This document shows, in pieces, positions 1-64,000 of a stretch of 64,000 nt of DNA. Each line of letters starts with the position of its first letter. Positions within the stretch are counted from its first letter, which is position 1. The DNA is from a virus. The notes beneath the pieces were generated by a model. That model saw only the letters and a program-made list of their open reading frames with translations. It was not told the origin of the DNA and did not search any database. The translations under genes and the position numbers were made by a program. The DNA is taken from the IMG/VR virus record IMGVR_UViG_3300034045_000019; one strand, written 5' to 3'.

Positions 1-70
1 AGGAGAAGAAAAAAATAATATATAAATAAAAAAAAATTACAATATATTATTTTTTATAATATATTATAAC

Positions 71-78
71 TATATTTG
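71..78 (+). promoter_or_regulatory. Bacteroidota sigma-A type -7 element (TAnnTTTG)
   Basis: TATATTTG in the context TAACTATATTTG, identical to the context at 2396-2407. Confidence 0.5.
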
Positions 79-179
79 AAACATGAAAAACATAAGTAGA
101 AATATAATATCCCGCAGATCGAGTTTAGGCTTAAGTGGCTATTGTATTCTATAATTTCTAATTTCACATATTTTATATG

Positions 180-214
180 AAATGGCATTAAGAGAATACT
201 CTTAATGCCATTTT
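180..214 (+). terminator. Intrinsic terminator-like hairpin
   Basis: AAATGGCATTAAGAG-AATA-CTCTTAATGCCATTT, perfect 15-bp stem, ending in TTTT. Confidence 0.7.
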
Positions 215-269
215 CAGTTTATATAAGATATATTTAATAAAAATATTGTAAATATAATACAAATTACAT

Positions 270-353
270 GGAAGATGAATTCAACTGGCGTTGGACCTAG
301 TTTTGAAAACTAGTGGTGCTGAAAGGCATTGGGATCGATACCTACTTCTTCCG
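270..353 (+). tRNA. trnS: tRNA-Ser(TGA), atypical 8/4 acceptor/T-stem type
   Basis: Acceptor GGAAGATG/CTTCTTCC (one U-U), extended D stem TTCAA/TTGGA, anticodon stem CTAGT/ACTAG with loop TT-TGA-AA, long variable arm with GAAA loop, 4-bp T stem TGGG/CCTA, discriminator G. Confidence 0.85.
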
Positions 354-402
354 CATAGTTCATTATTGAACTTAATAATGTTTTGAATGTGAAACATTAT
401 AT

Positions 403-476
403 GCCTCCATAGTTTAAATGGAAAAACCTCCGGTTTCTACCCGGAAGACGTCTGAGTTCGACTCTCAGTGGGGGTA
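403..476 (+). tRNA. trnR: tRNA-Arg(TCT)
   Basis: Acceptor GCCTCCA/TGGGGGT, anticodon stem TCCGG/CCGGA with loop TT-TCT-AC, T arm CTGAG-TTCGACT-CTCAG. Confidence 0.92.
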
Positions 477-483
477 CAAATAT

Positions 484-569
484 AGAAGAGTGTCAGAGTG
501 GTTTATTGTGCAACTTTGCTAAAGTTGTGGCCTGAATAGGGTCCGCAGGTTCGAATCCTGTCTCTTCTG
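484..569 (+). tRNA. trnS: tRNA-Ser(GCT)
   Basis: Acceptor AGAAGAG/CTCTTCT, anticodon stem CAACT/AGTTG with loop TT-GCT-AA, long variable arm, T arm GCAGG-TTCGAAT-CCTGT, discriminator G. Confidence 0.92.
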
Positions 570-579
570 CTATTTTTAT

Positions 580-652
580 GGCTTCATAGTTTAAATGGAA
601 AAATGCACGAATACGGATCGTGTGAGTCTGAGTTCGAATCTCAGTGAGGCCT
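580..652 (+). tRNA. trnR: tRNA-Arg(ACG)
   Basis: Acceptor GGCTTCA/TGAGGCC, anticodon stem CACGA/TCGTG with loop AT-ACG-GA, T arm CTGAG-TTCGAAT-CTCAG. Confidence 0.9.
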
Positions 653-657
653 CTATT

Positions 658-1128
658 TTAATCATTTACATTAATATCAGGTAATATATTAAAAGATGTA
701 ACTTTTGGATAAACTGAACCTAATGTAGCTGGTTTTTTTGTTTGTGTTTTTTCATAAACGGTGTCTAGCTCAACTTTTGTATTATTTTTAACACTTGTGT
801 CTATGCTACCCAACTCGCTTGTTGATTGTTCATTAATAGTCATATCAATTTCACCAAGTTCAACGGTATTTTTTATTGGTATATTTATATCAATTTGACC
901 AAGGTCGATGGTTTCAGTAGTTGGCACAGTATTATATAAGCTGCCTAAATTTGTTGGAGTGTTTGTAATATTAACCGCTTTATTAACACTGCCTAATTTT
1001 ATATCTTTTGGTTGTTTGACAACATCTGCCAATGAAACATTAGGTAATGTTAATTTTTTTATATTTTTTTTTAATGGTATTGTTTCACCATTAATTTCTT
1101 TTGATCTCTCTTTACTTGTTTTAATCAT
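658..1128 (-). CDS. Hypothetical protein with ~15-aa internal repeats (xxLGx[IV][DY])
   Basis: 156-aa ORF; repeats such as TIDLGQID, TVELGEID, TSELGSID; palindromic TATATA motif upstream. Confidence 0.7.
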   Translation of the reverse strand: MIKTSKERSKEINGETIPLKKNIKKLTLPNVSLADVVKQPKDIKLGSVNKAVNITNTPTNLGSLYNTVPTTETIDLGQIDINIPIKNTVELGEIDMTINEQSTSELGSIDTSVKNNTKVELDTVYEKTQTKKPATLGSVYPKVTSFNILPDINVND

Positions 1129-1140
1129 AACTATGTTATT

Positions 1141-1156
1141 TATAATATATATTATA
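1141..1156. promoter_or_regulatory. Palindromic putative bidirectional late promoter
   Basis: TATAATATATATTATA perfect palindrome between divergent starts at 1128 (-) and 1156 (+). Confidence 0.45.
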
Positions 1157-1524
1157 TGGAATTTAAACTAAAATTAAAATATAACCAAGATATAAAAAAA
1201 ACAATCGAGTACAACAATTTAATGCTTGATTTTATACGGTTCACGAGTAATGATATAATGATAACAAATATTAAGTATAACCCTGATACATTAGATGAAG
1301 ACAATATAGTCAGTATCAAATCACAAATAAGTCAAAAGTTATACCAATATTTAAGTGTATTTAGAGATATAAAAAAAAATGAAGCATATATAGATTTATC
1401 AACATTATATGTTAAAATATATTTATTGTCTGGTATACATGTGCAGGTTAAAGATATTGCTAATTTTAATGATATTTCTACCGAAACAAATGCTACTTTA
1501 ATTTATGAAGGTGTATTAAAATAA
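1156..1524 (+). CDS. Hypothetical protein
   Basis: 122-aa ORF filling the gap, A-rich coding bias. Confidence 0.65.
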   Translation: MEFKLKLKYNQDIKKTIEYNNLMLDFIRFTSNDIMITNIKYNPDTLDEDNIVSIKSQISQKLYQYLSVFRDIKKNEAYIDLSTLYVKIYLLSGIHVQVKDIANFNDISTETNATLIYEGVLK

Positions 1525-2313
1525 TGTTAATATATTATTTTCAAACCAATCAGAAGCATCTATAGTTATTAACGTTTTATTGATGTTATAAAAGTCTTTA
1601 AAATATTTTTTAATTCTATCAGCAGATATTTTAACAAATAATTGCCTTTCTTTATTTATACTATTAATTAAATCAATATCAATATCATTAGATACCGGAT
1701 AGTCTAAGAATGCAAATACACGAGATTTATATTTCGCGTCAGTCTCGGTGTCATCTACTGATTCATTAGTTAATATAACAACTGGTGTTTTAACAATTGG
1801 TTTTAATTTTTTTCCTTTTGTCTTATTTTTTTTTAATTTTTTTCGTGCTCTCTTGTTTGTTGAGTTATCTATTTCTAAACCAAAAGAATTCGTTGGAATC
1901 ATTGATGCTGGTAATTTAGTTGTACTTATATCACCAGACCCTGCAGCACCTGGTACACCTGCCACACCTGATAAACCTGGCATAGACACTGCACCCATAC
2001 CAGCAGTATTTGCACCATTCGCGGCAACTGCGTTTTCAAACATTTTCACTATATCTTTTTCAACTGTTAGTCTATTTATTAATGAACCAATATGCTTTTT
2101 TAATTCTTTTTCATTAACTTTACATTTTACGATATATGAATGTTGTGTTAAATTTTTAAAAATATTTGGTATTGTTATTTGCTTATAATAATTTAATTTA
2201 GCACCCGGCTCTGTATATTTAATTTGTACGGTTACTTTATCATTTTCAATTTTTAATACGTCCATGTACCATTTTTCATTGACCCATAGTTGCATATTTT
2301 CTTTTAATTCCAT
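1516..2313 (-). CDS. Hypothetical protein with Gly/Ala-rich and Lys-rich segments
   Basis: Probable start at MELKE (2313) after an AATATATATT motif; ENAVAANGANTAGMGAVSMPG low-complexity segment. Confidence 0.7.
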   Translation of the reverse strand: MELKENMQLWVNEKWYMDVLKIENDKVTVQIKYTEPGAKLNYYKQITIPNIFKNLTQHSYIVKCKVNEKELKKHIGSLINRLTVEKDIVKMFENAVAANGANTAGMGAVSMPGLSGVAGVPGAAGSGDISTTKLPASMIPTNSFGLEIDNSTNKRARKKLKKNKTKGKKLKPIVKTPVVILTNESVDDTETDAKYKSRVFAFLDYPVSNDIDIDLINSINKERQLFVKISADRIKKYFKDFYNINKTLITIDASDWFENNILTLF

Positions 2314-2399
2314 ATAATATATATTTAATAATATGTGCAAGAACTAAAAAAATATATAAAAAAAAGTACAACAGATTTTTTTTTTAAAAAACAAATAAC

Positions 2400-2407
2400 T
2401 ATATTTG
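2400..2407 (+). promoter_or_regulatory. Bacteroidota sigma-A type -7 element (TAnnTTTG)
   Basis: TATATTTG ~40 nt upstream of ATG 2447. Confidence 0.55.
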
Positions 2408-2446
2408 TTGTATAATAATTAATTAATTAAAATAAAAACGAAAATT

Positions 2447-2674
2447 ATGGCTAAAGAAATTTTAGAAAAATCGACAAACACTCATGCAATTGAAGCTGAC
2501 AGCATCGTTGTTAACGAAGTGGAAAATGGTATCTTGAAATTAGATATTAACGGTAAAGGTATTGTAACTCATGGTGAACATGGTACATTAGTAACAGAGT
2601 CAAACACTGTTTACAAATATGTTCAACAAGAATTAAACCCAGTAACTCAAAAGTTACAAAATGCTTACGATTAA
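2447..2674 (+). CDS. Small conserved-looking hypothetical protein (HGEHGTL motif)
   Basis: 75-aa ORF with its own promoter and terminator and host-like codon usage. Confidence 0.85.
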   Translation: MAKEILEKSTNTHAIEADSIVVNEVENGILKLDINGKGIVTHGEHGTLVTESNTVYKYVQQELNPVTQKLQNAYD

Positions 2675-2689
2675 TTTATAATTAATTGT

Positions 2690-2723
2690 AAAAAAAGTCA
2701 TACGGTTGTATGACTTTTTTTTT
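2690..2723 (+). terminator. Intrinsic terminator
   Basis: AAGTCATAC-GGTT-GTATGACTT followed by a T run. Confidence 0.85.
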
Positions 2724-2822
2724 ACAATTTATTTTTTATAAAAAATAAATTATTATACAGTAAAATACAAATATAATTACAAATATGGCAAATACTGTAA
2801 TTTATTATGTACTAAAAAAAAT

Positions 2823-3701
2823 ATGAAACAAATAAGAATAACCAAAGATAATTTTAAAGGTGTAAATACTAACGATACGTATCAAAAATATATTAACGAT
2901 ATATCTAAATCTAAATATGACCCAATTAGTGTAGAATTAGAATTAGAATATTGTAAAAAACTGAAAACTGATAATAAATATAAGACATTATTATTCAATG
3001 CAAACGCTAGATTTGTTGTTTCAGTTGCAAAACAATATAGCCATCGTGGTGAATTAATGGATTTAATAACCGAAGGCAATATTGGGTTGTTACATGCAAT
3101 TGATCGTTTCGATTATACTCAAGGTTTTAAACTTATATCATATGCTGTATGGGACATTAGACGTGTGATGTTGGAGTATTTAAACAATACAAAAAATACA
3201 ATACGTTTACCACAAAATAAAATTTCTGGTATCAATAAAATGAAAACTGTATCGGCACGACTAGAGCAAAAACTAGAACGACAACCAACAGAATTTGAAG
3301 TTGAAGCAGAATTTTTAAAATTAGACTATACCAAATACCAAAATATAAAAAGTTTAAACGGTTTTAAAAGACTACCCAATACAATATCATATGATAATAC
3401 AATAACAGACACAGATAATATGACACTGTTAGACACATTTGCTAGTTATGACAAAGATATATTTTATACACCCAGTTTAAATATAGAACTAAATGATATG
3501 ATGACCCAATTAAAGCGTCGTGAAAAATATATAATTGAACATTATTATGGTATTAACGAAAAAAAACAGCTATCAATTTCCAGTATATCAAAGAAATTAG
3601 AATTGACCGAAACAACAGTTAATAAAATATTAAAACGTGCATTAAAACAATTAAATCGCAAAAATAGAATGGCAAACCAAGTTTTAAATAAGTATTTATA
3701 A
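2823..3701 (+). CDS. RNA polymerase sigma-70 factor, RpoD/RpoH-like (regions 2-4)
   Basis: NARFVVSVAKQY, DLITEGNIGLLHAIDRFD, GFKLISYAVW, C-terminal HTH; resembles Bacteroidota RpoD. Confidence 0.92.
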   Translation: MKQIRITKDNFKGVNTNDTYQKYINDISKSKYDPISVELELEYCKKLKTDNKYKTLLFNANARFVVSVAKQYSHRGELMDLITEGNIGLLHAIDRFDYTQGFKLISYAVWDIRRVMLEYLNNTKNTIRLPQNKISGINKMKTVSARLEQKLERQPTEFEVEAEFLKLDYTKYQNIKSLNGFKRLPNTISYDNTITDTDNMTLLDTFASYDKDIFYTPSLNIELNDMMTQLKRREKYIIEHYYGINEKKQLSISSISKKLELTETTVNKILKRALKQLNRKNRMANQVLNKYL

Positions 3702-3728
3702 TATTAATATATAAATAAAACTTACAAA

Positions 3729-4640
3729 ATGATTACTAGTATAAATGAATTTAAAAAATATGTAGTTAATGAAGGCGGTGGTGCTGGAATTGAATTTAAA
3801 CTGCCGGATGTGTTTGTAGAATTAGAGTATAAATTATATAAAAAAAATGATGAGTATAAAATTGATTTACGTACAAGCACTGTAACTTATGAAGGAAAGT
3901 TATCTGCGATTGGCTATGAAGACGGCATTAATGATGTTGATGCTACAAATATGTTTCAAACTGACGTACCAACGCCAGATGATAAATTATTTGATATAAT
4001 TTATGACGTTTATGGCGATGGTACAAGATACACGGCAAGACAAATTCTTGACGATGCTCAAATGAATGAGGTATTTATGTCATTTCAATTATATGTAGAT
4101 TATAGCAAAATGTATAGTGCTGGTTATATCAGATCAGACGTTAATGTTGGTGATGTAATATTTACTGGCAAAGATACAGATACAGATGCTACTGAAATTG
4201 AAGGTCAATTAGAATGGAATGAAGACGGCAATAAAGTTGTTGGCGATTTTGATGATGATAATGCTGATAATAATAATATATTAACAACGGATTATGTTTC
4301 AAATCATATGTTACCGACTTTAAAAGCTACGAAAAAATTTGTTGAGATGTATAACAATGTGTTTAATTTTCAAGATAATATTAGCGATTTGATAAGAAAT
4401 AATGTAACAATTGCATTTGATAACGGTGATATTGATGACTATTTGTTTCAAACGTATTTATCATCTGGTAAAAACAAGTATAATCGTGAAGATGTGCTAG
4501 AAATTGGGTTTGGTGATACACGAAAAGATGAATTGCCTGATTTAATTAATGATATTGTTGATGTATTAAATGAAGATGAATCTTATATTACATATTTATA
4601 TGATGTACATAATGATGATCTTAACGAACTATATAAATAA
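3729..4640 (+). CDS. Acidic hypothetical protein, putative internal head protein
   Basis: N-terminus MITSINEFKKYVVNE shared with other ORFs; AATATATAA at 3706-3714. Confidence 0.7.
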   Translation: MITSINEFKKYVVNEGGGAGIEFKLPDVFVELEYKLYKKNDEYKIDLRTSTVTYEGKLSAIGYEDGINDVDATNMFQTDVPTPDDKLFDIIYDVYGDGTRYTARQILDDAQMNEVFMSFQLYVDYSKMYSAGYIRSDVNVGDVIFTGKDTDTDATEIEGQLEWNEDGNKVVGDFDDDNADNNNILTTDYVSNHMLPTLKATKKFVEMYNNVFNFQDNISDLIRNNVTIAFDNGDIDDYLFQTYLSSGKNKYNREDVLEIGFGDTRKDELPDLINDIVDVLNEDESYITYLYDVHNDDLNELYK

Positions 4641-4656
4641 TTTATCACATAAAATA

Positions 4657-4704
4657 TAAAATAAAAAAAGAGATTCAACTATTGAATCTCTTTTTTTATT
4701 TTAT
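4657..4704 (+). terminator. Intrinsic terminator
   Basis: AAAAAAAGAGATTCAA-CTA-TTGAATCTCTTTTTTT. Confidence 0.85.
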
Positions 4705-4758
4705 GTAGTTTAACTATAAGAATATATAATTGTAATAATTAAATATAAAGACAGCTAA

Positions 4759-7700
4759 ATGTTTACACCCGCATATAAAAAATTAAAAAAAAATGGTACA
4801 ACGTTATACGTTTTTCCATCTGTAGCAGAAGATAAAAATTTTGAGTCACAAAATACAAATTATAATATGAGATTATCTCATTTTGTACTTGTAAATTTTC
4901 CACGACAAAATGGAGATACGTTTGATTTTGAAAATACTTTTGTACAAAACTCGACATCTGTTCAGCCGTCAAATTTTGCCGATGCCTTAGTTGAGAGTTT
5001 AAGAAATTATGTCGCGAATCATGAAGCAACTATTAGAAATTCAAAAATAAATAACACGGACTCATTTTATGATCCATTTGAGTTGTCAACAACAACAGAA
5101 AAAATATTTTGGAAGTGGTGTAAAAAATTAAAATTGATTGATTTTGAAGTTGCTGATATAAATAACGAATTTAATGGTGCGGACCCAAAGTATAATGATA
5201 ACGGGCCTGTGTCTAATACTACACACTTTAGAGAATATTTATGGAAAGAACGTAGTAACACAATTTATAATGTAACAGCGGCGTCTATATCAACTCCAGC
5301 GACGACGATACCAGCTGTTTTGCCGCCATTAACACCGGGTAAACAATTTGGTACAATAACATTAACTGCGAGTACAAATTTAAAACCAGGTGATTATGTT
5401 TTTGTAAATGAACCTGGCATAGACGCAGTTGGTGGTTTTGGATATAGCCAAGCACAATCGTTATTAAAAGTTGTAGGTTTGGCGACAACCACAACAATAA
5501 ATGACACAATAGTCGTAGAAATAGATGCAACGCTTACAGCATTTCCGGGAACTATTACAGATTATGAAATATATAATGCATACGAAAGATTTGTACAATT
5601 TGTATCTGAGATTGGTGGCATGAATAATGTACAACTGCCAGATAAAGCATACACTGAAACATTTGCATATATATCGCATCAACATGGGCAAATGCCTTAT
5701 TCTTTATGGAATATAAAAACAGATAACAATTATAAACCAAATTCACAATACCCAATTTTACCAAGTGAATATCAAGGTGAAATACAAGGTGGTGAAAATG
5801 TGAATAACCCAATATTAGTTGACCCAACAAACCATCCTGGCGACATATGGGCACACTATGATGATGTTTTAAAATATAAGACATCAACTGGTAATATCAA
5901 CCAACGAAATGGTGATTATTATGGTGTAACAATTAACAATAATTTATCGCCGACATTAAAATATCCTGAATTTGATTCTACAAATTTAGATGGGTTAACA
6001 TTGAATTTGAATATTAATGATTATGCTAAAGCAACATCATATATTTATCCAATTGAAACTTTTGGTGAATTTTGTGGTACTGCATTTAATAATGAACCGC
6101 CTAAAGATTTTGAATTTAATGCAATTTTATGGTATTATACATTAGAAGATGTAAGTGGTAATAATTTAGAGACTGCAACAAATTTATATGGTGTTGAATT
6201 TTTAGATACACCAAATAATGATGTATTAACAGCAAAATCACAAATACCTAAAATTAAAAAATTAGTAAGTAATGGTTATCAAGATGGTACATCTTATACA
6301 TTTAGTTTAGACACAAATATTGTAGTTGATTCAGATGCTCCAGTTCCAACATTTGACCCAGATAAGGTGTATTCACTATTTGGTTTGGATTTGTTTAATG
6401 AAGCAATGATGCGAATTACATATTTTAATGACAAATTAACAGAATTTTTAACATCAAATATTGATATAAATAACAAGTTAAATAATTTAACTAGTATAAT
6501 TTATACACAACAAGACATAACTTCCATCCGTAATAAAATGGACCACCTGGAAAATTTATTAACTTTATATTCAACTTTACAAATAGGTGATTCTGATACC
6601 ATAGTTTCTTACTTAGATACAAGTGTTAATCCGCCATTAGTACGGTTAAAAAGTATAGATAAAAAATATGGTAGTGTATACCAATATTATACATCAGATA
6701 TGTACAATGAAAGTATTAATACGAATTCATTAACACAAGTAACAAATATACCTAAAACTATACCAGTAGTATCTGGTAAAGATTTTTTAGTTATAGTTAA
6801 CAATGATGACATATCTGAGCCAACACCAAGTTATGATACAACTGTAATGCAAGATAAATTAGAGTTAATTTTAGACAAAGATTTACAGTATAAACAATCA
6901 ATTGATATTGAAATAGTGCCAAAATTAGCTGGTTCATTTTCAACACAACCATATCCGTTGCATGATAAAAAACTTCAATTTTTTATTAATTATGATGATG
7001 GTAATAATATAAGTAAATTATTTATAAAGGAATTTAGTTTGCCAGTGCTTAAAAATAAAAATGGTGCTAATTATATCAGTGAAGCTGGTAACGACTTAAA
7101 ATATATACCAAAGTGGAATGTGTTATCTATGTTTTATAGCAAAGAAAACAATAATATTAGAAAAATATCATTCATAGTTGACGCGGATTTGATTAATATG
7201 TCGCCAGGTACAACAACATCATTTTTAGATGCTGGTAAACGAATGTTAGTAGAAAATTTATTAATAGAAAGTGACGCAGTCACACCAACAAATAAATATA
7301 CTGATTTATCATCACAATACGAATTATTTAGCGACGGCTTCAACCCAGTGTATAAACCTGGTCATATTATAGACGTAGAAATAATAAACAGCGGCGCTGG
7401 GTATACAAATGGTGTTTATGTGGAAACTATAACGACTGTTGTTGGCGGTACTAATGTTAATACTAATATTGAATTCACCGTAGTAGGTGGTTCAATTATT
7501 AATGCTGAAATTATATCATCTAATTTATTACGAACACCAGACAACGTTGTTATTTATCCAGTTACTATTAATGGTAGTACAGGTACAACACAAGCCAATA
7601 TTAAATTTATACCTAAAGCTATAACAAAAATAACAATTGCGTTCAACCCTGTAGTTAATACTGATATAACTGCGATGTTTGCAAGTTATGATACTGTTTT

Positions 7701-7878
7701 TAATGTGAATTCAATGCCGTTAAATGTAATGTTTAATATGACAAAATATTGCAAGCTTTTACCGACAATAACATTATTGAAGTCATACAAAATAAAAATA
7801 ACTAGAATAAGTGAGGATATTAATATACAAAGTGCGGATATTAATAAACGATATGATATAAAAATAACTACAAATTAA
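4759..7878 (+). CDS. Large virion structural protein (tail/baseplate region)
   Basis: 1039 aa, beta-rich, VEIINSGAGYT motif typical of tail/baseplate proteins, lies upstream of the baseplate wedge gene. Confidence 0.6.
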   Translation: MFTPAYKKLKKNGTTLYVFPSVAEDKNFESQNTNYNMRLSHFVLVNFPRQNGDTFDFENTFVQNSTSVQPSNFADALVESLRNYVANHEATIRNSKINNTDSFYDPFELSTTTEKIFWKWCKKLKLIDFEVADINNEFNGADPKYNDNGPVSNTTHFREYLWKERSNTIYNVTAASISTPATTIPAVLPPLTPGKQFGTITLTASTNLKPGDYVFVNEPGIDAVGGFGYSQAQSLLKVVGLATTTTINDTIVVEIDATLTAFPGTITDYEIYNAYERFVQFVSEIGGMNNVQLPDKAYTETFAYISHQHGQMPYSLWNIKTDNNYKPNSQYPILPSEYQGEIQGGENVNNPILVDPTNHPGDIWAHYDDVLKYKTSTGNINQRNGDYYGVTINNNLSPTLKYPEFDSTNLDGLTLNLNINDYAKATSYIYPIETFGEFCGTAFNNEPPKDFEFNAILWYYTLEDVSGNNLETATNLYGVEFLDTPNNDVLTAKSQIPKIKKLVSNGYQDGTSYTFSLDTNIVVDSDAPVPTFDPDKVYSLFGLDLFNEAMMRITYFNDKLTEFLTSNIDINNKLNNLTSIIYTQQDITSIRNKMDHLENLLTLYSTLQIGDSDTIVSYLDTSVNPPLVRLKSIDKKYGSVYQYYTSDMYNESINTNSLTQVTNIPKTIPVVSGKDFLVIVNNDDISEPTPSYDTTVMQDKLELILDKDLQYKQSIDIEIVPKLAGSFSTQPYPLHDKKLQFFINYDDGNNISKLFIKEFSLPVLKNKNGANYISEAGNDLKYIPKWNVLSMFYSKENNNIRKISFIVDADLINMSPGTTTSFLDAGKRMLVENLLIESDAVTPTNKYTDLSSQYELFSDGFNPVYKPGHIIDVEIINSGAGYTNGVYVETITTVVGGTNVNTNIEFTVVGGSIINAEIISSNLLRTPDNVVIYPVTINGSTGTTQANIKFIPKAITKITIAFNPVVNTDITAMFASYDTVFNVNSMPLNVMFNMTKYCKLLPTITLLKSYKIKITRISEDINIQSADINKRYDIKITTN

Positions 7879-7879
7879 T

Positions 7880-8461
7880 ATGATTGAACAATTTGAAAAT
7901 ATAATTAAAAAATATAAAGCGTTATTTTTCGATAAAGTGTGGGAGCAAACTGATGATGGTTATAAATTAATTTATAATATACAAGGGTTATCTGACGGCA
8001 GTAATTTTTTACCAAACTTAAAATTTATTTTTTGGTATGATAATAACAAAGAAAATGTTAAAGATATTTTAACATATTTATTAGGTCTTAATTGCGAATA
8101 CAGTAGTATTAAAATACGAAATGACATACAAGAGGTATTTGAAAACGTTTTAAAATATATAAAAAATAATAAAACAAATTCACAATTGAGTGATTTTATT
8201 ATTAATGGAGTAAACAGGTTTAATAAGTTATTAAGTGCTGAGCATGATCCTATCGTTGGCATTGAATATATCCCACCAGGAAATAGCCCATGTATTAAAA
8301 CAATATATCGATTTGATATTGAAACGATTAATGATACTTTTGAAATAGGATTAGAATATAAAACAAATGGTGATATTTTGTTAACCTATGACATGGACAA
8401 ATATGAAATTTCTATATTTGATGATATATACATTAAAATAATAAATTTAATATCTAAATAA
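7880..8461 (+). CDS. Hypothetical protein
   Basis: 193-aa ORF tightly coupled to its neighbours. Confidence 0.75.
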   Translation: MIEQFENIIKKYKALFFDKVWEQTDDGYKLIYNIQGLSDGSNFLPNLKFIFWYDNNKENVKDILTYLLGLNCEYSSIKIRNDIQEVFENVLKYIKNNKTNSQLSDFIINGVNRFNKLLSAEHDPIVGIEYIPPGNSPCIKTIYRFDIETINDTFEIGLEYKTNGDILLTYDMDKYEISIFDDIYIKIINLISK

Positions 8462-8462
8462 T

Positions 8463-10352
8463 ATGGCCAAATTTGAAATTATAACATTTAATAAAATATA
8501 TAACCAAATTGTATATGCATTAAAAAAAACGTATAATAAAGCAGGTAGTGTTTTCACAACTGCATCGCCGTTTGGGCAGTTATTAGCAACTATATCACAA
8601 TTATTTCAGTTAAACACATTGAATGTACAAAACGTTTCTAGATCATATGATTTAAACGATTCTTTGAATAATAATGAAAATACAGCGCGAGCGTTAGCAC
8701 GAGTTGGACAGTATAATCCAAGTAGAGGGCAAGCTGCATTTGGTACAATTAAATTAAAAATTAGAGGGGGGTCTGATTTAAGCGAAATCCCTGGTGGAAA
8801 AATTATATTTAAAGATAAATATAAATTATTGAACAAATCAAACAATTTGAATTATGTGCTTGAATTAAACCAAGACAGTTTAACATTTACATTAGATAAC
8901 CAAATTCCTATAAGTTTAAGCATTGTGCAAGGTGAGTGGAAAACACAAACATTTACTGGAAATGGTGAAATAAATCAAAGTATAAATATAAATTCACCAA
9001 CATCAATGCAAATTGATAATTATAGATTTAAAGTTTATGTGAATTCCGAATTATGGACACCAAAAACGCATAAATTTGATTTATTAAAAGATGAGAATGC
9101 GTACGTACCATATACTTCATTTACTGGTGGACTAGATATTTTATTTGGTAATGGTAATGAAGGGCGTGTGCCAGATTTAGGTTCAATTATACGTGTAGAA
9201 TACTTTGCAACAAACGGAATAGACGGTAATATAACAGATGATTCGATAAATCAATTTAATTTTATAGATCAACCTAAGTCATATTATAATGAAGATATAG
9301 ATGTGGCACAATTATTTGATATTTATATTGAAAATAAAATAACATTTGGGAGTAATGGTGATACCACACAATATTTGAAATCAATTTTACCATATGCTAG
9401 TTCAAATTTTGTATTAGCCGGGCCGGACCAATATAACTTCTTTTTAAGACGTTTAGGCATATTTTCTATCATAGATGTATATGTGAGTGATAAAAACTCA
9501 GTAGACACGGTTAATGATATACATAAGCTATTAAAAACTAATACTGAGTTATTAAATACAATGAATGCCGCCGACAATAATACAACATTACGACAATTAG
9601 TTGAGACTAATCTATCTGAAGTTAAATTATTAAGAAAATTATTATTAACAGAAGGTGGCAATAATGTTGTTAATTTATTTTTAATACCTGACATACGTGT
9701 ATTTTATGGTAATAGCGATATTAATTATTTTAATATGGATTTAGACTTATTAATATTAGACGACAATGAACATGAGCGAATATTAAAATATCTATCAACT
9801 GCCGGAATACAAATTATAACAAACGAAGTAAATATAGTTAAACCAAAAATTAAAAAATTTGTTATAAATTTGACATTAAGATTATATGATGATGCAGTTG
9901 AAACAAATATCATAAATACAATTACAGATACAATTTCAACATATTTTATAGAAGAGATGCGAAGAGACCGAATACCGCCGTCAGATATAGTTAGATTAAT
10001 TGATGCCGTAGATGGTGTAGATTCAGTTACTGTTGAATTTGTATCTGAAGAAAATGAGAATTATCATAAAGAATATTTGATAAAATCTAAAGAATTTGTT
10101 ATAGCTAATGGCCGAAATCCTAAAGCAAGCGAGATAATCATGAGTGATGGTAATATATATGACCCAATTAAATCAATAAATTTAGATTTAATCTTAGGCG
10201 ATATTATTATAGAAAAAGAAGATTTACCAATAATAAGAGGTGGTTTTACAGATAGGTATAATAATTTTTATAATTTACAGCCAGGTGATTCAGTATTTTC
10301 ACCTATAAATATATTAATACTGCCAGAAAAAACAAAAAGAAAAAAATTATAA
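8463..10352 (+). CDS. Baseplate wedge subunit (T4 gp6-like)
   Basis: ALARVGQYNPSR and FGNGNEGRVPDLGSIIRVEYFATNGIDGN match gp6-family motifs. Confidence 0.8.
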   Translation: MAKFEIITFNKIYNQIVYALKKTYNKAGSVFTTASPFGQLLATISQLFQLNTLNVQNVSRSYDLNDSLNNNENTARALARVGQYNPSRGQAAFGTIKLKIRGGSDLSEIPGGKIIFKDKYKLLNKSNNLNYVLELNQDSLTFTLDNQIPISLSIVQGEWKTQTFTGNGEINQSININSPTSMQIDNYRFKVYVNSELWTPKTHKFDLLKDENAYVPYTSFTGGLDILFGNGNEGRVPDLGSIIRVEYFATNGIDGNITDDSINQFNFIDQPKSYYNEDIDVAQLFDIYIENKITFGSNGDTTQYLKSILPYASSNFVLAGPDQYNFFLRRLGIFSIIDVYVSDKNSVDTVNDIHKLLKTNTELLNTMNAADNNTTLRQLVETNLSEVKLLRKLLLTEGGNNVVNLFLIPDIRVFYGNSDINYFNMDLDLLILDDNEHERILKYLSTAGIQIITNEVNIVKPKIKKFVINLTLRLYDDAVETNIINTITDTISTYFIEEMRRDRIPPSDIVRLIDAVDGVDSVTVEFVSEENENYHKEYLIKSKEFVIANGRNPKASEIIMSDGNIYDPIKSINLDLILGDIIIEKEDLPIIRGGFTDRYNNFYNLQPGDSVFSPINILILPEKTKRKKL

Positions 10353-10618
10353 TGAGCATATTACAAAATAACCGAGAAATACCTGAAATCCATTTAATTA
10401 AGCATAAACACGATAGTGAACCAAATGATGCAGGGTTTGATTACAGCAAAAATATATTAAAGCGTACAATATCGCCAATACTATATAATAATGATAACAA
10501 TGAATTATTTTTAAATAAATTAAATGATCTGATTGCAGTAATGTTCGATTCTGTATTACCAGTCAGAAACATTTTCTTTTACACGTTAGATAAATATTAT
10601 AATAAACATGGCAAATAA
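10352..10618 (+). CDS. Small hypothetical protein, possibly baseplate-associated
   Basis: 88-aa ORF overlapping the stop of the wedge gene. Confidence 0.6.
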   Translation: MSILQNNREIPEIHLIKHKHDSEPNDAGFDYSKNILKRTISPILYNNDNNELFLNKLNDLIAVMFDSVLPVRNIFFYTLDKYYNKHGK

Positions 10619-10994
10619 CTTAAAATTAATCGGTAAAGTCGCACAATTTCCGGACGATACTAAAGCGGTAACCGCTCTATCATTTTTAAATGAAATCAGA
10701 GCGAATCCGAAACATATATGGTATGTTGTAATTGAAGACCAACAAAATGAGTTAAAAACCGTAAAATACAATCGATCAGTGGATTTAAACTTAATAGAAT
10801 ACACTGACGGGTTAAAAAAATATTATTTAGAAAAATTTAAAGATAGTGATAATATTATAGAGCAATTAAATAATATTACAGTTACCGGTGAAGCTGATTT
10901 TGCAGTTATAAAAAATATTCCGAATATTAGTATAGAGGAAAAAACCTTAATCTCGATTATAGCATCAGATTTAATAAAATTATTATCTAAATAA
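10608..10994 (+). CDS. Hypothetical protein
   Basis: 128-aa ORF in the operon. Confidence 0.75.
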   Translation: MANNLKLIGKVAQFPDDTKAVTALSFLNEIRANPKHIWYVVIEDQQNELKTVKYNRSVDLNLIEYTDGLKKYYLEKFKDSDNIIEQLNNITVTGEADFAVIKNIPNISIEEKTLISIIASDLIKLLSK

Positions 10995-10996
10995 AA

Positions 10997-11413
10997 ATGA
11001 GCAATATAATAATACATCCTAATAATTTCTTTTTAGTTTTGTGCAAAAGCCGCAAAAAACTAGATAAATACATTAAAATTAATAAAATAAAAAATAAATA
11101 TATTATTGACATTAACCAAATGTTAATAGAAGAAGAAATGACATATGAACAAGCTGTTAATTCGGATTTATTTAAAATATTAATAGTTAAAAGATTTAAC
11201 CAAGCTAAAGAAAAGAAGAAAGATGTATATTATATACCAGTAACAAAAAATAAAGAAATTTATTCCAAGTTATTTTCTATTAAAAAAGTATTTAAAAATA
11301 CACATAATTTTAATCTATTGTATTTTTACGAAGATTTTATTGCACAACCGCCAGAAGACATTATGAATAATATATCAGAATTTGATATTTGTCAAATATT
11401 AAAAGACTATTAA
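10997..11413 (+). CDS. Hypothetical protein
   Basis: 138-aa ORF in the operon. Confidence 0.7.
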   Translation: MSNIIIHPNNFFLVLCKSRKKLDKYIKINKIKNKYIIDINQMLIEEEMTYEQAVNSDLFKILIVKRFNQAKEKKKDVYYIPVTKNKEIYSKLFSIKKVFKNTHNFNLLYFYEDFIAQPPEDIMNNISEFDICQILKDY

Positions 11414-12471
11414 TCAATAAAAAACCGAGTAGGCGTTATAACAACTCCAATACTATGGTAAATAAACCCACCGCTTTTAGCCGATCCATTTTTAATTGGG
11501 TCATAATGTTGTAACTTAACTATTTTGCCCATAAAATGTACATTTGCCTCATTTATATCATCTGTATTTATATTAAACTTTTTAAATAATGATATTAAAT
11601 TTTCAGTTTTCAATTTAGGCGAAATTATAAATGTCTTACCTACTTTTAATTCAACTTTGTGTGCAGGTTTATCCGCGAAAACAACAAAAAATCGTTTAGG
11701 TCTAGCGCTTTCATCAATTACTATATCGATAATTTTACGTTTTTTATATCCGTCATTCGTTTTCCATAATATTTCCATATTTGGTTTAATAACATATTCT
11801 TTATCTAATATTACATCAGACGGGGACATTTCGTAATAAGATTTAGAATATTTATCTTCAACTTTATTATCATCACTAAACTCTAATTCTATATTTGACA
11901 ATGCCGGCAAATTATGTGTAGATAATGATGTTAATGGATATTCTTTCATGAATTCAGCATCAGATTTTAATAAATCTATTTTTCTTGCTTTTTTACCGTC
12001 AATATAAATAACTTTGTCATATTCATATAATTCGCCACTTGTATTAGTGTGGTATCGCTTAATATGTGAGTTTGCTTTATCTATTATTGTAGACTCACTT
12101 GTTGTTGATGGAAATAAAACAACAGTTAAAACTACACCATCTTTAACAATTGCAACATACTTATTACCTTTATAATGATCTTGTGTTTCAATATCTGCAA
12201 TACCTATTAATTGTGTCGGGCCATTCATTAACATTAAATTACCAGTACAGAACAAACCATTCATTGGTGTTTGTAATTTATCTAATTTGTTTAATAACAA
12301 ATAATATAAAACATGCTTTGTTCTAGTTAGTGCTTTTTTGTTGAATATATCTTGAAATTCTGGTTTTACTTTATTATTTAGTTTAATATTAGCTATTCTT
12401 ACTGCTATTCTATTATTACGCTCGGATTGATAATGTTTTGAAAACTTAAACTCGTTTATACTTGTATACAT
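11410..12471 (-). CDS. Hypothetical protein, putative internal head protein
   Basis: 353 aa; N-terminus MYTSINEFK. Confidence 0.75.
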   Translation of the reverse strand: MYTSINEFKFSKHYQSERNNRIAVRIANIKLNNKVKPEFQDIFNKKALTRTKHVLYYLLLNKLDKLQTPMNGLFCTGNLMLMNGPTQLIGIADIETQDHYKGNKYVAIVKDGVVLTVVLFPSTTSESTIIDKANSHIKRYHTNTSGELYEYDKVIYIDGKKARKIDLLKSDAEFMKEYPLTSLSTHNLPALSNIELEFSDDNKVEDKYSKSYYEMSPSDVILDKEYVIKPNMEILWKTNDGYKKRKIIDIVIDESARPKRFFVVFADKPAHKVELKVGKTFIISPKLKTENLISLFKKFNINTDDINEANVHFMGKIVKLQHYDPIKNGSAKSGGFIYHSIGVVITPTRFFID

Positions 12472-12483
12472 TAATAAAATATA

Positions 12484-12515
12484 TTTTCTTTATTTTATAT
12501 ATAAAATAAAGAAAA
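12484..12515. promoter_or_regulatory. 32-bp perfect palindrome centred on TATATA, putative bidirectional late promoter
   Basis: TTTTCTTTATTTTATA|TATAAAATAAAGAAAA between divergent starts 12471 and 12530. Confidence 0.55.
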
Positions 12516-12529
12516 GTATTTAAAATAAA

Positions 12530-13462
12530 ATGGGTAAAAACGTAAGCAATTATAATATTTTATCGCTTGACGGTGGTGGTATTAAAGGATTAATATTATT
12601 AAAACAATTAATAGCATTAGAAAATATAGTCGGCATGCCGTTAAATAAGTATTTTGATATGATTTCAGGTACATCAACTGGCGGTATTGTCGCAACGTTA
12701 TTAAGCTTAGGAATGCCCGCTAAAGATATTTTACAATTATATACAAAACATGGTAAAAATATATTTAAAAAACGTTTCTTGAGATTTGGTTTGTTTAGAC
12801 CTAAATATAGTGATAAATATTTTAATAAATTACTTAAATATTATGTTGGCGAACATCGATTAGCAGATATTAAAGACAACGAATTACTGTTAATAGGGTA
12901 TGACGCAACTATAAAAGACAGTATAATTTTTAAATCAGGTGAAGCAAAAAAAAATAATAAATTAAATTACTCATTATTTGATGCAGTTCGTATAACCGCG
13001 AGTGCTCCGGCATATTTTAAACCGCACCAAATAGAAGGAGACTCACATTATTATATAGATGGTGGGTTAGTAGTTAATAATCCCGCACTAAAATCGTATT
13101 TTTATGCTAAAAAATTAATTAATAACCACGAACATATAAATATTATTTCATTTTCTACTGGAAGTAGAGAAAAAGGAATAAATTTTAAAACAGTTAGAGG
13201 TGGGAAAATAAATTGGGCAAAAGTAGCATTGGATATTATGTTAGTTGAACAAGCAGAGACAACTAATAATAATTTGAGAGAAATATACAATTTTGAATCA
13301 GGGCTTTACACAAGATGTTTATCAATAATAAAAAATAGTTCAGGTGTAATTGATGACGCGAGTAAAAAAAATATTAATAATATGTTATTAGATGGCGAAT
13401 TATCTATAGATAAAAATCTAGACGAAATGCTTGATTTCATTGAAATTACTAAAATAAAATAA
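12530..13462 (+). CDS. Patatin-like phospholipase
   Basis: LSLDGGGIKG, GTSTGG nucleophile elbow, DGG motif. Confidence 0.95.
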   Translation: MGKNVSNYNILSLDGGGIKGLILLKQLIALENIVGMPLNKYFDMISGTSTGGIVATLLSLGMPAKDILQLYTKHGKNIFKKRFLRFGLFRPKYSDKYFNKLLKYYVGEHRLADIKDNELLLIGYDATIKDSIIFKSGEAKKNNKLNYSLFDAVRITASAPAYFKPHQIEGDSHYYIDGGLVVNNPALKSYFYAKKLINNHEHINIISFSTGSREKGINFKTVRGGKINWAKVALDIMLVEQAETTNNNLREIYNFESGLYTRCLSIIKNSSGVIDDASKKNINNMLLDGELSIDKNLDEMLDFIEITKIK

Positions 13463-13489
13463 TATATAAAATAAACATATTAATATTAA

Positions 13490-14116
13490 ATGCCACATAT
13501 TTTCACAACGGACAACGTCATCATATTTATTAGTACTATAATCACTTTTTGGGTATTCAATAATAAAGCATTGCGTGACGGCTTAACACAATGGTTTATT
13601 GATCGTAAATTAAAAAACAGAAATGATATAGAAAGACATCATGTAAAAACGGCGTTAGAAAGTGTGAAGTTCAAAAGCAGACATATAGTATATGATAATG
13701 AATTAAAAACTGAATTATTTCAATTATATGTTTCTACATTTATAGATAATATGGCAGAATATGTTGACACTATTATTGATAAATACAATGGTTTAGACTT
13801 TATTGAAACAAAAAAATTAGTTACTGAAGAAATGTATAAAACATTAACTAAGATTAATTACGAATTAGAACTTAAAGTAAAAATGCCAGAAAAATTACAA
13901 TTAACTTTTGAAAAATTTAGTAATTACTTGGCAATTCATCATAGTAATGAAATCGACAATACATTATCTGCAATAAGTAAAGAAATATTAATAAACCAGG
14001 TGTTTAACACCGTAGCATCTAATTCTAGCTGGTTTTTATTTTATTCAACCGCGATGTTTGATAATTTCAACGGCGCGTTCAATACGTTGACGCATAAAGA
14101 CGTGTTCAAATCATAA
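13490..14116 (+). CDS. Membrane-anchored hypothetical protein
   Basis: N-terminal hydrophobic helix (VIIFISTIITFWVF) followed by a soluble helical domain. Confidence 0.7.
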   Translation: MPHIFTTDNVIIFISTIITFWVFNNKALRDGLTQWFIDRKLKNRNDIERHHVKTALESVKFKSRHIVYDNELKTELFQLYVSTFIDNMAEYVDTIIDKYNGLDFIETKKLVTEEMYKTLTKINYELELKVKMPEKLQLTFEKFSNYLAIHHSNEIDNTLSAISKEILINQVFNTVASNSSWFLFYSTAMFDNFNGAFNTLTHKDVFKS

Positions 14117-14216
14117 TTTATATACTACAATAAGTATTTTTTAATATTTACGTATAGTAACTGTATCAATGCGTTTTCGACGTTATTATCGTAACCAATA
14201 CTAAAATATTTTATTA

Positions 14217-14693
14217 CTAAAGTTTCTGCACAAGTTTAAAATATTTTATTGTTGACGTACTTGTATTATCTAAATCAAAGTCATTTATTATTGCTTTATC
14301 TATAATTTCACCTTCGTATTTTAATTCTATCATATCATCTGGGTAAACATCTTCAATGGATGTTAAATTATTTTCTAATATAATTTTATATTTTAACTCT
14401 TTTAAATCATTCGGCGATATGTTACCTAAAAATACTCGTTTGTTTTCATTGAAATATTTATCATAATCGTATACTGATAAATAGACTAATTTTATTTCGT
14501 GCTCAGCAAAATTCATTAATTCACCGTTTATTTTACTCCTAACAAAATATTTATATTCATTATCTGGTTCACCATTTTTTTTGCCGTATCTAGGATCTAT
14601 CTTTATCACGGTGTAATAGCACAAGTCATGCTCAATTATAGAATTCGTTGTTATTTTTCCGTGTGCGGGTGTTGGTAATATTATTCCTTTCAT
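14217..14693 (-). CDS. Hypothetical protein
   Basis: 158-aa ORF filling the gap. Confidence 0.6.
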   Translation of the reverse strand: MKGIILPTPAHGKITTNSIIEHDLCYYTVIKIDPRYGKKNGEPDNEYKYFVRSKINGELMNFAEHEIKLVYLSVYDYDKYFNENKRVFLGNISPNDLKELKYKIILENNLTSIEDVYPDDMIELKYEGEIIDKAIINDFDLDNTSTSTIKYFKLVQKL

Positions 14694-14764
14694 GTGTTAT
14701 GTTATATTTTATAGCAATTATAATCATAATTTCTTATTATATAAAATAATTAATATATAAATTT

Positions 14765-14995
14765 GTGAAAAATATATTAAACAAAAAAGAGTTTAAAAAA
14801 TTAAATGAAACTTTCAATATTGTTAAGGGTAGTGATATTTATATACATCATCCTATAACACAAGATATTATAAAAGTTAAAGTTGTACGTAAATATCCTA
14901 CAACTGTAGAAGTTGCGGTGTTAAATGACTCACCATATTTTGGGCAACCAAATTTTAAGATAAACAAATTAAATGTTATAGGTGTAGCAAACTAA
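14765..14995 (+). CDS. Small hypothetical protein (GTG start)
   Basis: 76 aa, MKNILNKKEFKKLNE N-terminus, AATATATAA at 14752-14760. Confidence 0.7.
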   Translation: MKNILNKKEFKKLNETFNIVKGSDIYIHHPITQDIIKVKVVRKYPTTVEVAVLNDSPYFGQPNFKINKLNVIGVAN

Positions 14996-15016
14996 TTTGA
15001 CAAATTTCGGTATAAT
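14989..15016 (+). promoter_or_regulatory. Putative phage middle promoter AAAC-N18-TATAAT
   Basis: Same motif and spacing recur before several DNA-metabolism genes. Confidence 0.5.
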
Positions 15017-15032
15017 TAAAAATATATATCGT

Positions 15033-16643
15033 ATGCTATTAGATAAAACGCCTAGACCGCAACAGTTAGAATTATTAGAATTTAGTAAAGAGGCCATTAC
15101 TAATAATAAAAAATTTTGTTTAATTGACGCCCCAACCGGGGTTGGAAAATCGTATTTTATTGTTATGTTTATGGATTGGTTTAAAAAACAATATGATGCA
15201 ACTGCACATTTTGATATTTTAACTAATTCTAAAATATTACAAGAACAATATACTAATGACTACCCATTTATACATTCATTATGGGGTAAAAATTCTTATT
15301 CGTGTGAAAAACATAATACTGATTGTGGAGCAGGTTCTGAATTGTGTAAAGTATCAAAAAGTAGTTGTGATAACTGCCCATATAATTTAGCTAAACATGA
15401 ATTCGAGCATAATGTTGTCGGGTTGACTAATTTTCATTTGTTTTTAACATATAAAATATTTATGCCACAAAATTACGCTAGATCATCTCGTGTTTTAATT
15501 ATAGATGAAGCGCATAGTTTTGAAGAAGTTTTTACTGATTTTATATCTGTAAAAATTAATAAAAATTTATTAAAACGAAATGGGTTTAATGAATATGAAA
15601 TAACTAAAGCTATTGATACATTTGGGCCAAACCCAGAAAAACTAGAAAACAAAGCATTTGTTAATATAATCAATAATGATTTTTTACCAATCGCACGAAC
15701 CGTATTAAGTAGATTAAAGAAAGAAGCAGATAACGGTAATATTAAGTCAATAAAATTAGCACAGTCATTAAATAATAACTTATTAAAATGGACAAAATTA
15801 AAAAAAGATTTCGATGATAATGAATCTAATTGGGTGATTGAGATACAAAAACAATATGTTCGCGACGAAAAAACAAATAAAGTAAAAGATGTTTATTACG
15901 ATTTTCACGCGCAACCAGTGTGGGCAAATAAATATTTACCAGATGCTGTTTGGAAACATTACGATTATGTTATGATGTTGTCTGGTACTATACTAGATAA
16001 AAAATTATTTGCTGAAATAAATGGATTAGATTTAGAACAAACAGTATATAAACGAATAGAATCTCCATTTCCAATTAAAAATAGACCAATATATTTTTTT
16101 AATAATTTAGGGAATCAAACATACTCAACTAAAGAATTAACATGGAATAAGCAAAAACGTATTTTGACTCAAATTCTGAATAAACATAAAAATGACAAGG
16201 GTATTATACATACGTCAAATTACGAAATTCAATCCTGGGTGAAAAATGATTATAATTCTAATAGAATACTAGCGCACGCCAGTGATGATCGATCAGAGGT
16301 GCTTCAAAATCATTATATAAGCAAAAATCCAACTATACTTGTTTCGCCATCGATGACAACAGGTGTAGATTTAATTGATGATATGTCAAGACACCAAACA
16401 ATATTGAAAATGCCATACCCGTATTTAGGTTCTAAAAAAATAAAACAACGTATGAACACAAATAGTGATTGGTACGGTTGGAAAACGTCGGTAGAATTAA
16501 TGCAAATGTACGGTAGAAGTATACGAACAATGAACGATTACGCCAAAACATACATATTAGACGGCAGCTTTGGCAATGTACTCAAATATAATTCACGGTT
16601 TTTGCCTAAATGGTTTAAAGATGCTATAAAAATAGTAAATTAA
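15033..16643 (+). CDS. dinG: DinG/Rad3-like SF2 helicase
   Basis: APTGVGKS Walker A, IIDEAH, SPFPIKNRPI, SPSMTTGVDL, KMPYPYL, QMYGRSIR; Cys cluster CEKH..C..C..C..CPY; ATG 15033 preferred over TTG 14997. Confidence 0.88.
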   Translation: MLLDKTPRPQQLELLEFSKEAITNNKKFCLIDAPTGVGKSYFIVMFMDWFKKQYDATAHFDILTNSKILQEQYTNDYPFIHSLWGKNSYSCEKHNTDCGAGSELCKVSKSSCDNCPYNLAKHEFEHNVVGLTNFHLFLTYKIFMPQNYARSSRVLIIDEAHSFEEVFTDFISVKINKNLLKRNGFNEYEITKAIDTFGPNPEKLENKAFVNIINNDFLPIARTVLSRLKKEADNGNIKSIKLAQSLNNNLLKWTKLKKDFDDNESNWVIEIQKQYVRDEKTNKVKDVYYDFHAQPVWANKYLPDAVWKHYDYVMMLSGTILDKKLFAEINGLDLEQTVYKRIESPFPIKNRPIYFFNNLGNQTYSTKELTWNKQKRILTQILNKHKNDKGIIHTSNYEIQSWVKNDYNSNRILAHASDDRSEVLQNHYISKNPTILVSPSMTTGVDLIDDMSRHQTILKMPYPYLGSKKIKQRMNTNSDWYGWKTSVELMQMYGRSIRTMNDYAKTYILDGSFGNVLKYNSRFLPKWFKDAIKIVN

Positions 16644-16797
16644 AGCAGTTAGATAGATTTAACACAGATAAAATTGTATCATCTGTTATAAAAACATATA
16701 ATATTACACTATAATAGATTATCGATAAATCTAAATGAAAAATAAAAATAGAATATGTTAGAATAACATCAATAAATAAAATAAAATAAAATAAAAT

Positions 16798-17070
16798 ATG
16801 AGCATATACAACGAGTTAACCGGCGGTTATGAAAAAATGAAGGAAGAATCAAAAAAAAATGAACGGTATGAAACATATGATGTGTATATACAATTCGATG
16901 ATGACACTCCCATATTAGCATTTCCAATGATACCAAATGATGATTCAATAATATTTGAATTAAACGCGCTCGGTGAAGACGAAAATGGTAAGAATAAAAA
17001 CAAAATATATTTTAAAGACAAACAAACAGGTAAAACATTTAAAATGTATGTAAAAAAATATAAAAAATGA
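16798..17070 (+). CDS. Hypothetical protein
   Basis: 90-aa ORF. Confidence 0.75.
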   Translation: MSIYNELTGGYEKMKEESKKNERYETYDVYIQFDDDTPILAFPMIPNDDSIIFELNALGEDENGKNKNKIYFKDKQTGKTFKMYVKKYKK

Positions 17071-17372
17071 TAAAACACTTAATTAAAGTAGATTATATAA
17101 AACAACTTATGAGTAATAACAATATGAGTAATGACGTATTGTTAGCAATTGATAATTTGAAAAATGTAATTATACAAGAGCAACAAAAATATATAAATGA
17201 GTTAAAAGAACTAGACCATATTGAAATAACGAAACGAGAACTTAATGTAAGCCCAGGTAATTTAATTTTAATAAATAACGCGTATTTATATTTATCAAAA
17301 ATAAATGAAGATACATTAGAACTAATTATTAATGATGGTGAGGTTTTGATTGTTAAATATATAATTATATAA
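17067..17372 (+). CDS. Hypothetical protein
   Basis: 101-aa ORF, ATGA overlap. Confidence 0.65.
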   Translation: MIKHLIKVDYIKQLMSNNNMSNDVLLAIDNLKNVIIQEQQKYINELKELDHIEITKRELNVSPGNLILINNAYLYLSKINEDTLELIINDGEVLIVKYIII

Positions 17373-17605
17373 TGGTAAATGATATAACAACTATATTTTT
17401 TAATAAATATTTTAATAATAATATACAAGATGATGATAAAATTGAGTCATTTATATCTACAATACCTGAAAATTTATATGTGTATGCACATTCGCGAATA
17501 TTAGATTTTATAAAAACCGATTACGACCGTGTACAATACGATAAGTTCGCATATAAATTATATTTAGAAATAAACAAATTATGGCAGACATCAAAAAAAC
17601 AGTGA
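17372..17605 (+). CDS. Hypothetical protein
   Basis: 77-aa ORF overlapping both neighbours. Confidence 0.6.
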   Translation: MVNDITTIFFNKYFNNNIQDDDKIESFISTIPENLYVYAHSRILDFIKTDYDRVQYDKFAYKLYLEINKLWQTSKKQ

Positions 17606-18609
17606 TAACACAAATAAAAGACAATGATATGTTTTTATCTATATTAGACGTCTATAAAACTGAATTAACATCTTGTACATTATTAGAAATAGACGACGAT
17701 ATAAGTCGCACCGGGTTTTTAAATACTGTTTATTGTATAACAATAAATGGTAAATTAATATCTATATTAGTTCCATTATTTTCTACATCAAAAACAATTA
17801 CGTGGGATTATAGTTATTTAGATAAAATAAAAAATATTATAACTAATAAGTACAAAAAACAAATTGATATTAGCAATATAATTAAACTTGTATTATTCGA
17901 ACATGTTAATGATACAACACATTTTTTATCAATCACTAAACTTGTTGACATGTTACAGTATGGGTTAAAAGGCAAAAATGGAAATTCTGTATATTTTTGG
18001 TTACAGAATTTGCCGAATAATAAATGTTTAAATAAAACTCAATTACAGAATGATTTATTTAAAAACATTTTGCCATTCATGACTAAAGAACAAATAAAAG
18101 AATATGCTATTGATTATGCAAATAAATATTATATGAATTATGGCGACACTCACGGGCGAAATAAACAAGAAATGATCACAAATATCGCAGACGGTACGTA
18201 TATTGAATTGATGATGTATGTCGAATTAAATAAGAAATATAACGACGTTGAATTGGTGTTAACAAATGGTGATGATAAAGGTGTTGATATAATAATAACC
18301 GAAAATAATGTAAGCTATAATATAGACGTTAAATCAACATCTGGTCCAACATTGAAAATCAATAGATTACGTGAGCAAACTGATTTTTATGCAGTGTGTG
18401 TACGTAATAATACTAAAAAAGGATATACGTTTTTAGGGTTTTTAAACAAATATGATTTTTGGGAGAGTAATGCACATAATAGTAAAAAACCAAAAGTTAA
18501 AAATGGTGTACATGTTAAAGATTTGAAAGAGTTGAAAAAAAGAATAAATAAAACGTTGGACACTAGCATTAATAATAATAATGTGCAAGTTAGTTCATTT
18601 ACTTTATAA
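17581..18609 (+). CDS. Putative PD-(D/E)xK restriction-endonuclease-like nuclease (C-terminal domain)
   Basis: DGTYIE...DDKGVDII...IDVKST catalytic pattern. Confidence 0.6.
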   Translation: MADIKKTVITQIKDNDMFLSILDVYKTELTSCTLLEIDDDISRTGFLNTVYCITINGKLISILVPLFSTSKTITWDYSYLDKIKNIITNKYKKQIDISNIIKLVLFEHVNDTTHFLSITKLVDMLQYGLKGKNGNSVYFWLQNLPNNKCLNKTQLQNDLFKNILPFMTKEQIKEYAIDYANKYYMNYGDTHGRNKQEMITNIADGTYIELMMYVELNKKYNDVELVLTNGDDKGVDIIITENNVSYNIDVKSTSGPTLKINRLREQTDFYAVCVRNNTKKGYTFLGFLNKYDFWESNAHNSKKPKVKNGVHVKDLKELKKRINKTLDTSINNNNVQVSSFTL

Positions 18610-18619
18610 TATATAAAAT

Positions 18620-18988
18620 ATGACACGAGAGGAGCTTATAGAATATATTGAAGATAATGATATTAGATTTAATATTAATATTAATAATTCAACAGATGAA
18701 GAATTATTATTATTTGTTGAACAACATAAATACATTAAAAGACGAAAAGATGGTCAAGCATTTTCTGATGCAATGGGTGTCAAACTTGTGTTGTCGAACT
18801 TAGATGATGCGACTAAGGCATTAATTGATGATTATTTTAAAGTCGCACAGGGGTTTTTATGCCAAGGATGGTGGAAATCTGCTTTACGTGATTTAAACGG
18901 AAGAACCGCCACTGCATATGTTAGCCAAGAATTATTGGATGATATACGATTACAGATGTCAAATTATATATTGCAATCATATAATTAA
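18620..18988 (+). CDS. Hypothetical protein
   Basis: 122 aa; AATATATAA at 18608-18616. Confidence 0.75.
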   Translation: MTREELIEYIEDNDIRFNININNSTDEELLLFVEQHKYIKRRKDGQAFSDAMGVKLVLSNLDDATKALIDDYFKVAQGFLCQGWWKSALRDLNGRTATAYVSQELLDDIRLQMSNYILQSYN

Positions 18989-19012
18989 TATATAAAAATA
19001 AACTAATTTATT

Positions 19013-20194
19013 ATGATTACTAATTTAAACACATGGAAGAAAAAAATTAATGAGTCGGTCAACACTGTAGATAAATCAAAATTTGAGGAGCTAATTAAAT
19101 TAGGTAGATCAATGTTAAATGATCACAAAAAATTGGCTGAAATAAAAGCTTTAAAAAAAGTTGAAAACAAAAAAGTTAAAAACTTATTAGAATTGATTGA
19201 TAAAACATCAGTTATTGCAAATGATACATTAATAGAAGTATTTAAACCATACAAAAGTAAACGATTTAATTCAAAAGAATATTTTGAATTTGTTGAAAAC
19301 TCAATTGGTGTTATTGGTAAAGATTTTAAAGAATTATCCGACACAATAAAAGCAGCTAGTACGAAAATAACTACGGCTACAGTTACTATTAGAAAAAATA
19401 AAAATACAAAAGGCAAGGAAACTGGAACACTTAAGATGAATGAAAACAAATTAATGGATTTATTAAAGTCTGTAGTTAATTGGTTTTCTAAACAAATTAA
19501 GAAAATAATTAATAAAATAAATAAAGATTTAGCATCGATTAATAAAAAAGCGGAAAAATTTAATAAAATGGCATTGAACGAATCATCTGAAAATAATGAC
19601 GATTCAGAATTAACCCCGCGAGAAAAAAGAAATAAATACTCACGTGAATATAAATTAAAAAAACGTGCCCCGATACAAGTTTTAAAACGTGCTAAGAAGG
19701 CAATTAAATTAGCTGAACAAGAAAAATATTATACTGATTTAGTTGAATCAAAAGAAGAGAGAATTAAAGAATTATTAATTGAGTTTGACGCAAAATCAGT
19801 AGCAATAGATGATAAAATATTAACACTTGTGAATACACCTGAAAAAACAACTGTTGATGTTGAAACATATAAAAAACAGATGTTAAACGCTGAGATTGTT
19901 GGTGGTTCAGTCGCTAAAATGACACAAGCATTAATTGCAATACATGAAAAATATTTTGAAGTCTCTGGGAGTGTTAGACACTTTCATAATAACTCAGACG
20001 AAGAAGATAATTTAGGAGACGGGTCATTTGACGGCCGATTTGATTGGGAACAAAAGAAAGTTGTGCGTAAAGATAAAGATGCAAATGAAAGTTTTGTTTC
20101 AAATATTAAATCATTCTTTAAAAAAGTAGGAAGGTTTATAATGTCGTTTAAAAAAGCGTCAAAAGAATTTGACAAAGCGTTAAACTCGATTTAA
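19013..20194 (+). CDS. Coiled-coil hypothetical protein, putative internal head protein
   Basis: MITNLNTWKKKINES N-terminus; internal xNES/xNEN junctions; AATATATAA at 18987-18995. Confidence 0.75.
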   Translation: MITNLNTWKKKINESVNTVDKSKFEELIKLGRSMLNDHKKLAEIKALKKVENKKVKNLLELIDKTSVIANDTLIEVFKPYKSKRFNSKEYFEFVENSIGVIGKDFKELSDTIKAASTKITTATVTIRKNKNTKGKETGTLKMNENKLMDLLKSVVNWFSKQIKKIINKINKDLASINKKAEKFNKMALNESSENNDDSELTPREKRNKYSREYKLKKRAPIQVLKRAKKAIKLAEQEKYYTDLVESKEERIKELLIEFDAKSVAIDDKILTLVNTPEKTTVDVETYKKQMLNAEIVGGSVAKMTQALIAIHEKYFEVSGSVRHFHNNSDEEDNLGDGSFDGRFDWEQKKVVRKDKDANESFVSNIKSFFKKVGRFIMSFKKASKEFDKALNSI

Positions 20195-20219
20195 TAAAAA
20201 ATAGTATCAAAAAAAAGAT

Positions 20220-20246
20220 ATGGGACGTACATACGTCCCATTTTTA
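20220..20246 (+). terminator. Intrinsic terminator
   Basis: ATGGGACG-TACATA-CGTCCCAT followed by TTTT. Confidence 0.75.
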
Positions 20247-20250
20247 TATT

Positions 20251-20388
20251 ATGACGAATGATGAAATAAAAAAAGAGATAATGAAGTATCAAGATAAAAT
20301 TGATACATCGATTTTATCTGGCTGTGTGTCTTTAAGTAAAAAATACAAAGACCACATTATAAAACTAAAGAAATTATTAGACACCTAA
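20251..20388 (+). CDS. Small hypothetical protein (45 aa, not in ORF track)
   Basis: MTNDEIKKEIMKYQDKIDTSILSGCVSLSKKYKDHIIKLKKLLDT, translated by hand. Confidence 0.5.
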   Translation: MTNDEIKKEIMKYQDKIDTSILSGCVSLSKKYKDHIIKLKKLLDT

Positions 20389-20431
20389 AATCAAGTTTAA
20401 TTATATATAATTATATAATAAACATTTTAAT

Positions 20432-23400
20432 ATGAGCATATCATTACTACGAGCAAACCCTGCATTAACAACTAACATTAAATTGGTAGTTGATTCTGAA
20501 TATAATTTATATTTAGAATCATATTCAGTAAATACTGAATTAAGTAATGATAAATATAAAAAGTATTTAATTAATAGCGAAGTATTTTTGTCTGAACGAA
20601 TAGCGTCGTTTTATAAAGGTTTACCTGCTGATATTGCATATGACGTCAATAATGTTATAAAATCAGATACAGCGCAAAACACGTTTGACAAACAATATGA
20701 TGATATTTATTATAGTGGGCCACGTATAGTTGAAGACACTAGATATAAAGAAGAATTTCAGTATAATACTACATTAAAAATAAATCCAAGAAAATTACCA
20801 AAATATTTTTTCATATTTAGAATAGATGATGCTGGTATTATTAGTTTAGATGAAACTAATGTCATGGATGTTTTAACGGATTTAAAAGTTACGCAAGTAT
20901 ATGATTTAACCCCTAATACGGAATTTGGAAAATTATGGAAAAAGAACTATATAACCGATGACCAAATATTACCTTCGCCGTTATATATAAATTTAAAACC
21001 GTTTGAATTTAGTAAATTTAACGGCTATAATTATACAAGTGGCGGAACTATTTCTAAATCTGTATTTTTAGATGATATATTTTTAAAACAGCGCACAGAT
21101 TTTCAATTAGAAGAGTTTTTAACAAAAACATTTAAAACTAAAAATGTTATATCTTCAAATTATAGTAATGTGTCATTTTTATTTAATGATACTATTACTG
21201 GAATGTTTATAAAAGGCGTAACTTATCGAACTGATGAATATCCGGTTATAAAACAATTAATAAAGCGTGAAATTATAACAGCCGAAGATTATATAGAAAA
21301 TACAACACCAACATCATCGGGAGTAGTAGAATATACATTTTTAAAAAATGTGCCATATAAAAAAAGTTGGACATTAAATAGATATACTGGATTTTACGTT
21401 GATAATTTAATTCGTATTGATAAAATATCATCATTTATTAGTACTGATTTAAAATATGGTGAAAATATAGTAATAACTAATAATGTGTTTAAACAGTCTG
21501 GGAATAATATTAATCCATTTTTGACTATAATAAATGAGAATGACCCGGTATTTATAAAAATTAAAGACACATTTTATTTAGTTGAACATAATAGCAATGA
21601 TGAATATATCATTATATCAGATACAAAATTCAATGACACACTTGATAATATTATTGACCAACAACAAAAACCGGTTAAAATAGTTATCGATGAAGTATCA
21701 CCAACAATAGGTCATTACCCCATAATATTTAACAGTGATAACACATTGTATCAATCTGATTTACTAGATAAATATATAGAACAATCAACATCCGCACAAA
21801 GTATTTTGGTAGTTAAAATTAAGAATGAATTTATTAGAATAAAAAAAGATAGTGCAACAGGTAAAATATATTTATATACTGATAAATATATTGAAGTTGG
21901 ACCAAATAAGATTATCAGGAAAAAAGTGACGGCAAATACGTTAACTGAAGAAATTACATCATTAAAAGTGTTAATAAAAGACAATGATATTACTTATTTT
22001 GATGTATATTTGTTACAATTTACTAAAGTTGGTGATTGGGATTTTGATAGAGTTAATACAGGCTATTCTAAAATTGAAAATGATAAAAATGATGAAGTAT
22101 CATATAATAGACCAGGTGCATATGAAATTGATGTAAATTCAACCACAATACCAAAAAAGTTTTATACAGAAAAAAAATATAATATAATAAACAGTGTTAC
22201 TGGTCTACCTATATTAAATCACCCGTTTAAGTTGCCGTTGTCTAGCGAATATGGCGCAAGCGGTGATCTATATGTTTTGGATAATAAAAATGAATTAACT
22301 AAAATATGGGATATTAACCAAACTATACTAAAATGGGGATATTCTGGGTCTGTTAATAATTCGTCATATCCATATAAAATATCAAATAGTGTTGTATCTG
22401 GCGAATTTAATTTTACACCTAATATGTATGTCCCAGCGGTTGATAGACAAAATATGAATTTAGATTGGTTTTACACTATTGGAAGGCCATTGGTGAATAA
22501 TATATTTAACAATATACCCATAACAAATATTATAAATAGAACATTAAATTTAGACGTTACTAATTATGGTTCAAGCTTAGAAAGTGCATATAAATTTGAC
22601 GTAGATTATTATAAAAACCCAAATACTAATTTTGATTATTTTTCATATATATTTGATGCCCCGGTTGTGCTAGAAAATAATGGTAAATATAACCATATAA
22701 ACAAATATGCTGTATTTAATACAAATGATGGTGTTAACGGTTCAAATGTATTTTTACGTGGGTTAAATTTATATTTTAAATATGTAAAACTAGATGATCC
22801 TAATAGATTAGAAAAATACACAACAGAACCTGGCGATATTACTGATTATAAATTTGCAACATTATTTAATGCAAGATACACAGAAGACACATCATTACAT
22901 GGTACATCTGGTATAGAACTAATATTGAATAAAAAATATAAAAATTTATTAATAAATATATTTATTTATACTGCGCCAGGTGAGTACACGTCGTTAGATT
23001 ACCGAAATAGAGATGATATATATGACGAAGGTATTATACAATACACAGTGTATGATAATATTAGCGGTACTTATAACTGGAATAACAGCGATATTACAAT
23101 GAATATGTTGACAATAAATAATATTGTAAATATATTAAAAACACATAAAACTGATGATTTTACAAATGGTATTAAATATACTATTGTTGAAGATATTGAA
23201 TTATATGATATTAATAGTATAAATGTAAATGGAACTGAATTAGAAATAGAAATAGACAATAATGTCTTTAAAGACGGGGAATGGATATTTTTAGATAACT
23301 CTCCGTATACATACAATTTACAAATAATTAGAAAAATTGGTAATAACATAGTTGTAGTTAGACCTAATGCTATTTTATCTATACCATCGTTGTCTGTTGT

Positions 23401-24295
23401 TAAAGCTAGAAAAGAGAAATCTATTATGCCATTTATGTTGAAGCCAATTGATGCTGATAATATAAAAATTGACAACAAATTCAATATTGTGTTGGGCGAT
23501 GATTCATCTCCTATTATAGCATTAAATAACACAAGAGTTATTAATAATTTAGTAATAACACCAAACCGCGAAGGCATTATCGAAAATGTTTATCATAATA
23601 ACAGTATAATAAGAAGATTAAAACGTGTTGAAAATAATGTTGAATTGACATATAAAGAATTAAAAAAATTAAAATCAATTAAGCGTTGGTCTGGACAATA
23701 TGAACCAATTATATTAAATGTTGAATTATTTAATGTTGTAAAATTAAGGCATTTGAATACTGCAATAGTGAAACAATTACATATAGATAATACAACGTAT
23801 AAAATAAGTTTAGTATATGACATGACAACTATTAATGGTTTTAAGATCAATGTTGGTGATATTATTTATATAGAAAATAACAGTTTTCAATTTTTGTCTA
23901 ATAAAACAACACAAGTATCAAAAGTAACAATATCTGGTAGTTTATTAATTGCCGAAATATTTGATGATTTCGATGTCGCACCAATATTATCAAATATAGA
24001 TTTTACTGGTAATGTTGCACAAGAATTTAAAATTTATATTCACGATGTGCAAGATAAAAATATATATTTTGACACTAACTATCAAAATTTTGGAACAGTT
24101 AAAAATGTTATTGCCGCGAAAGTATATGACACAACAAATCCGATGAGAAGTAACAACTCATTAAACGATACTGGTAATAAATTTCCGATGATTGATGAAC
24201 ACGGTGTTATGAATGTTAATAAAAATATATTTATGTCACCTTGGGATTTGAATTATTATAAATTATTAGCAATAAATAAATATACAACATTATAA
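20432..24295 (+). CDS. Large virion structural protein
   Basis: 1287 aa, beta-rich, palindromic AATTATATATAATT at 20399-20412 upstream. Confidence 0.55.
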   Translation: MSISLLRANPALTTNIKLVVDSEYNLYLESYSVNTELSNDKYKKYLINSEVFLSERIASFYKGLPADIAYDVNNVIKSDTAQNTFDKQYDDIYYSGPRIVEDTRYKEEFQYNTTLKINPRKLPKYFFIFRIDDAGIISLDETNVMDVLTDLKVTQVYDLTPNTEFGKLWKKNYITDDQILPSPLYINLKPFEFSKFNGYNYTSGGTISKSVFLDDIFLKQRTDFQLEEFLTKTFKTKNVISSNYSNVSFLFNDTITGMFIKGVTYRTDEYPVIKQLIKREIITAEDYIENTTPTSSGVVEYTFLKNVPYKKSWTLNRYTGFYVDNLIRIDKISSFISTDLKYGENIVITNNVFKQSGNNINPFLTIINENDPVFIKIKDTFYLVEHNSNDEYIIISDTKFNDTLDNIIDQQQKPVKIVIDEVSPTIGHYPIIFNSDNTLYQSDLLDKYIEQSTSAQSILVVKIKNEFIRIKKDSATGKIYLYTDKYIEVGPNKIIRKKVTANTLTEEITSLKVLIKDNDITYFDVYLLQFTKVGDWDFDRVNTGYSKIENDKNDEVSYNRPGAYEIDVNSTTIPKKFYTEKKYNIINSVTGLPILNHPFKLPLSSEYGASGDLYVLDNKNELTKIWDINQTILKWGYSGSVNNSSYPYKISNSVVSGEFNFTPNMYVPAVDRQNMNLDWFYTIGRPLVNNIFNNIPITNIINRTLNLDVTNYGSSLESAYKFDVDYYKNPNTNFDYFSYIFDAPVVLENNGKYNHINKYAVFNTNDGVNGSNVFLRGLNLYFKYVKLDDPNRLEKYTTEPGDITDYKFATLFNARYTEDTSLHGTSGIELILNKKYKNLLINIFIYTAPGEYTSLDYRNRDDIYDEGIIQYTVYDNISGTYNWNNSDITMNMLTINNIVNILKTHKTDDFTNGIKYTIVEDIELYDINSINVNGTELEIEIDNNVFKDGEWIFLDNSPYTYNLQIIRKIGNNIVVVRPNAILSIPSLSVVKARKEKSIMPFMLKPIDADNIKIDNKFNIVLGDDSSPIIALNNTRVINNLVITPNREGIIENVYHNNSIIRRLKRVENNVELTYKELKKLKSIKRWSGQYEPIILNVELFNVVKLRHLNTAIVKQLHIDNTTYKISLVYDMTTINGFKINVGDIIYIENNSFQFLSNKTTQVSKVTISGSLLIAEIFDDFDVAPILSNIDFTGNVAQEFKIYIHDVQDKNIYFDTNYQNFGTVKNVIAAKVYDTTNPMRSNNSLNDTGNKFPMIDEHGVMNVNKNIFMSPWDLNYYKLLAINKYTTL

Positions 24296-25020
24296 TGAGA
24301 AAATACCCGATAACAAGAGATTTTAAGCATATTGATAAACCTGGTGTGTTAATAATGAATGAACATACTAATATCAATATGGGCAAAATGATGGACATTG
24401 ATGATGAAATTAGAATGTCTTATAGCTTAACAAAAGATAATATATTATTACCGCTTATAAAATTGAATGAAATACATAACACAAGTTATGACAAAATAAA
24501 AAAAGATTCTATATTAGAATTCAAAGTTGCTGATGTGCAAACAGAGAGTGAAAAAGATACGGTTACAAAATGGATAATAAAAATAAATTATAAGCACATA
24601 CTACGTGAATTTTTATACCATGAAATACACACATATAACCCGTATTCAGTTTTTAAAAAAATGGTAAACATTTTACCAGAAAATAGAATAAATGATTACT
24701 GTTACGCTTATATTGATTTTAATATATTAGACAGATATAAAGTAAAAGAAATAATACTATGGACAGAGTATCATGAATTAAAAAGAGATACTGTACCTGG
24801 TACTGGCACTAATACATATAATCCGTTATTAAAGTTATTACGAAAAACACCAATATTTACATATCATGCAATACCGTCACCGGTATTAGATAGTAAAAAA
24901 GAAACAATATCTACTAAGTCATATAATGATGGTACTATAGATATATTATATCAACAAACAAAATCTAGTCAATATTATACATTTTTATACTATTACGATA
25001 TTATATTCGAACGTATATAA
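24295..25020 (+). CDS. Hypothetical protein (probably structural)
   Basis: 241 aa, stop/start overlap with the 1287-aa gene. Confidence 0.7.
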   Translation: MRKYPITRDFKHIDKPGVLIMNEHTNINMGKMMDIDDEIRMSYSLTKDNILLPLIKLNEIHNTSYDKIKKDSILEFKVADVQTESEKDTVTKWIIKINYKHILREFLYHEIHTYNPYSVFKKMVNILPENRINDYCYAYIDFNILDRYKVKEIILWTEYHELKRDTVPGTGTNTYNPLLKLLRKTPIFTYHAIPSPVLDSKKETISTKSYNDGTIDILYQQTKSSQYYTFLYYYDIIFERI

Positions 25021-25046
25021 ACATTTTCAGATGTACGATGTATAAA
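25019..25046 (+). promoter_or_regulatory. Putative phage middle promoter AAAC-N18-TATAAA
   Basis: Directly upstream of the uvsY-uvsW-dam operon. Confidence 0.5.
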
Positions 25047-25050
25047 TTAT

Positions 25051-25548
25051 ATGAGTAAAAAAGCTGCATATAATATTAAATTAAAAAAAATAACGGAAGA
25101 TAAATTAAAAGAATGGAGTAAAAATTTATCAACGTTATCGCCACTTATAAGATCAAAAGATCCACATGATATGAATGACGCACAAGCGTTAGCATTGTCT
25201 TATCGTACGATGATATTAGATGAAATTTCTTATTTTTTAAGTGAACTTGTTTCTGAACAAAAAATAGTAAAAGAACTAAAACGTGATAAATTTATTTTTT
25301 ATTCAACAGGTTTATTGCCAGACGGCACGAGACCTAAAGGCAATATGATTAATCACCCAATTGTTGGAAATTCTAAAATAACTGGCCCACAAAAAGAGCT
25401 AATTATATCTGGTGATTTATCTGATTATTGGCATACAGAACAAATTTTAATACAAACTATTGAGTCATTACGAGAATCAGTTAAAACAATTGATCAATAT
25501 ATGTATGCAATTAAAAATAGAATAGAATTATTTAATATTTTTAAATAA
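25051..25548 (+). CDS. uvsY: UvsY-like recombination mediator
   Basis: Helical protein upstream of uvsW; C-terminus IESLRESVKTIDQYMYAIKNRIEL resembles the UvsY family. Confidence 0.55.
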   Translation: MSKKAAYNIKLKKITEDKLKEWSKNLSTLSPLIRSKDPHDMNDAQALALSYRTMILDEISYFLSELVSEQKIVKELKRDKFIFYSTGLLPDGTRPKGNMINHPIVGNSKITGPQKELIISGDLSDYWHTEQILIQTIESLRESVKTIDQYMYAIKNRIELFNIFK

Positions 25549-25562
25549 TACAATAACATAAT

Positions 25563-26993
25563 ATGAAATTAACTTATTTAGACGAAAAAATAAAAATTGA
25601 AGCTGATTCAAACCAAGAATTGCGTGGAATAAAAAAATGGTTTAATAGATATGTAGAAAATTATATGTTTAGTCCATTATTTAAAAATAAGTTATGGAAC
25701 GGAAAGCGGAGTAGATTTAATGATGAAGAAAGTACTGTGCCAATGGGATTATGGCAAGAAATTTACAAATGTGCTAATGATTTTGGGTATGACATTCAAT
25801 TTACTAACAAAAAAGAATTTCCGTTAAATCGAACAATAAATAAAAAGAAGTTTGAAAAATTTATAATTGATTTTTATGACGGTTACACATATAAAGACGA
25901 AGATTTTAAAGCACGTCCATACCAAATTAGAGTTGCGTACAATATTTTAAAAAACCGTTATTGTAATATAGCAGTTGCAACATCTGGCGGTAAAACTTTT
26001 ATTTACGCGTTAGTATTTTTTTATTTATTAAAAGAAAACAGAGACAGAAAATTTTTACTAATAGTACCATCAAAAACTTTAGTTACTCAATTTTATGATG
26101 ATTTATTAGCGTTTGATTGGAAAAATGAGTTAGATATAAATGTTAAGGAAATTTATGGGGTAGAGGAGAAACCTAGAATAGTATATGAAGATAAAGAAAT
26201 AAATTTATATATTGGCACGTTTCAATCATTATCAAATGCAAAATTATATCCGGCAAAATGGTTTAAACAATTTTATATGGTAACAACAGATGAAGGGCAC
26301 AGGTCAAAAAGTGAATCGTATAAAAAAATATTAAATAAAACAATGAAATCTGCAACATATAGATGGGGCATGTCAGGTTCTTTTCCAGTATCAAGCACAT
26401 ATGAAATGATGGAGATTATGGCAAAAACTGGGCCAGTCGTTGATACAGTGACTGCAAGAGAGTTAATGGACGCTGGATATATAACACAAGTTAAAATAAA
26501 ATCAATATTATTACATCATAATGATTGGGAATTTACTGATTTATTAAGTATAGTATCTCGCAGAGACAGAAAAGCGGCATATGATTTGGAGGTTGAACGT
26601 ATACAAGAATCCCCAGAAAGATTGGTGTTAATAAATGATATAGTATCAAAATGTAAGAGTAATACATTAGTGCTATTTCATAATACTGATTATGGACATA
26701 AACTATTAGAATATTTACAAGAACAAAATAGCGGTTTTATATTTCATTACATAGATGGTAAAATAACAAATAAAAAGCGTAAACCGATTATTGCCGATAT
26801 GGAAGTAACAGCAAAAACAATTGCACCAGTCGAGTATACAATATTAAATTTTGGTGACTTCGAAATTGAAGTTAGATCGTCGTTTAAAATTAAATTAACA
26901 AACGGAGCGCTCAAATTTGCATGTGATATAACAACGAATGATGATGTTGATGATGAATTTATATTAAGTATAAAAGATAAATTCAAACATTAA
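25563..26993 (+). CDS. uvsW: UvsW-like SF2 helicase, N-terminal part (motifs I-IV) plus a non-helicase tail
   Basis: ARPYQ, VATSGGKT, LIVPSKTLVTQ, TDEGH, GMSGS, VLFHNTDYG, YIDG; lacks motifs V-VI; ends CAT TAA C. Confidence 0.92.
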   Translation: MKLTYLDEKIKIEADSNQELRGIKKWFNRYVENYMFSPLFKNKLWNGKRSRFNDEESTVPMGLWQEIYKCANDFGYDIQFTNKKEFPLNRTINKKKFEKFIIDFYDGYTYKDEDFKARPYQIRVAYNILKNRYCNIAVATSGGKTFIYALVFFYLLKENRDRKFLLIVPSKTLVTQFYDDLLAFDWKNELDINVKEIYGVEEKPRIVYEDKEINLYIGTFQSLSNAKLYPAKWFKQFYMVTTDEGHRSKSESYKKILNKTMKSATYRWGMSGSFPVSSTYEMMEIMAKTGPVVDTVTARELMDAGYITQVKIKSILLHHNDWEFTDLLSIVSRRDRKAAYDLEVERIQESPERLVLINDIVSKCKSNTLVLFHNTDYGHKLLEYLQEQNSGFIFHYIDGKITNKKRKPIIADMEVTAKTIAPVEYTILNFGDFEIEVRSSFKIKLTNGALKFACDITTNDDVDDEFILSIKDKFKH

Positions 26994-26994
26994 C

Positions 26995-27093
26995 CAAGAA
27001 TACAATATAATAAATAATATGGCAAGAATTATAGATAAAAGAAAAATAATACGAGACGAAGGGGCGACTAGAATTCTAGTCGCCTCGTATTGA
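26995..27093 (+). CDS. uvsW: UvsW middle segment (+1 frame), QEYNIINNMARIIDKRKIIRDEGATRILVASY*
   Basis: This frame is open 26974-27090, has an ATG at 27019, encodes conserved ILVASY and ends TAT TGA C. Confidence 0.7.
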   Translation, partial: QEYNIINNMARIIDKRKIIRDEGATRILVASY

Positions 27094-27094
27094 C

Positions 27095-27394
27095 GGTACA
27101 TTAAGTACAGGGATTTCAATTAACGCAATAAATAATATAATATTCACTCAAAGCTTTAAAAAAGCACAAGTAATTATACAATCTATAGGTCGTGCATTAC
27201 GTTTACATGCAGATAAAAATACTGCATACATATTTGATTTAGTTGATGTGTTTGCATTTGATGAGTATGCGCAAAAAATTCCAAAAAAATTTAAAAATGT
27301 ATTATATACACACTGGGAAAAACGACTAAAAATATATGATACTGAAGATTACCCACACTCAACAATAAAAATAAATTTAAAAGACCCAAGTTAA
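27095..27394 (+). CDS. uvsW: UvsW C-terminal segment (second +1 frame), helicase motifs V-VI
   Basis: GTLSTGISINAINNIIF...IIQSIGRALRLHADKNTAYIFDLVD; 99 codons with no stop and no in-frame ATG. Confidence 0.85.
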   Translation, partial: GTLSTGISINAINNIIFTQSFKKAQVIIQSIGRALRLHADKNTAYIFDLVDVFAFDEYAQKIPKKFKNVLYTHWEKRLKIYDTEDYPHSTIKINLKDPS

Positions 27395-27397
27395 TAT

Positions 27398-28213
27398 ATG
27401 TATTTAAAAAGCGCATTTAATTATACCGGTGCAAAGTATGCGATATTAGACCAAATTCTACCATACTTTCCAGATAATTCTGAAATAGATTTATTTATAG
27501 ACTTATTTTGTGGCGGAGGCTCAGTATTTATGAATACTAATTATGAAAACATTATCGCCAATGATATTATCACACCATTAATTAAATTTTATAAAGAACT
27601 TGGCAAATGTTCAACATTTGATGAATTAAAATCAAAACTTGACCCGTATATACTTGATAAAACCGACAAAGACGCGTATTACACTGCGCGTAACGAGTTT
27701 AATAAAACTGGTAACCCATTTCAGTTCTTTTGTTTAATACAAAGCAGTATGAGCAATTTAATGAGGTTTAATAAAAGTGGCGGGTTTAACTCAACATATG
27801 GTAAACGTACATATAATCCTCAAACTGAAATAAAATTAAAAGCATATTTTAATAAAAATAAAGAGCTAAATGTTAAATATATGAATGAAGAATTTGATAT
27901 TTTATTAGATAATGCTTTATTATTAGATAAAAAACTATTTGTATATTTAGACCCACCATATTTTATAACAAATGCTGGATATAATACAACATGGAACGTT
28001 GAAAACGAATTGAAATTATATAAATATTTAGATTTATTAAATGATAATGGACATAAATTTATGATGTCTAATGTATCAATACATAAAGATATTGAAAATC
28101 CATATTTAGATAAACTAAAAAAATATAATATAATTAATATTAAACATAATTATAACAAAATAGCTAAAAATAAAGGTGGTAAAACACAAGAGATAATTGT
28201 TATAAATTATTAA
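27398..28213 (+). CDS. dam: DNA adenine methyltransferase (Dam/D12 class)
   Basis: FNYTGAKY, DLFCGGGSV, YLDPPY, FMMSN, EIIVINY. Confidence 0.93.
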   Translation: MYLKSAFNYTGAKYAILDQILPYFPDNSEIDLFIDLFCGGGSVFMNTNYENIIANDIITPLIKFYKELGKCSTFDELKSKLDPYILDKTDKDAYYTARNEFNKTGNPFQFFCLIQSSMSNLMRFNKSGGFNSTYGKRTYNPQTEIKLKAYFNKNKELNVKYMNEEFDILLDNALLLDKKLFVYLDPPYFITNAGYNTTWNVENELKLYKYLDLLNDNGHKFMMSNVSIHKDIENPYLDKLKKYNIINIKHNYNKIAKNKGGKTQEIIVINY

Positions 28214-28270
28214 ATAATAAAAAAAACATTACTGAAATTATTATTTTTTAATATTTATAACTATTATTAA

Positions 28271-28463
28271 ATTCAAAGTACGAGTGTAGGTTAAACGGTA
28301 TCATGAGTAAAGTGACCGGATTATCAAAAATATATGTATTACTGAGCTACCCCATATTATTTATACATATATTTGGATTTAATAGACCTAACATATAATC
28401 AAACTTTTAGATAAGTACTTAGATTATAGACATGCGAATAAGTGCTTACACTCGTTTTTGAAT
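28271..28463. ncRNA. Candidate structured intergenic RNA
   Basis: ~19-bp closing stem 28271-28290/28445-28463 and an internal perfect 12-bp stem 28328-28339/28364-28375; no ORF. Confidence 0.4.
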
Positions 28464-28468
28464 TTTTG

Positions 28469-28510
28469 AAAAAGTTTACTAATCATATACACGATTAGTA
28501 AACTTTTTAT
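28469..28510. terminator. Intrinsic terminator (bidirectional-looking)
   Basis: AAAAAGTTTACTAATC-ATATACAC-GATTAGTAAACTTTTT, perfect 16-bp stem. Confidence 0.8.
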
Positions 28511-28602
28511 TTATGTATAATACGCACGATTGAAAACAATAGGTGTTATTGATTGTATGAAATCATTAAACACCATATAAAAATAAACTAAAATAAAAAA
28601 TT

Positions 28603-28704
28603 ATGTTCACATTTATAGTAGGCGCCGTTATTGGTGCAGTCATAGTAAAAAATATTGATAAAATAATTAAAAAATAAAAATATGTTTGTATTAAATTTAG
28701 ATAA
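28603..28704 (+). CDS. Possible small membrane peptide (33 aa)
   Basis: MFTFIVGAVIGAVIVKNIDKIIKNKKYVCIKFR, with A-rich leader before the ATG. Confidence 0.35.
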
Positions 28705-29536
28705 TGATTTTAAATATAAATCAAATGGTTTAGAACTCGAATACAAATATTTTGTATTCGCTGGCGGTGAACCTAGTATTAAAATAAAAATGCCACACGA
28801 TGCTGAGCTACACCATAGTGTTACCATTAATATTAAAATTAAATCATTTAATGATATTGGTAAATTAGTTATTGCTGTAGATGCGTTAAAAAGATTAGGA
28901 ATAAAAAAGATTAATTTATTTTCACCATATTTTCCAGGTGCTAGACAAGACAGAGTTATGGTTAAAGGTGAGTCACTAACATGTAAAGTTTATACTGATA
29001 TTATAAACTCATTATGTTTTGATGAAGTTATTATATATGATAGTCATTCAGATGTTGTGCCAGCATTATTAAATAACTGTATAAATCATTCAAATGCTGT
29101 ATTTGTAGTAAACGCGCTTAAAAAAATTATTAATGTCGGCGATGATTTTATGTTAATATCTCCAGATGCTGGTGCGAATAAAAAAATAAAAGATTTAGCT
29201 AAACAATTAATAGAGCATGGGCATAAACCGTACATTGTTAAATGCGATAAAACTAGAGATGTTGCAACAGGTAAAATATCAGGGTTTGAAGTGTATGACA
29301 CATTGATTGATGCACCAGGTATAATTGTAGATGATATTTGTGATGGCGGTGGAACATTTTTAGGATTAGGTAAAGAACTAAAAAATAAATTTGTAGACGA
29401 ATTACATTTAATTACTACACATGGCATTTATTCTAGAGGTATAGATGATTTATTAAATATGTTTAAAACTATAAGTTGCACAAACTCGTTTGTTGATACG
29501 ACATATAATGACAATATAAATATTTATAAAATATGA
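28682..29536 (+). CDS. prs: Ribose-phosphate pyrophosphokinase-like protein (PRS / Adps-like)
   Basis: FAGGE, PYFPGARQDR, DSHS, ISPDAGA, IVDDICDGGGTF, THGIYS. Confidence 0.93.
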   Translation: MFVLNLDNDFKYKSNGLELEYKYFVFAGGEPSIKIKMPHDAELHHSVTINIKIKSFNDIGKLVIAVDALKRLGIKKINLFSPYFPGARQDRVMVKGESLTCKVYTDIINSLCFDEVIIYDSHSDVVPALLNNCINHSNAVFVVNALKKIINVGDDFMLISPDAGANKKIKDLAKQLIEHGHKPYIVKCDKTRDVATGKISGFEVYDTLIDAPGIIVDDICDGGGTFLGLGKELKNKFVDELHLITTHGIYSRGIDDLLNMFKTISCTNSFVDTTYNDNINIYKI

Positions 29537-30282
29537 GGTGGCTGGTAATCGGCGATATTCATGGCGCGTTAAAAGCATTAATACAATGCTTAACCCGTTC
29601 AAATTATGACCCAGCAAAAGATGGCATTATATTCTTAGGTGATTATACAGACGGTTGGAGTGAAAGTGCACAGGTCGTAGAATATTTAATAAACTTAAAA
29701 AAAGAAAATAATAATATTATTTTTATCCGCGGAAATCATGATATGTGGATGCATGAATGGTTAATATCTGGCAAAGCTAATAATATATGGCTAGTTCATG
29801 GCGGCAAAGAATCAGTTGAAAGTTATATTTCAAGCGGGTTACTTGTTTCGGATGCACATAAAGAGTTTTTTATGTCATTAGTACCTTACTATATAACAGG
29901 TGATAATAAAGCTTTCATGCACGGCGGTTTTACTTCACGTAAAGGAGTTGGACACGAAAAGAGAGAGTCGAATTACTACTGGGATAGAAATATGTGGAGT
30001 TTGGCAATGTATGCACATGATAATAAAATAGATGTTACACCACGTAAATATAGATTTTTAAAACATAAAGAAGTTTATATCGGGCATACACCTACTATAA
30101 ATTATATTAATGATGATAATACTGATATTATTGATGTACCAATGAATAAATGTAATGTTTGGAATATGGACACTGGATGTGGTTGGAATGGAAAACTAAC
30201 AGCAATGGATATAGAGACAAAAGAAATTTATCAATCTGACAATGTATGTACACTGTACCCAAATGAAAAAGGTAGAAATTAG
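29533..30282 (+). CDS. Calcineurin-like metallophosphoesterase
   Basis: IGDIHG, FLGDYTDG, RGNHD, HGG, IGHTPT, MDTGCG. Confidence 0.93.
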   Translation: MRWLVIGDIHGALKALIQCLTRSNYDPAKDGIIFLGDYTDGWSESAQVVEYLINLKKENNNIIFIRGNHDMWMHEWLISGKANNIWLVHGGKESVESYISSGLLVSDAHKEFFMSLVPYYITGDNKAFMHGGFTSRKGVGHEKRESNYYWDRNMWSLAMYAHDNKIDVTPRKYRFLKHKEVYIGHTPTINYINDDNTDIIDVPMNKCNVWNMDTGCGWNGKLTAMDIETKEIYQSDNVCTLYPNEKGRN

Positions 30283-30336
30283 TTTCTACCTTTTTACGTT
30301 AATTAAATATTTATAACTATAATTTTTAAAAAAAAT

Positions 30337-31917
30337 ATGAATAATTTACAAAATATGTTTAAAAATGACATAAACCCGTTCTTAGCAACAGATGGGTATA
30401 AAACGGCACATCATAATATGTACCCAGACAGAACTGAACTCGTATTATCTAATTGGACGGCTAGACATGGCAAGCACTCAAATATAAAAAATAGCAAAGG
30501 TGTTATAGTTGTTGGCGCATCTATGGTCTTTCAGAAAATTGTTGAAATGTTTGATAAAACATTTTTTTTTACTGATAGACGTGACGCAATTAACAACTTA
30601 AATATTGATGAGCCTACTAAATCAAAATTATTAATCAATTTGCGAGATGAAGCGTGTTTGCCAATTAAACATGTATATTCTGCATATTTAGGATTTAATT
30701 ATGATATTAGTCATATCGAAGAATTATGGGATTATGGAAAATTACCAGTTAAAGTTAAAACAATAAGAGAAGGCCATTTTGTAAATTACGGTGTACCGTC
30801 ATTAACTATACATAATGTTGGAAAACAATTTTTTTGGGTAACTAACTTTTTAGAAACGTTAATTTCTAATATGCTATGGATGCCAATGACCGCTGCAACA
30901 ACAGCCTTTGAATATAAAAAAATATTAACAAAATACGCAAAAGAAACAGATATAGATAATTTAGATTTTGTGTCATTTCAAGGACATAATTTTTCAATGC
31001 GTGGAATGGCTGGGTTAGATGCTACTGTGTCTGCGGGTATTGGACATGCCTCATCATTTATGGGAGATGATTCGTTACCTACTATTTACGCAGCTTATAA
31101 ATATTACAAAGAAACCGCAATGCCAGTTTTTGGTGTACCTGCATCTGAACATTCAGTTATGTGCAGTGGTACAAAAGATGATGAACTTGGCACATTTAGA
31201 CATTTAATGAAACAATATCCAACTGGAATATTAAGTATAGTATCTGATACTTGGAATTTATGGGATGTTTTAACTAAATACTTACCTATTCTTAAAGACG
31301 AAATTCTTGCAAGAGATGGAAAAATTGTAATAAGACCTGATAGTGGTGACCCTGTTGATATTATTTGTGGTACTTACACCGGGACTGATTATGTAAAATT
31401 ACAAAATAGAAAAAATTGGACACCACAAGAAAAAGGATTAATCGAACTTCTTTGGGATTTATTCGGGGGTACAATTAACTCACAAGGTTATAAAGTATTA
31501 GACCCACATATTGGTGCTATTTATGGTGATAGTATTACATTAGAACGAGCTGACCGTATTTGTGATAGACTAAAAGCAAAAGGTTTTGCTACAACAAATA
31601 TTGTATTAGGCATTGGCTCATACACATATCAATATGTTACAAGAGATACGCATGGGTTTGCAATGAAAGCTACATATGTTGAAGTTAATGGCGACGGTAG
31701 AGAAATATTTAAAGATCCAATAACTGGGGACGGGACTAAAAAATCAGCAAAAGGCTTAATATCAGTAAAATTAGAAAATGGAAAATATGTATTGAATGAC
31801 CAATGTACATTTGAAGACATGGAGAATGATGATATGTTAGTATTATTTAATGATGGCAAATTTGTATATCAACCATCATTAGTAGAAATAAGATTAGAAA
31901 TTAATAAACAAATATAA
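30337..31917 (+). CDS. nadV: Nicotinamide phosphoribosyltransferase-like protein (NAMPT / Namat-like)
   Basis: ATDGYKTAH, VPASEHSVM, SIVSDTW, VIRPDSGDP, IYGDSIT, KDPITGDGTKKSAKG. Confidence 0.95.
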   Translation: MNNLQNMFKNDINPFLATDGYKTAHHNMYPDRTELVLSNWTARHGKHSNIKNSKGVIVVGASMVFQKIVEMFDKTFFFTDRRDAINNLNIDEPTKSKLLINLRDEACLPIKHVYSAYLGFNYDISHIEELWDYGKLPVKVKTIREGHFVNYGVPSLTIHNVGKQFFWVTNFLETLISNMLWMPMTAATTAFEYKKILTKYAKETDIDNLDFVSFQGHNFSMRGMAGLDATVSAGIGHASSFMGDDSLPTIYAAYKYYKETAMPVFGVPASEHSVMCSGTKDDELGTFRHLMKQYPTGILSIVSDTWNLWDVLTKYLPILKDEILARDGKIVIRPDSGDPVDIICGTYTGTDYVKLQNRKNWTPQEKGLIELLWDLFGGTINSQGYKVLDPHIGAIYGDSITLERADRICDRLKAKGFATTNIVLGIGSYTYQYVTRDTHGFAMKATYVEVNGDGREIFKDPITGDGTKKSAKGLISVKLENGKYVLNDQCTFEDMENDDMLVLFNDGKFVYQPSLVEIRLEINKQI

Positions 31918-33137
31918 TGGAGTCAAAAATTTATAGTAAAAAAGAAGAATATATCATTAAGCATTGGTTTGATGATATTAAATATGTTGCTAATGCGTTA
32001 GGAAAATCTGAGAAATGGGTAAAAAAACGAGCATTAAAAATAGCAACACATTTTAATAGCACACAAAAAACTGGAAGTGTCGTTTTTGATTTTAACGATT
32101 TATTGCTTATCATAAATAATTGGAACTCTAAACTTGTATTTATACCAGGAACAATATCAGTTCTAAATGAAAAAATCATTTCACAATACAAAAAAAAATT
32201 ATTAAGACGAAACGCGAGTAGTTTAGAAAATTATATTTGTGATATGTTAAATGCACCGAGAAAAATAGACAGAGAAAAACTAACAGAGAAAAATAAAAGC
32301 CGCAATAATAAACGCTGGAGCGATAAAGAAATACATGCACTTAAAAAAATGTGTAAAGGCGGAGCAAGTTATAATGATATTATGCGTAAATTAAAACGCA
32401 GTTTAAATTCAGTTAGTGGGAAAATGCGTAAACTTGGCATAACAAACAAAAAAAGAAGCGAACCATATATCTGGGATGACGAAAAATTTGAAAAATTAAT
32501 AAAATATTATAACAAAGGTTATAAATATAGTAAAATTGCAAAGAAAATGAATACATCTATAAGTGTTATAGATAGGGGTTTGCAAAAATTACGTAGAAGT
32601 GGCAGCATAGATCTTACACGTCGTGGTAAAAGTAAAAACAAAGTAAAATTATATAATTTAGTATGGATTGATAATTATGTTTATGTGCTCGGTGACACAG
32701 TTGATTATGTTAGTAAAGGTGACTGGTTTATATTAGATGGCAAAGTTGAAAATAATTTTGAGCTTATATTAAAATCTAACAGTAACGCGCATAAAATTAT
32801 CATAACAAATAATCCGGATATTGAATTACCACAAATAAATGAGCCAACAGCTAAATTATTAAAGGAATTAAATTGTAACACCATAAATGTTGCGACGATA
32901 AAAGAAACATATTTGTACGTAGACCCACCTTTTGGATGGCAGTACGGGTTTCCAAAAAAATATAATAAAAAAACAGACGGTGATATAAATGCATTTTTTA
33001 TATCAAACGGTTACCCGGCTGAACACTTAAATAGCGGATGGTTTTATTACAGTGCCACAAAAATGGTTGAAACAAAAATCGTGACGCATGGGATTTATGC
33101 TGAGTGTTATATAAAATTAAAAAAAGAATCTAATTGA
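31917..33137 (+). CDS. Mosaic protein with Myb/GcrA-like HTH repeats and a DPPFGWQYGFPK module
   Basis: RWSDKEIHALKKM..YNDIMRKLKRSLNSV and WDDEKFEKLIKYY..YSKIAKKM HTH-like units. Confidence 0.6.
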   Translation: MESKIYSKKEEYIIKHWFDDIKYVANALGKSEKWVKKRALKIATHFNSTQKTGSVVFDFNDLLLIINNWNSKLVFIPGTISVLNEKIISQYKKKLLRRNASSLENYICDMLNAPRKIDREKLTEKNKSRNNKRWSDKEIHALKKMCKGGASYNDIMRKLKRSLNSVSGKMRKLGITNKKRSEPYIWDDEKFEKLIKYYNKGYKYSKIAKKMNTSISVIDRGLQKLRRSGSIDLTRRGKSKNKVKLYNLVWIDNYVYVLGDTVDYVSKGDWFILDGKVENNFELILKSNSNAHKIIITNNPDIELPQINEPTAKLLKELNCNTINVATIKETYLYVDPPFGWQYGFPKKYNKKTDGDINAFFISNGYPAEHLNSGWFYYSATKMVETKIVTHGIYAECYIKLKKESN

Positions 33138-33189
33138 TTCTTTTTTTAATTTATAAATGATTCCTGACGAAATATATCTTGTTAGTTTA

Positions 33190-33687
33190 CTAAATATATT
33201 CAACACTATCTATATCGTCTAAACCATATTTTTCTTTTAATTCTTTGATAATAATATTAGAATATTTATTATCCAATAATAAAAATATATTCCAAATATT
33301 ATCAGAAAAATAGCCAGATAATTCAATAAATATTTCAGTTTTACTATAACCATGAAAATTTAATTCTGTTAAAATTAATTCAAAGTATTCATTGAATATT
33401 ATTTTTGATGGTTTTCTTCTTGGCGCTTTAATATCAATGTTTGTTTGATTGTCTAATATTTTAATAATTTCACGTTTTAATCTATTATCACGGTAATAGT
33501 CAACACTACTTTTTAATTCATTAGTATCAATTCTGCTCGTATCAATATCTAATGCCCCACCTGCATTTTTTATAATATGTTCAGATTCATACTCTTCATT
33601 TTTACCGTCGCGTTTGCCACGAAAAATTGTATCAAATGTTAATGAATGTTTACCTATTAATTTTGCATTTTTCTTTTTTTTTGCCAT
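33190..33687 (-). CDS. Hypothetical protein
   Basis: 165-aa ORF downstream of the helicase. Confidence 0.8.
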   Translation of the reverse strand: MAKKKKNAKLIGKHSLTFDTIFRGKRDGKNEEYESEHIIKNAGGALDIDTSRIDTNELKSSVDYYRDNRLKREIIKILDNQTNIDIKAPRRKPSKIIFNEYFELILTELNFHGYSKTEIFIELSGYFSDNIWNIFLLLDNKYSNIIIKELKEKYGLDDIDSVEYI

Positions 33688-33709
33688 TTTTTTTCTTTTC
33701 CTTTTTTTT

Positions 33710-35032
33710 TTATATAACGTGTGATATATAATGATCTGAATCGATACGTAACGTTTTTTTATTCAAATTGAAACCAACTCGGTCGAAATCTGTCGCACTG
33801 TCTCTTAACTTAACCGGTTTTAGATGATACTTTCCTTCTACTTTCATTGGCGGTGTCATAATTATACCCCATGCACTATCAGCAGTATCGGCGATTGCTT
33901 TTGATTCTGGTATATCATTTAATGCTGCGTCATTTACGCCGTATTTTTCTTTAGCTGTTTGTGTCGCACTTAATGCAACTAAATTATGTCGTTGGGCAAT
34001 AGCTCTTAACCCAACTGCTAAATGTTCGCCTTTTAAATACAGCATATTACGATCCACATTTCGTTCAGTGCCCATAATTTGTAAATAATCTATAACTAAC
34101 ATATCTAATGATATACCGGTTTCATCTTTAACTAATTTAATATATCTTTCTAAATCAGATAATGTCGCACTACCGGACGGGTATTCTTGTATAAACAATT
34201 TTCCTGGTTTTTGCCCAAACATACCATTATCATTATTAACAGATTTTATACGTTCTTTTATAAATTCGGTGTCTCTTGACAATTCAGTATATTCTGCAAT
34301 TGGTATATTTAATCTCATTGATCCTATTCGTTTCAAACACTTTTTATCACTTAATTCTAATGTTATATATGCTACATTAAAACCTTGATTAACTGCGTTC
34401 ACTGCAAAATTTTGTAAAAATAAAGATTTACCACTACCTGGTGCGCCAAATAATATGTTTAATGTTTTTCTGTCCCATCCGCCATCAGTCATACCATCAA
34501 CACAATCATACCCAGTAGGTATTTTATTTACTTCAGTATTTTGATTATGTGCGTCTGGGTCGTCAAAGTCTAAACCAATTGATGGTTTATCTAATTGCAC
34601 ATTAAATGAAGTGTCTAATATATATTTTATGTTGGCTAATTTTTCTTCAACTTGTGATAAATCAGTTTTGTCAATTAGTTTAATTTCTTCATATGCTTCG
34701 ATTAATCCGTTAATTGACGAATTTGACAAAACCCATGCTTTAAATCGTGGTACAACAAATTGTTCTCTATAATCATTTATAAAATCTATTTTTAATAATG
34801 ATTTAACAAAACCTGTTTCAATTTTATTTTCTTTGTCTGCAATTTGGACGAGGTTTAAAATTTCTTTGTTTGTTGGTAATTCTTTTATTTCAGATAATTC
34901 ATATTCATTTTTAACTACTGAATAAACAAAACCAATACCGTCGTTTTCAAAAAAATGTGAATCGACCATTTTAAAAAATTGTGGGTTTTTAAAAACCCAA
35001 TTCATATATATTTTTTCTAAATTGCTTGTCAT
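33710..35032 (-). CDS. dnaB: Replicative helicase (T4 gp41/DnaB-like)
   Basis: GAPGSGKS, YITLEL, IDYLQIM, SATQ motifs. Confidence 0.92.
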   Translation of the reverse strand: MTSNLEKIYMNWVFKNPQFFKMVDSHFFENDGIGFVYSVVKNEYELSEIKELPTNKEILNLVQIADKENKIETGFVKSLLKIDFINDYREQFVVPRFKAWVLSNSSINGLIEAYEEIKLIDKTDLSQVEEKLANIKYILDTSFNVQLDKPSIGLDFDDPDAHNQNTEVNKIPTGYDCVDGMTDGGWDRKTLNILFGAPGSGKSLFLQNFAVNAVNQGFNVAYITLELSDKKCLKRIGSMRLNIPIAEYTELSRDTEFIKERIKSVNNDNGMFGQKPGKLFIQEYPSGSATLSDLERYIKLVKDETGISLDMLVIDYLQIMGTERNVDRNMLYLKGEHLAVGLRAIAQRHNLVALSATQTAKEKYGVNDAALNDIPESKAIADTADSAWGIIMTPPMKVEGKYHLKPVKLRDSATDFDRVGFNLNKKTLRIDSDHYISHVI

Positions 35033-35037
35033 ATTGA

Positions 35038-35064
35038 ATTATACTGAAAAATAATTCTTTGTTT
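35038..35064 (-). promoter_or_regulatory. Putative phage middle promoter AAAC-N17-TATAAT
   Basis: Immediately upstream of the helicase ATG. Confidence 0.5.
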
Positions 35065-35126
35065 GTTTTTTTTATTATAAATAAAATGGCTATAATTATT
35101 ATAAGTAATCATTAATAAATTAAAAT

Positions 35127-36176
35127 ATGCCTGTTAATATAATAAAAAAAAATAACGAAAAAACATTAAAAACATACAGTGATTTATCACCAGCTAAACA
35201 AACTAAAGTAAAAAACTTATATGAAACGCTAAACTCGGATAACTCTAATACTGTGATAGATTTTGGTGTAACTGTGCAAAACAAACTCGGTGCTAACTCT
35301 GATGTTTTTTTAACTAATGTACGATTAGATAAATCAGACGAAGTAGGACAGGCTATAAATACGTTATTAAGTGAAATTAACGAATTAGATGTTAACGGGG
35401 TGTCTACTGGCAAATTTAGTAATTTTTTATCTAAAATTCCGTTACTTAACAAATTCACTAACAATGTAAAAAAGTTCATTAAAAAATATGATACAGTAGC
35501 AGTAAATATTGATGATATTGTTAAAACACTAGACCAAGCGAGACTTAATATTATTAAAGATAATACTAAACTCGCATCATTGTTTGACTCCTCGTTAGAG
35601 TCAATTGAAGAATTAGAATTACTTATTATTGCTGCGCAAACAAAAATTGATGACACCAATGCAGAAATTCAAAAAATGATAGAAAGTAATGCGAATCAAA
35701 TTGAAATTGACACAAAAAAAGATTTTATATACAGACTAGAAAAAAGATTGCATGATATGATGTTAACTAGAACGATAACAATTCAAACTCTACCACAAAT
35801 TAGAATTGTACAAGGTAATAATATAACATTAGCAGAAAAGGTTCGTTCAAGTATTAATACAACTATACCTGTGTGGAAAACACAAATTGCTATGTCTTTA
35901 GCACTAATTGATCAAAAGAAAATATCTGATTTAGATAATAAAATGCGGGAAACCACGGCATTAATTTTAACGAAAAACGCAGCACAACTGAAATTAAATT
36001 CTATACAAATAACACAACAAAATGAGCAATCAATTGTTGATATGGAAACTATTAACAAAGTACAAAACGACTTAATAGAAACATTGTCAGAAATTAAAAA
36101 AATCAAAGAGATAGGAACACAAAATAGGCAAAACGCATTGGCTGAATTAAATGAAATTAAAAAGGTTTTATCGTAA
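35127..36176 (+). CDS. telA: Toxic anion resistance protein TelA family
   Basis: LPQIRIVQGNNITLAEKVRSSINTTIPVWKTQIAMSL signature, coiled coil. Confidence 0.9.
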   Translation: MPVNIIKKNNEKTLKTYSDLSPAKQTKVKNLYETLNSDNSNTVIDFGVTVQNKLGANSDVFLTNVRLDKSDEVGQAINTLLSEINELDVNGVSTGKFSNFLSKIPLLNKFTNNVKKFIKKYDTVAVNIDDIVKTLDQARLNIIKDNTKLASLFDSSLESIEELELLIIAAQTKIDDTNAEIQKMIESNANQIEIDTKKDFIYRLEKRLHDMMLTRTITIQTLPQIRIVQGNNITLAEKVRSSINTTIPVWKTQIAMSLALIDQKKISDLDNKMRETTALILTKNAAQLKLNSIQITQQNEQSIVDMETINKVQNDLIETLSEIKKIKEIGTQNRQNALAELNEIKKVLS

Positions 36177-36180
36177 TATT

Positions 36181-37257
36181 ATGAATATATTTAAAAGATT
36201 ACTTTGGTGGAGACTGTCGTATACTGACGATGAAACTGGTCAAGAAAGCGAGTTAGGTGAAGTTATAGGCACACCGGATATGTCAGAAAACGATAAAATC
36301 GCTGAAAGAATATTAAAAGAGTCTATTGACAGTGTACATGTTTTAAAAACATCTTTTCCGGATATAATAAAAAATAAGTTAGTTGCTACTATTGTTGAAA
36401 AAATAAGTGATATTCATGATATTTATGCAAAAGAATTCGCTAATGACACTCACGCATTACGTAAATTGCAACAATTTCATTACTACTACACTAACCACTT
36501 CGTTAAAGTACTGACACAACTCGCAAAAAAGAAAGAAAAAGAAAATGCCGTATACACAAACGACATAAAAAAAATTAACAACAATATAAAAACGCTAAGT
36601 AATAATAATAATACATCGTTTAATGTAAATGATGATATGTATAAACATGTTATATATGAAATTATATTTGGTTTAGTGTTAACCGTCGATGGCAATAATT
36701 ATGTTACTAAACACACTGTACCGCAGTTAAATAGAGTATTAAAATTATATGCAAATATAATACCATACGCATTATTTGATAAATTAAAATTGCCTAATGA
36801 ATTTACCGAAACTGGTAGTATATGTATAAGTAATGAATTAATTAGTGATATTAAACAACATCATTATGATATTAAGTATGTTAATTTGTACAGATACGAC
36901 GATAATATTGTTATATTATTTAATATATTAAACACTGATGTACATTTTGTCTTTTCTGCACTCACAAATAGTTATATTAAGATAGATACGGACACGTTTA
37001 ATGAGTTTAAATTATACAAAGATACATTATTCAAACAAAATATTAAACAGTTGAATAAAAACAAATTATTACTAGCCAAATTAATAGCAGAGCACAAACC
37101 GTATGAGTTAGATGAAAATACGATGAAGACATTAACAAATTTATTAAAGAAAATTAATAAAGACGATGTATTTAACATTTGTAATAATGATAGTGACCTT
37201 AATAATGTAGTAAATGAACTAAATGCTGTTATAGATACCAAAAAAATAGACATATAA
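36181..37257 (+). CDS. XpaC-like (5-bromo-4-chloroindolyl phosphate hydrolysis family) protein
   Basis: FHYYYTNHFVKVL resembles the XpaC motif; adjacent to telA; start moved to MNIF. Confidence 0.5.
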   Translation: MNIFKRLLWWRLSYTDDETGQESELGEVIGTPDMSENDKIAERILKESIDSVHVLKTSFPDIIKNKLVATIVEKISDIHDIYAKEFANDTHALRKLQQFHYYYTNHFVKVLTQLAKKKEKENAVYTNDIKKINNNIKTLSNNNNTSFNVNDDMYKHVIYEIIFGLVLTVDGNNYVTKHTVPQLNRVLKLYANIIPYALFDKLKLPNEFTETGSICISNELISDIKQHHYDIKYVNLYRYDDNIVILFNILNTDVHFVFSALTNSYIKIDTDTFNEFKLYKDTLFKQNIKQLNKNKLLLAKLIAEHKPYELDENTMKTLTNLLKKINKDDVFNICNNDSDLNNVVNELNAVIDTKKIDI

Positions 37258-37258
37258 T

Positions 37259-37738
37259 ATGAAAAGTATATCAACCGATAATATAGAGTTACAATTAATA
37301 TCAAAAAACAATGTTGATTTTGTTGCATTCGGATTAGATGGTAACAATAAACTAACCACAGACAATTTCATTTTTTATAATAATATTAAAAATGATTATA
37401 TTTCAGTTTTAACATCACGTAAACTTGATGGCCTGCGCAGTGTCAATTCGATATTTAGTATTAATTTATCAAAAGCACCAGAAAACATTAAACGAATATT
37501 AATAACATCAATGACTATGTTAACTAACTTAACTGTATCAACGAATGAATATGGGCATGAGACTAATACAACTTATGACTTAACTGATAATAAATACCCG
37601 TATAAAATTGCAATTGTTGCTGAATATGTAAAACGTGGTAATGTTTGGTATAATAAAGTTAGTTCGTATGAATTAATTAATTACACAGTTGAACAGTTAA
37701 TTAATGCATATTACGATGGTGTGGTGCTAACAAACTAA
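37259..37738 (+). CDS. terD: TerD/TerZ-like stress protein (degenerate)
   Basis: AFGLDGNNKLTTDNFIFYNN, INLSKAPENIKRILI, EYVKRGNVW. Confidence 0.65.
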   Translation: MKSISTDNIELQLISKNNVDFVAFGLDGNNKLTTDNFIFYNNIKNDYISVLTSRKLDGLRSVNSIFSINLSKAPENIKRILITSMTMLTNLTVSTNEYGHETNTTYDLTDNKYPYKIAIVAEYVKRGNVWYNKVSSYELINYTVEQLINAYYDGVVLTN

Positions 37739-37801
37739 ATACTAATTTTTAACTATATACAACATTTTATTTGTTGACGATATTATACTACTTATTAAAA
37801 T

Positions 37802-37838
37802 AAAAAAAACCTATAAATTAATTTATAGGTTTTTTTTT
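37802..37838. terminator. Bidirectional intrinsic terminator
   Basis: AAAAAAAACCTATAAAT-TA-ATTTATAGGTTTTTTTT between convergent terD and uvsX. Confidence 0.8.
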
Positions 37839-37853
37839 ATGTTAAATATTATG

Positions 37854-39059
37854 TTAATCAAATAACTTGTCAGTAGACAAATCACTAGTTAAATTATCAT
37901 ATTCGTCATCGTTCATTTCTCCTTTTGCATTGATTAATGCGTTCTCTATTTCTTGTAATTCAGTAACTGACTTATATCTAAAATAATCTTTAATAATCGG
38001 TCTTAACGCTTTTAATACATCATCATTAAATACTAATTTGCTGTGTAAATTTGCTGTTTTTACGTGTTTGCCTAAATGTCTAACATACCACCTGTTTCCA
38101 CCGGGTACAAACTCGTCACCTACCATTTTACCTTTTGCTATACCAACTTTATCAAAATTTTCAGGTGTACACCATGTATCTAGTCCAGAAAAAGGATTTG
38201 ACCCAGACGCAAATGATAATTCCATTTTAACTCTTTTTGGTTTAACCATTCTATTTTTAACCATTTTAATAGTTAATAATAATCCAGATTGTCCTATGTC
38301 CATATCATCGATCTCACCAGTTTTTAATTTTGCTTTTGTCATAAACGCAATTGATGATGCTGAATAAAATAGTCCGTTTCCGCCTTTCATTTTATCTTGT
38401 GGAAATAAATCAAGTGTTTTATATGTATGGTTTGTACAAATCATCGGTATTCCCAACGCAGACAAATCAGATGTTATAATTCTAAAATATGAAGCTAATG
38501 CTTTAGCTTTTGTCATATCTGCTTTTTCTTTACCAGATTTAGCATCTTCGATTTCTTTACGAGAACCCATCATACCAACAGAATCAAGCACAAAAATAAA
38601 TCTATCTATTTCGTTGCCATCTTGTTTTTGTTCTTTTAATTTATCAAGTAACTGTGTAGTAAATATTTTCATATCTTCGATTACATTACTACGAACCAGC
38701 ATAAATTTATCTGGGTGTATATCTATACCATAATTTGGTAATTGGTCTAAATCAATTGCGTGTTCTGTGTCTATATAAATAACACCATATCCTTCTTTTT
38801 GTGCCTGTGCACAAATATTGTAACATAAAAATGATTTACCTACACCTGATTCACCCGCGAATACTGTAATTCTATTATCTGCGATCCCGCCCATAATATC
38901 ACCAGACAATACTGCATTTAATATGTATACACCAGTTCCAATTGTTTTGCGCTCAGCCGCACTTTGTGCTGTTTCGTGAACTATTGATGTTTTTTTTATC
39001 AAATTTTGTGTCAAATCTGTTATGTCCGAGAAATTAAACCCTTTTTTATTTTTTGCCAT
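37854..39059 (-). CDS. uvsX: RecA-like recombinase UvsX
   Basis: AGESGVGKS, YIDTE, VLDSVG, NHTY, KGGNGLFYSAS. Confidence 0.93.
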   Translation of the reverse strand: MAKNKKGFNFSDITDLTQNLIKKTSIVHETAQSAAERKTIGTGVYILNAVLSGDIMGGIADNRITVFAGESGVGKSFLCYNICAQAQKEGYGVIYIDTEHAIDLDQLPNYGIDIHPDKFMLVRSNVIEDMKIFTTQLLDKLKEQKQDGNEIDRFIFVLDSVGMMGSRKEIEDAKSGKEKADMTKAKALASYFRIITSDLSALGIPMICTNHTYKTLDLFPQDKMKGGNGLFYSASSIAFMTKAKLKTGEIDDMDIGQSGLLLTIKMVKNRMVKPKRVKMELSFASGSNPFSGLDTWCTPENFDKVGIAKGKMVGDEFVPGGNRWYVRHLGKHVKTANLHSKLVFNDDVLKALRPIIKDYFRYKSVTELQEIENALINAKGEMNDDEYDNLTSDLSTDKLFD

Positions 39060-39075
39060 AATTATTAATTTAATA

Positions 39076-39103
39076 ATTATACAAGAAAATAATTAACATG
39101 TTT
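39076..39103 (-). promoter_or_regulatory. Putative phage middle promoter AAAC-N18-TATAAT
   Basis: Upstream of the uvsX ATG. Confidence 0.5.
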
Positions 39104-39130
39104 AATATATTTTAACTATATTTTAAATAT

Positions 39131-39289
39131 ATGGATATTATAAAATACTTAAAAAAAGCAAATATAAATGTTGTAAAAATAGATGATAAATTTATTACAG
39201 TTGAAACTAATAAAATAACTAAAAAATTAGAAATAAAAAAATTAGAGCAATACTTATTTATTTGTTTGGTCGATTATATAAATGAATAA
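39131..39289 (+). CDS. Small hypothetical protein (52 aa, not in ORF track)
   Basis: MDIIKYLKKANINVVKIDDKFITVETNKITKKLEIKKLEQYLFICLVDYINE, translated by hand. Confidence 0.5.
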   Translation: MDIIKYLKKANINVVKIDDKFITVETNKITKKLEIKKLEQYLFICLVDYINE

Positions 39290-39297
39290 AAGATGCA

Positions 39298-39546
39298 TTA
39301 AGCATCTTTTAAGTCGTTTATTATATTAATTTTGTCAATTATATTTTCTTTCAATGCGTGTGATAACTCGCTACTTTCAAATTGAATATTATTAAGTGTT
39401 AATTTTTGGTAAATTTTGTTATAAATCAATTTATAATTAGCTTCATCAGTATTTAAAAAATTAGTTAAATCTTCTAATGTAATACCGGCTTTTATATATT
39501 CATTTAACACTATATTTATATATTTATGTATTTTTGGATTTATCAT
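39298..39546 (-). CDS. Hypothetical protein
   Basis: 82-aa ORF. Confidence 0.65.
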   Translation of the reverse strand: MINPKIHKYINIVLNEYIKAGITLEDLTNFLNTDEANYKLIYNKIYQKLTLNNIQFESSELSHALKENIIDKINIINDLKDA

Positions 39547-39935
39547 TCTTCATTATATTCACTGTGTGCAGCGTCACGTTGAGTTCTAAAATATTCTTCC
39601 ATCATTTCGCAATATCTTATATACTCGTCAGTTGTTAAACCACTAGTAATATCCGTATCTTTTTCTATATTTTCAATTGTGCGCTCAGCAAGACGTAAAA
39701 CATTATCCTCGTTTGTTACGGATTCAAATTTTTTCGGTCGTTTAACATTTTCTTTACTAACTACTTCTACAGCAATAACTGATGCATCGGCATCATTTAC
39801 AGTTACTTTTGCGCTTTCTAATGTATCTTCAAGATTTTTGTCATTTGGTAATACCACAGTTATTTGCAACTCTGCAATCACTTCAACAAATTTATTTTCG
39901 TCTTCTGATTCCTTTATTAATTTTGATAACTTCAT
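39543..39935 (-). CDS. Hypothetical protein, putative head protein
   Basis: MKLSKLIKES N-terminus; AATATATAA at 39955-39963 (minus strand). Confidence 0.7.
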   Translation of the reverse strand: MKLSKLIKESEDENKFVEVIAELQITVVLPNDKNLEDTLESAKVTVNDADASVIAVEVVSKENVKRPKKFESVTNEDNVLRLAERTIENIEKDTDITSGLTTDEYIRYCEMMEEYFRTQRDAAHSEYNEE

Positions 39936-39967
39936 TTAATTAAAATATTTTATTTTATATATTAATA

Positions 39968-40597
39968 TTAATCTAATATAATATTAGAACTAATTAACGA
40001 ATCATACACAAGTTTAGATGTCTCATCTATTTTCTTATCAAATTCAGTTCCTAACACTTCCCATACTTCGTTATTTCGCATTGACATATTTTTATATTTG
40101 TCTTCTTCTAAAAAATCGCCGGTAACATGATACACAGAGTACTCATAATTATTATCATATTTACGTACAAAAACATCAATTAATTCATAAACATCTTTAG
40201 TAACGTCAGTTTCAATATATTCTGGGCCTTCATAATAACCTAAGTTTTCTGTGCTCACTTGTTCAACTTCATATACTAATGTTATCTCTAAACTTTCAGT
40301 GATATTATTATCATGTTCTACTATTACAGTCACAATATATTCATACTCTTTTGTAATATCATTTAATACTATGTCGTTAAAGAAATGTTTAATAGTCACT
40401 TTGTTATACTTTGTGCTGTTCACATTGAATTCAAAATCATAATCATGTGTAGACTTCATTGTTTGTGATTCTAAATCAATTTCTTTTCTAATATTATCTA
40501 ATTGCGATAAAAATATAGAATATAGTTCAGTCGCATTAATTAATACTTGATTTTTAGCAGACTCATATACTTTATATTCATTTATACCTGTAATCAT
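39968..40597 (-). CDS. Acidic hypothetical protein, putative internal head protein
   Basis: MITGINEYKVYES N-terminus; AATATATAA at 40613-40621 (minus strand). Confidence 0.7.
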   Translation of the reverse strand: MITGINEYKVYESAKNQVLINATELYSIFLSQLDNIRKEIDLESQTMKSTHDYDFEFNVNSTKYNKVTIKHFFNDIVLNDITKEYEYIVTVIVEHDNNITESLEITLVYEVEQVSTENLGYYEGPEYIETDVTKDVYELIDVFVRKYDNNYEYSVYHVTGDFLEEDKYKNMSMRNNEVWEVLGTEFDKKIDETSKLVYDSLISSNIILD

Positions 40598-40621
40598 ATT
40601 AATTGTTTTTATTTATATATT

Positions 40622-40652
40622 AAAAAAGACTGTAAAAGATAACAGCCTTTTT
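40622..40652 (-). terminator. Intrinsic terminator after nrdA
   Basis: Minus strand AAGGCTGT-TATCTTTT-ACAGTCTT followed by T residues. Confidence 0.55.
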
Positions 40653-40667
40653 TTTCAATTTGTTTTA

Positions 40668-42827
40668 TTACGCTGAGCAGCCAAAGCAATCAAATTGCGA
40701 GTCTGCTGGTTTTTCTGGAATTTTATCTTTTCTGTCGAATAAATCACGGGTATCTTCAGCACTTTTCTTTTTTACTCTAGTATAATAACTGCCAGTTTTA
40801 TTTCCCAACTTCCATCCGTGTATTAACGCGCTTGACATTTTTGTAAAATCACCATTTTGGTAATACAAATTTAAACTAGTTGATTGATCAATATACGGAA
40901 ACGCATGATTTATCATTTCAATTCTTAATCGTTGTGATACTTCGTACGCGTTTTTATACATCAATCTTATATCCGCTGGTATTTCGTCTATATTCATAAT
41001 CGAACCACCATGTGACACTATTTTACGGGCAAGATCGTCATTCCATAAATTAAGCTTTTCTAAATCTTCAACTAAATTACGTTGAATCACAATAAATTCA
41101 CCTTTATCTAATTTGCGTTTATAAATCATTCCTTGTGGTACTTCAAAACTTTCAGTACACCCTAATAAATTTGAACTTGACGCAGTTGGCATCAACGCAA
41201 CAAATAATGAATTTGCTACTTTTTTAGTTAAATCTATTTCACCTTCAAATACACCCCATTTTTGTGGGTTAAAAATACCTTTAGCATATTCAGATTTGTC
41301 ATAATTTTTAAATGTTTTGCCAGTTTTTTCATAATATAATTGTGATCCTTCGACGGCACCTATATATATTTCACGCATTATTTTTCTAAACTCGTCTTTA
41401 GCGTCAGGTGACTCAAAGCTTAACCCTCGACTGTATAAGTACTCTGCTAATCCGGCAATACCAATACCAATAGTTCTTTGGTTAAGCCCACCACGTTTAG
41501 CTTTTTCAGTTGGATAAACATTATCATCTATGACAACATTTATATAATAACTTAATTTACGTGCAGCTTTACGAATATCTGTACAAGTGTGCAACGGAAT
41601 TGAACCTAATGCACATTGACCAGTTTCATTTTCATCAGCAAAAAGTGAAGTTTCTGCGCACAGATTTAATGATTTAACTTCACCAAAATGACTTTGCATA
41701 TTTTTTTTAGATATGTTTCCAGAATAAATAACATATGGCATACCAGTTGATGCTTGCGATGCTAATATTTTGACCCATATTTCTTTCGGTTTTATTGCTT
41801 CGCCTAAACCAAGGTTTACTGCTTTATTATATTCTGTTTTAAATTCTTCATTAGTGCATTCATAAAACGGTTTAATTTTAGCATCTGCCAAATCTTTTGG
41901 GCAAAATAAATAATAAGTATCATCATTTAATAATGCTTCCATAAAAATATCATCTACAACTACTCCAGTGAAAATATCACGCATACGTAATTTTTCGTCT
42001 CCTTCATTTAAACGCAGTTCAGTATGTGATATAATATCTTTATGCCAAGTCGGCGCATAAAGTGCAAACGCACCGGGGCGTTTACCTTTTTGGTTAAAAA
42101 AACGGGCTACTGCTTGTGCAATATCTGCAAATCTTACTATACCTGCTGCTTTTCCTTTATGTTTACCAACCAGATTTTTTGAACTTCGTAAATTACCAAT
42201 GTAAATACCTATGCCCGCACCATTTTTTGAGCTTTCAGCCATTTCTTTAGCTGAATTCATAATACCTTCTAAACTGTCTGATTCTAATATAGAAATATCA
42301 CAAGATATATAATTATTTTCCATACCATTACCAGCAGATAAATTTATAGGTGTTGCAAAATTCAATTGCTTTGCACTTAGCATATCGTATAACTCTTGGC
42401 GCTCTTTACCTGGTGTTTTTTCTAATGCTGTTGCTATACGTGCATACATATGTTGTGGTAATTCATTACCTAGTCTGTATGTTTTTTTAAATGTAGATAA
42501 CGCTAAATAATCAAAATTATAATCATTATTATAATTTAAGTTTAAATCTGGATATAAACTGGTATCAATGTCTTTGTGCATTGCGTCAATTTCGATTGAT
42601 GCTGCTAATAATGAATAATCAGGGTGTTTAAATGAACTATTTAGTGCTTCAATAATAATAATATTATCTATATCACTAACGGTCATTCCGTCTGTCACCT
42701 GTGGTATAACACGTTGTGCTAATACATCTGCATTTACACTTAATTTTTTCGTAGCTCGCTTAATCCTAGTTAATATTTTATTCGGGTTAAATGGTTGGCT
42801 AGTGCCATCATTTTTTATTATTCTCAT
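40668..42827 (-). CDS. nrdA: Class Ia ribonucleotide reductase alpha subunit with ATP cone
   Basis: N-terminal ATP cone, ISC, SLNLCAE, MPTASSS, GSYY, terminal CFGCSA. Confidence 0.96.
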   Translation of the reverse strand: MRIIKNDGTSQPFNPNKILTRIKRATKKLSVNADVLAQRVIPQVTDGMTVSDIDNIIIIEALNSSFKHPDYSLLAASIEIDAMHKDIDTSLYPDLNLNYNNDYNFDYLALSTFKKTYRLGNELPQHMYARIATALEKTPGKERQELYDMLSAKQLNFATPINLSAGNGMENNYISCDISILESDSLEGIMNSAKEMAESSKNGAGIGIYIGNLRSSKNLVGKHKGKAAGIVRFADIAQAVARFFNQKGKRPGAFALYAPTWHKDIISHTELRLNEGDEKLRMRDIFTGVVVDDIFMEALLNDDTYYLFCPKDLADAKIKPFYECTNEEFKTEYNKAVNLGLGEAIKPKEIWVKILASQASTGMPYVIYSGNISKKNMQSHFGEVKSLNLCAETSLFADENETGQCALGSIPLHTCTDIRKAARKLSYYINVVIDDNVYPTEKAKRGGLNQRTIGIGIAGLAEYLYSRGLSFESPDAKDEFRKIMREIYIGAVEGSQLYYEKTGKTFKNYDKSEYAKGIFNPQKWGVFEGEIDLTKKVANSLFVALMPTASSSNLLGCTESFEVPQGMIYKRKLDKGEFIVIQRNLVEDLEKLNLWNDDLARKIVSHGGSIMNIDEIPADIRLMYKNAYEVSQRLRIEMINHAFPYIDQSTSLNLYYQNGDFTKMSSALIHGWKLGNKTGSYYTRVKKKSAEDTRDLFDRKDKIPEKPADSQFDCFGCSA

Positions 42828-42870
42828 ATATTTTATTTTATTTTATTTTATTTTTTTATTATTAAATTGT

Positions 42871-43830
42871 TTAAAATTCGTCATCATATAAGTTACCGCC
42901 TATACCAACTAATCGATTATACTCACCACTTTTTACTTCAAAGAAATTTTGTCTTTCCACTATAGAAAATGCAGACATATGATCTAACGGTTGTTGTACG
43001 TTAAACACCATGTCAATACCATAATAACCTAATAAACTATCTGTTACATATTTAATATAAGTCAACATACGCTCTTTTGGTAACCCTATAATTTGGTTAT
43101 CACCATAAATTGAATTAACAAAGTCTTTTTCGCTTTCGTAGCAGTCTAAAATCATTTCTTTGATTGTTTCTTTAGGTATTTTATATTCTTGTTTAATATA
43201 CTTTTCATGCATATTTATACCAAATTGCATATGTAATACTTCGTCTGTTAAAATTAATTCGTTTGCTTGTCCTAGACCAGCTAATTTAGGATATTGCTTT
43301 CTAAAAAACATTAAAAACGCAAATGTTGATGAAAAAAATAAACCTTCAACTAACGAAAATGCAACTACTCTTTCAATTAATGTTCCATTTTTTAACCACT
43401 TTTCTGCCCATTTTACTTTAGATTTAACTATTGGATTTGTTTCCATAGCTCTAAACATTTCATCTTTTTCTTTATCGTCAGTAATTAATTGATCAATTAA
43501 TCTTGAATATGTTTCTGAATGAACATCTTCAATATACGCTTGATAAATATAATTCGATTTTATTTCTTCAATGCATGAAAATTCTTTTATTATTTCATCT
43601 GCCAAATTATCTTGAACTAATTTATCAGATACTCCAAAAAATGCTAATAAATTTTTTAAAATTATAACTTCAGATTCTGGTATTCCATCCAATGTATCGT
43701 CGCCTAACGATACCTCTTCTGCTGTCCATATTTTAGATTGTTGTTTTTTGAAAAAATCCCACAATTCTGTGTGTTGTATAGGAAATTTTGTGTCCCTATC
43801 GCCATTTGTGATGTTTAAATATTTACTCAT
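42871..43830 (-). CDS. nrdB: Class Ia ribonucleotide reductase beta subunit
   Basis: WTAEEV, EDVHSETY, EGLFFSS, DEVLH, NFFE..GEY. Confidence 0.96.
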   Translation of the reverse strand: MSKYLNITNGDRDTKFPIQHTELWDFFKKQQSKIWTAEEVSLGDDTLDGIPESEVIILKNLLAFFGVSDKLVQDNLADEIIKEFSCIEEIKSNYIYQAYIEDVHSETYSRLIDQLITDDKEKDEMFRAMETNPIVKSKVKWAEKWLKNGTLIERVVAFSLVEGLFFSSTFAFLMFFRKQYPKLAGLGQANELILTDEVLHMQFGINMHEKYIKQEYKIPKETIKEMILDCYESEKDFVNSIYGDNQIIGLPKERMLTYIKYVTDSLLGYYGIDMVFNVQQPLDHMSAFSIVERQNFFEVKSGEYNRLVGIGGNLYDDEF

Positions 43831-43882
43831 ATTTGTTTTATTTTTATTTTATTTTATTTTTAGAATTCATTGCAAATATTAA

Positions 43883-43910
43883 TTTATATGATTATTTTGT
43901 ATAAATGTTT
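43883..43910 (-). promoter_or_regulatory. Putative phage middle promoter AAAC-N18-TATAAA
   Basis: Upstream of nrdB-nrdA. Confidence 0.5.
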
Positions 43911-44156
43911 TTATATTATATAAATTAATTTTTTAAAACCATTATATTCAACTAAATAACAATATAAATTAGTTTTAGTACATTTATATATTTACATGTT
44001 TTTTTTAATTAGTGGGAGCAAAAAATAAATATATTGAGTTTTTTTTTATCACATCTGAAACTTTATTACGACATAAATACTTATTTATATACAACCGATA
44101 GTTTTTTAATATATAGAAATATTAAAAAGCATAAACAGAATAAAATAAATAAAAAG

Positions 44157-44756
44157 ATGAAAACTAATTACGAAAAAAAATTTGAGAGTATAACTAATAT
44201 AAATTTCAATGAATTCTACAATAAATACTACATACGTTTAAAACGGTATATTATGAAATTCAATATATCTGATACCGATTCAGATGAAATAACAAGTATC
44301 GCATTTATGAAGTCGCTAGACAAAATTGACTCATTCGACCCAAAATACACATACAAAACTTGGTTATTTACTATCGCTAAACGTTTAGCGTTACAACACA
44401 AAATAGATCAAAAGAAAATAATTAATGTAGATGTAAATGAGTCATCACAAAATGATAGCGGTGAATATGAGAACAGAAATATTTTAATAACACAAGAAGA
44501 AGTCGACGACCCTAACGAGACTGTTGAGTATGAAAAGCATGTAGCTATGAAATATAATGCAACACTTGCTGAAATATCAAAGTTAGATATTAAATATAGA
44601 CGATTTTTAGAACTGTATAATATTGAGGGTAAATCTTATAATGAAATTGTTGAAATAATGGGTGTACCATTACAAACAGTAAAAAATAGGTTACATTATG
44701 GTCGTAACAAAATCACAAAAATTATTAATAACAAAATACCTAAATATATAATATAA
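44157..44756 (+). CDS. ECF-type sigma factor
   Basis: FDPKYTYKTWLFTIAKR, SYNEIVEIMGVPLQTVKNRLHYGR; start moved to MKTNYE. Confidence 0.9.
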   Translation: MKTNYEKKFESITNINFNEFYNKYYIRLKRYIMKFNISDTDSDEITSIAFMKSLDKIDSFDPKYTYKTWLFTIAKRLALQHKIDQKKIINVDVNESSQNDSGEYENRNILITQEEVDDPNETVEYEKHVAMKYNATLAEISKLDIKYRRFLELYNIEGKSYNEIVEIMGVPLQTVKNRLHYGRNKITKIINNKIPKYII

Positions 44757-44810
44757 CACATATTTTGTAATTAAATTATACTTTTAATATATAAATTAAA
44801 GATTAAAATT

Positions 44811-46208
44811 ATGGATTATAAAATATTAAATAAATCGCCATTTGACACGGACGATAGTTATATAACAATTCACAAGAAAATAAAAAAAATTATAGATTCA
44901 ACTAATGAAGATAAATTGGAAGATGCCATTTTAAAATTATTAACGGACGACCCGGTAAAAAATCATATCACTGGGCAAGTACTTGATGATTTAGGATATA
45001 TTGAATTAAGTAAGACTTTTTATAATAAAGCTAAAGAACAAGGTTATAATATTGGCCAGGGTGAATTAAATTATGCTAATACTATAACAGAAGCACAAGA
45101 TTATGCAAATTTAGCTAGTATTTATGAATTACACATGGGAGTAAAACCTGAAAATGATCCTAATTTACAAGAGAATATACATAAATTTATTGAAAGTTTA
45201 GGTGTTGAATATGATAAAGAAGAAATCGAAAATGAACTTAAAAAATTTCACTCGGTTTATTTTGATAATGATATGACTAGACAAAAAGTTGTAGAAAATG
45301 CGCTAAAACAGTATGACGTTGAATTGTTATACAAAGATGGTACAGTTGCTAATATTACAATCGAAGGTACTATTGATGAAATTAAAGATAAATATGTATC
45401 AGGCAAAAAATATAATTTAGGTACTCCTGATGGTGTCGAATTAGAATTAGACCATATTAAAATTTGGGATAATGGTAAATTAGTTAAAGAATCATCTGTG
45501 CATATAGTAGATTCTAATCATATACAAAAATTTATGTATAAAAATGAATTTATAGATATTTATAATTATAAATACGAAAAACCTGAATACGATATAACTG
45601 CTCTTAAATATATTATTAATGAAGACCCGTTTTTAACATATACGTATAATGAGTTAATGGAAGGTGACTGGCAAAAAGATTTTGATATGATGTTTAATAA
45701 TTATATTAAAAATGATGAGGATTTTTTAAAAAAATTAAAAACGAAAGAAAAATATATGATGTCATTAAATGAAAATTTAGTTGCAGATTCATTAATAAAA
45801 AGTCAAATAGTAGATTTATTAAACTCACAAGAATTAAATTTTGACGCACCAGTATTAAATAAAATCGTATTGGAAATTGAAAATATAATTGAAACATTAA
45901 AAGTATCTCTTAAAACTGAAATTTCCACTAGTGATGCTAATACAAAATTTGAATTCGCCGAAAAAATATCTAGCTTATCATCGTTTGAGTTGTTAAATAA
46001 ATTTAGTAGATTAAAATATAAAGATATTAATGAGATTACTACTAAAGATATTATTGAAACTTTTAACATAAATGAAGAGTTAAGCACAATTATTGTTAAT
46101 ATGCTTAATGATGTTTATAACACAATTAATTCCCCTATAACATATAGTTCATATGCTGACACCGTTATATTCTATATAACTTGTGTGTTGCTATTGAAAT
46201 CCATATAA
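44811..46208 (+). CDS. Hypothetical multi-domain protein, possible head protein
   Basis: 465 aa; AATATATAA at 44786-44794; internal SLNE/INEE junctions. Confidence 0.75.
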   Translation: MDYKILNKSPFDTDDSYITIHKKIKKIIDSTNEDKLEDAILKLLTDDPVKNHITGQVLDDLGYIELSKTFYNKAKEQGYNIGQGELNYANTITEAQDYANLASIYELHMGVKPENDPNLQENIHKFIESLGVEYDKEEIENELKKFHSVYFDNDMTRQKVVENALKQYDVELLYKDGTVANITIEGTIDEIKDKYVSGKKYNLGTPDGVELELDHIKIWDNGKLVKESSVHIVDSNHIQKFMYKNEFIDIYNYKYEKPEYDITALKYIINEDPFLTYTYNELMEGDWQKDFDMMFNNYIKNDEDFLKKLKTKEKYMMSLNENLVADSLIKSQIVDLLNSQELNFDAPVLNKIVLEIENIIETLKVSLKTEISTSDANTKFEFAEKISSLSSFELLNKFSRLKYKDINEITTKDIIETFNINEELSTIIVNMLNDVYNTINSPITYSSYADTVIFYITCVLLLKSI

Positions 46209-46213
46209 ACATA

Positions 46214-46258
46214 AAAATAAAAAAAGAGAATCAATTTTGATTCTCTTTTTTTTATTTT
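46214..46258. terminator. Bidirectional intrinsic terminator
   Basis: AAAAAAAGAGAATCAA-TT-TTGATTCTCTTTTTTT between convergent genes. Confidence 0.85.
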
Positions 46259-48515
46259 AAAAATTGCCATATTTAGGCAAATTTAATACTGGTTCGGCGT
46301 TATCCACAAGTATAGTTAATTGTGAATCGCTAACAACTTGTTCATTTAATACGATTTTACGTTTTTTTGTTGGTACTGGAGTATTCCATAGACGTATATT
46401 TGTAATATACCATTTCTTGCTATTCCCAGTTTGTACATGTGTGTCTGCACCGCCAATATAAATAACATTATCTATATCAAATTCAAATGGGTTGATGTTA
46501 AATTTTAGTTTGTTAACCAATACTAATTGTGAATCATTTAAAATTATTCCATTTTCATTTTGTCGTTTATAAATTGCCAATTCTATTTGCTCTTTTGTTT
46601 GATCTATATTAGCTAATATACAATACCATATATCTTTTTTGAGATTCGCGTTCATTTGAAAAATGCCATTATTCAATTGTAATTCTAATACATTATTCGC
46701 CAATTTCAATTTATAACCGGCATTATTTACGGTGTCAAAATTATTAAATAAATCCCATTCATATGTTGGTGAATAATCTTCGGTTTTAAACCAAAACGAT
46801 ATTGCCCTATTGCTTCCTTTAGTTAATAAGTTATCTTTTTGTACATACTTAACTAATTTTTTATTTTTACTTTTAATAGGCATTTCATACCGAGTAGTAG
46901 ATAACGTTAATGTCGCATTTCGTAACTCGTGTTTAGATATAATTACATCCGGGTGTATTTCGCTTCTAACACTAATATCTGTTGTCGGTGTATGCTGATG
47001 TGAGCTTATTCCATCAGTTATTGGGATGTCGTCTTTAGTTACTTTTTTAATTTCATTATCTACATCAAAACCGAATAAACCGTCCAGCGTTGTATGTTTA
47101 GTTAATGCGTCTATCAATTGCTTAGCGTCTTGTCCGTCTTGTGTGTTTGCGTATTTACGTGACGCTCTATCATTATATTTTTTCAATAATACTCTATAAT
47201 ATGTTTCAGCATGCATAAATCCACGTTGTGGAAACATACGTTCAACTTCCCATAATTGATTCATATCACAAAAATAAATAACATCTCGGGTGGAAGGTCT
47301 AAACTCGACCCCGAATGTGTCTTTAAATTTATTTTTCATTATATGCACTTCAAATGATTGAATTAAATCTAAATCTAATCCAGAAAAATTTATAGTTTCG
47401 TGCATAAATTGATTTTTTGGTACGACTATATTTATATCGCCCATTTTAATAACATTATGTATTTGTTCTTCGTGTAATACTTTATCAATACCTTTCGCGT
47501 CTGGGTCAGTTAATAAATATGTCACTTTCCAACTATTTACACTATTAATATAATCATTTAACTCATTATATGTTTTAATTTGTGCAGCCCACAAATTTCT
47601 ATCATTTAATTGTGTATAATTTTTACTCGTGCATCCATCAGTACAATCATTCAAATTAGTATTCCACGGTGTTTCACTCGCAGAACAAGGCTGGCACGAT
47701 TTTGCTGAGTTTATATTACCACTCGCGTCGCATGAAACCGAATTAGCGTCTACACCATTTAATAATGGGTTACATTGTGTTTTTAGTCCTAGTCTTGCAA
47801 TTGTTTGATAATCGGCAGTTATATTTTGGAATTCACCAATTAACTCCATATCAAATAGTGACACATCCACATTTGAAGTGTTTTCAAATGCAAATTGGAA
47901 ATCACAAAATTTTATTTTAGATATTTCTAAATTTGCTAAATTTTCATCTGTTGCTTTAACCCATTCTGACCAATGTCGGCCCTGGGATTGAGTGAATCTT
48001 AAATACACATTTATATCAGCATTACTTGACGTGAATAATTGTAGGCCAGTGATATTAAACACTTTATATGTATCAGCGTTTGAAAATACTCTAGTTTCAT
48101 TTGCTGGTATTATAGTGGGTTCAAATATATCCGCAACGCGTCGTTCACCAGTGAAAAAAAGCTCTTGCAATGTGATCGGGTTTGGTACAGTTAAATTAGA
48201 TACAAACGTGTATCTAAATTGAATCCAAAAATCTGTTGTAGGTATTGTAATATTACTAAAATCATTTAACATTGGTAACCATGTACCAAATGTTATATTA
48301 TCTGTAGATATTCTGTATTCTTTATTAAAATAATTATCTGCGTCAACGCCAATTGTAGTGTCATAATTTTCTAATAATGTTACTACATTTTTTAAACTAT
48401 ACGGGTGTGCTAAAATGAAGCTATCACCGTTATTAATAAATACACCGTCATCTATTGTAAAATCTGCTTCTAATTTAGATTCAAATACATGATTAATTGA
48501 AAAGTTACTTGTCAT
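46257..48515 (-). CDS. Virion protein: T4 gp14-like neck/head-completion core with a C-terminal LamG-like domain
   Basis: SFEVHIMKNKFKDTFGVEFRPSTRDVIYFCDMNQLWEV resembles gp14; AISFWFK..WYCILANID..IYIGG..ITNIRLWN is LamG-like. Confidence 0.55.
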   Translation of the reverse strand: MTSNFSINHVFESKLEADFTIDDGVFINNGDSFILAHPYSLKNVVTLLENYDTTIGVDADNYFNKEYRISTDNITFGTWLPMLNDFSNITIPTTDFWIQFRYTFVSNLTVPNPITLQELFFTGERRVADIFEPTIIPANETRVFSNADTYKVFNITGLQLFTSSNADINVYLRFTQSQGRHWSEWVKATDENLANLEISKIKFCDFQFAFENTSNVDVSLFDMELIGEFQNITADYQTIARLGLKTQCNPLLNGVDANSVSCDASGNINSAKSCQPCSASETPWNTNLNDCTDGCTSKNYTQLNDRNLWAAQIKTYNELNDYINSVNSWKVTYLLTDPDAKGIDKVLHEEQIHNVIKMGDINIVVPKNQFMHETINFSGLDLDLIQSFEVHIMKNKFKDTFGVEFRPSTRDVIYFCDMNQLWEVERMFPQRGFMHAETYYRVLLKKYNDRASRKYANTQDGQDAKQLIDALTKHTTLDGLFGFDVDNEIKKVTKDDIPITDGISSHQHTPTTDISVRSEIHPDVIISKHELRNATLTLSTTRYEMPIKSKNKKLVKYVQKDNLLTKGSNRAISFWFKTEDYSPTYEWDLFNNFDTVNNAGYKLKLANNVLELQLNNGIFQMNANLKKDIWYCILANIDQTKEQIELAIYKRQNENGIILNDSQLVLVNKLKFNINPFEFDIDNVIYIGGADTHVQTGNSKKWYITNIRLWNTPVPTKKRKIVLNEQVVSDSQLTILVDNAEPVLNLPKYGNF

Positions 48516-48516
48516 A

Positions 48517-48532
48517 TTATTATATATAATAA
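48517..48532. promoter_or_regulatory. Palindromic putative bidirectional late promoter
   Basis: TTATTATATATAATAA between divergent starts 48515 and 48550. Confidence 0.5.
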
Positions 48533-48549
48533 AAAGAATAATTTAATCA

Positions 48550-49053
48550 ATGACAGTATTTGCAAATAGCATATTTAATATACCAGTTAACACAATTAAT
48601 ATTAGCGGTAACGCGTTTAATGTAACAAGTGGAGCAAATATTATTAATAAAATGTCATTGTGTAATGTCAATATTGATTTTAAAGAGTATCAACGATTGA
48701 GTGTCGTGATACCAGAAAATGCTACAAATTTTGTGCTAACTTTTCCAGTATTTACTAATGGTACCACATTCATTTCAATTGTGCCAGATTACCCAAGTAA
48801 AGCGATAGCTGATGAATTAAATTATTTAGAATGGAAATTTGTAACTAGCAATGACCCAATGCAAGTAATGTCAGAATTTTTAGCATTAACTACCAATTCA
48901 TTAAATCCCTTTAGTGATATTTTAATAAACAACCCGAGTGATTGCAAGGTTAGAATTGAAGTATTAGTAAGTGGTATTCCACACACTGGTAATGGTACAC
49001 CTAATGTTGTATTATTTAGCGGGTTAAACAATAATAATTTACAAACATCATAA
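48550..49053 (+). CDS. Hypothetical structural protein
   Basis: 167 aa, beta-rich. Confidence 0.7.
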   Translation: MTVFANSIFNIPVNTINISGNAFNVTSGANIINKMSLCNVNIDFKEYQRLSVVIPENATNFVLTFPVFTNGTTFISIVPDYPSKAIADELNYLEWKFVTSNDPMQVMSEFLALTTNSLNPFSDILINNPSDCKVRIEVLVSGIPHTGNGTPNVVLFSGLNNNNLQTS

Positions 49054-49056
49054 AAT

Positions 49057-50736
49057 ATGTCAGAATTTTTAAATATACTAGATAATAACAATAATATTAA
49101 GCACACTATTAAATTGGAAGATATTATTGATCGTGTTAATATTTCTAGCACGTTGCGAATTGTTATAGTATTAGCAGACAATAAAACAGTTATTTTAGAA
49201 TTTAATAATTCAACAGAATTTGACAACGCAGTGTTATCACTGAATTGGCTAATGTCAGATTATCAAAATAGATCATTGCCTGACCCAGCTGCACTAACTG
49301 TTATATCTGGACCAGCACAAGTACATGTTAATAATACATATCTTGCCACATTAAATGTCGGTGACTTATTTAATTTTAATATCATAAATAATAACAATGA
49401 TACCGTTGGTAGTATAGACATTAATGATAATACAAAATATATTATTGGCGATTCTATTATAACTATAAACAATTTACCATTCACTAATGTATTTGCTGAA
49501 TCATCTGCAAATATTAATATCGTAAATAATAACAATGATACTGTTGGTGGTATAGATACTAATGATAATACAAAATATATTATTGGTGATTCTACTATAA
49601 CTGTAAACAATTTACCATTTACAAATGTATTTGCTGAATCATCTGCAAATATTAATATTATTAATTCATTAAATAATAATGTTGGAAATATTATAAATAA
49701 TAATATTGTTATATCTGATAGTATTATAAACTTCAATAATAATCCGTTCATTTCAGTGCCAGCAGAAGAGACAAAAACTTTATCAGTTATAAATACGTCT
49801 AATGATAGCATTGGTGCAAGCACACTCAACCCAAACGAAATTTTAGTTGGCGATTCTGATGTATATATAAACGGTAATCTATTTACAAGTGTTTCAGCTG
49901 AAAGTAGTATTAACATATCAGTACAAAATAGCACTTCACAAGAAGTTGGCAGCAAAGTTGGAAATACTTTTGTTGTTCCAAGCACAACTAAAACTATGGG
50001 GTATAATCGTCCATTAAATATGTATAATGTAAGTTATACAGTTGGTGATGAGGGTTGGTACAATGCACAAAACGCAGACCCGTACGTGTTTGATTATAAT
50101 TTAGAAGAAATGCCAGCATTAGACCCTACAAATTGGTTTAAATTGGCACACAACAATTCATTTGGTAACAAATATAGATGGACGAGTAGAAATGGTGGTT
50201 ATTACGACCACACCGATTTCGCATATAAAGATGTAAATGGAAATGCGACGACATGGGAGGCAGAATTTCAAGAAAATTTAACAAATATATTTGGCGGAAT
50301 CGGTGGAACTGGTGGGTATGTTGTAGATAATTATACAGGTCTTGGTTTTTTTACAAAAAATTTAGGAAACCTTGGTGTATTTAGTAATTTTATATCAACT
50401 ACATTAGTAAATTATAATTCTGATACTACAAATCAATTTTTTAATTATACAGATTGGAAATTGCCTAGTTTATCAGAAGCATTATCAATACGTGATACAT
50501 CTGTGAGCGGTGCAAGAGTGTCAAAAAGTATATTTGGTGGTGTTATAGATAGCCCATATTTTGATTTACGCTTCGACGCCGCTACAATTACACCTTATAT
50601 ATATCTACAAACAGATAAAAATGTAAAAATACTAAGTGCAAATTTTTTAACTGCGTCATACACACGGGGCAACAACTCAACTGAGCAGATAACTTTAGTT
50701 AGATACCATTTTGGCAAAAACTCAATACTATTATAA
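49057..50736 (+). CDS. Putative tail fibre/adhesin with ~46-aa repeats and a C-terminal DUF1566 (Lcl)-like domain
   Basis: Tandem repeats; YTDWKLPSLSEALSI motif. Confidence 0.65.
   Translation: MSEFLNILDNNNNIKHTIKLEDIIDRVNISSTLRIVIVLADNKTVILEFNNSTEFDNAVLSLNWLMSDYQNRSLPDPAALTVISGPAQVHVNNTYLATLNVGDLFNFNIINNNNDTVGSIDINDNTKYIIGDSIITINNLPFTNVFAESSANINIVNNNNDTVGGIDTNDNTKYIIGDSTITVNNLPFTNVFAESSANINIINSLNNNVGNIINNNIVISDSIINFNNNPFISVPAEETKTLSVINTSNDSIGASTLNPNEILVGDSDVYINGNLFTSVSAESSINISVQNSTSQEVGSKVGNTFVVPSTTKTMGYNRPLNMYNVSYTVGDEGWYNAQNADPYVFDYNLEEMPALDPTNWFKLAHNNSFGNKYRWTSRNGGYYDHTDFAYKDVNGNATTWEAEFQENLTNIFGGIGGTGGYVVDNYTGLGFFTKNLGNLGVFSNFISTTLVNYNSDTTNQFFNYTDWKLPSLSEALSIRDTSVSGARVSKSIFGGVIDSPYFDLRFDAATITPYIYLQTDKNVKILSANFLTASYTRGNNSTEQITLVRYHFGKNSILL
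49378..49653 (+). repeat. Tandem 138-bp coding direct repeat (two near-identical copies, degenerate copies to ~49980)
   Basis: GCTGAATCATCTGCAAATATTAATAT at 49495 and 49633 (period 138 nt). Confidence 0.9.
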
Positions 50737-50753
50737 AAATAAATAAATAAATT

Positions 50754-51014
50754 ATGAAATTAACATATCCAGGATTAATAACTATAGAACCAGAGTTAAC
50801 ATTAAATAATGTTAATGCAGAAATCGTTAGTTATTTATATTATTTTAAAACCAATACATTTTTAATTACTATAGAATTTAGAGAAGGTAATGGACATTAT
50901 GTGCATTCACGTAGTTTTGAAGGGGCACAAGCATCTTCTACAGTATTTAATATGGATGATGTTTTAGCATTTATAAAACAACATCCGGTGTTAAGTCAAT
51001 TCACTATTGTGTAA
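50754..51014 (+). CDS. Small hypothetical protein (possible fibre partner)
   Basis: 86-aa ORF after the adhesin. Confidence 0.65.
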   Translation: MKLTYPGLITIEPELTLNNVNAEIVSYLYYFKTNTFLITIEFREGNGHYVHSRSFEGAQASSTVFNMDDVLAFIKQHPVLSQFTIV

Positions 51015-52677
51015 TTGTTTTAACATCTAAATTAGAATAAATTGTTTTTTCTACTGTTATAATTTTATCAAAATACCAATGTTTTAATTCAGAATGATGC
51101 ACGAGAAAAATATTTATTTTTCGTTCATTCGCAAATTTTTTAAACAGTTTTAATATATCTTCAATACTAGCTATATCTATTGATGAAAATACTTCATCAA
51201 GAAACAGCACATTAATATTACGCGACATCCTTAACATTTTTATATATGCTAGCATAATAATTAAATTTATTTTTTTTGCTTCGCCTGTGCTTAAAGTTTC
51301 GACATTGATCTCTTCGTTAAACTCATATATATGAGCGTCAAAATTACTATCTAATTCGACGATAAAGCCTAAGTTTAATTCAGCTAAATCTTTTTCTATA
51401 AAGGCGTTTATAGGGTCGACAATTGATTCTATTATATTTTGTTTAATTCCATTATCTGACCAAATTGGTAATAAAATTTCATATGCTATTTTTAGCTGTT
51501 CTACTTCTTGATATGTGTTTTCTGTTTTATTTCGTTTAATGACTAATTTTTTTACATTTTCTTTAAAAGCATTTATATCGACCCCGTCTTCTTTTTTTGA
51601 TAATAATTTAAGTTCAGATTTTAATGAAATAACATTATTTAATATATTTTGGATATTCGTATTTGTCGCATTAAAATTAGTTTTATATTTTTTTAATTCA
51701 ATTCTTGCTGCATTTAATTTATTTTCAATATTACTTCGCACGTCTTTAACTTTTTTTAATTCTATTTCCAGTCCTGGCAATATTTCCAAATCGTGGGTTA
51801 AATCGGTATGACATGTTGGACATTTTCCACCTTTATATAAATCAATTTTTTCTTTAATATCATTTATGTCTCGGATAATATTATTATTTTTTAAATTCAA
51901 TTTGGAAATACCAGATTCAAATATATTTATATCCTCTTCAATATCTGCACGTTTTGCTTCTAATGTTAATACTTGTTTTTTATGTGTTTTTAATATTTGT
52001 GTAATTTCTGAAATACGTGCTTTTTTATTACTGTTTTTATTTTCAACAACTTTTTTAATTGTGTTATTTAGATCATTTATATTATTATTATATAATTTAA
52101 TTTCATTTTGTAATGAATTAAACTTTATTTTATTTTCTTTATGTAACTCTTTTAAAATTTTATTTAACGAGTTTATTTTATCTAAATTAAATAATTTATC
52201 TAATAACAACCGTTTTTCTTCAGGTGTAAGTGAAATAAAATTTTTAAAATTATTTACATTCATCGATATAAATGACTTAAACGTTTTAAAATCAAACCCG
52301 ATTTTTTCTATTATTTTTTGATCTAGTTTTCCAGCTTTATCATATGGAATTCCGTCAATAACTAATGTTGTTTTAACCGGTGCGTTTTTATTCGACATTG
52401 TACGTGTTACATGTATATTTGAATCAGTTTCAAACTCAACACCAACTTCTAAATCACTTGCATTTCTACGATTGACAAAATTCGATTTTGGTAAACGTTT
52501 TCCTTGTTTATTCAATTCTTCATTAAATAGCGCCAAATCTAAACTTGATAATAACGATGATTTGCCACTACCATTTTCACCTGATAATAATATCAATTGC
52601 CCTTCTGTTAAATCTATAGTATGTTTAATATTTCCATATGATTTATAATTTTTAAACCACCATTTTTTTATAATCAT
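51004..52677 (-). CDS. SbcC/Rad50-like recombination exonuclease ATPase subunit (T4 gp46-like)
   Basis: GENGSGKS, CPTC zinc hook, LSTGE signature, FLDEVFSSID, LVHH. Confidence 0.93.
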   Translation of the reverse strand: MIIKKWWFKNYKSYGNIKHTIDLTEGQLILLSGENGSGKSSLLSSLDLALFNEELNKQGKRLPKSNFVNRRNASDLEVGVEFETDSNIHVTRTMSNKNAPVKTTLVIDGIPYDKAGKLDQKIIEKIGFDFKTFKSFISMNVNNFKNFISLTPEEKRLLLDKLFNLDKINSLNKILKELHKENKIKFNSLQNEIKLYNNNINDLNNTIKKVVENKNSNKKARISEITQILKTHKKQVLTLEAKRADIEEDINIFESGISKLNLKNNNIIRDINDIKEKIDLYKGGKCPTCHTDLTHDLEILPGLEIELKKVKDVRSNIENKLNAARIELKKYKTNFNATNTNIQNILNNVISLKSELKLLSKKEDGVDINAFKENVKKLVIKRNKTENTYQEVEQLKIAYEILLPIWSDNGIKQNIIESIVDPINAFIEKDLAELNLGFIVELDSNFDAHIYEFNEEINVETLSTGEAKKINLIIMLAYIKMLRMSRNINVLFLDEVFSSIDIASIEDILKLFKKFANERKINIFLVHHSELKHWYFDKIITVEKTIYSNLDVKTITQ

Positions 52678-52928
52678 AATTTTAATAATTTATCTAATGT
52701 GTACTTATTTATAATAGCATTATATATAGTTGAATACTCGTGTTCGTACTTTACTAAATCGTCATCACTTAAAACTAATTTAATATCATTATTTAATATA
52801 ACTGCACCAATTTCAAATTTATATTTATTTGTAATATCAATTATATTAAATATTATTGTTGTACCATACACAACATCATTAATTTTTGCTTTCCCCAAAA
52901 TTTCTACTAAATCTACGTCTAATTCCAT
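52674..52928 (-). CDS. Hypothetical protein
   Basis: 84-aa ORF coupled to the gp46-like gene. Confidence 0.7.
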   Translation of the reverse strand: MELDVDLVEILGKAKINDVVYGTTIIFNIIDITNKYKFEIGAVILNNDIKLVLSDDDLVKYEHEYSTIYNAIINKYTLDKLLKL

Positions 52929-52932
52929 ACAT

Positions 52933-52960
52933 GTTATATGACAATTTATTTATTTTGTTT
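52933..52960 (-). promoter_or_regulatory. Putative phage middle promoter AAAC-N18-TATAAC
   Basis: Upstream of the 84-aa/gp46 operon; back-to-back with AATATATAA at 52961-52969 (+). Confidence 0.45.
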
Positions 52961-52974
52961 AATATATAAATTAT

Positions 52975-53280
52975 ATGAAAACAATGTTTAAAAAATTACT
53001 ACACACAATTTCGTTATCTGTATTATCAGACAACACACATTCGTCTGCAAGAATACAAGCGTATATAATATTATTGCCAGTATTATTAATGTCACTAATG
53101 TTTATAGTAATTGAAGTAACTCGTATTGTTTATTGTTTTATGCACGATGGTGTTAAATACGAAATTAGTTCAGAAATTATAATTATATACGGTATGTTAT
53201 TGTCGCATCATTTAGCGTTGTTGTTTTCAAGAAGATCTAATAATGATAAAAATAGTAATACAAATATTATTAAACAATAA
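52975..53280 (+). CDS. Two-TM membrane protein (holin-like)
   Basis: Two hydrophobic helices, charged C-tail, late motif upstream. Confidence 0.55.
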   Translation: MKTMFKKLLHTISLSVLSDNTHSSARIQAYIILLPVLLMSLMFIVIEVTRIVYCFMHDGVKYEISSEIIIIYGMLLSHHLALLFSRRSNNDKNSNTNIIKQ

Positions 53281-53325
53281 TTATATTATTAAATAATTAT
53301 AAACTATATTTATATAAAAATAAAT

Positions 53326-53730
53326 ATGAGTTTTAAAAAAATAGCAAAAAGTATTATAGGCGACACATTAACAGATGCCGCATCTAAAATTAATATTGAT
53401 TCTGCAAAAAAAATAATAGATAAAAAAATAGATTCAATAACAAATAATATTAATACATTTATTAATGCAACAGACAAATCACAATATATCACTGAGAAAG
53501 ACGATAAACAATATAAAATGTCTATTAATGTTGCTGGTGTTTCAAAAAAAAATATTAAGGTAACAAAGCTTGAAAACCTGTTAAATATTGTTGCGGCTAA
53601 TGGCAATTTTAAATATAATTACTCTATAAATATTGATAACGATAAAATTAAATCAATAGAGATAAAACATGGTATTCTTAATGCTACCATGATAATTCGT
53701 GATAAAGTAGAAAATATTGATATAAAATAA
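53326..53730 (+). CDS. Small heat-shock protein (Hsp20/alpha-crystallin)
   Basis: YKMSINVAGVSKKNIKV...IKHGILNATM. Confidence 0.75.
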   Translation: MSFKKIAKSIIGDTLTDAASKINIDSAKKIIDKKIDSITNNINTFINATDKSQYITEKDDKQYKMSINVAGVSKKNIKVTKLENLLNIVAANGNFKYNYSINIDNDKIKSIEIKHGILNATMIIRDKVENIDIK

Positions 53731-53731
53731 T

Positions 53732-53758
53732 AAACATTATAAATATTTCTGGTATAAA
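53732..53758 (+). promoter_or_regulatory. Putative phage middle promoter AAAC-N17-TATAAA
   Basis: Upstream of ATG 53764. Confidence 0.5.
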
Positions 53759-53763
53759 CTAGT

Positions 53764-54096
53764 ATGTATTACATTTATTTAATATATGCTAAAACTGACG
53801 GTATAATACAATGGAAAGTGGGTATATCAATACACCCTGACCAACGTATTAAAGAGTTAAAAACAGCGAATCCGAATATTGTTGGGATTTGCGCGTTGTA
53901 TCAAATTTCAAACCGGCAAATAGCGTATAAAACGGAAATGCTTTTAAAACGAGCATTAAAACCGTTTAAAATAGATGGGGAGTGGGTTGAAGATATTGCG
54001 CTAAATCAATCATTATTTTTTGAATATTGCGATAAATATTTTGAAATAGCTAAATCCATAGTACAAGTAAATTCTAATTTAAACTATGACAATTAA
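53764..54096 (+). CDS. GIY-YIG / T5orf172-like nuclease
   Basis: YYIYLI..WKVGISIHPDQRIKELKTANP..E..L...GEW. Confidence 0.8.
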   Translation: MYYIYLIYAKTDGIIQWKVGISIHPDQRIKELKTANPNIVGICALYQISNRQIAYKTEMLLKRALKPFKIDGEWVEDIALNQSLFFEYCDKYFEIAKSIVQVNSNLNYDN

Positions 54097-54580
54097 AATA
54101 AAACCATCAGAATTAATAACACGTTTTTTATGGGATAAATATAAATATTTCTGCTTAGATACTAAATCAACCGCAGAAATAAATGATATTTTAGAAAAAG
54201 ACGAAGAATTTGAAATAAGCGAAGAAGACGCGTTTGTTATCAATTTGACAAATGTGATTTACACAACTGAGTTATTATACAAATTTAAACAATTTATATT
54301 AAGTATATTAACTAATAAAAGTTTTGAGCACAATGACACAGACGGAAAAAAACGTGTTTATATTAATAAACACATTTTATTGCAATCACCAGATGTTTTT
54401 GTAAACAAATTTCCCAAAAATTGGAAATCCGACGATATAGTATTTAATATTGAATTAGAACGTTTGATACCAGTATATACTGATTTTATAAATAAAATAA
54501 ACGAACTCGATTTTATAACAGTACAAGATTGGCCATGCGTGAAAATTGCACAAGTGAAAAAAGTACTCAAAAAACTTTAA
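54086..54580 (+). CDS. Hypothetical protein
   Basis: 164-aa ORF. Confidence 0.8.
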   Translation: MTIKIKPSELITRFLWDKYKYFCLDTKSTAEINDILEKDEEFEISEEDAFVINLTNVIYTTELLYKFKQFILSILTNKSFEHNDTDGKKRVYINKHILLQSPDVFVNKFPKNWKSDDIVFNIELERLIPVYTDFINKINELDFITVQDWPCVKIAQVKKVLKKL

Positions 54581-54616
54581 TTAGTATAACTAGGTTATAG
54601 CATGAATATTAATTTA

Positions 54617-54880
54617 TTAAAATTTAATAACATCAACTTTTAATAAATTAATATTCGCATTTGCTAAAATTAAATCTCGCATCTTATTTATCAATATTTC
54701 TTGTGTTTTGATGTCGGCTACAGGCGGGTAGATATATTTGTAACTTTTGCGATATTTGTATTCTATACAAAAATATGGTGTATTGTCAGCCGCACGTGAC
54801 ACCGCTGTTATTCCTGCAATATCGTCAATTGATATTATATTACCGTCAAAAAGTTCGACCATTTGTTTTTTTTCTTTCAT
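54617..54880 (-). CDS. Hypothetical protein
   Basis: 87-aa ORF. Confidence 0.65.
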   Translation of the reverse strand: MKEKKQMVELFDGNIISIDDIAGITAVSRAADNTPYFCIEYKYRKSYKYIYPPVADIKTQEILINKMRDLILANANINLLKVDVIKF

Positions 54881-54949
54881 ATTGTTTTTTGTTTAATTTA
54901 ATATCAGTATGCTTGTTACAACTAAATATTAATTATAAACATAATATTA

Positions 54950-55423
54950 TTAATTATTATGATATGTTGATTTTAACTTTATTTTACATCTATTTATTCG
55001 TGTTTTAACAGTGTTAATATTTAAGCACAATTCTTTTGATATTTCAGATAAACTATACCCAGTCAATTGTAACTCAAATGGTTTTAAATACTTTTTATCA
55101 ATTGATTTAATAGAATTTAATAGTTTATCATCTAATTCTATACTATTATATCCACATAAATTTATAATTGCAGTATTTGTTATATTTAGTTCGCCCGAAT
55201 ATATTACTTGTTTATTTCTATCTCTAAAATATTTAAGAATAAAAAACCTACATGCATTAAACATATACCCTTTTAAATTTGTTATTTTCTTATTCTCAAA
55301 ATTTATATAAATATAAAGCAATGTATCTTGTAAAATATCTTTATAATCATCTGTTTTTATTTTTTGTTTTATATATCGTGTTAAATCCGGTATGTATTGT
55401 AAGCAATCTTTATATTTATACAT
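54950..55423 (-). CDS. ECF-type sigma factor
   Basis: DILQDTLL, NLKGYMFNACR, YSLSEISKELCLNINTVKTRINRCK. Confidence 0.85.
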   Translation of the reverse strand: MYKYKDCLQYIPDLTRYIKQKIKTDDYKDILQDTLLYIYINFENKKITNLKGYMFNACRFFILKYFRDRNKQVIYSGELNITNTAIINLCGYNSIELDDKLLNSIKSIDKKYLKPFELQLTGYSLSEISKELCLNINTVKTRINRCKIKLKSTYHNN

Positions 55424-55457
55424 TTGTATTTTTTATTTGCTTAAATATTAGTCATTA

Positions 55458-56297
55458 TTATATTAAATCTGTAAAATACTCTTTATTTTCTTTTAAAATT
55501 TCTGTGCCTTTTTTAATTAATTGTAATACTCTACCAGCAGTCAATCCTAAATCGTTAGCTATAGTATCAACACTTATTGGAAACTCAGATGTAAACCCGA
55601 AATGCCTAGACATAATATAATATAGTCTTTCATCTTTTATTACTTTTTTAAGCTGCTCTAATATTACTGTGTTACGCTCAGAATTATTTATATTTCTATC
55701 ACTATTATCATAATCGTCTGATATATAATTAATTACACCAAATTCGTCGTTATCATCATTTACTGATGCAAGTGACCCAAATTGTTTTGACGCGTTTATT
55801 AATAACTGGTATGAGTTTAAATCCATTTGGATATGATAATATGACTTACGTCTGTTGTATTCTTCTAATAATTCAACAGATGTTAATTGTTCGCCGCGTA
55901 ATTCTGATTCTTTTTTTATTTGTTCAATTAATTTTAAACTTGCTTCTTGGTTACGTGGTAATTTTATATGCTTATGTTTTAAACGTATGTATGCTAACAT
56001 TTCATGTTTGATCCAATCTGTTGCATAAGTTATAAAACTAGCATCACTATTATAATCATACCTTTCAACAGCAGAAATTAAACCTATGTTACCACAACTA
56101 ATTAAATCATTTATTGGATAACCTGGAAATTTTTTAGCATAGCTATACACATAGCGTAAATTGCATTCTACTATTTTATCACGGTCTTTAATTGATTTTG
56201 TTTTATTATACTTTTTAAACATCTCTGTTAATCGTTGTTGTGTAACAACGTCTGATGCTTTTTTATTTAACTCTTTGTAATAAATTTTTTCGTGCAT
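55458..56297 (-). CDS. RNA polymerase sigma-70 factor, RpoD-like
   Basis: IVECNLRYVYSYAKKF, DLISCGNIGLISAVERYD, FITYATDWI, LTAGRVLQL HTH. Confidence 0.92.
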   Translation of the reverse strand: MHEKIYYKELNKKASDVVTQQRLTEMFKKYNKTKSIKDRDKIVECNLRYVYSYAKKFPGYPINDLISCGNIGLISAVERYDYNSDASFITYATDWIKHEMLAYIRLKHKHIKLPRNQEASLKLIEQIKKESELRGEQLTSVELLEEYNRRKSYYHIQMDLNSYQLLINASKQFGSLASVNDDNDEFGVINYISDDYDNSDRNINNSERNTVILEQLKKVIKDERLYYIMSRHFGFTSEFPISVDTIANDLGLTAGRVLQLIKKGTEILKENKEYFTDLI

Positions 56298-56315
56298 ATA
56301 ATATAATTTTTTTTA

Positions 56316-56323
56316 CAAATATA
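56316..56323 (-). promoter_or_regulatory. Bacteroidota sigma-A type -7 element (TATATTTG)
   Basis: 19 nt upstream of the sigma-70 start at 56297. Confidence 0.5.
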
Positions 56324-56352
56324 AATAAAAAATATGTTATAAAAAAATGTTA

Positions 56353-57033
56353 TTATAAAAAAGTTTGATTTTTCCAAAATGTTTTAAACTCTTCTGGTAT
56401 AGATTTAATGTCTTCAACATGTTTTATTCTAACAATACCATCTCTACAATGCTCACGAATTATCACATCATAAATATATTCTTCGTTTTCTGTTGTATCA
56501 ACATACCCACGAACTTTAGTCATTTTATTTAAAATTTGTCCATAATGATTTCGTCGGATAACATCTTCTATTTTTAATGTTTGAAAATTAAATGGTTTCA
56601 TTAATGTTGTATATGTTATTTCAACTAAATATCGTTTATGTTTATCTGTTATAATAACTTCAGGTTTTTTATAAATATTATTGATTGGGGTTTCTACCTC
56701 ATCTACATTTACAGGTGTTGGTTTTTCACTGTTATTAATTTCATTAAATTCATTAACTGTTTGTTCAGTTGTATTTAGTTCTTTTAATTTATCAAGCACT
56801 TCTGTAAAATTTTCACTAACAAATGGTTCGTTTTCATCTATTATTACTGCATCAATTGTTGCATCAATATTATTTTCTTTTAATAAATTGTTAATGCCTG
56901 ATTTAACTTTTTCGTCAAACCGTTTAGTTAATATTTTTTCAAACTTTAATATACGTTTAAAATCAATCTCTTTCCATAATACTTGTGATTTAAAAGATCT
57001 ATAAAGTTCTTCTGCTATTTGTCTATTTGTCAT
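56353..57033 (-). CDS. Hypothetical protein
   Basis: 226-aa ORF. Confidence 0.75.
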   Translation of the reverse strand: MTNRQIAEELYRSFKSQVLWKEIDFKRILKFEKILTKRFDEKVKSGINNLLKENNIDATIDAVIIDENEPFVSENFTEVLDKLKELNTTEQTVNEFNEINNSEKPTPVNVDEVETPINNIYKKPEVIITDKHKRYLVEITYTTLMKPFNFQTLKIEDVIRRNHYGQILNKMTKVRGYVDTTENEEYIYDVIIREHCRDGIVRIKHVEDIKSIPEEFKTFWKNQTFL

Positions 57034-57266
57034 AATTGGGTTAATGTGTTATATATTGGAGACAAAAATTCTTTTAATACAAATGCGATATATGCGCCAA
57101 TTATATCAGGTCTAATTAAAAATAATAAAGACACTAATACAATAACAAACATTTTTAAATACTTAATCCAACGGTTTATTCTTTCTTTACGTTTAATATA
57201 TTTAATTTGCTTTAATTTTGCAGCGTTTGTTATATCACTTAATAATTTTTCGGTCTCTTGTAACAT
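57030..57266 (-). CDS. Small membrane protein
   Basis: 78 aa with a C-terminal hydrophobic segment. Confidence 0.65.
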   Translation of the reverse strand: MLQETEKLLSDITNAAKLKQIKYIKRKERINRWIKYLKMFVIVLVSLLFLIRPDIIGAYIAFVLKEFLSPIYNTLTQL

Positions 57267-57298
57267 ATAAGTAATACAATTAATTATTTAATTGTTTA

Positions 57299-58030
57299 CT
57301 ATTTAATTAATCTAATTACAAAATCAATAACTTTATTTCGTTTTGGTCTAATAATTAATTCAACTTCACTAGCCCATTGAAACTGTTTAACCCACGTTTT
57401 AAAAATATTTAAAAATGAAATCGCCTCACCATTATGTAATGTGTTATTATCAATCCATACACCTAAATTTTTTGTTGATATAACAATGTCGTTATCAACA
57501 ATAACAGGGTCAAATATTTGACAATAACCAGGATTAAACATATATGCTAGTTGCTTAATTTTATATAATTTAATATGTCTCCTTGCATCAAAATCATTTA
57601 TAACTGGTTTAATGTATTTTAAAATTTCGTTATCCGGTAATTTTGTATTTATTGTAAAATCGAATTCACCGGTTTTATATAATTTTCTATTATCAGTTAT
57701 ACCATAACTCATAACCCATTTATTTTCTAACCAATCTAATTTTATATATAGTGCGATTAAACTATTTTCTATTATAGATTTATTATAATAGTGTAACAAT
57801 AATTGCATCGATGTATATTGCTCAAGTATCGATTTAACTTTAGTTAGTTTATTATATGGTACACGACACGTCCATATCTTATACGCGCTATTACGATTCG
57901 CTAAACCGCTATCATCTAATGCCCAATCTGCAAATTCCGAACACACTTTTAAAAATGTTGAAAAACTATTAATGCCTAACATTTTTGATTGTTGTGCCGT
58001 TGTATTATTTAACCAAGATGAAATTTGCAT
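57299..58030 (-). CDS. Hypothetical protein
   Basis: 243 aa; AATATATAA at 58044-58052 (minus strand). Confidence 0.75.
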   Translation of the reverse strand: MQISSWLNNTTAQQSKMLGINSFSTFLKVCSEFADWALDDSGLANRNSAYKIWTCRVPYNKLTKVKSILEQYTSMQLLLHYYNKSIIENSLIALYIKLDWLENKWVMSYGITDNRKLYKTGEFDFTINTKLPDNEILKYIKPVINDFDARRHIKLYKIKQLAYMFNPGYCQIFDPVIVDNDIVISTKNLGVWIDNNTLHNGEAISFLNIFKTWVKQFQWASEVELIIRPKRNKVIDFVIRLIK

Positions 58031-58043
58031 ATATTGTTTTTAT

Positions 58044-58523
58044 TTATATATTATTTTTTAAAATAATATCATATTTTCGAAAAAATAAAAAAGAAATAAA
58101 ATCAGTAAACATGCGTCTAAATATACTATCATTTTTATCCTTACGTTTTTTTAATCTAGCATACCTAGTAAATACAGACGATTTAATGTAACAAATTTTA
58201 ACACCATTTAATATAGTATCATCTAATTGCTTAATTTCTTTAGGTGTCATTATACAAATATCTTTTTTATTGTACTCTTTTTTTGATATACCGTAATACC
58301 ATACCTTATTTTTTATTATAAATTTTTCCCAAACTAAAAAATGTTTAGCCTTGATCATATTTTCAAAATTCTTATTATTTATAAAATAGTATGATTTACC
58401 GTCAACTTCGTCATCACGTTGTGGTCTAGTTGTTGTTTTTACACACGGTGTTATGATGTCACTACACAAATTTAATATATAGTCTTTGCCAGATGCACTT
58501 TTTCCTACTAGTATTATTTTCAT
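58044..58523 (-). CDS. gmk: Guanylate kinase-like protein
   Basis: GKSASGKD P-loop, TTRPQRDDEVDGKSYYFI, WYYG. Confidence 0.88.
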   Translation of the reverse strand: MKIILVGKSASGKDYILNLCSDIITPCVKTTTRPQRDDEVDGKSYYFINNKNFENMIKAKHFLVWEKFIIKNKVWYYGISKKEYNKKDICIMTPKEIKQLDDTILNGVKICYIKSSVFTRYARLKKRKDKNDSIFRRMFTDFISFLFFRKYDIILKNNI

Positions 58524-59140
58524 TTTGATCCTATTATGGTGTAATAAATATATGGTAATACATATTTATTTGAAATTGCGTTTATTTTATATTCTTTAAT
58601 ACAGTAAATATAATTTATACCTTTTTCTTTGCCCCATTTTAATATTTGCATTAATGTTGTTTTATCATTATAAAATTTTTTATTACTAGTATATGCTATT
58701 TTTTCATTCTGCTTAGTATTAACACCAAAAACAGTTTCACTAGTGTATTCACGTTGAACCGTTTTTGGTATTATTTTTATATCTTTATTTGTAAACACCG
58801 TATAATCTTTATCATAACCAATTGGCGTATTTAATGCAACCCATCGTTTAATACTGTCATTATGATCACCAAATTCTTCGCATTTAACAATTTTGCGCAC
58901 ATCTGTTTCAATTATAGAATTATATTTACCTACAATAGTATAATCACTAAATAATTTAGAATCTATAGTATTTATAACGGAGCTACTATTAAATCCAGCT
59001 GGTATATTCAATTCAGTTGTATCTGGAAATATATTAGCTATCCAGGTTCTATTATCTGCGTCAACTTCAATAATTTGTTTATCATACAATAATGAATCAA
59101 TTGATTCAACAGCTAAATCAAATGGGTGTATTATTTTCAT
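58520..59140 (-). CDS. Hypothetical protein
   Basis: 206-aa ORF in the operon. Confidence 0.7.
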   Translation of the reverse strand: MKIIHPFDLAVESIDSLLYDKQIIEVDADNRTWIANIFPDTTELNIPAGFNSSSVINTIDSKLFSDYTIVGKYNSIIETDVRKIVKCEEFGDHNDSIKRWVALNTPIGYDKDYTVFTNKDIKIIPKTVQREYTSETVFGVNTKQNEKIAYTSNKKFYNDKTTLMQILKWGKEKGINYIYCIKEYKINAISNKYVLPYIYYTIIGSK

Positions 59141-59409
59141 GACTTTATTAACTTTGTTTCTTTTGTTTCTGTGTTTTGTTGTAATAACTCAATTTCAATT
59201 ATAGACTCTGCTAATTGTTTTTTTGAAATAATTATAATTTTCTTTGCAGATGTAGGAAATTTTAATAATAATAATGAATCAGTACCATTTTTTGAAATGT
59301 TTTCAATCAACTGAACATTATCTTCTTCTTCTAAATCTAATTTTATTGATTTATACTTTTTATCTTTATACGTAACATATAATATTGCGTGTGTTATATT
59401 TTTTAACAT
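59137..59409 (-). CDS. Hypothetical protein
   Basis: 90-aa ORF. Confidence 0.7.
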   Translation of the reverse strand: MLKNITHAILYVTYKDKKYKSIKLDLEEEDNVQLIENISKNGTDSLLLLKFPTSAKKIIIISKKQLAESIIEIELLQQNTETKETKLIKS

Positions 59410-59442
59410 AATTGTTTGTTTTTATTTATATACTTTAATTTA

Positions 59443-60081
59443 TCAATTGTTTAATTTTAATTTAAACAAATGCGAAATTAAATGCGTGTCAATATTAGTG
59501 GCGTATATAACAAGTTCATTTGTTATAATATTATTATTAATATTAACATCTATTAATTTTATTTCATCATTTTCATTATATTCCGGGTATGACGTACTTT
59601 TATTTACTATGTCATGTATTTTAATACTATCATTACCGTTCAATATCGCAAAAGTATTTATATCATTAGCCATTCGTACATTTTGTATTGTTTTTGTAAT
59701 ACATAATGTGTTATTTTTATAAATACTATTAACATATTTTATATATTTATCATTTATTACGCTATCTAATAAATTAGATAGTATATTACTTTTTTCGTCA
59801 ATGTTTAAATTTATTGGTAATGTATAATTATACGTCATAATATCTGTGTTTTTATAAATTATTATACCATATAAACCGTCATTATAATGGATTAATGTAT
59901 TATTCATATTTTTTAAAACGTTAAATAATGTATTTTTTATTGTCTCTGTATTTTTAATATTATATTTTAATTTAGCATATTCATATGACATTGATATATG
60001 ACATTTTATTTTATTAATATTAAACACTGAATTTGCATTTATTTCTATTATTGTTAACATATTTTCAAACTTTTTGTCCAT
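59443..60081 (-). CDS. Hypothetical protein
   Basis: 212-aa ORF. Confidence 0.65.
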   Translation of the reverse strand: MDKKFENMLTIIEINANSVFNINKIKCHISMSYEYAKLKYNIKNTETIKNTLFNVLKNMNNTLIHYNDGLYGIIIYKNTDIMTYNYTLPINLNIDEKSNILSNLLDSVINDKYIKYVNSIYKNNTLCITKTIQNVRMANDINTFAILNGNDSIKIHDIVNKSTSYPEYNENDEIKLIDVNINNNIITNELVIYATNIDTHLISHLFKLKLNN

Positions 60082-60102
60082 AATCTATTATAATTAATAT
60101 TC

Positions 60103-60129
60103 ATTATATAAAAAAACATATATAAGTTT
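60103..60129 (-). promoter_or_regulatory. Putative phage middle promoter AAAC-N17-TATAAT
   Basis: Upstream of ATG 60081; overlaps a divergent AAAC-N18-TAAAAT (60114-60141) before the topoisomerase. Confidence 0.45.
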
Positions 60130-60146
60130 AGAAAATAAAATTTGAT

Positions 60147-63100
60147 ATGAGTAAAAAATCAGTTGAACAAATATACATAAAATTAACACCAGAAGAGCAT
60201 ATTTTACAAAGACCAGACACATATGTTGGCGCAACAGTGTTACAAGAAAAATCAATGTGGTGCACAACATCTATAGATCCTACTAACATAAAAATAACAA
60301 AACAAAATATAACATACACACCAGCGTTGTTAAAATTATTTGATGAAATTTTAACAAACGCGTCTGATCATGTACAACGAGACCAAGGGGTAAAAACAAT
60401 AAAAGTTAATATAGACGATGATTGGAATATAAATGTGTGGAACGACGGTACTGGTATACCAGTTGTAAAACACAAAGAACACAATTTATACGTACCGGAA
60501 CTTATATTTGGGCATTTACATACCGGGTCGAATTATGACGACACAGAAGAAAGATATGGTGCTGGTAGAAACGGACTAGGTTCTAAATTAGTAAGTTTAT
60601 TTTCTGATAAATTTATAATAGAAACCGCGGATAAGAAGAAAATATATTACCAAGAATTAACAAACAATAATAAAGATAAAAGTAAACCAATAGTTAAACG
60701 TTCAACGAAATCTTTTACATCAATAACATATAAAGCAGATTTTACAAGATTGCCATTAGGTGATAAAACAAATAGTGACAATCTAAAACGTTTGTGTTTA
60801 AAACGAACAATTGATATAGCTGCGTTTAATCCAAACGTGAAAGTATATTTTAATGACACATTAATAAATATTAAAAAAATTGATGATTGGTGTAAACTAC
60901 ATTTACATACTGGTAGTGAGTTATTTACTGAGAAAATCAACGACAATTGGACAGTCGGATTAGCACAAACGACTACTGACAAATTTGAACATTGCTCAAT
61001 TGTCAATGGTAACACAACTTGGCAGGGCGGTACACATGTTGATTATATTATAAAACAAGTATATTCAAACTTAATAACATTATTAACTAAAGGCAAAAAT
61101 GGATTAAAAATTAAACCTAATGATATTAAATCTAAATTCCATCTATTTTTAATATGTAAAATAGCAAACCCAGTTTTTGACACACAGACTAAAGAAAATT
61201 TAACACTAAAAATAAATGACACTGCGTTATTATCTGATGCTATATTTAAAAAATTAATTAAATCAGATATTATACAATCTATTCTCGATTGGATTGAGCT
61301 AAAAGAACAAGCGGCATTACGTAAAGTAAATAGTAAATCTGCTGGTAAAATATTAAGAGTAAATAAATTAATTGACGCTCATAAAGCAGGAACAACAAGT
61401 GGATATAAAGCATCTTTATGTATAGCAGAAGGTGATTCGGCTAAAGGAACTATTGTGTCAGGGTTATCTGTTGTAGGACGTGATTATTGGGGTGTTTTCC
61501 CTATTAAAGGTAGACCATTAAATGTAAGAAATGTACCGGTGTCAAAAATTATAAATAATGAAGAAATAAGTAACATTATTAAAATTATTGGGCTAGTTCC
61601 TGGTAAAAAATATACATCGCTTAAAGAATTAAGGTATGGTAAAATTGTATTTTTTACAGATGCTGACACATTTGGTACAAGTATCAAAGGATTATTGATC
61701 AATTTTATTCATAAATTATGGCCAGAACTGTTAGAATTGGGTTTTTGCTATGAATTTATAACACCTATAGTAAAAGCAAAAAAAGGTAAACGTGTAATAG
61801 ATTATTATGATTTAGATAAATATAACCAAGATAATCTATCAGGCAAATTACAAGGATTCAAAACTAAATATTACAAAGGTTTAGGTACAATTAGCTCTAC
61901 TGAAATAAAAGAAATGTTTAAAAATATAGATAAACATTTAATTAAGTTTAATTACGTACAAGATCGAGATAGTGATACTATTGATATGTTATTTAACACT
62001 AAACGCGCAAGTGAACGAAAAGATTGGTTAAACATTAATCAAAATTTTGAGCATATACCAGATAAAACTAACGGCTTAAACGAAGTATCAGATTTTATTG
62101 ATACTGAATTTATACAATTTAGTCATTATGATAATGAAATATCTATCCCAGAATTAATTGACGGCTTTAAACCATCTCAACGAAAAATAATGTATGGTGC
62201 GTTTAAACGTGGTCTTAAAACTAATGTTGATGGCGAAATAAAAGTAGCGCAATTTGGTTCGTACGTTGCAGAGCAAACACACTTTGCGCACGGCGAAGCT
62301 AATATGTATGGCACAATTGTAGGCATGGCGCAAGATTTTGTTGGTGCTAATAATATACCATTATTAATGCCGTCTGGTAATTTCGGGTCTCGTGCTAACC
62401 CAGCAGCATCAGCTTCACCTAGATATATTTTTACATATATGAATAACGTGACTCCATATATTTTTAGAAAAGAAGATGAAAGTATATTAGTTGACAAATT
62501 TGAAGATGACCATAAAATTGAACCGGAGTATTATTTACCTATTATACCAACAGTGTTAGTAAACGGCGCAAACGGTATTGGTACTGGGTGGAGTACAGAT
62601 ATACCTAAATATAATGCAAAATCATTAATAAAAATCATTAGAAAAAAACTAGCTAACCCGGATATTAAGTATAAAATATCACCGGCGTATAACGGATGGA
62701 ATGGGGACATAGTGTGGGATAAAGAAGCAAATAGATTTATTACTAAAGGCGTTTATACTTTATCTAAAGATAAAAAACAAATATTAATCACCGAATTGCC
62801 AATAAATATGGCTACCGAAAAATATATCACGCTAATAGATAAATTAATTGACACAAAAGTACTTAAAAAAATTGTTGATAATAGTACTGACACTGATATA
62901 AATATTACTGTTACTGTCGGCGAAAAAATAAATTACTCAGATTTGTATAAACAACTAAAATTAACTACAACACTATCGTTAAATAATTTGCACACATTTG
63001 TCAATGGTAAAATAAAACAATGGGATAATATTGAACATTTATTAGACACATGGTTTGATATTAGATTAGAAAAATATAAAGAACGTAAAATAGAACATAT

Positions 63101-63416
63101 TAAAGTTGAAAATATTAGATATAATAAATATTTCAATATAGTATGTTTTTTAAATGCAGTTATGCAAAATAAAGTCATAATTAATAAACGCTCTAAATCA
63201 GATATAATTAAAGATTTAGAACATTACGAATTTGATAAAATTGATGACAGCTACAATTATCTATTAAATATACCAATTTATCATTTTAGTAAAGAAAAAT
63301 ATAATGAATATAAAGCATTAGCTAAAGAAATAAAAACTAATTTAGAAGAGTACAAAAAATTATCAGCGAATGAATTGTGGGACCGTGAATTAGTAGAGTT
63401 GTACAACTTGTTATAA
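60147..63416 (+). CDS. top2: Single-chain type IIA DNA topoisomerase (ATPase-TOPRIM-WHD fused)
   Basis: EHILQRPDTYVG, EILTNASD, GRNGLGSK, IAEGDSA, PIKGRPLNV, YKGLG, DGFKPSQRK, ASPRY catalytic Tyr. Confidence 0.96.
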   Translation: MSKKSVEQIYIKLTPEEHILQRPDTYVGATVLQEKSMWCTTSIDPTNIKITKQNITYTPALLKLFDEILTNASDHVQRDQGVKTIKVNIDDDWNINVWNDGTGIPVVKHKEHNLYVPELIFGHLHTGSNYDDTEERYGAGRNGLGSKLVSLFSDKFIIETADKKKIYYQELTNNNKDKSKPIVKRSTKSFTSITYKADFTRLPLGDKTNSDNLKRLCLKRTIDIAAFNPNVKVYFNDTLINIKKIDDWCKLHLHTGSELFTEKINDNWTVGLAQTTTDKFEHCSIVNGNTTWQGGTHVDYIIKQVYSNLITLLTKGKNGLKIKPNDIKSKFHLFLICKIANPVFDTQTKENLTLKINDTALLSDAIFKKLIKSDIIQSILDWIELKEQAALRKVNSKSAGKILRVNKLIDAHKAGTTSGYKASLCIAEGDSAKGTIVSGLSVVGRDYWGVFPIKGRPLNVRNVPVSKIINNEEISNIIKIIGLVPGKKYTSLKELRYGKIVFFTDADTFGTSIKGLLINFIHKLWPELLELGFCYEFITPIVKAKKGKRVIDYYDLDKYNQDNLSGKLQGFKTKYYKGLGTISSTEIKEMFKNIDKHLIKFNYVQDRDSDTIDMLFNTKRASERKDWLNINQNFEHIPDKTNGLNEVSDFIDTEFIQFSHYDNEISIPELIDGFKPSQRKIMYGAFKRGLKTNVDGEIKVAQFGSYVAEQTHFAHGEANMYGTIVGMAQDFVGANNIPLLMPSGNFGSRANPAASASPRYIFTYMNNVTPYIFRKEDESILVDKFEDDHKIEPEYYLPIIPTVLVNGANGIGTGWSTDIPKYNAKSLIKIIRKKLANPDIKYKISPAYNGWNGDIVWDKEANRFITKGVYTLSKDKKQILITELPINMATEKYITLIDKLIDTKVLKKIVDNSTDTDINITVTVGEKINYSDLYKQLKLTTTLSLNNLHTFVNGKIKQWDNIEHLLDTWFDIRLEKYKERKIEHIKVENIRYNKYFNIVCFLNAVMQNKVIINKRSKSDIIKDLEHYEFDKIDDSYNYLLNIPIYHFSKEKYNEYKALAKEIKTNLEEYKKLSANELWDRELVELYNLL

Positions 63417-63462
63417 TAATATATGTGTGTATTTAATATATAAAATAAACACATATATTATT

Positions 63463-64000
63463 ATGATAACTGATTTAAAAAAATGGGCGCTTATATTAGA
63501 GACAACAAGCAATAGCGATTATTCATTAGTTTGGGATAAAGCCGAAAAATTTATGCCGGACGACCCAGATGTAATAGAAGATTTATATAACAGCTCAAGC
63601 GTTGATGATGTGCTTGATATATTGACAAATTACGCTGATGATGACGTGTTATATGGGTATGGTCAAGACTTTGTCGGTGATGATTTTAACATATATGATT
63701 TAGCTACATACTTATATGATAATATAGTATCTGTATATCAATCAGACATAAATGAAAGTAGAAAACTAACAAGTGAAGAGCGCGAAGTTTTTTTATATTT
63801 AAACGAGTTAAGAGACAGCGGGGTCACTAATATGTACGGTGCAGTGCCTTATATTATGGCAGTATTTCCACACATCGAAAAAGCAGAGGCAGTTAAATTA
63901 TTAACTCTATGGATGAAAAATTTTAATCCTGACGGGGATTATGATGTGATTAATGAAAATAGTGCGTTAGCGGTATTAAACCAGAATGTAACTGAAGCAA
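63463..64000 (+). CDS. Hypothetical multi-module protein, 3'-truncated by the window edge
   Basis: MITDLKKWALILE N-terminus; LNELRDSGVTNMYGAVPY module; open to the window end; AATATATAA at 63435-63443. Confidence 0.8.
   Translation, partial: MITDLKKWALILETTSNSDYSLVWDKAEKFMPDDPDVIEDLYNSSSVDDVLDILTNYADDDVLYGYGQDFVGDDFNIYDLATYLYDNIVSVYQSDINESRKLTSEEREVFLYLNELRDSGVTNMYGAVPYIMAVFPHIEKAEAVKLLTLWMKNFNPDGDYDVINENSALAVLNQNVTEA

Follow-up and report, generated by a model that had tools for sequence, protein, structure and literature searches.

A probable nuclease-less homing cassette remnant and a candidate four-nucleotide ribosome hop in the uvsW helicase gene of a virus

The window analyzed here is a stretch of 64,000 nucleotides from a virus (IMG/VR record IMGVR_UViG_3300034045_000019), in which the uvsW region occupies three reading frames. 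Frame 0 is open over 25563-26993 (476 aa) and ends ..KFKH at CAT TAA C (26988-26994, site 1). The +1 frame, open from 26974 to 27093, closes with ..RILVASY at TAT TGA C (27088-27094, site 2), while the next +1 frame, open over 27080-27394, carries GTLSTG (from 27095) and QSIGRALR in 99 codons without ATG. An initial annotation had reported this three-frame split, including the ATG-less third frame, and all of its coordinates were reproduced. The following features were distinguished:

25563-26993, plus strand: uvsW-N gene, 476 aa, with the UvsW_N domain, SF2 motifs I-IV and a cassette-derived C-terminal extension (CTE); stop TAA at 26991-26993
26808-26990, plus strand: CTE of about 60 aa, delimited by alignments, consensus VEYTILNFGDYE..ILLSNG..K.A.DI..NDDIDD
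26994-27018, no strand assigned: 25-nt spacer, where relatives carry a gene for a Mob-type HNH homing endonuclease of 315-332 aa, lost in the window
27019-27090, plus strand: first ORF of uvsW-C, 24 codons (MARIIDKRKIIRDEGAT), comprising a cassette-specific N-terminal extension (NTE) followed by RILVASY; proposed take-off codon TAT at 27088-27090
27061-27086, plus strand: 11-bp hairpin with arms at 27061-27071 and 27076-27086, loop AATT and one G-U pair, ending 1 nt before TAT
27091-27094, plus strand: 4-nt coding gap TGAC, with stop TGA; proposed landing triplet GAC at 27092-27094
27095-27394, plus strand: second ORF of uvsW-C, 99 codons running from GGT to TAA, with GTLSTG (motif V) and QSIGRALR (motif VI)

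The uvsW-N product gave profile matches to PF21241 (33 bits, cutoff 25.3), ResIII (2e-20) and DEAD (2e-15), and the second ORF of uvsW-C matched helicase PHROGs (phrog_9690, 3e-21); the Helicase_C match is divided between these two genes. Together they contain the UvsW N-terminal domain and SF2 motifs I-VI, as expected of a UvsW-type SF2 helicase. The fold was judged on a natural fused relative and not on the joined product of the window: the AF2 model of P0079:325-601 (pLDDT 86) had T4 UvsW as its best PDB match (2OCA, E 8e-11), and the predicted fold is like that of T4 UvsW. The CTE forms beta strands in the model of the fused relative. In the alignments it is present in all split relatives and missing from uninterrupted UvsW genes. 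A search of the PDB with the CTE returned no significant match, and comparison with Hint domains gave faint matches only (Hom_end_hint in 2 of 15 members, E 0.011). A split intein was rejected as an explanation of the break, since the CTE begins ..K-VEYTIL, the NTE continues straight into ..ATKVLVASY, and the residues required of an intein (Cys or Ser at its first position, His-Asn at its end and then Cys, Ser or Thr) are not in place.

Frame breaks in an AT-rich genome, with homopolymer runs near site 1, may raise the suspicion of sequencing or assembly indels. The chance that such errors created these breaks is nevertheless close to nil; the initial annotation had, on other grounds, called assembly error the less parsimonious reading. 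A second contig (L001; 5,198 bp, JGI sample 3300034033) is 100% identical to the window over 26780-27420, both junctions included; the same interrupted layout is seen again in many independent metagenomes and assemblies (46 distinct sequences), always with the gap at one codon boundary; and there is no homopolymer at site 2. An alternative genetic code or a suppressor tRNA was also ruled out, because the genes of the window are open under table 11 and the tRNAs detected were two tRNA-Arg and one tRNA-Ser. No Rfam family matched positions 26700-27450, which speaks against a group I intron remnant or another known RNA there. The initial annotation had further proposed that sites 1 and 2 are matching signals, and that two tandem recoding events join the three frames into a single helicase of ~607 aa. 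The +1 frame does happen to be open across the uvsW-N stop in the window, and a weak, AT-rich stem precedes that stop (26954-26985; -5 to -11 kcal/mol, z between -0.5 and -3.5 according to the stretch folded), but this stem is not conserved among relatives and, by a rough estimate, 15 stop-free codons before the ATG are not unusual. In 21 relatives a gene of about 1 kb, encoding a Mob-type HNH homing endonuclease of ~320 aa, lies between the N gene and a conserved ATG, which in the window is at 27019, 25 nt after the uvsW-N stop. Where the spacer is short (12 relatives), the C part is in frame 0, +1 or +2 relative to the N part, and the final codon of the N gene is usually AAA and not YAT. Both the ATG and the 24-codon length of the ORF that it opens are conserved. 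Comparison of the loci thus makes tandem recoding extremely improbable: the junctions differ in kind, site 1 is by this evidence the ordinary end of the 476-aa UvsW-N gene, and two products are predicted, UvsW-N (476 aa) and UvsW-C (24 + 99 = 123 aa).

The endonuclease ORF of the relatives was assigned to phrog_12434 (E 1e-20) and shares 33% identity with a T4-like mobC (tblastn). It carries an HH..N..H motif and was not recognised by Pfam.

The two ORFs of uvsW-C are, judging from their substitution patterns, both under purifying selection. The 24-codon ORF shows a pN of 0.088 against a pS of 0.52 and encodes a conserved, basic leader in which RILVASY is a cassette copy of the strand preceding motif V. 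The distance from ATG to TAY is exactly 24 codons in every gap-bearing relative with sufficient upstream sequence. The region upstream of ATG 27019 resembles other gene starts of this genome; a Shine-Dalgarno sequence was found in none of the 35 genes checked. The second ORF is intact in all 46 gap-bearing relatives, with a dN/dS of about 0.14 and conserved motifs V and VI. In the window it contains no ATG and no noted TTG, and the one GTG in its frame comes after motifs V-VI. The idea that translation of the C-terminal ORF starts independently was rejected, as no start codon in the downstream frame is conserved among the 46 relatives; the TTG present in 20 of these frames is a by-product of a GTT Val codon in the stem.

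The stem-loop described in the initial annotation just before TAT was found as an 11-bp hairpin with a predicted stability of -21.1 kcal/mol (z -4.7), which none of 200 shuffled sequences equalled. Its palindrome occurs once in the window and was accordingly rejected as a repeated mobile element. Across relatives 99.6% of the alignment cells are paired. One pair varies among GC (17), AU (11), GU (8) and UA (6), and the covariation score exceeds that of 500/500 shuffles, the changes being both compensatory and synonymous; the window itself carries a specific compensatory change from A-U to G-C at the loop-adjacent pair. The metagenome DNA search pattern fixed much of the 3′ arm, so the constancy of the hairpin is overstated in loci obtained by the DNA-pattern scan. 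The pattern left free the 5′-arm positions outside ACTARR and the covarying pair, and the same hairpin was present in 12 loci recovered by protein search alone. When loci were folded, the hairpin was strong only where the gap is present: three gap-bearing loci gave -19 to -21.6 kcal/mol (z -4.3 to -5.0), while the same region of four gapless relatives gave -5 to -11 kcal/mol (z +0.7 to -1.5). In relatives the codon after the hairpin is the Tyr codon TAY, and the gap that follows it begins with a stop in 44/46.

Among the 46 distinct relatives at least 17 natural gap variants were found, with lengths of 4 (10 sequences), 6 (1), 7 (30), 9 (1), 10 (2) and 17 (2) nt. The first gap triplet is a stop codon (TGA, TAA or TAG; TGA in the window) in all but two variants, CAAC and a 17-nt gap beginning CCC. 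The last triplet is always NAN (GAC 16, TAT 8, TAC 7, AAC 5, TAA 4, GAT 3, TAG 2, AAT 1) and hence agrees with TAY at two positions or all three: it is cognate (TAY) in 15 sequences and matches at two positions in the other 31, including the window, where GAC has a first-position mismatch. A hop from TAY onto the NAN triplet directly before GGN fits every gap in the alignment. The locus displays two hallmarks of translational bypassing, namely one conserved protein encoded in two ORFs that are parted by a non-coding gap, the downstream one without a start, and a stop codon right after the take-off codon. A take-off stem-loop of the gene 60 type, which takes in the take-off codon together with the first part of the gap, would need a longer gap than this, and the conserved stem is confined to the region 5′ of the take-off codon. 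In the longer gaps the +1-frame triplet is GAG in 33/33 cases, while 81% of the flanking Glu codons are GAA, which points to constraint at the nucleotide rather than the codon level.

Site 2 can also be read without a hop. If there were no recoding at all, either the C-terminal part would be a decaying pseudogene, with UvsW-N acting alone, or three separate pieces would assemble. A stop codon does directly follow the 24-codon ORF, and the case for recoding comes from comparative sequence; still, either version is very improbable, given a C-terminal ORF that is whole and under strong purifying selection in all 46 relatives, with its motifs conserved, and that has no conserved start codon of its own. 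Moreover, an SF2 helicase that lacks motifs V-VI is expected to be inactive. A programmed +1 frameshift at TAT-TGA-C, resembling that of prfB, is less remote but unlikely. It would yield ..VASY-D-GTLSTG.. in the window, and the product of relatives whose gap measures 7 or 10 nt would be longer by two to three residues; the few alleles incompatible with it would have to be non-functional or newly broken. As in prfB, UGA-C is known as a weak context for termination that promotes +1 shifting, and 42/46 gaps are 3n+1 long, 40 of them without a +1-frame stop, so that a +1 shift adding one to three residues would suit most lineages, the window included. Four gaps, however, are 3n or 3n+2 long, and two others contain a +1-frame stop. 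TAGTAA, TGAGGCTAA, the two 17-nt gaps and TGAGTAG are not crossable by a +1 shift; these six incompatible alleles are spread across several clades, and all of their downstream ORFs are intact. Gap lengths of close relatives differ by non-multiples of three: L100 and L120 are 96% identical downstream but have gaps of 4 and 17 nt, respectively. The variety of lengths, together with stops in every usable frame of some gaps, excludes one fixed frameshift. The features of a prfB-type site (slippery P-site codon, Shine-Dalgarno sequence at 3 nt, constant +1) were not found: re-pairing of tRNA-Tyr on AUU or ACU would match none or one position, and there is no Shine-Dalgarno-like element 3 nt upstream. 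Ordinary translated codons, finally, would leave unexplained both why the middle base of the last gap triplet is always A and why GAG is used in 33/33 cases when it accounts for 19% of the flanking Glu codons.

We therefore favor, with a probability of roughly 70%, the reading that the window locus is a nuclease-less remnant of a homing cassette in which ribosomes would hop over a 4-nt gap in uvsW-C. Site 2 looks like a real recoding site, with a conserved leader, hairpin and gap and an intact downstream frame, and the comparative data favor the 4-nt hop of the Tyr tRNA onto GAC suggested in the initial annotation. UvsW-N would terminate normally at TAA 26991 and UvsW-C would begin at ATG 27019. 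After 24 codons, with peptidyl-tRNA-Tyr on TAT and TGA in the A site, the ribosome would slide 4 nt instead of terminating, the tRNA would re-pair with GAC at two of three positions, and decoding would restart at GGT. The product, ..ILVASY-GTLSTG.. (123 aa), would have a junction without an extra Asp (ILVASYGTLSTG..) and give the tryptic junction peptide ILVASYGTLSTGISINAINNIIFTQSFK, to which a +1 shift would add D after Y. The hop may be driven by the hairpin: with TAT in the P site the 3′ arm would be inside the ribosome and the 5′ arm just out, and re-zipping of the stem behind the ribosome could pull the mRNA forward. As the genome apparently does not use Shine-Dalgarno sequences, mechanisms established in E. 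coli may not transfer directly.

The origin of this arrangement can be proposed from the relatives, 21 of which contain the order CTE, HNH endonuclease gene, NTE with a copy of host codons, and gap; the window has this order without the endonuclease gene. A homing-endonuclease cassette was presumably inserted between uvsW motifs IV and V. Four parts would make up its full form: the CTE, which extends the upstream half; the gene for the Mob-type HNH endonuclease; a new start, with a 17-aa NTE and the ..ILVASY strand in a recoded copy; and a short gap that is not translated. The window would have lost the endonuclease gene and retained the other parts. Cross-clade conservation is higher in the cassette parts (CTE about 60%, NTE 79%) than in the helicase core (37%), an indirect hint that the cassette may home actively and be protected from self-cleavage by the gap. 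The CTE and NTE were absent from cultured phages among the INPHARED matches listed, and a DNA-level search gave one weak match only. By analogy with MobA/gene 60, the gap and the recoded, hairpin-forming codons may shield the cassette allele from cleavage by its own nuclease, while the CTE and NTE may help the halves to reassemble into one helicase.

On balance, we consider it probable that these loci represent a family, not described before, of naturally occurring bypass elements of short range (“stop-hops” of 4-17 nt) which Mob-type homing cassettes carry in uvsW. What is known of bypassing used by the organism itself comes almost entirely from two cases, T4 gene 60 with its topoisomerase homologues and one yeast mitochondrial genome. 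The uvsW element would then add to gene 60 another, independent example from phages, a naturally occurring short version of its hop, and offer dozens of natural length and landing-codon variants with which mRNA refolding could be tested as the driver of forward sliding. Its minimal gap, unusually clear covarying 5′ hairpin and many gap variants make the mechanism testable with small reporters. Gene callers would report such helicases as truncated genes or pseudogenes, and short frame-breaking gaps beside homing endonuclease genes should not be written off as sequencing errors.

The closest known system is the T4 mobA/gene 39/gene 60 cassette with its 50-nt translational bypass, as described by Manning and Atkins, who cite Bonocora et al. 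2011 (bioRxiv 10.1101/2022.08.31.505936). In both systems the split falls at a conserved motif of a conserved gene of DNA metabolism, the upstream part bears a CTE, and a Mob-type HNH endonuclease separates it from the downstream part; the latter has acquired its own start, an NTE and a copy, encoded by the element, of deleted host codons, adjoined by an untranslated gap that opens with a stop after the take-off codon. Derivatives in which the nuclease or the gap has been lost, or the gene re-fused, also occur in both (here the window, L063 and L007/P0079). MobA elements reside exclusively in Topo2L (bioRxiv 10.1101/2022.08.31.505936), whereas the host gene here is the uvsW helicase and not the large subunit of topoisomerase II; the insertion site is not that of MobA, and the uvsW cassette is treated as a sister element. 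It further differs from gene 60 in its gap (4-17 nt, not 50), its take-off codon (Tyr TAY, not Gly GGA), a landing triplet that often matches at two of three positions only, and a shorter upstream ORF (24 codons versus about 46). There is no stem-loop within the uvsW gap, and the covarying hairpin 5′ of take-off is conserved, unlike the 5′ stem-loop of gene 60, which is reported not to be.

Synthetic “stop-hops” in E. coli (Weiss et al. 1987; O'Connor et al. 1989), which a 2016 review of recoding presents as engineered and low-efficiency (PMC5009743), provide the mechanistic parallel: a peptidyl-tRNA quits a codon beside a stop and re-pairs a few nt downstream, in any frame. The uvsW site differs in being natural and conserved and in having a dedicated hairpin. 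According to the same review, which was the sole result of a literature search for “stop-hop”, no natural in-frame stop-hop was known and shorter counterparts of bypassing had “long been presumed” (PMC5009743); a full-text literature search brought up no description of bypassing in a helicase gene, uvsW included. The “byps” of Magnusiomyces capitatus mitochondria (27-55 nt) are reported to be largely independent of mRNA context (PMC5009743) and resemble the uvsW gaps in that ribosomes skip short inserts whose take-off and landing codons are not always matched, but they are mitochondrial and have no link to a homing endonuclease cassette. The prfB (RF2) frameshift site likewise has a UGA-C stop in the A site and a stimulator upstream of the shift site, while site 2 lacks its slippery P-site codon and 3-nt-spaced Shine-Dalgarno sequence, and the frame change at site 2 varies among homologues.

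In phage Aeh1 the essential nrdA gene is split by MobE, with CTE and NTE tails and reassembly of the halves, and the cited preprint account of it reports no bypass element for nrdA (bioRxiv 10.1101/2022.08.31.505936). T4 SegE, a GIY-YIG homing endonuclease, targets uvsW itself (PMC2988022), so that in T4-like phages this gene was already known to be targeted by homing endonucleases. Unlike the cassette described here, SegE stands free next to uvsW and involves neither a gene split nor recoding.

The uvsW gene (25563-27394) is distributed over three frames with a stop at each junction, as the initial annotation had described, and in a JGI metagenome a further contig matches both junctions at 100%. 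The following elements were distinguished.

25563-26993: UvsW-N ORF, 476 aa, UvsW N-terminal domain and SF2 motifs I-IV; terminates at CAT TAA C (site 1, 26988-26994)
26808-26990: C-terminal extension (CTE) of UvsW-N
From 26974: open +1 frame, closing at ..RILVASY with TAT TGA C (site 2, 27088-27094)
27019-27069: N-terminal extension (NTE) opening uvsW-C
27061-27086: stem of 11 bp with an AATT loop, ending one base 5′ of TAT (-21.1 kcal/mol, z -4.7)
27095-27391: next +1 frame, 99 codons with no ATG, carrying GTLSTG and QSIGRALR

The helicase identity of the locus is secure at the level of structural modelling: the AF2 model of a fused relative (pLDDT 86) has T4 UvsW (2OCA) as its top PDB match (8e-11). 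Protein search and alignment distinguished three classes of homologues: uninterrupted helicases of 520-540 aa with the motif ..EMEKT..VLVAS[FY]GTLSTG..; proteins of ~470-500 aa closing, as in the window, with a conserved ~60-aa extension (VEYTILNFGDYE..ILLSNG..DI..NDDIDD); and a few natural fusions (proteins P0048 and P0079, locus L007), which continue through the extension into ..KVLVASYGTLSTG..

DNA located 3′ of the split relatives was taken from IMG/VR, the assemblies of the listed proteins and a metagenome pattern scan. In every split relative examined, a conserved ATG starts the 24-codon ORF (MA[RK]I[IV]DKRK..ATK[VI]LVASY). Among 39 loci with a CTE match, 21 carry a 315-332-aa ORF in the ~1 kb that separates the N-gene stop from this ATG; the distance is 138-355 nt in six and -8 to 60 nt in 12. 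The ORF between the halves matches the PHROG families ‘HNH endonuclease’ (E 1e-20) and ‘homing endonuclease’ (1e-11), contains an HH..N..H motif and gives a tblastn match to T4-like mobC (33% identity over 118 aa). The nuclease gene is missing in the window, where 25 nt are left in its place, and in 11 others. The N-to-C frame relation varies among relatives (0, +1 or +2), their final N-gene codon is mostly AAA, and the weak AT-rich stem 5′ of CAT TAA C is not conserved in them. Judged from these features, site 1 is an ordinary gene end made by a homing cassette, with no recoding. The tandem recoding proposed in the initial annotation is accordingly reduced to one real site, site 2.

The A/T-rich context upstream of the ATG at 27019 resembles that of 35 other genes checked. 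No Shine-Dalgarno-like sequence was found within 25 nt upstream of 35 long window genes, all of which start in A/T-rich sequence; this suggests a host with another mode of initiation (for example Bacteroidota) and bears on any E. coli-based assay of the hop.

TAY closes the 24-codon ORF in 46 distinct sequences and is followed by a gap and then by GGN ACN YTN (GTLSTG). The gap lengths are 4, 6, 7, 9, 10 and 17 nt; four relatives are gapless at this position.

Gaps at site 2 (number of sequences)
4 nt: TGAC 8, TAAC 1, CAAC 1
7 nt: TGAGGAC 7, TGAGTAC 7, TGAGTAT 7, TGAGGAT 3, TGAGTAG 2, TGAGAAC 2, TGAGAAT 1, TAAGGAC 1
Other: TAGTAA 1, 9-nt 1, 10-nt 2, 17-nt 2

None of the 46 sequences has a break in the downstream ORF, which runs for 86-106 codons (two contigs stop short of its end); its median pN is 0.165 against a pS of 0.72 (dN/dS ~0.14), while the 24-codon ORF has a pN of 0.088 against 0.52. 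Since both ORFs are under purifying selection and no conserved start codon was found in the downstream frame of the 46 sequences, both appear to be translated, the second being fed by ribosomes from the first. Loci L100 (4-nt gap) and L120 (17-nt gap) share 96% identity downstream of the gap, so the gap is free to vary in length and its flanks are constrained.

Site 2 is a conserved site requiring recoding, most likely a hop of 4 nt in the window, as had been proposed; we give bypass a probability of roughly 0.7. Peptidyl-tRNA-Tyr would hop from TAY to the triplet immediately 5′ of GGN, which accounts for 46/46 gaps and gives back ..VASY-GTLSTG.. as in the uninterrupted helicases. Every gap ends in an NAN triplet that matches TAY at two or more positions (GAC 16, TAT 8, TAC 7, AAC 5, TAA 4, GAT 3, TAG 2, AAT 1), against a chance level of ~0.33 per independent variant. 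Taken alone, the window's TAT TGA C GGT is also compatible with a +1 shift yielding VASY-D-GTL. Such a shift is nevertheless improbable, as it fails in six sequences, all retaining the unbroken downstream ORF: the in-frame TAGTAA and TGAGGCTAA, both 17-nt gaps and the two TGAGTAG gaps, which place TAG in the +1 frame. Moreover, in gaps of at least 7 nt the Glu triplet that would be read after a +1 shift is GAG in 33/33, versus 81% GAA among flanking Glu codons.

Compensatory changes in the stem, sought in homologous loci, were found at site 2. In the alignment of the 46 sequences, 99.6% of the cells in the stem are paired, although the metagenome pattern itself fixed part of the stem, leaving free the covarying pair and the 5′-arm positions outside ACTARR. 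That pair joins the third codon positions of Ala and Val and is GC in 17, AU in 11, GU in 8 and UA in 6; the covariation score is 0.165 versus 0.085 in shuffles (0/500 reach it), and slid controls collapse. The window has its own compensatory change (A-U to G-C at the loop-adjacent pair) and no further copies of the palindrome. The same hairpin occurs in 12 loci recovered via proteins alone. Three gap-bearing loci fold at -19 to -21.6 kcal/mol (z -4.3 to -5.0), four gapless relatives at -5 to -11 kcal/mol (z +0.7 to -1.5). With TAY in the P site, general ribosome footprints would place the 3′ arm (-12 to -2) within the ribosome and the 5′ arm just outside; re-zipping of the stem would then draw the mRNA forward, the force proposed for gene 60 (bioRxiv 10.1101/2024.12.09.627546).

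The stop after the take-off codon is missing in two close cassette alleles, L100 3318-3370 (TAT-CAAC-GGT) and L120 598-665 (TAC plus 17 nt starting CCC); if these are functional, the pause must have another source. ARAGORN identified a tRNA cluster at 403-653 (Arg-TCT, Ser-GCT, Arg-ACG) and neither tRNA-Tyr nor a suppressor tRNA within the window.

Other breaks were seen in uvsW. In relatives P0060, P0083, P0089, P0091 and P0113 and at loci L072-L081, Hint/intein domains (PF01079, PF14890) occupy a different site, after ~residue 244, and the helicase parts on either side are ~1.8 kb apart; uvsW thus looks like a hot spot for mobile elements of several kinds. In P0030 (472 aa, 90-kb contig), of the uninterrupted type (..VLVASFGTLSTG..), the frame breaks after ..QSFKK, before motif VI, through either an assembly error or another recoding/insertion site.

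In the AF2 model of a naturally fused relative, CTE and NTE are folded into beta strands; they probably serve to clamp the helicase halves together again. They show a faint sequence resemblance to N-terminal blocks of Hint/intein domains (Hom_end_hint in 2/15 members at E 0.011), and protein splicing is ruled out as the splicing residues are absent. Between clades, CTE is 60% and NTE 79% conserved, compared with 37% for the helicase core; tails better conserved than their host gene fit horizontal spread. The cassette was found in none of the cultured INPHARED phages listed.

A full-text literature search returned no report of bypassing in uvsW, and for ‘stop-hop’ only a 2016 review, according to which no natural in-frame stop-hop is known (PMC5009743). 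In the T4 MobA element as described by Manning and Atkins, the order is CTE, HNH endonuclease, NTE (combining a unique segment with a recoded duplicate of host codons) and bypass; derivatives lacking the nuclease, lacking the bypass or re-fused exist as well (bioRxiv 10.1101/2022.08.31.505936). The uvsW cassette has the same layout, and all these states are present among its loci; L063 (3943-5314), with the endonuclease gene in three ORFs (74, 210 and 74 aa), no gap and a weakened hairpin, looks like an intermediate of cassette decay. That preprint places bypass cassettes in topoisomerase genes only and leaves helicases unmentioned. By computational criteria, site 2 would represent a natural, conserved, minimal bypass in many variants, here in uvsW.
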